Positions 1-32,187 of a stretch of DNA of 32,187 nt are shown in pieces (positions within the stretch are counted from its first letter, which is position 1; the number at the start of each line of letters is the position of its first letter). Made by a program: the position numbers and the translations under genes. The stretch is taken from the NCBI GenBank assembly GCA_002245135.1, contig NGBS01000876.1, positions 248,001 through 280,187 on the forward strand, in the 5' to 3' direction. The notes below the pieces were generated by a model, which had not been told where the DNA came from, searched no databases, and was given only the letters and a program-made list of their open reading frames with translations. Source of the stretch: Proteromonas lacertae (taxonomy: Eukaryota).

Positions 1-1
1 T

Positions 2-1258
2 ATGATGAATGGAATTCTTGAGAACGTTTTAATGTCAAGATCTAAATTACCAGCCAGACAAATAATATCTTATTTAGTCGAAGCATTTCCAGAACAGACT
101 AAAGGAATTGTCATTGCTCCATTACTGGCTGTTGAGACTGCAACTGATATTGTTGTTCCTTTTAGTAATGTACAAAAAACTGAAGATGTTCAATTAAGTG
201 ATAAATCGCGTGTAGCTAAATTCTTGAATAACAACCAACGTGTATTTTTAAATCAAGAATTCAGTGATAATGTCTATAAAATATCACTATGTGCAAGATT
301 TAACGGTAAAATGAAATTTGGTTTTTATCAAGCAGAAGATACAGATATAAATGCTGAAGAAACAAAAACAATTTATAATAATAGTCTAACATATACAACA
401 TCTGGTGATTATTATCAAGTGGGATGGAGTGGTCCAAAGAACTATGAAGCAATTGATAGTGGTGCAATAATTGAATGGATAATTGACTTTTTAAATCATG
501 TAATAGCCATAAAAATCAACCAACAGGATTATAGGATAATATTTTATAAGATAAAAGATAATTGTAGATTCTTTATTGAAGGAGATAAAGAGATGGAAGT
601 GAGTTTATTAGGATTATGGAAGAACGATAGATCATTGAAATCACGTATATTATTATTATTATTATTATTATTTATATAGATGTTGATTGTAATGAAGATT
701 GGTTATGGGATTATAAATTCGTTGAAACAAATCCATATACTGATGATGAATGTATATCCAACAAACGAAGAGCTAATTTCTTAAATGAAAATGTAGTTAA
801 AAATGCAACTCTCGTATATAAATATATATATATTAATAATAATATTAATAATAATGATATAGGGTATTCTTCCACCCAACAAAGCTGTATCAATAGTTTA
901 CAGAATTAATAAAGTTACTGGAATATTATATATTGGAGGATTATATGGTAAAATGCCAGTAAGTGTTCATGATTATTCACCTTATTTCTATGGAGTAACT
1001 CCACAAGGGGATTGGATAAGTCCTAAGAATAAAACATCATTACATCCGAAGATAAGTAATGGAGATTTAGTTGAAATAACATATGATCAATTTAATAGAA
1101 GGTTGTTAATGTCTTTGAATAATAAATTTTTGGGTGTGATATTTAAAGATTTGCCTTCTGAAAGATGTATTCCGTGTTTGAGAGGTTCTTATTATGCTGA
1201 TATTGATATTGTGCAGGTGATGGGAACAAATGATCCTCCCATTAGTTATTTAACATAA
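2..1258 (+). CDS. SPRY/B30.2-like domain protein, probably 5'-truncated; introns 645-679 and 814-862
   Basis: Two GTAT...TAG introns join ORF 2..679 in frame to ORF 953..1258. The C-terminus GDLVEITYDQFNRRLLMSLNNKFLGVIFKDL resembles a SPRY domain end, and a similar segment (GAIIEWIIDFLNHVIAIKIN) occurs upstream. Confidence 0.6.
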
Positions 1259-1415
1259 TATAAATATGCTATATGTTTAACCATTGTTTTTTTTTAACTC
1301 ATATATATCCAACATATAATATATGGAAATCTTATATATTTATAATAAATTAAATTATTTACACTTTTATATTAAATTGAGAAAAATGGTGTGTGTGGTA
1401 AAATAGAAAATTGGT

Positions 1416-2520
1416 TTAAAACATATGCATATTCTTAATCTGAATCTTCTGATCTTGTGATAAGCTTGTTGGGAATTGAATATTATATTCAATTATCAAA
1501 TCTCCTCTTTGACCAGGTTGTTTTGATATTGGCATACCTTCTTCAGATATTCTATCTCTTGTCTGTGGTGATACAATCCTTCTAACAGGATATTTTATCA
1601 CTCTTCCGTCTAATGTTTCTATTGGAACTACACAACCAGTTAAAGCTTCTTCTAATGTAATATTTGCTGTATAAACTAAGTCATTCTTTTCTCTCTTGAA
1701 TTTTGGATGAGGTTTTTCTTTAATAATGAATTTAACATCTCCTGGTATTTGTCCTGGCACTTGATCTCCTTCATTTTCAAATGTAAGTGCTGTTCCTTCT
1801 TTCCAACCTGGTTTTACATTGATTTCTAATATTTTTGATTCTTTTCTAGAAGATCCACTCCTATCAGCAACAGTCTTTACTATTTTCATTTTCTTTGTAC
1901 AACCTTTGAATAATTCTTCTAATGTGCAGTATATATCATAATTGGTAGTTTCTTGTTTTGCCATCTTTGGACGATATTCACTATTTGATTGACCTGGCTG
2001 TGGATAATAGTCATCATCTTCTTCTTCCATTCCTCCAAAGTTAAATCCTCCCATTCCACCAGGGATTCCACTACCTAAAACCACCAAATCCACCATTTCC
2101 TCCAAAATTAGTACTGAATTTAGCTCTCTTGTTACCACGACCACCACCCATACCTCCACCAAAGCCTGGAATATCAAATATATTACTAGAGCCAAAGAAT
2201 TGTTTGAATATTTCGTTTGGATCAATATTGCCAAAGTTACTGTAAACATGATGCACTCCTGGCTGACCATCAGTTTCCATTCCTCCAGCACCCATTTGTA
2301 AACCTTCTTCGCCAAATTGATCATAAATCTTTCTCTTCTCGTCATCATTCAACACAGCATATGCTTCTGCAATCTCTTTAAATTTCTCAGAGGCTTTCTC
2401 ACGATTATCAGGATTTTTATCTGGATGCCATTTTAATGCTAGTTTACGATAAGCTTTCTTTAAATCATCTTTTGAACAGTCTTTACTCACACCTAAGATT
2501 TTATAAAAGTCTCTTCCCAT
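1416..2520 (-). CDS. DNAJB: DnaJ/Hsp40 class B co-chaperone (Sis1/DNAJB1-like), with a frame break at ~2075-2114
   Basis: J-domain with HPD motif and G/F-rich region in ORF 2071..2520; C-terminal substrate-binding domain ([24 protein letters not shown]) in ORF 1416..2348. Confidence 0.9.
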
Positions 2521-2728
2521 TGGAATTAAGTTCAGAATATGTAAGAAAAATTGAAATAAAGTGAAGCGTTAATTTTGAAAATTGTTCTAGAATTTTTCAT
2601 TTTCTTCTAGATCATTCCAGAAACATCTATTCTCGAAATAATGGAATGTAGACGATTTTACCACTTCATTTACTTATTCTTTTACAAGAAAAAACGATTG
2701 AATAAATAAAATTATTAATTATTGAATT

Positions 2729-3950
2729 TTAACTTCTACTATCAGTAAAAACAGATGCAGATGTTTCAGTATGTGATTCTGATTTTTGCTGATCTGCTGA
2801 TGAAGATGTTCTAGAAACATGAGAAGATTGTGATCTTAAAGTGTGTTGCGATCTTCTTGAATTTCTTCTAGATCTAAATGTGTTATTTGCAAAATCAGAT
2901 GAATCATGTCTTTTTATATGTCTCAACTCTTCTGGACAAGTATCAACAATGTTTTGATAATCAAACATATAGGCTTGAATCACATCACAATCACTCATAC
3001 TCTGAGCTCCTTTTGCTGCTACTTCTCCTTTATCTTGCAGTAATTTCTCAAATTGCTTTAATCTTGCATCTTTTGATATTGTATCACTATGTCTCAATGT
3101 AGCACCATGAGTCTTTGATTTACATCTCAACAACAAGTTTTCAACTGACATAAATATCTAATCAAACAATATATATAAATTAAATCATACTTGACCTAAC
3201 AATAAGGTTCTATCAGATGCCATACGAATTGTATTATCATACTCATCCTGTATATTACCTTTCTCAATCATAGCCACTTCTAGATCCTTTTGTTTTTCTG
3301 CTAATGTATTATTATTCTTCAATATTTCATCATGTTTCTGTTTGCTTACTGTTGTTAAATGCTGTCTTAAATCTTCACCCTGTTGTAGTAAATCCCTACT
3401 AGAAGCTACTAATTGATCATTGGTTGATTTTAATGTTTTATATCTATTTAATATATCCACTATATCTGGGAATTCATCAGTACATCTTTGTACTTGTTCT
3501 AAATATAATTGATATTTTTTCTTTCGCTTTAATTCGTTATTCATTTGATTTAGTATTTCACGGTTGGCTTCTAGTTCTTGTGTTTTTTCTCTTATTTCAT
3601 TTTCTCTTATTGCTATTGCTTTTTTCTCTTCTTCAATTCTTTTCAGTGCTCTTGTTCGTTTTGATTCATTTTCTTGAAGGAATTTATTAAATTTGATAAG
3701 TGATTCTTGTAATTGCAAATCTTTTCTTCTTAATGCTTCTTCTCGACGATGAAAGGCTTCTTCTTTTAGAGCATAGTCAGTTTTTTGACTATCAAGTGCT
3801 TCTTGTACTTCAAACATTTGTCGACGTTTTTCTAATAGTTTAGTTGTTGGATCAACATTATCCAGAGAAAATGTATTATTCAGTCCTCTAATAAATTAAA
3901 TAATGTGCATTATACTTCTTTGATTTTAAATAATCTTCAAATGTGCTCAT
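2729..3950 (-). CDS. CCDC42/CFAP73-family (DUF4200) cilia/flagella-associated coiled-coil protein; introns 3888-3915 and 3158-3190
   Basis: The spliced product begins MSTFEDYLKSK...TKLLEKRRQMFEVQEALDSQK...LQESLIKFNKFLQENESKRTRA, which is the recognisable CFAP73/CCDC42 signature. Confidence 0.8.
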
Positions 3951-4050
3951 TCTTTTCTTCTATCTCTCAAGAATCAAAATAATATGAAAATAAAAACGTT
4001 TTGGCTTGACAGAAGCTTGAAGTAACGATTTTATTTTATTTTTTGTCTTT

Positions 4051-6170
4051 ATGGGTGTATATAAACTATTTTATGATGAAATGAATAGGCTGCTGGATCT
4101 ATTCAAGGTAATTCTATTGTACAATTTGCTCAGTTAACAATTCCAAACACTGATTGTGTATTAACAATTTAATTCATCTTTATAATCAATAGACATCAGT
4201 TTCTCCAAATTTTAAATATTCAGTATATTCATATTTATTATTCCAATATAAAATAGACAGTTCAATATTTGGGAGAAAGAAATAGTCAACATCAATTTGT
4301 TATAAAAAGTACAAGAGATGGAATATTTTATCTGTTAAAGACATTACCAACATATAATTTAGATGCAAACCAAGCTCCTGTAGTTGATTTCTTATTACAA
4401 GCTTCATACCCTCATATTGTCAAGTACTATAACTATGCAAAGAAAGATAATTTCTATTTCTTCGTAAGTGACTTATTAAACTTCTCATTAAGTGATTTTT
4501 ACAATAGATATAGCAATCACAAAGTTCCATTAGATGAAAGAATTATTTTGTTAATAATAAGAGATATATTAAGAGGTTTAGATTTATTCCATGAACAAAA
4601 TATAGTACATAATAACATCAATATAAATAATGTTTATATTAAATATCAAAATATAGCTGTTTTAGGTGAACCAAATATCTTTATATCACAATCATCATCA
4701 AATAATGGAAATGATTCAGAATATATAAGTCCAGAAGTTGTTAATGGAAATGTACCTACCACCAATAGTGATTTATTTAGTGTAGGATGTATTGCTTATT
4801 ATTTGGCAATGGGGAAAACACCGTTTTATAGTGGTGGAAATGTTTATCATACAATTAAATTAATATCACAAGGTAAATATAATCAAATCACTGGAAATTA
4901 TTCGAAGTATTTGAAAGATATGGTAAGTAGATTATTAGATATTAATCCTGAAAATAGAGGAACAATAAATGAATATTTATATGAGTTGAATAATAAATTA
5001 GGTAATTTATCATTGTCACAGGTTGTTGATGAAAATAGAGAAAGAATAATCACAGAATTACAGAATCAATTACAACACTTTTCTCTTCATAATAATGGCA
5101 ATTATTCATCACCTCCAGTTAAATCTTTATATCAATCCTTCTCTACTCCAGCCATTACAACCCAACAAATGACACAAGTTCCAAGTCCAGGACAATTCCA
5201 AGAATCTATTAGAGAAGAATTTGCTCATACACCGACATTTCAAGTTCCAGTTCAACCATACCAACAACAACAACAACAACAGCAATATCCTTCAAAATTA
5301 CCTCCATTAGAAGAACAACCACCAATAAATATATTTCAACAAGATGATGAAGAACAACAACAACAACAACAACAACAATATGATGAAAGAAAGTCTTTAA
5401 AAAGTCAAAGTAGTTATTCTCAATCTCAACTGACAATTTCTAGACATTCATCTAAGAAATCAATTCAAAGTAGTGTTATTTCTCCTGCAAGTATAATTAT
5501 TTTATATTTTATATTTTATATTTGTTTAGATGTTGTGATTGAAGGTCAAATGACTGATGATCAAATCCAACAAATGAATGAATTATTCAAAGGTCATCTA
5601 CCACAAACAACAACAATATTGAAACTAAGTGATAGAGATATTGATAATAAACTATGTAAATATCTAGTGAAATACTTACAGTCATATAAACATTTGACAG
5701 AATTATATTTACAAGATAATAATTTAAAAGATGATGGTTTAAAGGCATTAATACCAGCAATTGGTGGAATGAAGTATTTGAAAGTATTATTACTGTTTAA
5801 TATTAACATTAAAGATTCTGGAGCTGAGCATATAGCTTCAGTCTTACCATTTTTACAAGAATTATCAACATTCTCATTAGCAGGAAATCATATAAGAGAT
5901 AAAGGAATGAGTTTTATTGCTGAAGCATTACCTATGATGAAGAGATTAGAGATATTGAATTTGGATGGAAATAACATTACAGACAAAAGTGCTTGGGATA
6001 TAGTTGGTGCTGTGAAGAATTTACCTACATTGCATAAGCTGTCGCTTGGTAAATGTGATTCTGGGAATGATAAATTAACTCAAGGTGATCAAATGGCTGA
6101 AGTATTAATGCAAGGCAATAAACAGTGGACAACCCTATTTATTCAGAATAAGCATTACGAAATGAGATAA
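4051..6170 (+). CDS. Putatively N-myristoylated pseudokinase + Gln-rich linker + RI-like leucine-rich repeats; introns 4057-4088, 4158-4192, 4223-4256 and probably 5491-5529
   Basis: Spliced N-terminus is MGAAGS. The kinase fold has degenerate motifs (IVHNNININN, LGE, YISPE, SDLFSVG). C-terminal repeats are LxLxxNxLxDxG. Confidence 0.75.
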
Positions 6171-6227
6171 ATATTTATTTAATTGCTTTTTATCTTTAAT
6201 ATTGAATGTAAAAACTGAAAAAAACAC

Positions 6228-6273
6228 TTTGGCGGCTTTTGCTATTCAAACCGCTTAAAGATAAATTTGGCGC
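6228..6273 (+). promoter_or_regulatory. Two E2F-like sites (TTTGGCGG 6228-6235, TTTGGCGC 6266-6273) upstream of RAD51
   Basis: One match and one near-match to the TTTSSCGC consensus, lying within 75 bp of the RAD51 ATG in very AT-rich DNA. Confidence 0.5.
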
Positions 6274-6300
6274 TTTATTTAATTATTTTTTGTTTTTATA

Positions 6301-7395
6301 ATGCAATCAAGAGAAGATGAAATGGAAGAGGTATAATTAATTTTATTGATCATTATCTGATATGATATAGGAGTCTGGTCCTATTCCAATCGCTAAATTA
6401 GAAGGACAAGGTATCAACTCAGCTGATATTACAAAACTTGAGGATGCTGGCTATCACACAGTCGAATCGGTATATTAGTATATTTATTTGTAGATTGCTT
6501 TCACCACATTGAAGAAATTATGTACTGTGAAAGGTATCAGTGAGGCAAAAGCTCAAAAGTTAATAACACAAGCTATGACGCTTGTTCCAATGGGCTTTCA
6601 AACAGTATATTACCATATTTTTACTCATTTTCTTATAAATAGGCTGTAGATTACCAAAAACAGAGAGCTGATATAATCAAATTATCCACAGGATGTAAAG
6701 AATTGGATAAATTGTTAATGGGAGGAATAGAAACAGGTTCAATAACAGAATTATATGGTGAATTTCGAACAGGTAAAACTCAGCTATGTCATACACTCTG
6801 TGTCACATGTCAATTATCAGCAGAGAAAGGAGGAGCTGATGCTAAGGCAATATACATCGATACAGAAGGAGCATTTCGTCCAGAAAGATTAACACAAATT
6901 GCACAAAGATTTAATTTAAATCCAGAGGAAGTGCTAGAGAATGTATCTTATGCAAGAGCATACAACTCAGACCATCAGAATCAACTATTAATTGATGCTT
7001 CAGCCTTAATGGCACAAAGTCGATATGCATTAGTGATTGTTGATAGTGCTACAGCTTTATATAGAACTGATTATACTGGTAGAGGTGAATTATCAGCAAG
7101 ACAACAGAGTTTAGCACAATTCTTAAGATGTTTAGCAAGATTTGCTGATGAATTTGGTGTTGCTATTGTAATAACCAATCAAGTCTCTGCTAATCCAGAT
7201 AGTGGTATGTTTGTGAAAGATACAATCGTTCCAATTGGAGGAAATATTATTGCACATGCTAGTACAACAAGATTAAAGTTAAGAAAAGGAAGAGGTAATA
7301 GCAGAGTGTGTAAAGTGGTTGATAGTCCTTGTATTGCTGAAAGTGAAGCTACATTTGGATTAAGTGATGAAGGTGTTGTTGATGCTACTGATTAA
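6301..7395 (+). CDS. RAD51: DNA recombinase RAD51; introns 6331-6370, 6470-6493, 6605-6642
   Basis: Walker [46 protein letters not shown] and [13 protein letters not shown] are present. The N-terminal HhH region ([20 protein letters not shown]) is recovered by splicing. Confidence 0.96.
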
Positions 7396-7525
7396 TAGAA
7401 ATTATTATAATATATTTATTTGTGCTTACTTTTCTTTCTTATATACTTTACTACTGTTTTTGTTTTTATTGGGAGGGGTTATTATATAGAAGATAACCAA
7501 AAAAAATAGAAAATTGTAATTTAAT

Positions 7526-8653
7526 TTAATCTTTCTTTTGTTTTTCCTTATTACTATTATTATTATCAACACTCTTCTTTTTACTATCAATACATTTATA
7601 TATAACATTATACAACACATTCATTGGAAAACTATCATAATATATTATAAAATGAATTTATACATTACAATAATCTTAAATAATTTATTCAAATAATTTT
7701 CATATTTATCCTTTTCACTGTAAAAGTATTCTGATATTTCAATATTCTCTCCTATTTCACTCTGGTCATCATAAAGTCCTGTAAATCCATTCACAATCTT
7801 CTTCGCACTTTTCTTTGATTTTTTCTGATATTTATTCTCTTTGAGTTTTAATTTATTTGCTTCATCTCTTAATTGTTGAATTTGTGAAGTGATTGGATCA
7901 TCCTATTTTATAATAGCAATCATATTTTATACTTCTTTTATTAATGAACTTAATTTATCAAGTGTTTCTAAACCATCTTTCATTTTTTCCCATTTTATCA
8001 ATGCTTTGGCTTTTCTTAATAATGCCTTTGTATTATTTGGATCAGTTTCTAATATCCCATCACAACATACCAATGCTGCTTCATAATTTTCTAATTGAAT
8101 TTCACAAGCTGCTGCGTTATTCATGGATGGTATTCTTACTTGACTATTGAATGCATTTAAAATATCATCAGATGATGCTATATCTGCTCCCATACAGGCT
8201 AATGAGAATATGTAGTATTCACGAGCTTTATTGAAATTCTTTTGTTTAAAATATTCGTTTCCTTTTTCTCTTTGCTCAATTCCCCATTTTATTCTCTCTT
8301 CTACTGATTTTTTCTATTTGTATATGATTAAATTGAATACTTGTAATATTTTCGCCGCTTTTGCCATTTTTTCATTAAACTTGTATTGTTGTTCTTCTTC
8401 TTTTGTTAATGGTCTATAGAATCATTATAAAACACATACCTTGGTCCATCTGGTCCATTTACATAAACTTCACCACCTATATCATTATGTACAGAATAAT
8501 ACCACTAGGAGCAATGATACTTTCAATCTTACTTAAGGCATCTATACATTCCTCTGGCGTTGCATCCCTGTCCAATGGTACTGGTAAATTCTATATGATG
8601 TGTTAAAATATATAAAGTTATACATCTTCCACTTTTTTAGCTATTTCCTCCAT
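7526..8653 (-). CDS. Tetratricopeptide-repeat protein (FKBP/Cyp40-type TPR), multi-exon
   Basis: The spliced frame contains REKGNEYFKQKNFNKAREYY and NNAAACEIQLENYEAALVCCDGILETDPNNTKALLRKAKA. About seven short GTAT...AG introns. Confidence 0.75.
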
Positions 8654-8740
8654 AATAAGCAAAAATTAAGAAAAAGAATCAAATCGTAATTCAAGCCAAC
8701 ATAAAAATTTAATTAAATAAATATTTATAAGATAAATAAT

Positions 8741-9762
8741 TTACGATAACAAGTTTGTATTACGATTAGGTTGTGGTGATAAATCGACAGGGGGATTAAA
8801 AATATGTTTTCTAAAAAATGCATAAAATAAACTTAAATACTCTTTAAAAATACAAAATACTTTCTTTGCCAATTTAGGGGACAAATATATACCCCAAAAT
8901 ATGTAGAGCAGCAAATGAAAGAATAGATGCTATACAAAATAAATAAATTCAAAATAAAAATACCCATCCAAGTGATATATACTCTGAAGGAGATCCAAAT
9001 ATCATCTATATATAAATAAACATAATATAATTTATACAAAAGCAAAAGGATAAAAAAACCACACTTCATGTAAAGCAATAAATAGTGTATAATATCTTTT
9101 CTTATCAGGATTATCTTCCACTTGCCAAGTAGGAACTGCAATACCAGCTAATAATATACCATTAAAGGCTAAACCACAGGATACAAATATCTCAATCCAT
9201 GATCCTTTCGTTTGATTTGTTCCTGTTAATAATAAACTCAATTCTGTGATTATCTGTATTGCCAAATACACTGCAGCTAGAATGATAGGTACTAAATGTG
9301 ATCCAACTTCCTATATAATAATAGTAATGAATATACGGGTGTAGAAACAGCCCAACCTTGAGCAACATGTCCTACTAAATAACAAAGACTGCCTGAGCAT
9401 ATGAAGTATGATAGTGAATCTACCACCTATTAATATACTAGCATATGTATAATATACAGAAAATATTGTGTTGTCTACCCAAAATCGCAAGAAATCGATG
9501 ATTACATAAATGATATAGAATGAACATGAAAAGGCAAATATCTAAAATTAAATCAATATGAATTCATACTTTAAATAGAGTGTGAATTTGACCTTCTCCT
9601 AAATAGTAATATACACTTGTACCAATATAAACAACATAAATGATCCACAACAAAAACCATATAATTGCTATTGCTATTACTATTTTAGAGTCTTTAGCAT
9701 TAATAGGAGTCTAAATTAGTGTAAATAACACAATATACGAATCCATTAGGTATATGTAGCAT
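8741..9762 (-). CDS. Multipass membrane protein of unknown function, many short introns
   Basis: Successive hydrophobic exons (VIAIAIIWFLLWIIYVVYI; IFVSCGLAFNGILLAGIAV) separated by ~30-nt introns. ATG at 9762 and TAA at 8741; internal splicing not fully resolved. Confidence 0.55.
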
Positions 9763-10049
9763 TGTTATAAAATCGAAATAAAGCTCTGACATTTAGTAAT
9801 TGCAGAACAAGAAAAAAATAAAATTTAAAAATGTGGTGTATCAAAATTTTGATTCAACAATGTTGTTTTGTTTAATAAAACATCAACCCAGCAAACATAC
9901 CAATAAAAAAATGTAAAAAATATATATACGAATAAGATACAATGCTTAAATGCATTATTCAAAAAAGACATACAGGAATTTCTTATTAACCTTTTTATAT
10001 ACACATATATAGATCCATATGCAATCTTCATACATAAATAATTAGTTTA

Positions 10050-11863
10050 CTAATCATCTTTTTCAATCTTCATAATCAATTTATCACCTGTAGGTGATTT
10101 ATTCAGTTCATCGGGAGATACTCTAGTAATAACACTTCTACTATGCCTAGATGGATTAGTAAACATATTAGGAGTAACTATCAAACTATTTCTATTGGCT
10201 GAATTAGCTCTACTCACTGTATTGCTATTACCATCAGATTTCTGTTGTGTAGATAGTGGTTGTGATACTCTATTAGTATTATTTACAGCATTACCGTTGA
10301 GATCTACTTGGGATGCTGTTCTAGAGGTTGAGTAATAAGGCCGACTAGAGGACATTAATTGATCAATTGAAGCTACATATTCAGATGATCTAGGTGTGCC
10401 ATTATTCATTACTCTCACTGGTAATGTATTGTTATTATTGTTGGCAGGTATTAGTTGAGGTGATGTATTAAGATAATGTTGTTGTTGTTGTTGTTGTTGT
10501 TGTTGGTAAGTTGGTGGATTTGATATTGAGTTTCTTTCTAGTGAATTAGTAAATAGTGATTTAATGGAGGATGTTCGTGGTGCAACTCTTCCTGATTTCT
10601 GAGATGTATGATTCATATACTGCTGTTGCTGTTGCAATTGTTGTTGTTGCTGCTGCTGTAGTTGTTGTGGTTGCTGTTGTTGCTGTAATTGTAATTGTTG
10701 TTGTAGTTGTTGTTGACAATGATGATGATGATATTGTTGTGGATTTCTAAATATACTTACTGATGTACTAAAAGATGATTCTACATCAGATGCTAATGAT
10801 GAATTATTATTATTACTACAAGGAGACATTAAAAACGGATGTCTTAATAATTCTATTGCATTGATTCTCTCATGTGGATCTACTTTTAAACATTTATTTA
10901 TTAAATCACTCAAATCTGAATTATTATTGATAATAGAGTTTCTAGGGAGAGATGGTGTGTCTTTTAAAGATGCAATTGCCCACATTACTGAAACAACATT
11001 GTCTATTTCACAAAATAGCGGTTTTGTAGTAATCATTTCTATAATTGTTACACCTAATGACCAAATATCGGCTTGTCTGCCACAATAAGTTTGTTTGATT
11101 AATTCTGGTGCCATCCAATAGGGTGTGCCACGGATGGTCTGGGTTTTGTTGATTAATGTGAAAAGATTTTTCGCTGCACCAAAATCTGCTAATTTTAATT
11201 TCCCAAATTGATCAACTAATATATTTTCTCCTTTGATATCTAGATGGGCAATACAATGACAATGAATATAAGCTAAACCATTTAGTACTTGTCGTATATA
11301 TTGCTTTAAAACTTTGACATTTAAAGATCCATACGCTTTTAATATAGAAGCAATTGATCCTCCTGGCGCATATTCTAAAAAGAGTTTAATTATTGATTCT
11401 TCTTTTACCAAACCGAAATAATGAACAATATTAGGATGATCTATAGCACTAAGCAATAGTATCTCTCTTTTTAATGCCTCTATATTAGTTGGAGAATTAT
11501 CTATCACCAACACCTCTTTACAAGCTATTAATTTACCTGTTTCACCATCGAAGCCTAAATATACTTGTCCTGAACTGCCGCTACCCAACAGTTTCCCTTT
11601 ACGAAAATCAATAAGTGTATCTGGAAAGTCAATTCTTTCAATATCGATGGGGCATTCATACTTCTTCGCATCTGAATTAGAAAAATATAAGTCTTTATTA
11701 TCGAGTAGTGTACTCTATATATGTCATAATAAGATGAGTTTCATACCTGTGGATTGTAATCAAGTGTCCCATATATAAAGTTATCCTTTGCTGCTTCCGT
11801 TGGGTCAAAATCATCGCAGTATGGAACAACTGAAGATTTACTTTTAGATGATCTTATTCCCAT
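10050..11863 (-). CDS. MAP kinase kinase kinase (STE11/NPK1/ANP-like) with poly-Gln C-terminal tail; intron 11715-11746
   Basis: Motifs LGSGSSGQVY, IACK, FLEYAPGGSI, HLDIKGENIL, LADFG, GTPYWMAPE and ADIWSLG. Spliced N-terminus MGIRSSK is a possible myristoylation site. Confidence 0.88.
10477..10716 (-). repeat. CAA/CAG trinucleotide tracts encoding poly-Gln in the MAP3K tail
   Basis: (TTG)n and (CTG)n runs on the + strand at ~10477-10505 and ~10621-10716. Confidence 0.85.
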
Positions 11864-12011
11864 TACGTTAATAATTTCATAAATACTAAAAATGAAATGA
11901 TTGGCTAAAATTCAAAATGGGGTATGAAAATTTTTATTATTTCATTTGTTATACCCAAAACACAAAATATTTAAAGTGTATCAAGTGTTGACATTTTGCA
12001 AGAATATTGAT

Positions 12012-12938
12012 TTAAAGACGACCTCCAGCTCCTGGTAATTCTGGTACAACTTCTGATCTTTCAACTTTAGCAGCATCTGAGGAAGTGGCTGTATGTTGTT
12101 CCATAAGTTTAGCAAGATCAATCTTTGGTCTTTTTAATACTTTAACTTTTCTGATAAATACGTTTTGGATTGGGAAGAATTTTTGACATTCCTTTTCAAT
12201 TTGTGTGGAGATTTTTCCTGGGATTAATTTATCTACTAATTCTTTTAAATCACATTTTACTGATTCTTTGGTCATGATTTCCATCATCTTTCCTCTAATA
12301 GCGTGGATTCTAGTATTTTGAGCATAACAGATTCTCTTTGTTTGGTTTGGTTGTTTTTTAGTGAATCCAATACAGAACATACGTAATCTGTAACCATCAG
12401 TTGTAGAGACATCAACGAAGGCTTCAATTGTTGTTTGCCATTTCTTTATTAATGAGCATAATTTATCTCTTGTCATATCCATTCCGTGGAATAATGTTAA
12501 ACAATCAGTTCCTTGTACATCTTCTACACGTAATCTTAATTTTCTGTATGAGCTTTGTTCATCAGCATTTAAGTCAGCTAAGTTTGCTTCGAATACACGG
12601 CCTTTTAATTCATCAGATGAAACGTGTAAACCTTGAGTTCTGTTTACTAAAGTTTTACAGACTTTTCTGTTTGTGAAAACACTTGGAGCCATGACTTCAA
12701 ACCAGTCTTTTCTTGTCATTGGGTCAATGGCTTTCTTATGCATAGCCTTACCCTTTTTTGAACCTTTACCTATTTAGATATATATAAATTTAATGTTCTT
12801 TTGTATAAAATAATAATAAAACATAGATTATCTACTTTTGAAAGTAGTAAGTAATATAAAATGTTATATAATATTACGATGATATTATAAATTGATAGGT
12901 AGATTTTATAAGTTATATATATAAATACCAATTGCCAT
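12012..12938 (-). CDS. RPS3A: 40S ribosomal protein eS1 (S3a); 159-nt intron 12770-12928
   Basis: Spliced start MAIGK. Motifs [46 protein letters not shown] and [11 protein letters not shown]. Confidence 0.97.
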
Positions 12939-13103
12939 AATTAGTGATATTAATCAACACTTGAAATGAAGATGATAAAAAAATATTTGGGGTGAACGAA
13001 AATAAGTATATAATCCCTATTTAAAAAATATAATTAAAAATTGCGGTTTATTAATGCGTTCAATTCTATTTTGACTTTTTTGTTTTTCTAAAGTTAAAAT
13101 AGG

Positions 13104-14061
13104 ATGCAACATGATGATATTATTTGGAGGCTATTGAAAGATAGCTTTTGTTCATTTAGAGCGAAAATAAAGAAAGAAAAGCAAGCATTCTGTCGTAATC
13201 CCTACAGTTGTACTGGATTATGTAATAAAAGAACTTGTCCATTAGCTAATAGTAAATATGCCACATTAAGAGAAGAAGATGGTAATATTTTCCTGTATTT
13301 ATCATTATCAATAAACTATTCGTAGTTATATGAAAACAGTAGAACGAGCACATACACCGAGGGATTTATGGGAGAAAATTAAACTTCCTCGTAATTATAC
13401 AGAAGCATTGAAGATTATTGATGGAAAACTCCAATATAGTCCATTATTAAATCATAAGAATAAGCAGAGATTAACTAGAATACATCAGTGTTTAATTCGT
13501 ATGAGAAGATTAAAGCGATCAATAAGACCTCAAAGAGAAGTTATTAGGAAGAAGATAGAAAGAAGAGATGCACATCGTGAAATAAAAGCACTTGTATATA
13601 CTATAATTGATTTATTTATCAATATATAGAGAGCAGCGCATATAGAAAACTCCATTGAAGCAGAATTATTAGAAAGACTTAAGAAAGGAACATATGGTGA
13701 TATTTATAACTTCCCTGAGCAAGAATTCAATGATATTATAGATGTAAATGAAGAAGAAACTGAACAGGAGAAAGCTGAAGAAGCAGCAACTGAATTTGTG
13801 GAAGATTTTGAACCTTCTGACGATGAGATTGAAGATTATGCCAATTTTGAAGGTGCTACTTTTGGTGAAAGTGGTTTGGAAGAAGAAGATGGTGATGAAG
13901 GTGAAGATAATGAAGAAGATGATGATCAGAGTGGAAAGAAACAAAAACCTAAGAAAGAAAAACCAAAGAAAAAACCAAAGAAAGGAAAGGGTGGTAAAAA
14001 GAAACACATGGAAATTGAGTATGAAGATGAAACTGAAGATCAAGTAAATTACAATAAGTAA
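13104..14061 (+). CDS. MAK16: Ribosome biogenesis protein MAK16; introns 13295-13325 and 13594-13629
   Basis: MQHDDIIW...[55 protein letters not shown] and an acidic tail ending in EIEYE. Confidence 0.95.
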
Positions 14062-14206
14062 AATGAGTTGCATAGCATAGTTAACACAAATGTTTTCCAT
14101 TTATTTATTCAGTATGTTTTATTTTTGTTTTTTTATTTTCTGTGGGAATGAAAATATTTTCCGTAAAATAACCCAAATTTATATTGTTTTTGTTTTTTGA
14201 AGATTT

Positions 14207-15389
14207 ATGAATAAAAGAGCTATTTTTTTGATTAATTTCTATCTTTTTCAATTTGTTCTAGCAGCTAAGAATGAAGATTATCAGATTCTTATTTCACATA
14301 GTATATTTTTATAATTTATACTAGTTAATGAATTATACGAAAAGTATGTGTATCCACTAAGTATTTGTGTCAGTTTATTTGGATTAATGCAGTTATTTGG
14401 AGGAATTAGACTATTTAAAGTAACCACTTTCTTTATTGGTTTTGTTGTATTTGGAATATGTTCTGTATTTGCTACAGAGTCTATTATGATTAATTTCTCG
14501 CCGTATAATATAATAGTGGTATAATAATTCAAATTTAGATCTGATACTATTACTATAGTCTCATCAATCATATTGTTTATAGTAGGACTAATATCTGGAA
14601 TACTATTAACTCAATTAGAACCACTTGGTCACTTCGTTTTGGCTTTATTAGGAGGATCTTTAATGGGATGTTATATAGCCACATTCATTATATTTGTAGC
14701 TAAATTACACTCTCATCTCCAAATGATTATATTAATCTGTACACTTTCAGGAGGATTATTTATTGCTGTTTTGCAATGTTGTGTAGAAATTTCTAGAATT
14801 TTCAGTTTTGCATTTTTAGGTTCTTATTTAACCACATTTGGAATTGGTAATCTTGTCGGAGATTTTCCAAACCCCATTAACTTCGTTGCAATAAGTGAAG
14901 AATATATTGATGGTTATCCAAAAGCTGTATAAATGTTATTTTTTATTTGATAATATATAGTGGTGGATATATTTAATTATTATTGTTGCACTTGGTGTAA
15001 TTGGAGCGTTTATTCAAATATTCCTTCGTCCTCCTAAAGAGAATATTCCATCAATGAATGTACCAGATGTTCTTGTGGATGATAAAATCAATAAGAAATT
15101 AAGAAAACAACTTGAGCAAGAAAAAGCCAGAAAGAAGTTAAAACCTTTACCCGGATCTAGTATTAACAGTATAAGTGATAGACCTGAGAAAAGACATACT
15201 CTATCGTTAAGACAACAAAGAGAATTAGATATGAATAGTGATGTGAAATATTCAGCTGGTTATGTTCCAATTAATCCTTTTAAAGGGAATAATGATGCTG
15301 ATATCGATGATGATAATGATGTTGATAGTAATGATGTAGATTTGGATGTGAATATAAACGTACCTAAAAGAAAGAAATCATATTTTTAA
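14207..15389 (+). CDS. DUF4203/TMEM198-like multipass membrane protein with basic cytoplasmic tail, multi-exon
   Basis: Signal-like N-terminus, FGGIRLFKVTTFFIGF motif, several Gly-rich transmembrane segments (ALLGGSLMG, AFLGSYLTTFGIG), short introns. Confidence 0.65.
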
Positions 15390-15488
15390 GTAATTTAATA
15401 TATTATTATTGTTTTTTGTTTTTTTCGTTTTCTTTTAATCAGCCAATACAGAACATATTCAAAAAAATATGAATATAAAAAATATCAT

Positions 15489-15955
15489 TTATACTAACAC
15501 AAATAGAATGAATGATATAAAAATGAGAGAAGCTAAGTATACACCAGTATTATCAGGTGCTGTTGTTGGAGCTTCTGTTTCGCTACCTGTAGTATCATCC
15601 TCTGTTGTTGTTGGATCTTCAGTTCCTGGGGTTGTTGTTGGATTTTCTGTTGGGGCTGAAGTTGTTGTTGTTGTTGGATCTGCAGTTGTTGGTTCTAATG
15701 TGGTAGTTGTTGTTGTAGGAACTGCTGTTGTTGGATTTGGTGTTTGAGGATTAGTTGTCACAGCTGGAGTTCCTGTTGGTGTTTTTGTTGTTGGCACGGG
15801 TGAAGCATCATCAACTGCGGTTGTCGTTGTTGTTGTTTGAGCAAATGCTAGATTTAATTATAAGAGTTTTATATACCTAAAGCGAAGAGAAGAGCTATTA
15901 CACAAAGAGTTTTGAAAAACTATTAATAAAATTACATAAAAATCAATACTTTCAT
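15489..15955 (-). CDS. Small Thr/Pro-rich mucin-like surface protein (signal peptide plus hydrophobic C-terminal GPI/TM signal), two introns
   Basis: Spliced MKFFKTLCVIALLFALAFAQTTTT..., repeated PTT units, and C-terminal GVYLASLIFISFILFVLV. Confidence 0.8.
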
Positions 15956-16099
15956 TGTTATTGAAGAAATGAAGTTTTTATCAAATTTCACAAAATAATG
16001 AACTGAATTTCTATTAAGTTCTTTTATTCGAAACTGACTCTTTTTAATTTTGGACTGAAAACAAACAAAACATTTCATATAAAGATAGAATTAAATAAT

Positions 16100-19000
16100 T
16101 TATTGATACGCTGGCTCATTAATACCTAAATACTTTTCAATCGCCTCGTTTGTCATTTGTTCATATGCATTTGTATCAGTTCCATACTTTCTTGGCATTA
16201 TTGTTGTATAAATGGATTTTCTACTATCGCCTTGAGGAATTTCATTCATCCACTTCTTATAAGGATCTTTTGAACCATCATTAGGTAAATATCTCTTTTC
16301 TATTGGGTAATAATTATAATTAAGAAATCCATTTAATAATATATCATTAATTCTCACCAAAATTGAAACACCTTTACATTTTTTGATATGTTTTTTCATA
16401 ACTTCATCAAATGATAAATCATTAAATTCTTTAACAAAATCCTATTATGCAATATTATATAAAATGAAATATATACATTATCCAATGGTTCTTTAAAAAC
16501 AGCAGTTAAAAACTTACCATATAGAATTGACTTATTTTTATCATGAAATACAGGCAAAGCAGCCCAGCCAATTTCGACCACTTTGCCATAATCAGAAACA
16601 GTAAATAACTGGAAAATAATAGTAGCATTTTGATTATAAGTAATTTCATGATTCTATATTAAAAAAAAATAATTATAAAAAATACATCAACACTGTTTGG
16701 ATCAAAACTAATTGATCCTATTTTGCTGTTCCAATCTGACTTTTTAGTGTATTTTAAATAATTCTTATAAGTTTTTGATTCAAAATATTCGGCATGATAA
16801 GGTATAATAATATGAACAACTTTTAATGCATATTTCTTATCATAACCAAATATTGATTCAATACAAATTTGACATGTATATTTATCTAAATTACCTAGAA
16901 TAAGTGAAGGATTAATTAATTCTTTTGGTTTATTATTTAATAGATTTGTTATATGATTCATTATTCCATCTTTATTATAACTCAATTTCGTCAATATCTC
17001 TTCATCAATCATTTTATCGTAATACTCTGATAATTTCAAATTTGGCCTATTCTTTCTAGTGAAATAAACTACATTTTCTAAACCAAATTCATCACATAAA
17101 CTTGTATCATAACAACTCTTACTATAATCCATTCTTTCTTCAATTGAAAATCCATGTTTTTCATACTCTTCAAAATAATAACATCGAGTATTATCTTTCT
17201 TTTTATTGGCTGGTCTAACTCTTAATGTAATTGTACTACAAGGATATACGCCTGAAGACAGTATTGGATCTAAGTTTTCTCTAATTGGATCTTTTCTAAA
17301 TGCATAATCAATTGGATGGATTCTTATTTGAAAATTTCCAGTTCTAAGGATAAAGTCCTTATCTTCAGCGTTTGGTTGACTAGCATCACTATCAGATTTA
17401 ACAAATAATGGGAAAAATGAATAGCCAATTGTCTTTATTTCTTTTGTATGTTCTTCTATTGTATCAACTCTTATGATTAATGTTGCTGTACCATCTAATA
17501 CGCTTGGCCTAAATGCTAATTTCATATCAACATATGGATCATATCTTAGTTCATCTAATTCACATATCTTATTCTCTGATTTCATTACTACTTCATAATT
17601 CTCTAAAGCAATTAATGCGACTACTTTAGTTACAGTTACACAGTCAGGTAAGGATCTTAATCCATCAATATATATATCAGCACCATCTGTTTCTTGGAAT
17701 GGTTCATGATAATCAAAACACTTGTGATATGGAATGAATGGTTCTTTCATTTGATCTGTTAATTGTTGTTGAATCTATTAATAAATAATAAATGTAATAA
17801 TTATATATATAACATACAGTCAATTGATTTTTACTAACAGTAAATTCAATAATTGGATTATCTTTTGACAGTTCTCTTGGAGTTGAAGCAACCCAATCAG
17901 GTGGATCATATAATGGCAATGTAATTGTTGCATCTAATGTATCTAATTTATTCTTATTATTCACTTGAAATATAGGAACAGCTGCCCAATATAGTATGTT
18001 ATAATCACCATCTAATACTCGAATTAACATTGTATTATATTCATTACTAACAAATAATACACCCTATTTCGATTATATATATAAATATACTTCAACACCT
18101 TGATTCCATATATATCTTCCATTTTTATTATGAGTTTTTTCACAGATAAATATATCACTTGGAGTATCATAATTATCATGTTTTACTATTCTAATTTCAC
18201 AGATTGGTGTATCTAATTCATTATTACAGGTCATATAATTAATAAGTATATTTGCTTTATATTCCATTCTTTCTATAGGTTTTGGAGCTTCATTTTTTAC
18301 TGGTTGAAATGTTGGTTGTGGTAGAGGTTGTTGTTGTTGTTGATTATTATTATTATTGTCATTATTATTCTTATTATTCTTCTTTTTCCATTTATCAGGT
18401 GATAAGAATGGATTATTATGAGGAAATATCAAATCATCAAATGATTTCAATGGAGCAGGAGCAGGAACATCAGGTGGATTTGTAACAACAGATGGCTATA
18501 TATAAATAAAAAATAAACATTATACAAGACTTGGTTGAAATGGAGGTTGTTGTTGTTGTTGTTGATTTAGTTGTTGTCTTGGAGATATAAATGGTTGTGG
18601 CATTGGTTGTAATGGATATTGTTGTTGCTGTTGTTGTGGATAGATTGGATATGGTGGTTGAGGTGGTGGAGTTGGAGGTAATGAAGGTAGTGGATGGTAA
18701 GGAATTACTAAATCATCACCAAATGGATTATTATTACCTTGAACTCTTAATGGTTTTTCTTGAATTTGTTCTTTCACAAATGATTTTAAATCATTTATTT
18801 TTTCATTCATTTCATTACGCTGTTGTTCTACTAATCTTTTTTGTTCAAGGAGTAAATTTAATTGATTCTGTTGTCTTTCATTTTCTATTTCTCTAGTAAG
18901 TTGTTGGTTGATTAATTTAGTTGTTTGTAATTCTTGTTGTTGAGTTAACATATCTTTTAATTGAGAAAATAATTCTTTATCCAAATTGTTTGGATTTGAA

Positions 19001-19753
19001 TAAGATGGTTGTTGTTGTGGTGGTGGTGGAATTATTGGTGGAGGATATTGATAAGGTAAATATGGATTATTATTATTAATATAAGGCATTACTGCTGCTG
19101 GTGGTGGTTGAATATAATTACCATTTCCACCACCTGAATAATATGGATTTGAATATGATTGTCTTGGTGGATAGACTGGATATGAATAAGGATTGGAATA
19201 ACGTGATGGAGGTATTTGTGATGGTGGTGGATGTGGATGTGGCTGTGATGGTTGGATTAATGGCTGATTTGGATTGTTATAAGGTTGATGCGCAACTAAT
19301 TTTAAATCATTTTCATTCTTTTCAGGAAAATATGAATGTTTGTGATGTTCTGAATGAGTATCAATTGGACTTTTCGAATGGTGATGATGGTGATGATGAT
19401 GGTGGTGGTGTGAATGTTCTCTATTCTTCTTTCTCTTTACTTGCTCTTCTAAGATTGGTGACGCTATATATATTAATAATGATGCTTATAATTAGAATAT
19501 ACAAGGTGGCAACTGTGATTTAGAAGGCGAGATATTACTGTCTTTTTTTAAAATCTGCGTTCCAGCTAAAAAAAATATACATCAAAGTCATACCTGTCAG
19601 AATTCTACTATTATAAGGATGAGATGATGATATTCGATTATTTTGTGAAAATCTATTTGTTTGAGAAGAAGGAACCTGATGATTATGAAGTATATTTATA
19701 ACATCTTCTTTCGCTGGAACATCTCTTACAACAGGATGACCATTCTCATACAT
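16100..19753 (-). CDS. Large multi-exon protein: Pro/Gln-rich N-terminus, coiled coil and C2-like modules (possibly CCDC17-like); may be more than one gene
   Basis: A chain of minus-strand ORFs is separated by short GTAT...AG introns. C2-like strand motifs recur (LYWAAVPIF, IGYSFFPLF, IGWAALPVF), along with DIYIDGLRSLPDCVTVTKV. Confidence 0.55.
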
Positions 19754-19843
19754 TTCGAAAAAGAAATAAAAACAGAAATGAAACGATTATATTTCAGAAA
19801 TTATTCCAAAATTAATATTTTGCTAAAATGCAAGTAAATAATT

Positions 19844-21303
19844 ATGAAATTGGTCAGAATGAATATAAATGGAATTAATATGATTTATAGATTAAGTAGA
19901 ATCCTAGTGAATAATGGTTATGGTGATTTGAAAGTAAAAATTGGAAGAGAAGAAATAACCAGTGTAAAAAGTATCTTAATGAATGGAAATGATAAAATAT
20001 GGCAATTATTGTTAGATGAAAAAAGTAATGGAGTATTAGAACTCTATGAAAAATGTGAAATAAACACATTTTTAGAGATAGAAAAATACTACAGTGGAGG
20101 CTGTATGGAATTAACTGAGAATAATGTTTGTGATGTATTGAGATTTAGTGTGTATTATAATGATACTCAAATAATGAAAATCTGTAAAAGATATTTGAAG
20201 AAACATTTAAATGATTTAGTTGTATTGAAAATATTAGATATATTAAATGGTTTAAATATAAATGGTTTAAATGAATTGAAAGATGCTTGTGAAGAATATC
20301 TTAAAATTAATGCATTTATTTATTTAAATGATGATGAATTGTTATTAAAACTAGATTTATTCTCATTGAAATTTATATTGAATAATAAAAAGTTGATAAT
20401 CAAAAATGAGACATGGTTATTAAATCGATTATTGAAATGGTATAGAAATGTATTAAAAGAAAAAGAAAACAATGAAGAAGAAATGAATGAATTAATTTCA
20501 ATTATACAATCAAAAATTCATGTGAATGAAATTAAGAAAGATGAAATAGAAAAAGAGAATATAAATGAATTAAAAGAGTTAAAAATTAAGATAAATGATT
20601 ATGCTAATGATCATATATGCATAGAAATGAAAAAAAATGATAATAGTGAATTATTGAAAATGATTCACAAATATTATATAAATGAAGAAGAAGAAATAAT
20701 ATTGAGCGAAAAAGAAATAGAAATATTGAATAAAAAAGAGATAAATGAAGAAATAAGTGGGTTGATGAAAAATAAAGATGTCAAAATTATTGAAATAGCA
20801 CTATATCTAATAGTGGAAATGAAAATTATAGTAATAATTCCATATGAAATAAAGAAGCAAGCATTGGGTAGATTATTAGCTGAATATAATCAGCATCAAA
20901 GAAATCGAACATTAAAATGTTTATGTTTGTTTATGGAAGATAAAAATTCAATAACAACAATTGATTATGTTTGTGGAAAAGATATATTATATAAAATACT
21001 GAACAATGAATATTATCCAAATATTCATTGCAAAGACTTATTAATAAAGTATATAAAAGAGATGAATTTGGATAAGAATGAAGAAGAAAGAATAACAGAA
21101 ATGATAAATGATGATGAAGTGTTAAAAAAGATAAAAACAAAAGAAATATCATCATTTTCTAATATTCATTTGCTATTTATGAAGAAATGTCAATAATTCC
21201 TTTATTTGATGGAGAAAAATGTGAAATTTCAATAACTCCATCCTTACCTGATGGATTAATGATAAACAAAGAAAGTGGAATGATTTATAAAAAAACATTA
21301 TAA
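19844..21303 (+). CDS. Intronless BTB/BACK-like protein; a putative Ig-like (He_PIG-type) segment follows a frameshift at ~21161
   Basis: GDLKVKIG...YYSGGCMELTENNVCDVLRFSVYY...CEEYL...LIIKNETWLLNRLLKW is a BTB/BACK pattern. The shifted frame 21163-21303 reads YSFAIYEEMSIIP...SITPSLPDGLMINKESGMIY. Confidence 0.65.
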
Positions 21304-21334
21304 CATTCAAATAGAGTATATATAACCATTAAAA

Positions 21335-23050
21335 TTATAAATGAACTTCAACATTTACTTTTCTTTTTGATTTACATTCTATTGCTTCAACATTCAATAT
21401 TCCACTTTCACTCATTTTAAATATCACTTCAACTCCTACTATACCAGCTGGCTTGGGAGGTAACTCTGTAAATAAACAAGATTGTAAATATTTATTATCT
21501 CGAACAAATTCATTTTCTCCTTCATATATCTTTAATTCTAAGGTTTCTTGATTGTTCTCGGTTGTTTCAAATATTTCTGTCGCTTCACATGGTAATTTAC
21601 TTCCTTTTTCTATAAATTTCCACATTTTACCACTTATATCAAAATCATCAGTATATTCCATTCCCAATGATTTGGATACTATATCATTTACTGTTATTGA
21701 TCGATCTACTTTTAGATCATTACTCTTACTTTCATTTATAGATGTAGAAGAAGTGGAAGGTGTAGAAGGAGATGATGAGGATGATGAAAATGTATTAAAT
21801 AACAAAGAAAATATATTTCTCTTTTTTTCAACTTTCACATTTTCTTTATTTTCTTCTTCTTCATTCTTCTTTCTCTCTTCCTCTTCTTTTTTAATTTTAT
21901 TTTTCATTCGTTCTTCAGCTATTATTATCGCTCCTTGACTTACAGCTTCATCAGGATTTATATCTCTGCATATTTGAGTTTTGGGAAATTCTTTCTCTAA
22001 TAATTCGATTACATACGGTATTCTACTACTTCCACCGATTAATACTAATTCACTTATATCATCTTTTTTTAATCCATTTTTGGATAATAATTCTAATAAG
22101 ATTTCTATTGTTTTATCAAACAATGGCTTGTTAATTTCATTAAATAATGTTCGAGTTACATGAATATCAATATCATTATCTTCTAATAAACTACTGTTCA
22201 AATCAGTATCTAATGATTCACTTAATACACATTTACTCTCTTCACAACTTTTTCTAATTCTAGCTTTTTGTTTTATATCTAAGTCTTTCCCAGTTTTATT
22301 CTTATATTTTTCATTGAAATATTCAAATAATTCATTCGTAAAATCTTCTCCACCTAAATGGTTTTCTCCATCACTACATAATACTCTTATATTCGTTGGA
22401 CTTACTTCGATTATACTTACATCAAATGTTCCACCACCTAAATCATAAACCAATATTCGATGATTATTTGTTACTTTCTCTGATGTAAATCCATATGCTA
22501 TTGCAGCTGCTGTTGGTTCATTGATTAAATCCAATACTTTCAGTCCCGCTAATTCTCCTGCTTCCTTTGTTCTGTTTCTTTGAGTAACATCAAAATTGGC
22601 TGGAACTGTTATTATTGCATATTTATCTAAGCCTTTATCTTCATCTACTAGTTGATTTTCTAAATTATTTATTAGATGTCTTAATATTTCGGATGACACT
22701 TGCTGTGGTGTAATTCTTTCTTTTCTGTTTGGTATTACGAATTCTATATCATTATTCTCATTTTTATCTATTTCGTATGGCATAGATAAATCATCTTTAA
22801 TTTTTTCATCTGAATACTTCAATCCTATAAACCTTTTTGCATCGTACACTACATTCTTATAATCCTTAATCATAGCATTCCTTGCTGATTCTCCTACATC
22901 AACTGCACCATTTTCACGATAATAAACACATGATGGAATTGTTCTGTTCCCTGTTACACTATTTACAATACAAGTATGGTTATCTCTCATAACTCCTAGA
23001 CAAGAAGTAGATGTCCCTAAATCTATTCCACAAACGATATATCTGTCCAT
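21335..23050 (-). CDS. Divergent Hsp70-family protein, intronless, lacking the helical lid and EEVD
   Basis: Motifs GIDLGTS, ITVPANF, INEPTAAAIAYG, VYDLGGGTFDVS, LIGGSSRIP and NPDEAV are present. The protein ends just after the beta-sandwich substrate-binding subdomain. Confidence 0.9.
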   Translation of the reverse strand: MDRYIVCGIDLGTSTSCLGVMRDNHTCIVNSVTGNRTIPSCVYYRENGAVDVGESARNAMIKDYKNVVYDAKRFIGLKYSDEKIKDDLSMPYEIDKNENNDIEFVIPNRKERITPQQVSSEILRHLINNLENQLVDEDKGLDKYAIITVPANFDVTQRNRTKEAGELAGLKVLDLINEPTAAAIAYGFTSEKVTNNHRILVYDLGGGTFDVSIIEVSPTNIRVLCSDGENHLGGEDFTNELFEYFNEKYKNKTGKDLDIKQKARIRKSCEESKCVLSESLDTDLNSSLLEDNDIDIHVTRTLFNEINKPLFDKTIEILLELLSKNGLKKDDISELVLIGGSSRIPYVIELLEKEFPKTQICRDINPDEAVSQGAIIIAEERMKNKIKKEEEERKKNEEEENKENVKVEKKRNIFSLLFNTFSSSSSSPSTPSTSSTSINESKSNDLKVDRSITVNDIVSKSLGMEYTDDFDISGKMWKFIEKGSKLPCEATEIFETTENNQETLELKIYEGENEFVRDNKYLQSCLFTELPPKPAGIVGVEVIFKMSESGILNVEAIECKSKRKVNVEVHL

Positions 23051-23402
23051 TTTTTCTAATAAAAGTAGAAAAACAATAAAAAACAAAAAACAAAAAGTGA
23101 CTGTAATGTTTTACACAATATTACGTTCATGTATTTTATACTTAATATAAATAATCTTTCAATGAAAACATTCTTATGATAATTTTATTGTTTATTTCAA
23201 CATAACAGAGAAATAATTTATCACGAATGACAAACAGTCAAATAATTTTAAACAATTATGAAAGATAAATCATCAATTGTACTTTTTTTGTTGATAGTAA
23301 CTCTATGAGTAGATAATTGAAATAATAAATTCTATAAAAGTAATTTGACAAAATTACAGAAAACTACGTAATTTTATTTTTATTGTGTAATTATCATTTT
23401 CA

Positions 23403-25480
23403 ATGACTGCTTCATCAGAATTAAAATGGTCTACTTCTAGAATTGATGGAGAGGTAAAACTACATATTACAGAGTCAGGAGTTGGAGCAAAACCACCAGA
23501 AACTATGCATGACGTATTTTTATCCTATAACTTATTCATCAATAGGCCTTATATCGTATGGCCACGGATTACAAAGACTATGTTGCTTTAGTGAGTTGTA
23601 CTGACAAAGAATATACCTATAAACAATATTATGATGTGGCAAGAAAATTTGCAAAATCTTTGTTGTATTTAGGTATGAAAAGATATGAAGCAGTAGATAT
23701 TATTGGATTTAATGCTCCAGAGTATGCCGTTGCATATATGGGTTGTATATTTGCAGGAGGTATTGCAACTGGAATTTATACAACAAATACCCCATTAGCT
23801 TGCAAATATTGTGCTCAAACCTCCAATTGTTTTGTTGTTGTAGCAGATGGAATGAAACAATTACAAAAGTACATTGAAATACAAGATGAATATAAACCAA
23901 AAGCTGTAGTAGTGTATAATCACGAAAATATGACAAAACCAGAAGCATCTTTCCCAATTTACTTTTTTGAAGAATTTCTAGATTTATATGAAGCAGGTAA
24001 ATCAAAAAGTGATGGAAATGATAATATCATTAGTGATGATCAATTAAATGAAAGAATTAATATACAAAAACCAAATCAATGTTGTGCAATGATATTTACA
24101 AGTGGAACAACTGTATATATATATTTAATTATTCATTTATTATTATATTAATAGGGTAATCCAAAATCTGTTATGATTTCACACGATAATTGTACTTGGA
24201 CTGCTAAAACAGCATTTTACACTGTACTTTCAGTTAAATCAGACCAAGAGAAAATAGAGATAGAAAACCGATTAACTCAAATCCGAATTGTTAGTTATTT
24301 ACCACTCTCACATATTGCTGCTCAAATTGTAGATTTTTTCTTACAGTTAATTTCACCAATTAAAATATATTATGCTAGACCAGATGCATTAAAAGGCTCG
24401 TTAGTTCAAACTCTTCAAAAAGCATTACCACATATCCATTTAGGTGTTCCTAGAGTATGGGAAAAGATAAAAGATACTTTAACATTAAAATTAAGTGAAT
24501 TAAGAGGTATAAAATGGTATTTAATGGAATGGGCTAAATCAAAGAGTGAAATTAACACCTACAACTGTCAAAAACAGAATTTAAATAATCAAAAATGGAA
24601 TATTGGATTTGGATTAGCTAAATGGTTAGTGTTAAACACAATTAAGCATCAATTAGGCTTAGATGAATTAGTAGCTGCTGTATCTTCAGCTGCTCCAATA
24701 TCTGTAGATGTATTGAAATTCTTTGCAAATATAAATATTCATATATATGAAATCTTAGGTCAAAGTGAAGGAAGTGGTCCAATTACATCAAATAATTATG
24801 ATCATTGGAAATTAGGTTCAGCAGGAATAGCCTGTCAAGGAGTTCATCTGAAAACATTAGAAGATAATAAGGAGATCTGTTATAAAGGTAGAAATGTATT
24901 TATGGGATATTTAAATCGTGAAGAGGAGACAAATGCAACAATAGATGATGAAGGTTATGTTCATACAGGTGATATGGGATATTTAGATGAAGATGGGTTC
25001 TTATATATAACTGGAAGATTAAAAGAATTGATTATAACTGCAGGTGGTGAAAATATCGCTCCAATCAGTATTGAAGATACAATAAAGAGTTTAATGCCAT
25101 TTATATCAAATTGTGTATTAATTGGAGATAAACGAAAGTTTTTGAGTTTATTAATCACATTGAAATGTAAAAATAACAATGAAGGATTACCATTAGATGA
25201 ACCAGCGATCGAAACTGAAAATATATTAAAAGAAATTAACAGTAATGCTCGAAGTATTAGTGAAGCACGAAATTGTCCAAAATTGAGAGAATATATTGAT
25301 AAAAAGATAGGAGAATATAATAATAAATATTCGATATCTCATGCTCAAAATATTCAAAAATGGTGTATTTTAGAAAGAGATTTTACATTGAATGATGGTG
25401 AATTAACTCCAACTTTGAAATTGAAGAGAAATGTAGTAAGTGAGAAATATTCTTCAATAATCGAATCATTTTATAAATAA
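23403..25480 (+). CDS. Long-chain fatty acid-CoA ligase (ACSBG/bubblegum-like); introns 23514-23545 and 24113-24154
   Basis: Splicing reconstitutes the AMP-binding motif FTSGTTGNPK. Also SYLPLSHIAAQ, GVPRVWEK, HTGDMG, ITGRLKELIITAGGENIAP and GELTPTLKLKR. Confidence 0.93.
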
Positions 25481-25644
25481 CTATGATGATGTAATAGAAT
25501 TTAATATTTTTTTAAAGAATTGTTGTTATTTAAATGAGTTTAAAAATAAAATACAAATCAATACAAAATTAATACACTGAATACAGTGTATTAAATGTAT
25601 ATGTCGATTGATAAAAAATTGGACATTTAGAGTGAAATATAAAA

Positions 25645-27770
25645 ATGAAGAGAATTAGAGAATATTTGCGAGATAAATTTGAAATAGACTGTGATGTATG
25701 AATATATTTATAATAAATTCTAGAAGTTGAAAGCGTTTAAAGAGAAAGATACCGAGTTGAGTATATTGAATGAAGATTTACATAAGGTTATGAAAATATT
25801 TGATATAAGGAAGTGTAGAGAAGCAGTAATAAGACATATCGAACATAATAACAGTTTGTTGAGTAATTTATCTCTTCCTTTCATCATTCCTTCAGTTGTT
25901 TATGTAGATGATTCATGTCAAAACATGATAATTGAGCGAGACTCATATAAAGCTGATTTAGAAGAGATGATTGAAAGAAAGTTATTGTGTGATGATGATG
26001 AATTCAATATAATATATTCTATGTGTGATGTATTGATGATATTGAGTGAGTATGGTGTAATAGTGAGTAATTTGAAGACGAGTAATGTAATATATGATAG
26101 AGAAAATGGTGAAATAAAGCTATGCGATTTGTTTTTTAATGAATTAAGAAGTGAAGAAGAAATGAGTGTATATGATGTTTGTTTCAAAAGCCCAGAAGAG
26201 TTGAATGGATATGAATGTGATGAGAGAAGTGTAATGTGGTCATTTGGATGTATATTATATGAAATGATAAACAATGAAGTACCATTTAGAGATGATAATG
26301 ATATAAATAAAACAAAAGAGAATATATTAAAAGGTAAGTGTTGTGCAGATAAGCCTGGTGAATATTATAAAATTGCAGTGATGGATGGAATGTTGAAGAT
26401 GAACAACAAAAAGAGATTTAGTTTGAAAGAGTTGAAAAAAGAATATATCCTAAACGAAGAATTTATCGACTCAGATTATGAAAAAAAAGAAATAATATAT
26501 AATAATGATTATTCAAAAGAATTTTACCCATATTATATTCAAACAGAGTATTATGTAAAAAGCAACAAATATGAGAGTATATAGAATAATATATATTACT
26601 ATATCTGATTATATAATAATATTTGAATAGAAGTTAAAGATGAATTAATCGAATTATATTTAAACAGTGATACTATAGAGATAAGAATATTCTCAATAAT
26701 ATTAAGAATGCAGTTGAACAAATGGGATTATAATATATTAAATAATAAACTCAAATTTCGATATTTACATCAGTGCATAGAAAATGAAGACAAAAAAGAT
26801 GATGAAGTTAATATTGAAAAAGAAAATGAAGATGATTTAGTAAATGAATATGAATATAATAATAATATGTGTATATTAGATTATAAGATGTTTAATATTG
26901 CAACTGATAGTGATGATAAAGATAAAATCAAAATAAGCAAAGATTGTATATGTGAGAATTTTTGTGAAAATGGAATAAATTATATGATGATGGTGTTGAT
27001 GTATTTCAATCCAAAGAAGCTCACATACTGTATAATTTTCATAATTCTATTTGTTTAGTTGATGATAACTGGTATATTTCTCTTCCAATTCCAATTAAAC
27101 ATCAGTCATTGTTCGGATCTTTATTTTCTGAATTATCTAATCTTCAAGAGATAGATTTTCATTCAAGTAATCTTACTTATCATTTCATTGAATCATTTGT
27201 TAAATCAATTCCATCAATGAAATTGAAATATGTAGATCTTCGATGTATTAATTATTAATGTTTTTAATATATAGTCAATCCAATTGGTCCAAAAGGCTTC
27301 AAACTATTACTTTCATATTTAAACTTATTAATTAATAAAGATAATGTATTGGTTCTTACACAAATGAATTTGAATGATGAATCCATGGTATTGTTATCAA
27401 AAGAATTGAATAAATATCCAAATCTTCAGATAATAGGTATAATAGGGAATAAAAATATTCATGCAAGAGGATTAGAAGCTTTGTTTTCAGAATTTCCAAT
27501 TTCAAGAATACTATTTAATTTCAATGGAAGTAAAGAGTTATTAATTGATTTAAGCATACCAGAATTGATATATTGTATATATGAGTATAATGAATATGAA
27601 AAAAGAATGTTAGATTTAGAGGATTGTGATATGGATGATGAATTTTTCTCATCTTTATTTCGTTTTAGGCTATCTCAATTTAGAGGATTAAAAAGAATAG
27701 ATTTAAGAAGTATAAAATGATATTTTTATAATGTTTAGATAATAAACTAACATATAAAATATATGTATAA
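25645..27770 (+). CDS. Divergent pseudokinase + LRR protein; introns 25696-25723, 26577-26630, 27030-27058, 27245-27274, 27710-27738; probably truncated at the 3' end
   Basis: All five introns splice in frame. Kinase-like motifs are IVSNLKTSNV, KLCDL, KSPEE and SVMWSFGCILYEM. LRRs include VDLRFNPIGPKG and IDLRNNKLT, after which the frame stops at YKIYV*. Confidence 0.7.
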
Positions 27771-27881
27771 CCGTAAGAATATCACTGTATGTGGGTAAAC
27801 CGTACCAGACTATTCTTAGGTGCCTTCTACAGGTAAGAATAAGCGATTTGAGTGTGAATTAGTTTTTGGTACGGGTTATAC
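27765..27881. repeat. Nested imperfect inverted repeats (hairpin 1)
   Basis: CCGTACCA 27800-27807 pairs with TGGTACGG 27867-27874. Inner TATTCTTA 27811-27818 pairs with TAAGAATA 27834-27841. GTATAACCGTA 27765-27775 is an alternative partner for TACGGGTTATAC 27870-27881. Confidence 0.65.
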
Positions 27882-28008
27882 TGGAGCAAGCGGTGAATTT
27901 AAAATTGTGTATATATTTTAGTGTGTGAATAAATTTATGGGTTAAAATTTATTTTTATGTTTTTAATAGTTTGTAGTGTAGGATAGTAGAAATAAAGTGT
28001 ATAAATAG

Positions 28009-28049
28009 AAAGGTAGCTACCTGTTCTACCCCGGCAGGGTAGCTACTTT
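28009..28049. repeat. Inverted repeat built from two GTAGCTAC palindromes (hairpin 2)
   Basis: AAAGGTAGCTACCTG-ttctaccccgg-CAGGGTAGCTACTTT; AGGTAGCTACCT 28011-28022 is itself a perfect 12-bp palindrome. Confidence 0.7.
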
Positions 28050-28075
28050 ATATAATAAGAAATGTATTTCTATGT

Positions 28076-28167
28076 AAGTAAGTAGCGTGTCCTGTGTAGC
28101 CTAGCTAGGACTTAGTGATTAAATAGTGTGGTGGCCAAGCTACAGAATACGTTCTTACTTTTTTTTA
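28076..28167 (+). ncRNA. Candidate structured small RNA (hairpin 3) ending in a T9 run
   Basis: 28076-28100 pairs with 28139-28160 (about 21 pairs including 2 G-U), followed by TTTTTTTTT. Contains an internal A-box-like TAGCCTAGCTAGG. Confidence 0.35.
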
Positions 28168-28399
28168 GTTATTTTTCATTTATCAAATTAATAATGGATT
28201 TATATAGTGTAGTTAAAAACATTCAAAAGAATTTAAATAGTATCAAAAATATATATTTAAAGAATTATCTGCAGTATTCTATATTTTTTAATAAATCGAA
28301 ATTCTGACGAGAAACTGTTGTTATAAACAGAAAAAAGAAACAGTTTTGATTTTCCTGGCATTTTTGAAAAAACCGTTTTTTATCAAAAAAATATAAAAT

Positions 28400-28879
28400 A
28401 TGTGTGCTTCAGTAAACTTTGCTTTCTTTTGTTCATTTAGAAATAATGAAGATTATTTAGATAAGTGTATATGTGGAACATGTAAGTTTTACTTATATTT
28501 TAACCATAATATAAGTGCAGTTTTAGATAGTCCATTACCTAAGGAAGAGATAAAGTCTTATAATGAATTCTGTGCTATTTGTCATCAAAAGATGTGGACA
28601 AAGTACAGTGATAAGAGATATTACATGATGCTTTTCGATATTAAACCATCAGTAAAACCAAGAGGATTAAATAGACATTATTTTGCAGTGTTTGATAAGT
28701 ATATTGAATGGTTAACACTACCTGAAGGAATGGGAAGTGTTCATTTGAAGAAGAATCCTATGTTGAAACATTATGTAAAGAAGAATTATATATTTGATGA
28801 TAGTGATGATGATGAGGAAGAAGAAGCACAAGAAGAAGTTAAAGGAAACAATGATCAAACTACGATAAACATACTCTAA
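28400..28879 (+). CDS. Hypothetical Cys-rich (possible Zn-binding) protein with acidic C-terminus, likely element-encoded
   Basis: Intronless 159-aa ORF with CICGTC and CAICH motifs and a DDSDDDEEEE tail, convergent with the structural genes. Confidence 0.6.
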   Translation: MCASVNFAFFCSFRNNEDYLDKCICGTCKFYLYFNHNISAVLDSPLPKEEIKSYNEFCAICHQKMWTKYSDKRYYMMLFDIKPSVKPRGLNRHYFAVFDKYIEWLTLPEGMGSVHLKKNPMLKHYVKKNYIFDDSDDDEEEEAQEEVKGNNDQTTINIL

Positions 28880-29014
28880 ATTTTAAAACGAATCTTTATC
28901 TTAAAATGATTTGGGACAGGGTTTAAAAATATGCGTAATTTAATAAAAATCATATAATATAATAAAAATATAATAAATTTTATAATAAACATAATAAAAT
29001 AATCATAATAAAGA

Positions 29015-29800
29015 TTAAAATGGTTCTGTAACACCTGTATCCATCCACTCTGTTATAATAACTTGAGGTGGGAATGCTTGATATGAATATGCATCAAGAC
29101 CTTTTCGTTCTATATAAAGATTACATTTATTATTATTATTTCTTAATATAGGCCAAAAACATCCATAATCATTAATTGCAGGTTGTGAAGTTTCATTTAT
29201 TACACCTTGTATAGGGAAGTATATTCCATTACTACCATCTACAAAGTATGTTTCTAATAATTTGTTATAATATTGTTGCAATAAATCTTCTTTACCTGGT
29301 TCAGCTTTAATAACATGATTGTCATCTAGATATAATATAAATCCATAACCATCATCATGATTTTTTAAAACAAGGCCATTGTATATCTTGATTCTCATAA
29401 AATGTTCAAACATTTGAATTTTTATAGGTACTTTTACAGTAGATTCATATTGATTGATGGAACCATCTTGAAATATATAGAAATTAACTGACCAATATGT
29501 ATATTCAGTATGCAATAATTTAGGTGATACAGAATTATTAACTATTGTAGTACTACCTCCAGAGCTATTATTTACAACATTATATATTTCTTGACATTTA
29601 CCATATATAGTATTTGTAGTAGTTTTGATATCATTAACAGGTGTAATAATATTATTTATTTGAGTATCAGTATGATTATTAATAGGTTTAACAATAGTAT
29701 CAGGATCAGTAGGTTGTATATTTATTTTGTCAGCTATATCTTTAGCAAGCTTATCTGTATCAATATTTATATCTGAAGTATTTCGTTCCCCAATAAACAT
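29015..29800 (-). CDS. Hypothetical viral structural protein (fibre/spike or minor capsid candidate), 261 aa
   Basis: Intronless and co-oriented directly downstream of the ATPase. It has a heptad-like N-terminus, an SSGGS linker and an aromatic beta-rich C-terminal domain. Likely start is MFIGER at 29800. Confidence 0.55.
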   Translation of the reverse strand: MFIGERNTSDINIDTDKLAKDIADKINIQPTDPDTIVKPINNHTDTQINNIITPVNDIKTTTNTIYGKCQEIYNVVNNSSGGSTTIVNNSVSPKLLHTEYTYWSVNFYIFQDGSINQYESTVKVPIKIQMFEHFMRIKIYNGLVLKNHDDGYGFILYLDDNHVIKAEPGKEDLLQQYYNKLLETYFVDGSNGIYFPIQGVINETSQPAINDYGCFWPILRNNNNKCNLYIERKGLDAYSYQAFPPQVIITEWMDTGVTEPF

Positions 29801-29844
29801 TTTTTGAATTAATAAACAATAAAATAACAAAATTAATAAAAACA

Positions 29845-30606
29845 TCAAGAAACTTCAGAATGATCTTCAATCAAAATATTAAAGTTAGCTCTAAACACTT
29901 TTTTAACATTATCAATATATAAGAAGTTATATTGTGGCTTAGTAACAGCTAAATATAACTCTTTAAATGTTTCATATTCAGGTATCCATATATTCAATGA
30001 GTTGTATAAGTCAAACAAATTTCTGTTACTCAATCCATAAAATGTTAAACAATAATCTACTTGTGATCTTGCTGAAGGTACTATATCAGTAATATATTGA
30101 CTACTAATTATAATTTTTGATTTTAAATGTCTATTTTCTTTCATTAATACTGGTATGATATTAGCTGTTTTCAACTCTAAACTAAGATCATCAAATATTA
30201 TAATATGTTCTGCATACTCAAAATTATCTTTGTTTGTATCATCAATTGATTTCATTAACTTCTCTACTAAATTATCTCCTGAATAAGGTTCAAATAATGA
30301 ATCGTTTTCATCATAACTAATTTCATTATAATCTAATAACTCTTTAATTGAATCATATATCCTATCTTGTTTAATTGTACCTACGAAAAAATGTACATGT
30401 TGTTTTTTCTTATATTTTGGATCTATAATATGTCTTAATATATTGTATATCAAAGTAGTTTTCCCACTGTTCTTACGAGCTACAATAAATATATTGCAGA
30501 AAGGCTCATTAAAGTAATCATATCCCAGAATTTTCTTAGGATCAAAAGACTCACCACCATCAACAGGTTCAATTTGTATATTATTTATTTTTTCAAATTT
30601 AAACAT
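29845..30606 (-). CDS. A32-like/FtsK-HerA superfamily viral DNA-packaging ATPase, 253 aa
   Basis: Walker A IFIVARKNSGKTT, Walker B IIIFDD, and the arginine/sensor region ENRHLKSKIIISSQY...ARSQ. Size and C-terminal YNFLYID are typical of Polinton/virophage ATPases. Confidence 0.9.
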   Translation of the reverse strand: MFKFEKINNIQIEPVDGGESFDPKKILGYDYFNEPFCNIFIVARKNSGKTTLIYNILRHIIDPKYKKKQHVHFFVGTIKQDRIYDSIKELLDYNEISYDENDSLFEPYSGDNLVEKLMKSIDDTNKDNFEYAEHIIIFDDLSLELKTANIIPVLMKENRHLKSKIIISSQYITDIVPSARSQVDYCLTFYGLSNRNLFDLYNSLNIWIPEYETFKELYLAVTKPQYNFLYIDNVKKVFRANFNILIEDHSEVS

Positions 30607-30676
30607 AGTGTGTGTATATATTATGTAGTGAGAAATCAAAAAATAAAAATAGAAGTCAATAATAAAGTATTATTAC

Positions 30677-32094
30677 TTATACTACCTTTTCAACACCTCT
30701 TGGTCCAATAATCAATTGTTTACCAGTAATTATGTAGAACTTATGATGAATTGTATATGGATTATGATTAGCATCAAATCGTTGATTTGAGCAATCCAAA
30801 GTAATTTTTAAATCACTTGCTAAGTCTTTACCAGCTCTTAATTTTAATTCAGTTAATCGATCAGTACTGAAATTTAGAACATCAAAAAATGAATTGGGAA
30901 ATGATAATGTATTACATTTATCAAATATTGTATTTTGAATAATATTTCTCATATATTCCCATGTCTGATATTTTGCAGGATATAAATAATCAGGTGTATA
31001 AACGAAATCATTAATTTGCCATCTTATTCTATCTTGATCTTGATCAAAAGGAATAGTATCTCTATTATATGCATCATTATAATATGCTCTGTATAATATA
31101 TATTTAACATAACTTCCTATGCTACTATTAATACTGAAGTTATAGTTAAAAGTATTACTACCTGGAATTGGATCTTTAGTGATTTGAACTATATTAAAGT
31201 CAGTAAAGTCAATAGGATGATGAGTTGAATAATTAATGGTATTAGCATTACATGTTGGATCTTTATTGTAACAAATGTAAAGTCTAGGATTAATAATTTT
31301 CATTCCTACATGCTGTTGCCATGAATTAATCCAAACAGAACCATTGCTATGATGAATCCAATTCATTATAGGAGCAAATGTGAATTGAATATAAATGACT
31401 TCACCAAAATAAATATCATTCTTCAAAGCTAATATGGTATTATAGAAATCTGCAAAATGAAATCTACAGTATAGTTTTCCATGTAATATATCTTCTGTTG
31501 TTCCCATTTCTTCCCAATAATTCCAAACACCTCCATTTGCATTTAAAGTAGAATTAGAATTACATATAGTTGTTTCAGCTATTTTATTATTTCTAATGCG
31601 TAAGCCATCAAATAAATATTCATAATAATGATAATCTTTTATATCATAAGGATACTGGTTAGCAATTTGATGAGCTAAATCTCGATATTCATTATAACTA
31701 CTATCTAAATCACATAGAAGTGTTCCAGTTTTATTGTATACTTTGATAGTTCCAAAATTCATTGAATTCCTTAAATTTATATGATCTAACATTTTACCAG
31801 TAGTAGAATCAGTTACAGGTGTAATAGGTAATTTCCATTGTCCTTTACCTGCATCTGCATGATCTCTTTTTTGACCTGTAGTATAATCTAATTCAAATTC
31901 AAAGTAACTTTTAGATAGATTAACACAATTATCACCAGATATTTCAAATGTAATAGCATCACTGTTTGAATTTAAGATAAAACAGTCTCATTTCTGCTTT
32001 GGTTAGGTGTAACTAAAATATGATTGTAGACAGGTATATAAGCTGGCACAATGCTTTCATGTTTTTGTGAATTAGGTACAGCAGTGATTGACAT
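30677..32094 (-). CDS. Putative double jelly-roll major capsid protein (~472 aa if a 1-nt frameshift at ~31975-31987 is corrected)
   Basis: ATG at 32094 runs 40 codons to TAA 31972-31974. The main frame opens after TGA 31988-31990 and reads ITFEISGDNCVNLSKSYFEFEL, resembling the N-terminal IxF...xDLxxSYL motif of Polinton-type capsids. Beta-rich and adjacent to the ATPase. Confidence 0.7.
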
Positions 32095-32187
32095 ATTTTA
32101 TGTTATTTTTTAAAATCAAAAAATGCTTAAAAATAGCAAGAAATTTATTAATACAAAATAATCTCAAAATAAATAGGTAAGTTATTT

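Follow-up and report, generated by a model that had tools for sequence, protein, structure and literature searches.

A probable Polinton-like provirus with a Proteromonas-family capsid: its left end, likely within a host kinase-LRR gene

Does the right-hand part of a 32,187-nucleotide stretch of the Proteromonas lacertae genome (contig NGBS01000876.1, positions 248,001 to 280,187; the whole stretch is hereafter called the window) represent one end of a virus inserted in a host gene? The preliminary description had reported that introns vanish after ca. 27.76 kb, and this was borne out, as the last host-type intron lies at 27710-27738 and the four ORFs found from there rightward have no introns. 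The arrangement it gave for these ORFs was also confirmed; the genes for a capsid protein, an ATPase and ORF3 lie on the minus strand and converge on the Cys-rich ORF4 on the plus strand, with an AT-rich gap between ORF3 and ORF4. AT-rich GTA..TAG stretches were counted in 33 rows, including two overlapping duplicates, in the 27.8-kb host part (30 shuffles: mean 18.4, maximum 27), and in the 4.4-kb element there were two against a shuffle mean of 3.7, both antisense to the element ORFs. End-to-end alignments with homologs showed no intron-sized gap for ORF3, the ATPase or the main frame of the capsid gene. The window thus contains intron-free viral genes contiguous with intron-bearing host genes, as expected of endogenous Polinton-like viruses (PLVs). 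No long inverted copy was found inside 27000-32187, and the right end of the element lies beyond the window.

The major capsid gene (30677..32094, minus strand; ca. 475 codons) is divided into two frames by a one-base break near 31980. The upstream frame matched the N-terminus of the homolog P0007 with 85% identity (33/39), and therefore the frame break is real in the present sequence; it reflects either a decaying copy or an assembly indel. A structure model of the capsid, obtained with medium confidence (pLDDT 58, pTM 0.52), gave the mavirus MCP as its top match in Foldseek (E 1.6e-8) and a 420-aa MELD virus protein as the best match in a fold search of a viral library (E 1.4e-9). In VIA-align, each of the top 13 matches was a capsid or scaffold protein with a double jelly roll (Z 11.1-6.6, with 253-308 aligned residues and an rmsd of ca. 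5), and partial single-domain matches ranked below them (Z ≤6.1). The earlier claim that the capsid candidate is a jelly roll is upheld by the structure prediction, Foldseek and VIA-align, and its product is predicted to fold as a double jelly roll.

The best PDB matches in Foldseek were the mavirus and Sputnik capsids, and one neighbouring Atlas cluster had Sputnik MCP domains in 10% of its members, which would favour the element being a virophage (Virophaviricetes) that needs a giant virus and not a PLV related to Polintons. That affiliation is very improbable, as identity to virophage capsids was 8-11%, VIA-align tied NCLDV, virophage and poxvirus folds, and none of the virophage capsid families in Pfam matched at an E cut-off of 0.1; the table of Bellas et al. 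2023 also places the Proteromonas matches in a column outside the virophage block.

Tables S1, S3 and S4 of Bellas et al. 2023 (PNAS, PMC10120064) record a P. lacertae capsid cluster of 285 matches, all in one cluster, which is also plotted in bioRxiv 10.64898/2026.07.28.741278. Between the window capsid and the published representative, 49 of 71 residues were identical across five shared blocks (FEI..DNC.NLSKSY, YNT.LA...D..FGE, FNY.F.INSSIG.Y.K, R..W.INDF.Y.P.Y and FF.VLNF), a count read by eye in blocks picked for conservation and not taken from a computed whole-length alignment. Outside these blocks, the representative is a clearly divergent subtype. The lengths are similar (304-509 aa for the published predictions), and in that survey the double jelly roll of the cluster was confirmed by ColabFold and Foldseek. 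Judged by its sequence blocks, the window capsid belongs to this cluster. The lineage had been called poorly described, whereas its capsid is already catalogued in that survey. The sections and tables cited list only the capsid of the cluster and give it neither a group name nor a gene map, a terminus or an ATPase, and no description of such element genomes was found in the literature on Proteromonas, Opalinata and Blastocystis viruses, Polintons and Gosseviruses. The Blastocystis rows in these tables carry no capsid count.

Beside the capsid gene lies a gene for an A32/FtsK-HerA-type genome-packaging ATPase (29845..30606, minus strand; 253 aa). Its Walker A (ARKNSGKT) and Walker B (IIIFDD) motifs and the family-invariant RH and SSQ are intact, Pfam Pox_A32 matched above the cut-off, and the sole PDB matches of its profile were STIV B204 ATPases (E 5e-7). 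These matches, together with the capsid fold, support the proposed pairing of an A32-type ATPase with a double-jelly-roll capsid. The Ala in Walker A, which had been read as a sign of novelty, is present in 87 of the 107 homologs (best 92% identity) and represents the family norm; this cue was therefore rejected. In a tree built by a quick method from 98 of the 107 homologs (nine were left out for length), the window ATPase and 12 Logan proteins were set apart from the rest by a single branch (SH-like support 99); this tree and that of the capsid are unrooted, contain neither named reference viruses nor cellular ATPases, and show grouping only. Logan homologs of the capsid, the ATPase and ORF3 were on contigs of equal sizes (10216, 8989, 9425, 5898, 5312, 2748 and 4941 bp), which suggests that they sit on the same contigs.

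To the left of the element is a kinase-like and leucine-rich-repeat (LRR) host gene (25645..27770, plus strand; six-exon model, 651 aa). Removal of five GT-AG introns of 28-54 nt gives a single open frame ending with TAA at 27768-27770, and exon 2 showed a Pkinase match (Pfam, E 1.5e-21). The stop comes 10 codons past the last intron, right after the LRR motif IDLRNNKLT, which was assigned by eye on an exon with no Pfam match. On this exon model, the kinase-LRR gene was likely cut short by the insertion. The probable left junction of the element is placed within 27755..27770, where the host frame ends and a hairpin-rich segment starts. The preliminary description had seen here one end of an integrated Polinton-like virus. 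The capsid fold and the A32 ATPase bear out the virus, and we infer that it is integrated, since the element adjoins host genes and the host exon is plausibly truncated.

Among the other host genes in the window are a flagellar-type DUF4200 gene, which we take to have a ciliary role, and a DnaJ gene with a possible indel near 2075. Flagellar genes are nearly all lost in Blastocystis, and the GC content of the P. lacertae genome is 27.0% (PMC12129017, Table 1) against 28% in the window. No enrichment of TGTTTGTT was seen in the window (three sites). For this reason, and in view of the flagellar-type gene and of the missing Blastocystis capsid counts in the 2023 survey, Blastocystis was rejected as the host. 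An exact look-up of the window ATPase, ORF3 and ORF4 in a protein collection returned none of the three.

Across the junction, the GC content was nearly flat (0.283 vs 0.262); this lack of a step is a point against a provirus and at the same time a composition that matches the host. The observed/expected CpG ratio was 0.41 in the host part, 0.94 in 27755-28399 and 0.22 in the coding part of the element. None of 120 equal-size host windows had a ratio of 0.22 or lower. Of 271 host windows with a length of 645 bp, however, 9 also reached at least 0.93, so that the high value of the terminal part is by itself weak evidence.

Multi-copy elements are prone to chimeric joins, and the capsid frame break together with the possible DnaJ indel points to an error-prone assembly. 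A misassembly, in which host DNA became linked at ca. 27.76 kb to a real virus that is not integrated there (a free or episomal genome, or a different proviral copy), is nevertheless quite unlikely: the join interrupts a coding exon, a structured non-coding segment comes right after it, as would be expected for a genome end, and the composition matches that of the host. Moreover, a Proteromonas assembly yielded the 285 capsid-family matches, and capsid genes usually mark full-length integrated elements, according to Bellas et al. 2023 (PMC10120064).

The segment that directly follows the junction (27771..28160; 390 bp) is non-coding, with no reading frame above 62 codons in 27771-28399, and its GC content is 35%, as compared with 0.18-0.24 in three host intergenic regions. 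An imperfect palindrome at ca. 28009-28049 contains two GTAGCTAC palindromic 8-mers. Folding of 27750-28200 gave a z of -3.2 against shuffles, and the segment folded better than 141 of 141 host windows and 43 of 43 GC-matched ones. A known RNA or tRNA gene was rejected, with no Rfam or tRNA match, and a search of viral contigs did not find the palindrome. The segment is a candidate terminal inverted repeat or origin.

ORF4 (28400..28879, plus strand; 159 aa) has a Cys-rich N-terminus (CxCxxC ... CxxCH) and an acidic tail. It gave only a sub-threshold Pfam match to zf-RRPl_C4 (E 0.07), and from its sequence it is possibly a zinc-binding regulatory protein. An 8-mer, TTTTGATT, lies upstream of it (28344..28351, plus strand), and further copies in minus-strand orientation have their starts at 29876, 30641 and 32121, each at most 80 nt upstream of an element ATG. 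Although both the motif and the width of the upstream region were picked after the data were seen, TTTTGATT is common to the 80-nt upstream regions of all four element ORFs, and a shared word of this length arose in 1 of 1000 dinucleotide shuffles. It was upstream of none of six host ORFs tested (two of which are probably internal exons) and none of 108 genes of the environmental relatives. It may serve as an element-specific promoter motif.

These features bear on where the element begins. If it started only at ca. 28.9 kb, 27771-28879 including ORF4 would be host DNA and the kinase-LRR gene would end naturally. ORF4 had no known viral homolog in the library scans, its GC3 (0.23) is above that of the other three element ORFs (0.11-0.17) and inside the host range (0.14-0.25), and the AT-rich gap parts it from ORF3. 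This later start is unlikely, however, since ORF4 has no introns and shares the upstream TTTTGATT and the CpG depletion (0.22) with the minus-strand ORFs, and 27771-28160 is unlike the three host intergenic regions and folds better than every host window. The upstream motif and the low CpG in common with the other element ORFs make ORF4 likely to be viral.

ORF3 (29015..29800, minus strand; 261 aa) has a low-complexity N-terminal half and a beta-rich C-terminal half. Its homologs form two Logan clusters (31-36% identity), a sequence search of the PDB returned no match, and the structure model was unusable (pLDDT 32). Atlas leads were phage tail-tip and knob domains, scoring below 0.9, and hint that ORF3 might be a short fibre or spike; its designation as a structural gene, as proposed earlier, is a guess. 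Identification of ORF3 with a penton or with the small protein of the relatives was rejected (HHalign probability 0.1%).

Relatives of the capsid were also found in environmental loci. The window capsid family and 12 environmental capsids matched over their full length in HHalign (probability 99.4%, E 1.5e-21, 409 columns, 17% identity), and a profile of these 12 alone recovered the window capsid frame (E 1e-15). Conversely, a profile of the window family alone found capsids in 19 of 85 ATPase-anchored loci. Capsid-pattern scans of metagenome contigs and viral contigs found no relatives. The gene order in the environmental loci is mostly penton-like, capsid, small protein and ATPase; the penton candidate is usually just upstream of the capsid, a place that in the present locus lies beyond base 32187, and neither it nor the conserved small protein is in the window. 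In 59 hand-picked ORF scans, protease candidates of the C48/C5 (Ulp1/adenain) type reached the Pfam cut-off in 8 of 11 loci scanned, and an rve integrase was present in four loci, pPolB in two and primase/SF3-helicase domains in five. Examples of protease-encoding PLV loci are L001, L002, L004, L011, L022, L027, L040, L045, L048 and L057; L011 has pPolB, an rve integrase and a cysteine protease together, and other loci have primase-helicase.

Taken together, the stretch from 27.76 to 32.19 kb most likely represents a Polinton-like dsDNA provirus at its left end, with a capsid of the Proteromonas family, and its likely insertion site is a kinase-LRR gene in a gut flagellate of the Opalinata type. 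From the relatives and from Polinton/PLV biology, a linear genome of ca. 15-25 kb between terminal inverted repeats would be expected, with the hairpin-rich 27771-28160 as the left repeat. A virus-encoded integrase, most likely of the rve type, would have inserted it. In an active element, the intron-free genes would be driven from the common TTTTGATT motif, capsid trimers would assemble with a penton into an icosahedral shell, the ATPase would fill it with DNA, and an Ulp1/adenain protease would mature the particle. Beyond the right edge of the window, we predict genes for a penton, a protease, an integrase and a replicase (pPolB or primase-SF3 helicase).

Protist genomes often carry endogenous PLVs, and counts of this capsid family have already been published; the find is thus modest. 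What is new is a one-end gene map, a candidate terminus and a candidate promoter motif for a family in print as a capsid cluster only, together with the likely disruption of a host gene and a connection to free viruses from the environment that encode a maturation protease. A more speculative proposal, which we hold as doubtful, is that proviruses of the Proteromonas type form the branch from gut protists within a widespread protease-encoding Polinton-related lineage, possibly VC35, that is still active, uses its own promoter motif and disrupts host genes, the frame break being a sequencing error. The environmental loci possibly represent VC35 or another Polintoviricetes-related group (Bellas & Sommaruga 2026, bioRxiv 10.64898/2026.06.19.733378); no host or endogenous form of VC35 is known, and a comparison of locus names with the 2021 PLV table placed none of the loci in a named group. 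If true, this lineage would be anchored, in endogenous form, in an anaerobic flagellate of the vertebrate gut. Confirmation would give an unnamed virus group a host lineage. It would also offer a workable system in which to ask if gut flagellates produce virions of this kind and if these require a helper giant virus.

As compared with known systems, the element resembles the environmental PLVs in having an ATPase of the same family (ca. 30-38%) and a capsid gene co-oriented with and close to that of the ATPase. It differs in that the usual gene of ca. 130 aa between the two is missing, ORF3 and ORF4 occur in none of the 85 loci, and the window capsid is on a long branch, in a tree of 27 rows made by a quick method and subject to a long-branch warning. 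With the Gosseviruses (GKS1; Bellas & Sommaruga 2021, PMC7805220) it shares stramenopile hosts and endogenous forms, and many of their members encode a protease, as do the relatives of the element. In contrast, the GKS1 capsids (GKS1-type capsid, PC_0014) shown in the supplements are 576-593 aa and, by eye only, lack the motifs of the window family, and the tabulated columns of Bellas et al. 2023 place the Proteromonas matches outside GKS1. The Blastocystis MELD virus (Starrett et al. 2021, PMC8502044) is similar by description in its Opalinata host; it has PolB and an integrase, and its virion proteins are unrecognisable by sequence. The top match of the window capsid in the viral-library fold search is an unnamed 'MELD virus sp.' protein.

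The segment from ca. 27.76 kb to the right end of the window carries four ORFs: a capsid candidate (30677-32094, minus strand, read in two frames), an ATPase (29845-30606, minus strand, 253 aa), ORF3 (29015-29800, minus strand, 261 aa), and the Cys-rich ORF4 (28400-28879, plus strand, 159 aa), which converges on the three minus-strand ORFs. The loss of introns reported for this element in the preliminary description was confirmed: the census of AT-rich introns returned 2 rows (shuffle mean, 3.7), both antisense to the element ORFs, versus 33 rows (shuffle mean, 18.4) in the host part. GC content was nearly unchanged between host part and element (0.283 vs 0.262). The CpG observed/expected ratio of the coding part (28400-32187) was 0.22, below all 120 host windows of equal size (host mean, 0.41), and that of the terminal segment was 0.94, showing no depletion there. 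The depletion in the coding part could stem from methylation-driven decay of silenced copies. Each of the four element start codons is preceded, at 80 nt or less, by the 8-mer TTTTGATT, a candidate element-specific promoter motif chosen post hoc (1 of 1000 shuffles gave a common word of this length); none of the six host ORFs tested has it upstream. Since this motif and the CpG depletion are common to the element ORFs, ORF4 was assigned to the element.

The capsid candidate matched no family in Pfam or PHROG, and a protein search yielded seven homologs among 1050 candidates (40-75% identity), all seven from Logan contigs. An AlphaFold2 model based on the eight-row alignment of the window protein with these homologs was mostly beta and of medium confidence (pLDDT 58). 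In Foldseek, the leading matches were the capsid proteins of mavirus, Sputnik, STIV, and PRD1 (best E 1.6e-8); VIA-align, which is independent of Foldseek, gave double-jelly-roll proteins as its top 13 matches (Z 11.1-6.6), with partial single-domain matches below; and the best match in a viral-library fold search was a 420-aa protein of 'MELD virus sp.' (E 1.4e-9). By these searches the capsid model folds as a double jelly roll, which goes against the main refuting condition set in the preliminary description, a capsid without a jelly-roll fold.

Starting at the ATG at 32094, a stretch of 40 codons is 85% identical to the N-terminal start of the homologous protein P0007; a one-base break near 31980 then separates it from the remaining 435 codons, which are read in a different frame. 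This break may represent real decay. Assembly indels are also plausible because a host gene shows a frame change and many published capsid predictions are short. The host gene, DnaJ/Hsp40-like as labelled by eye (1416-2568, minus strand), switches frame close to position 2075, within the G/F-rich linker, at a G-rich stretch without an AT-rich intron; either an assembly indel or an atypical intron, formed by a G-rich GT-AG stretch of 40 nt, could account for this. Among 15 Proteromonas capsid predictions in the available portion of Bellas et al. 2023 (PMC10120064), nine are only 304-371 aa long. The reading frames of the ATPase, ORF3, and ORF4 are unbroken.

The ATPase matched Pfam Pox_A32 with a score above the cut-off, and when a 33-sequence ATPase profile was searched against the PDB, two STIV B204 entries were the only matches at E <= 0.01. 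The search found 107 homologs among 445 candidates, the closest being 92% identical. The Ala at the first residue of Walker A had been taken as a sign of novelty; since Ala occupies this position in 87 of the 107 homologs (Ser, 9; Gly, 4; other, 2; unparsed, 5), it is instead a family trait. A FastTree phylogeny of 99 rows, unrooted and without cellular ATPases, placed the window protein and 12 Logan proteins on one side of a branch with support of 99; grouping with cellular proteins was judged from the searches and the gene context. Three family members (P0027, P0036, and P0037) belong to the EukProt data for Lithocolla globosa, which suggests that the wider lineage has a further protist host. 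The element is a real viral morphogenetic module. On its capsid and ATPase it is assigned to the PLVs as a member of the Proteromonas capsid family, at the family rather than the class level, and it would work like an endogenous Polinton or PLV.

The host gene next to the element, encoding kinase-like and LRR regions, starts at 25645 (plus strand; five GT-AG introns, 651 codons). Its last exon starts at 27739, reads NNKLTYKIYV, and ends with a stop at 27768-27770. Because the earlier repeats of this gene run tens of residues past the LxxLxLxxN motif, the exon model is most simply explained if the insertion cut the gene short, a probable truncation. Directly downstream lies a 390-bp non-coding segment of 35% GC (18-24% in three host intergenic regions), which is more strongly folded than any of 141 host windows (z -3.2 against shuffles, for 27750-28200), contains a palindrome near 28009-28049, and matched no Rfam family or tRNA. 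Some Halocafeteria elements reportedly have palindromes inside their terminal repeats (bioRxiv 10.64898/2026.07.28.741278). Integration into the host chromosome, as proposed earlier, is considered likely. Two kinase-LRR genes occur within the 32 kb (4257-6170 and 25645-27770, both plus strand), possibly reflecting an expanded host family.

The host part is gene-dense and eukaryotic, with Rad51, ribosomal eS1, kinases, acyl-CoA synthetase, DUF4200, and Mak16 genes and short AT-rich introns. The DUF4200 gene (3185-3895, minus strand) is CCDC42/CFAP73-like, presumably with a ciliary role, pointing to a flagellated host. GC content, short introns, DNA-encoded stops, and this gene, compared with the available part of PMC12129017, agree better with a Proteromonas-like flagellate than with Blastocystis, at the level of lineage. 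A divergent, intron-free Hsp70-like ORF (21335-23110, minus strand; labelled by eye) carries a charged Ser/Thr-rich insert.

Environmental relatives were collected as 85 ATPase-anchored loci, to which a metagenome scan contributed the best 80 of 191. With a profile from the window's capsid family alone, 19 of these 85 loci showed a capsid ORF; conversely, a profile from 12 environmental capsids alone picked up the window's capsid frame (E 1e-15), and HHalign aligned the two sets over 409 columns (99.4% probability, 17% identity). The combined, partly circular profile found a capsid in 25 of 29 loci of at least 5 kb. Gene order in capsid-bearing loci was mostly penton-like, capsid, small protein, and ATPase, where the penton is labelled from its position and a weak match to PBCV-1 P1v1 (E 0.07). 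Scanning 59 ORFs picked by hand against Pfam, one of them twice, detected Ulp1/adenain protease at the cut-off in 8 of 11 loci with a scanned candidate, rve integrase in four loci, pPolB in two, and primase/SF3-helicase domains in five; such genes are therefore predicted to the right of the window. In one environmental locus (L022:10614-15949), a pPolB-like domain, an rve integrase with a chromodomain match, and an SF3-helicase-like ORF adjoin one another.

ORF3 and ORF4 matched in none of the 85 loci. ORF3 had two Logan homolog clusters, and the identical size of the source contigs suggests that homologs of ORF3, the capsid, and the ATPase lie on common contigs. Since several relatives carry a long gene downstream of the ATPase, fibre-type domains (collagen, C1q) were found in such genes, and the Atlas neighbours of ORF3 point weakly to tail-tip and knob domains (scores <= 0.87), ORF3 is a possible short fibre.

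The lineage had been called poorly described. It is already catalogued: the available portion of Bellas et al. 2023 (PMC10120064) lists 285 Proteromonas lacertae capsid hits as one cluster outside the named groups, with a representative sequence that by eye shares 49 of 71 residues with the window capsid in five conserved blocks (13/18, 9/15, 12/16, 9/15, and 6/7). Proteromonas is not named in the main text as available, and the literature extracts consulted hold no description of the genomes of this lineage. A Blastocystis MELD virus is mentioned in the accessible part of Starrett et al. 2021 (PMC8502044). The capsids of GKS1, as far as the available text of PMC7805220 presents them, look different from the window's capsid. 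In the accessible part of Bellas & Sommaruga 2026 (bioRxiv 10.64898/2026.06.19.733378), the protease is tied to Polintoviricetes-related groups, namely Maverick-Polintons, Gosseviruses, and the host-less VC35, and the window's relatives fit this description.
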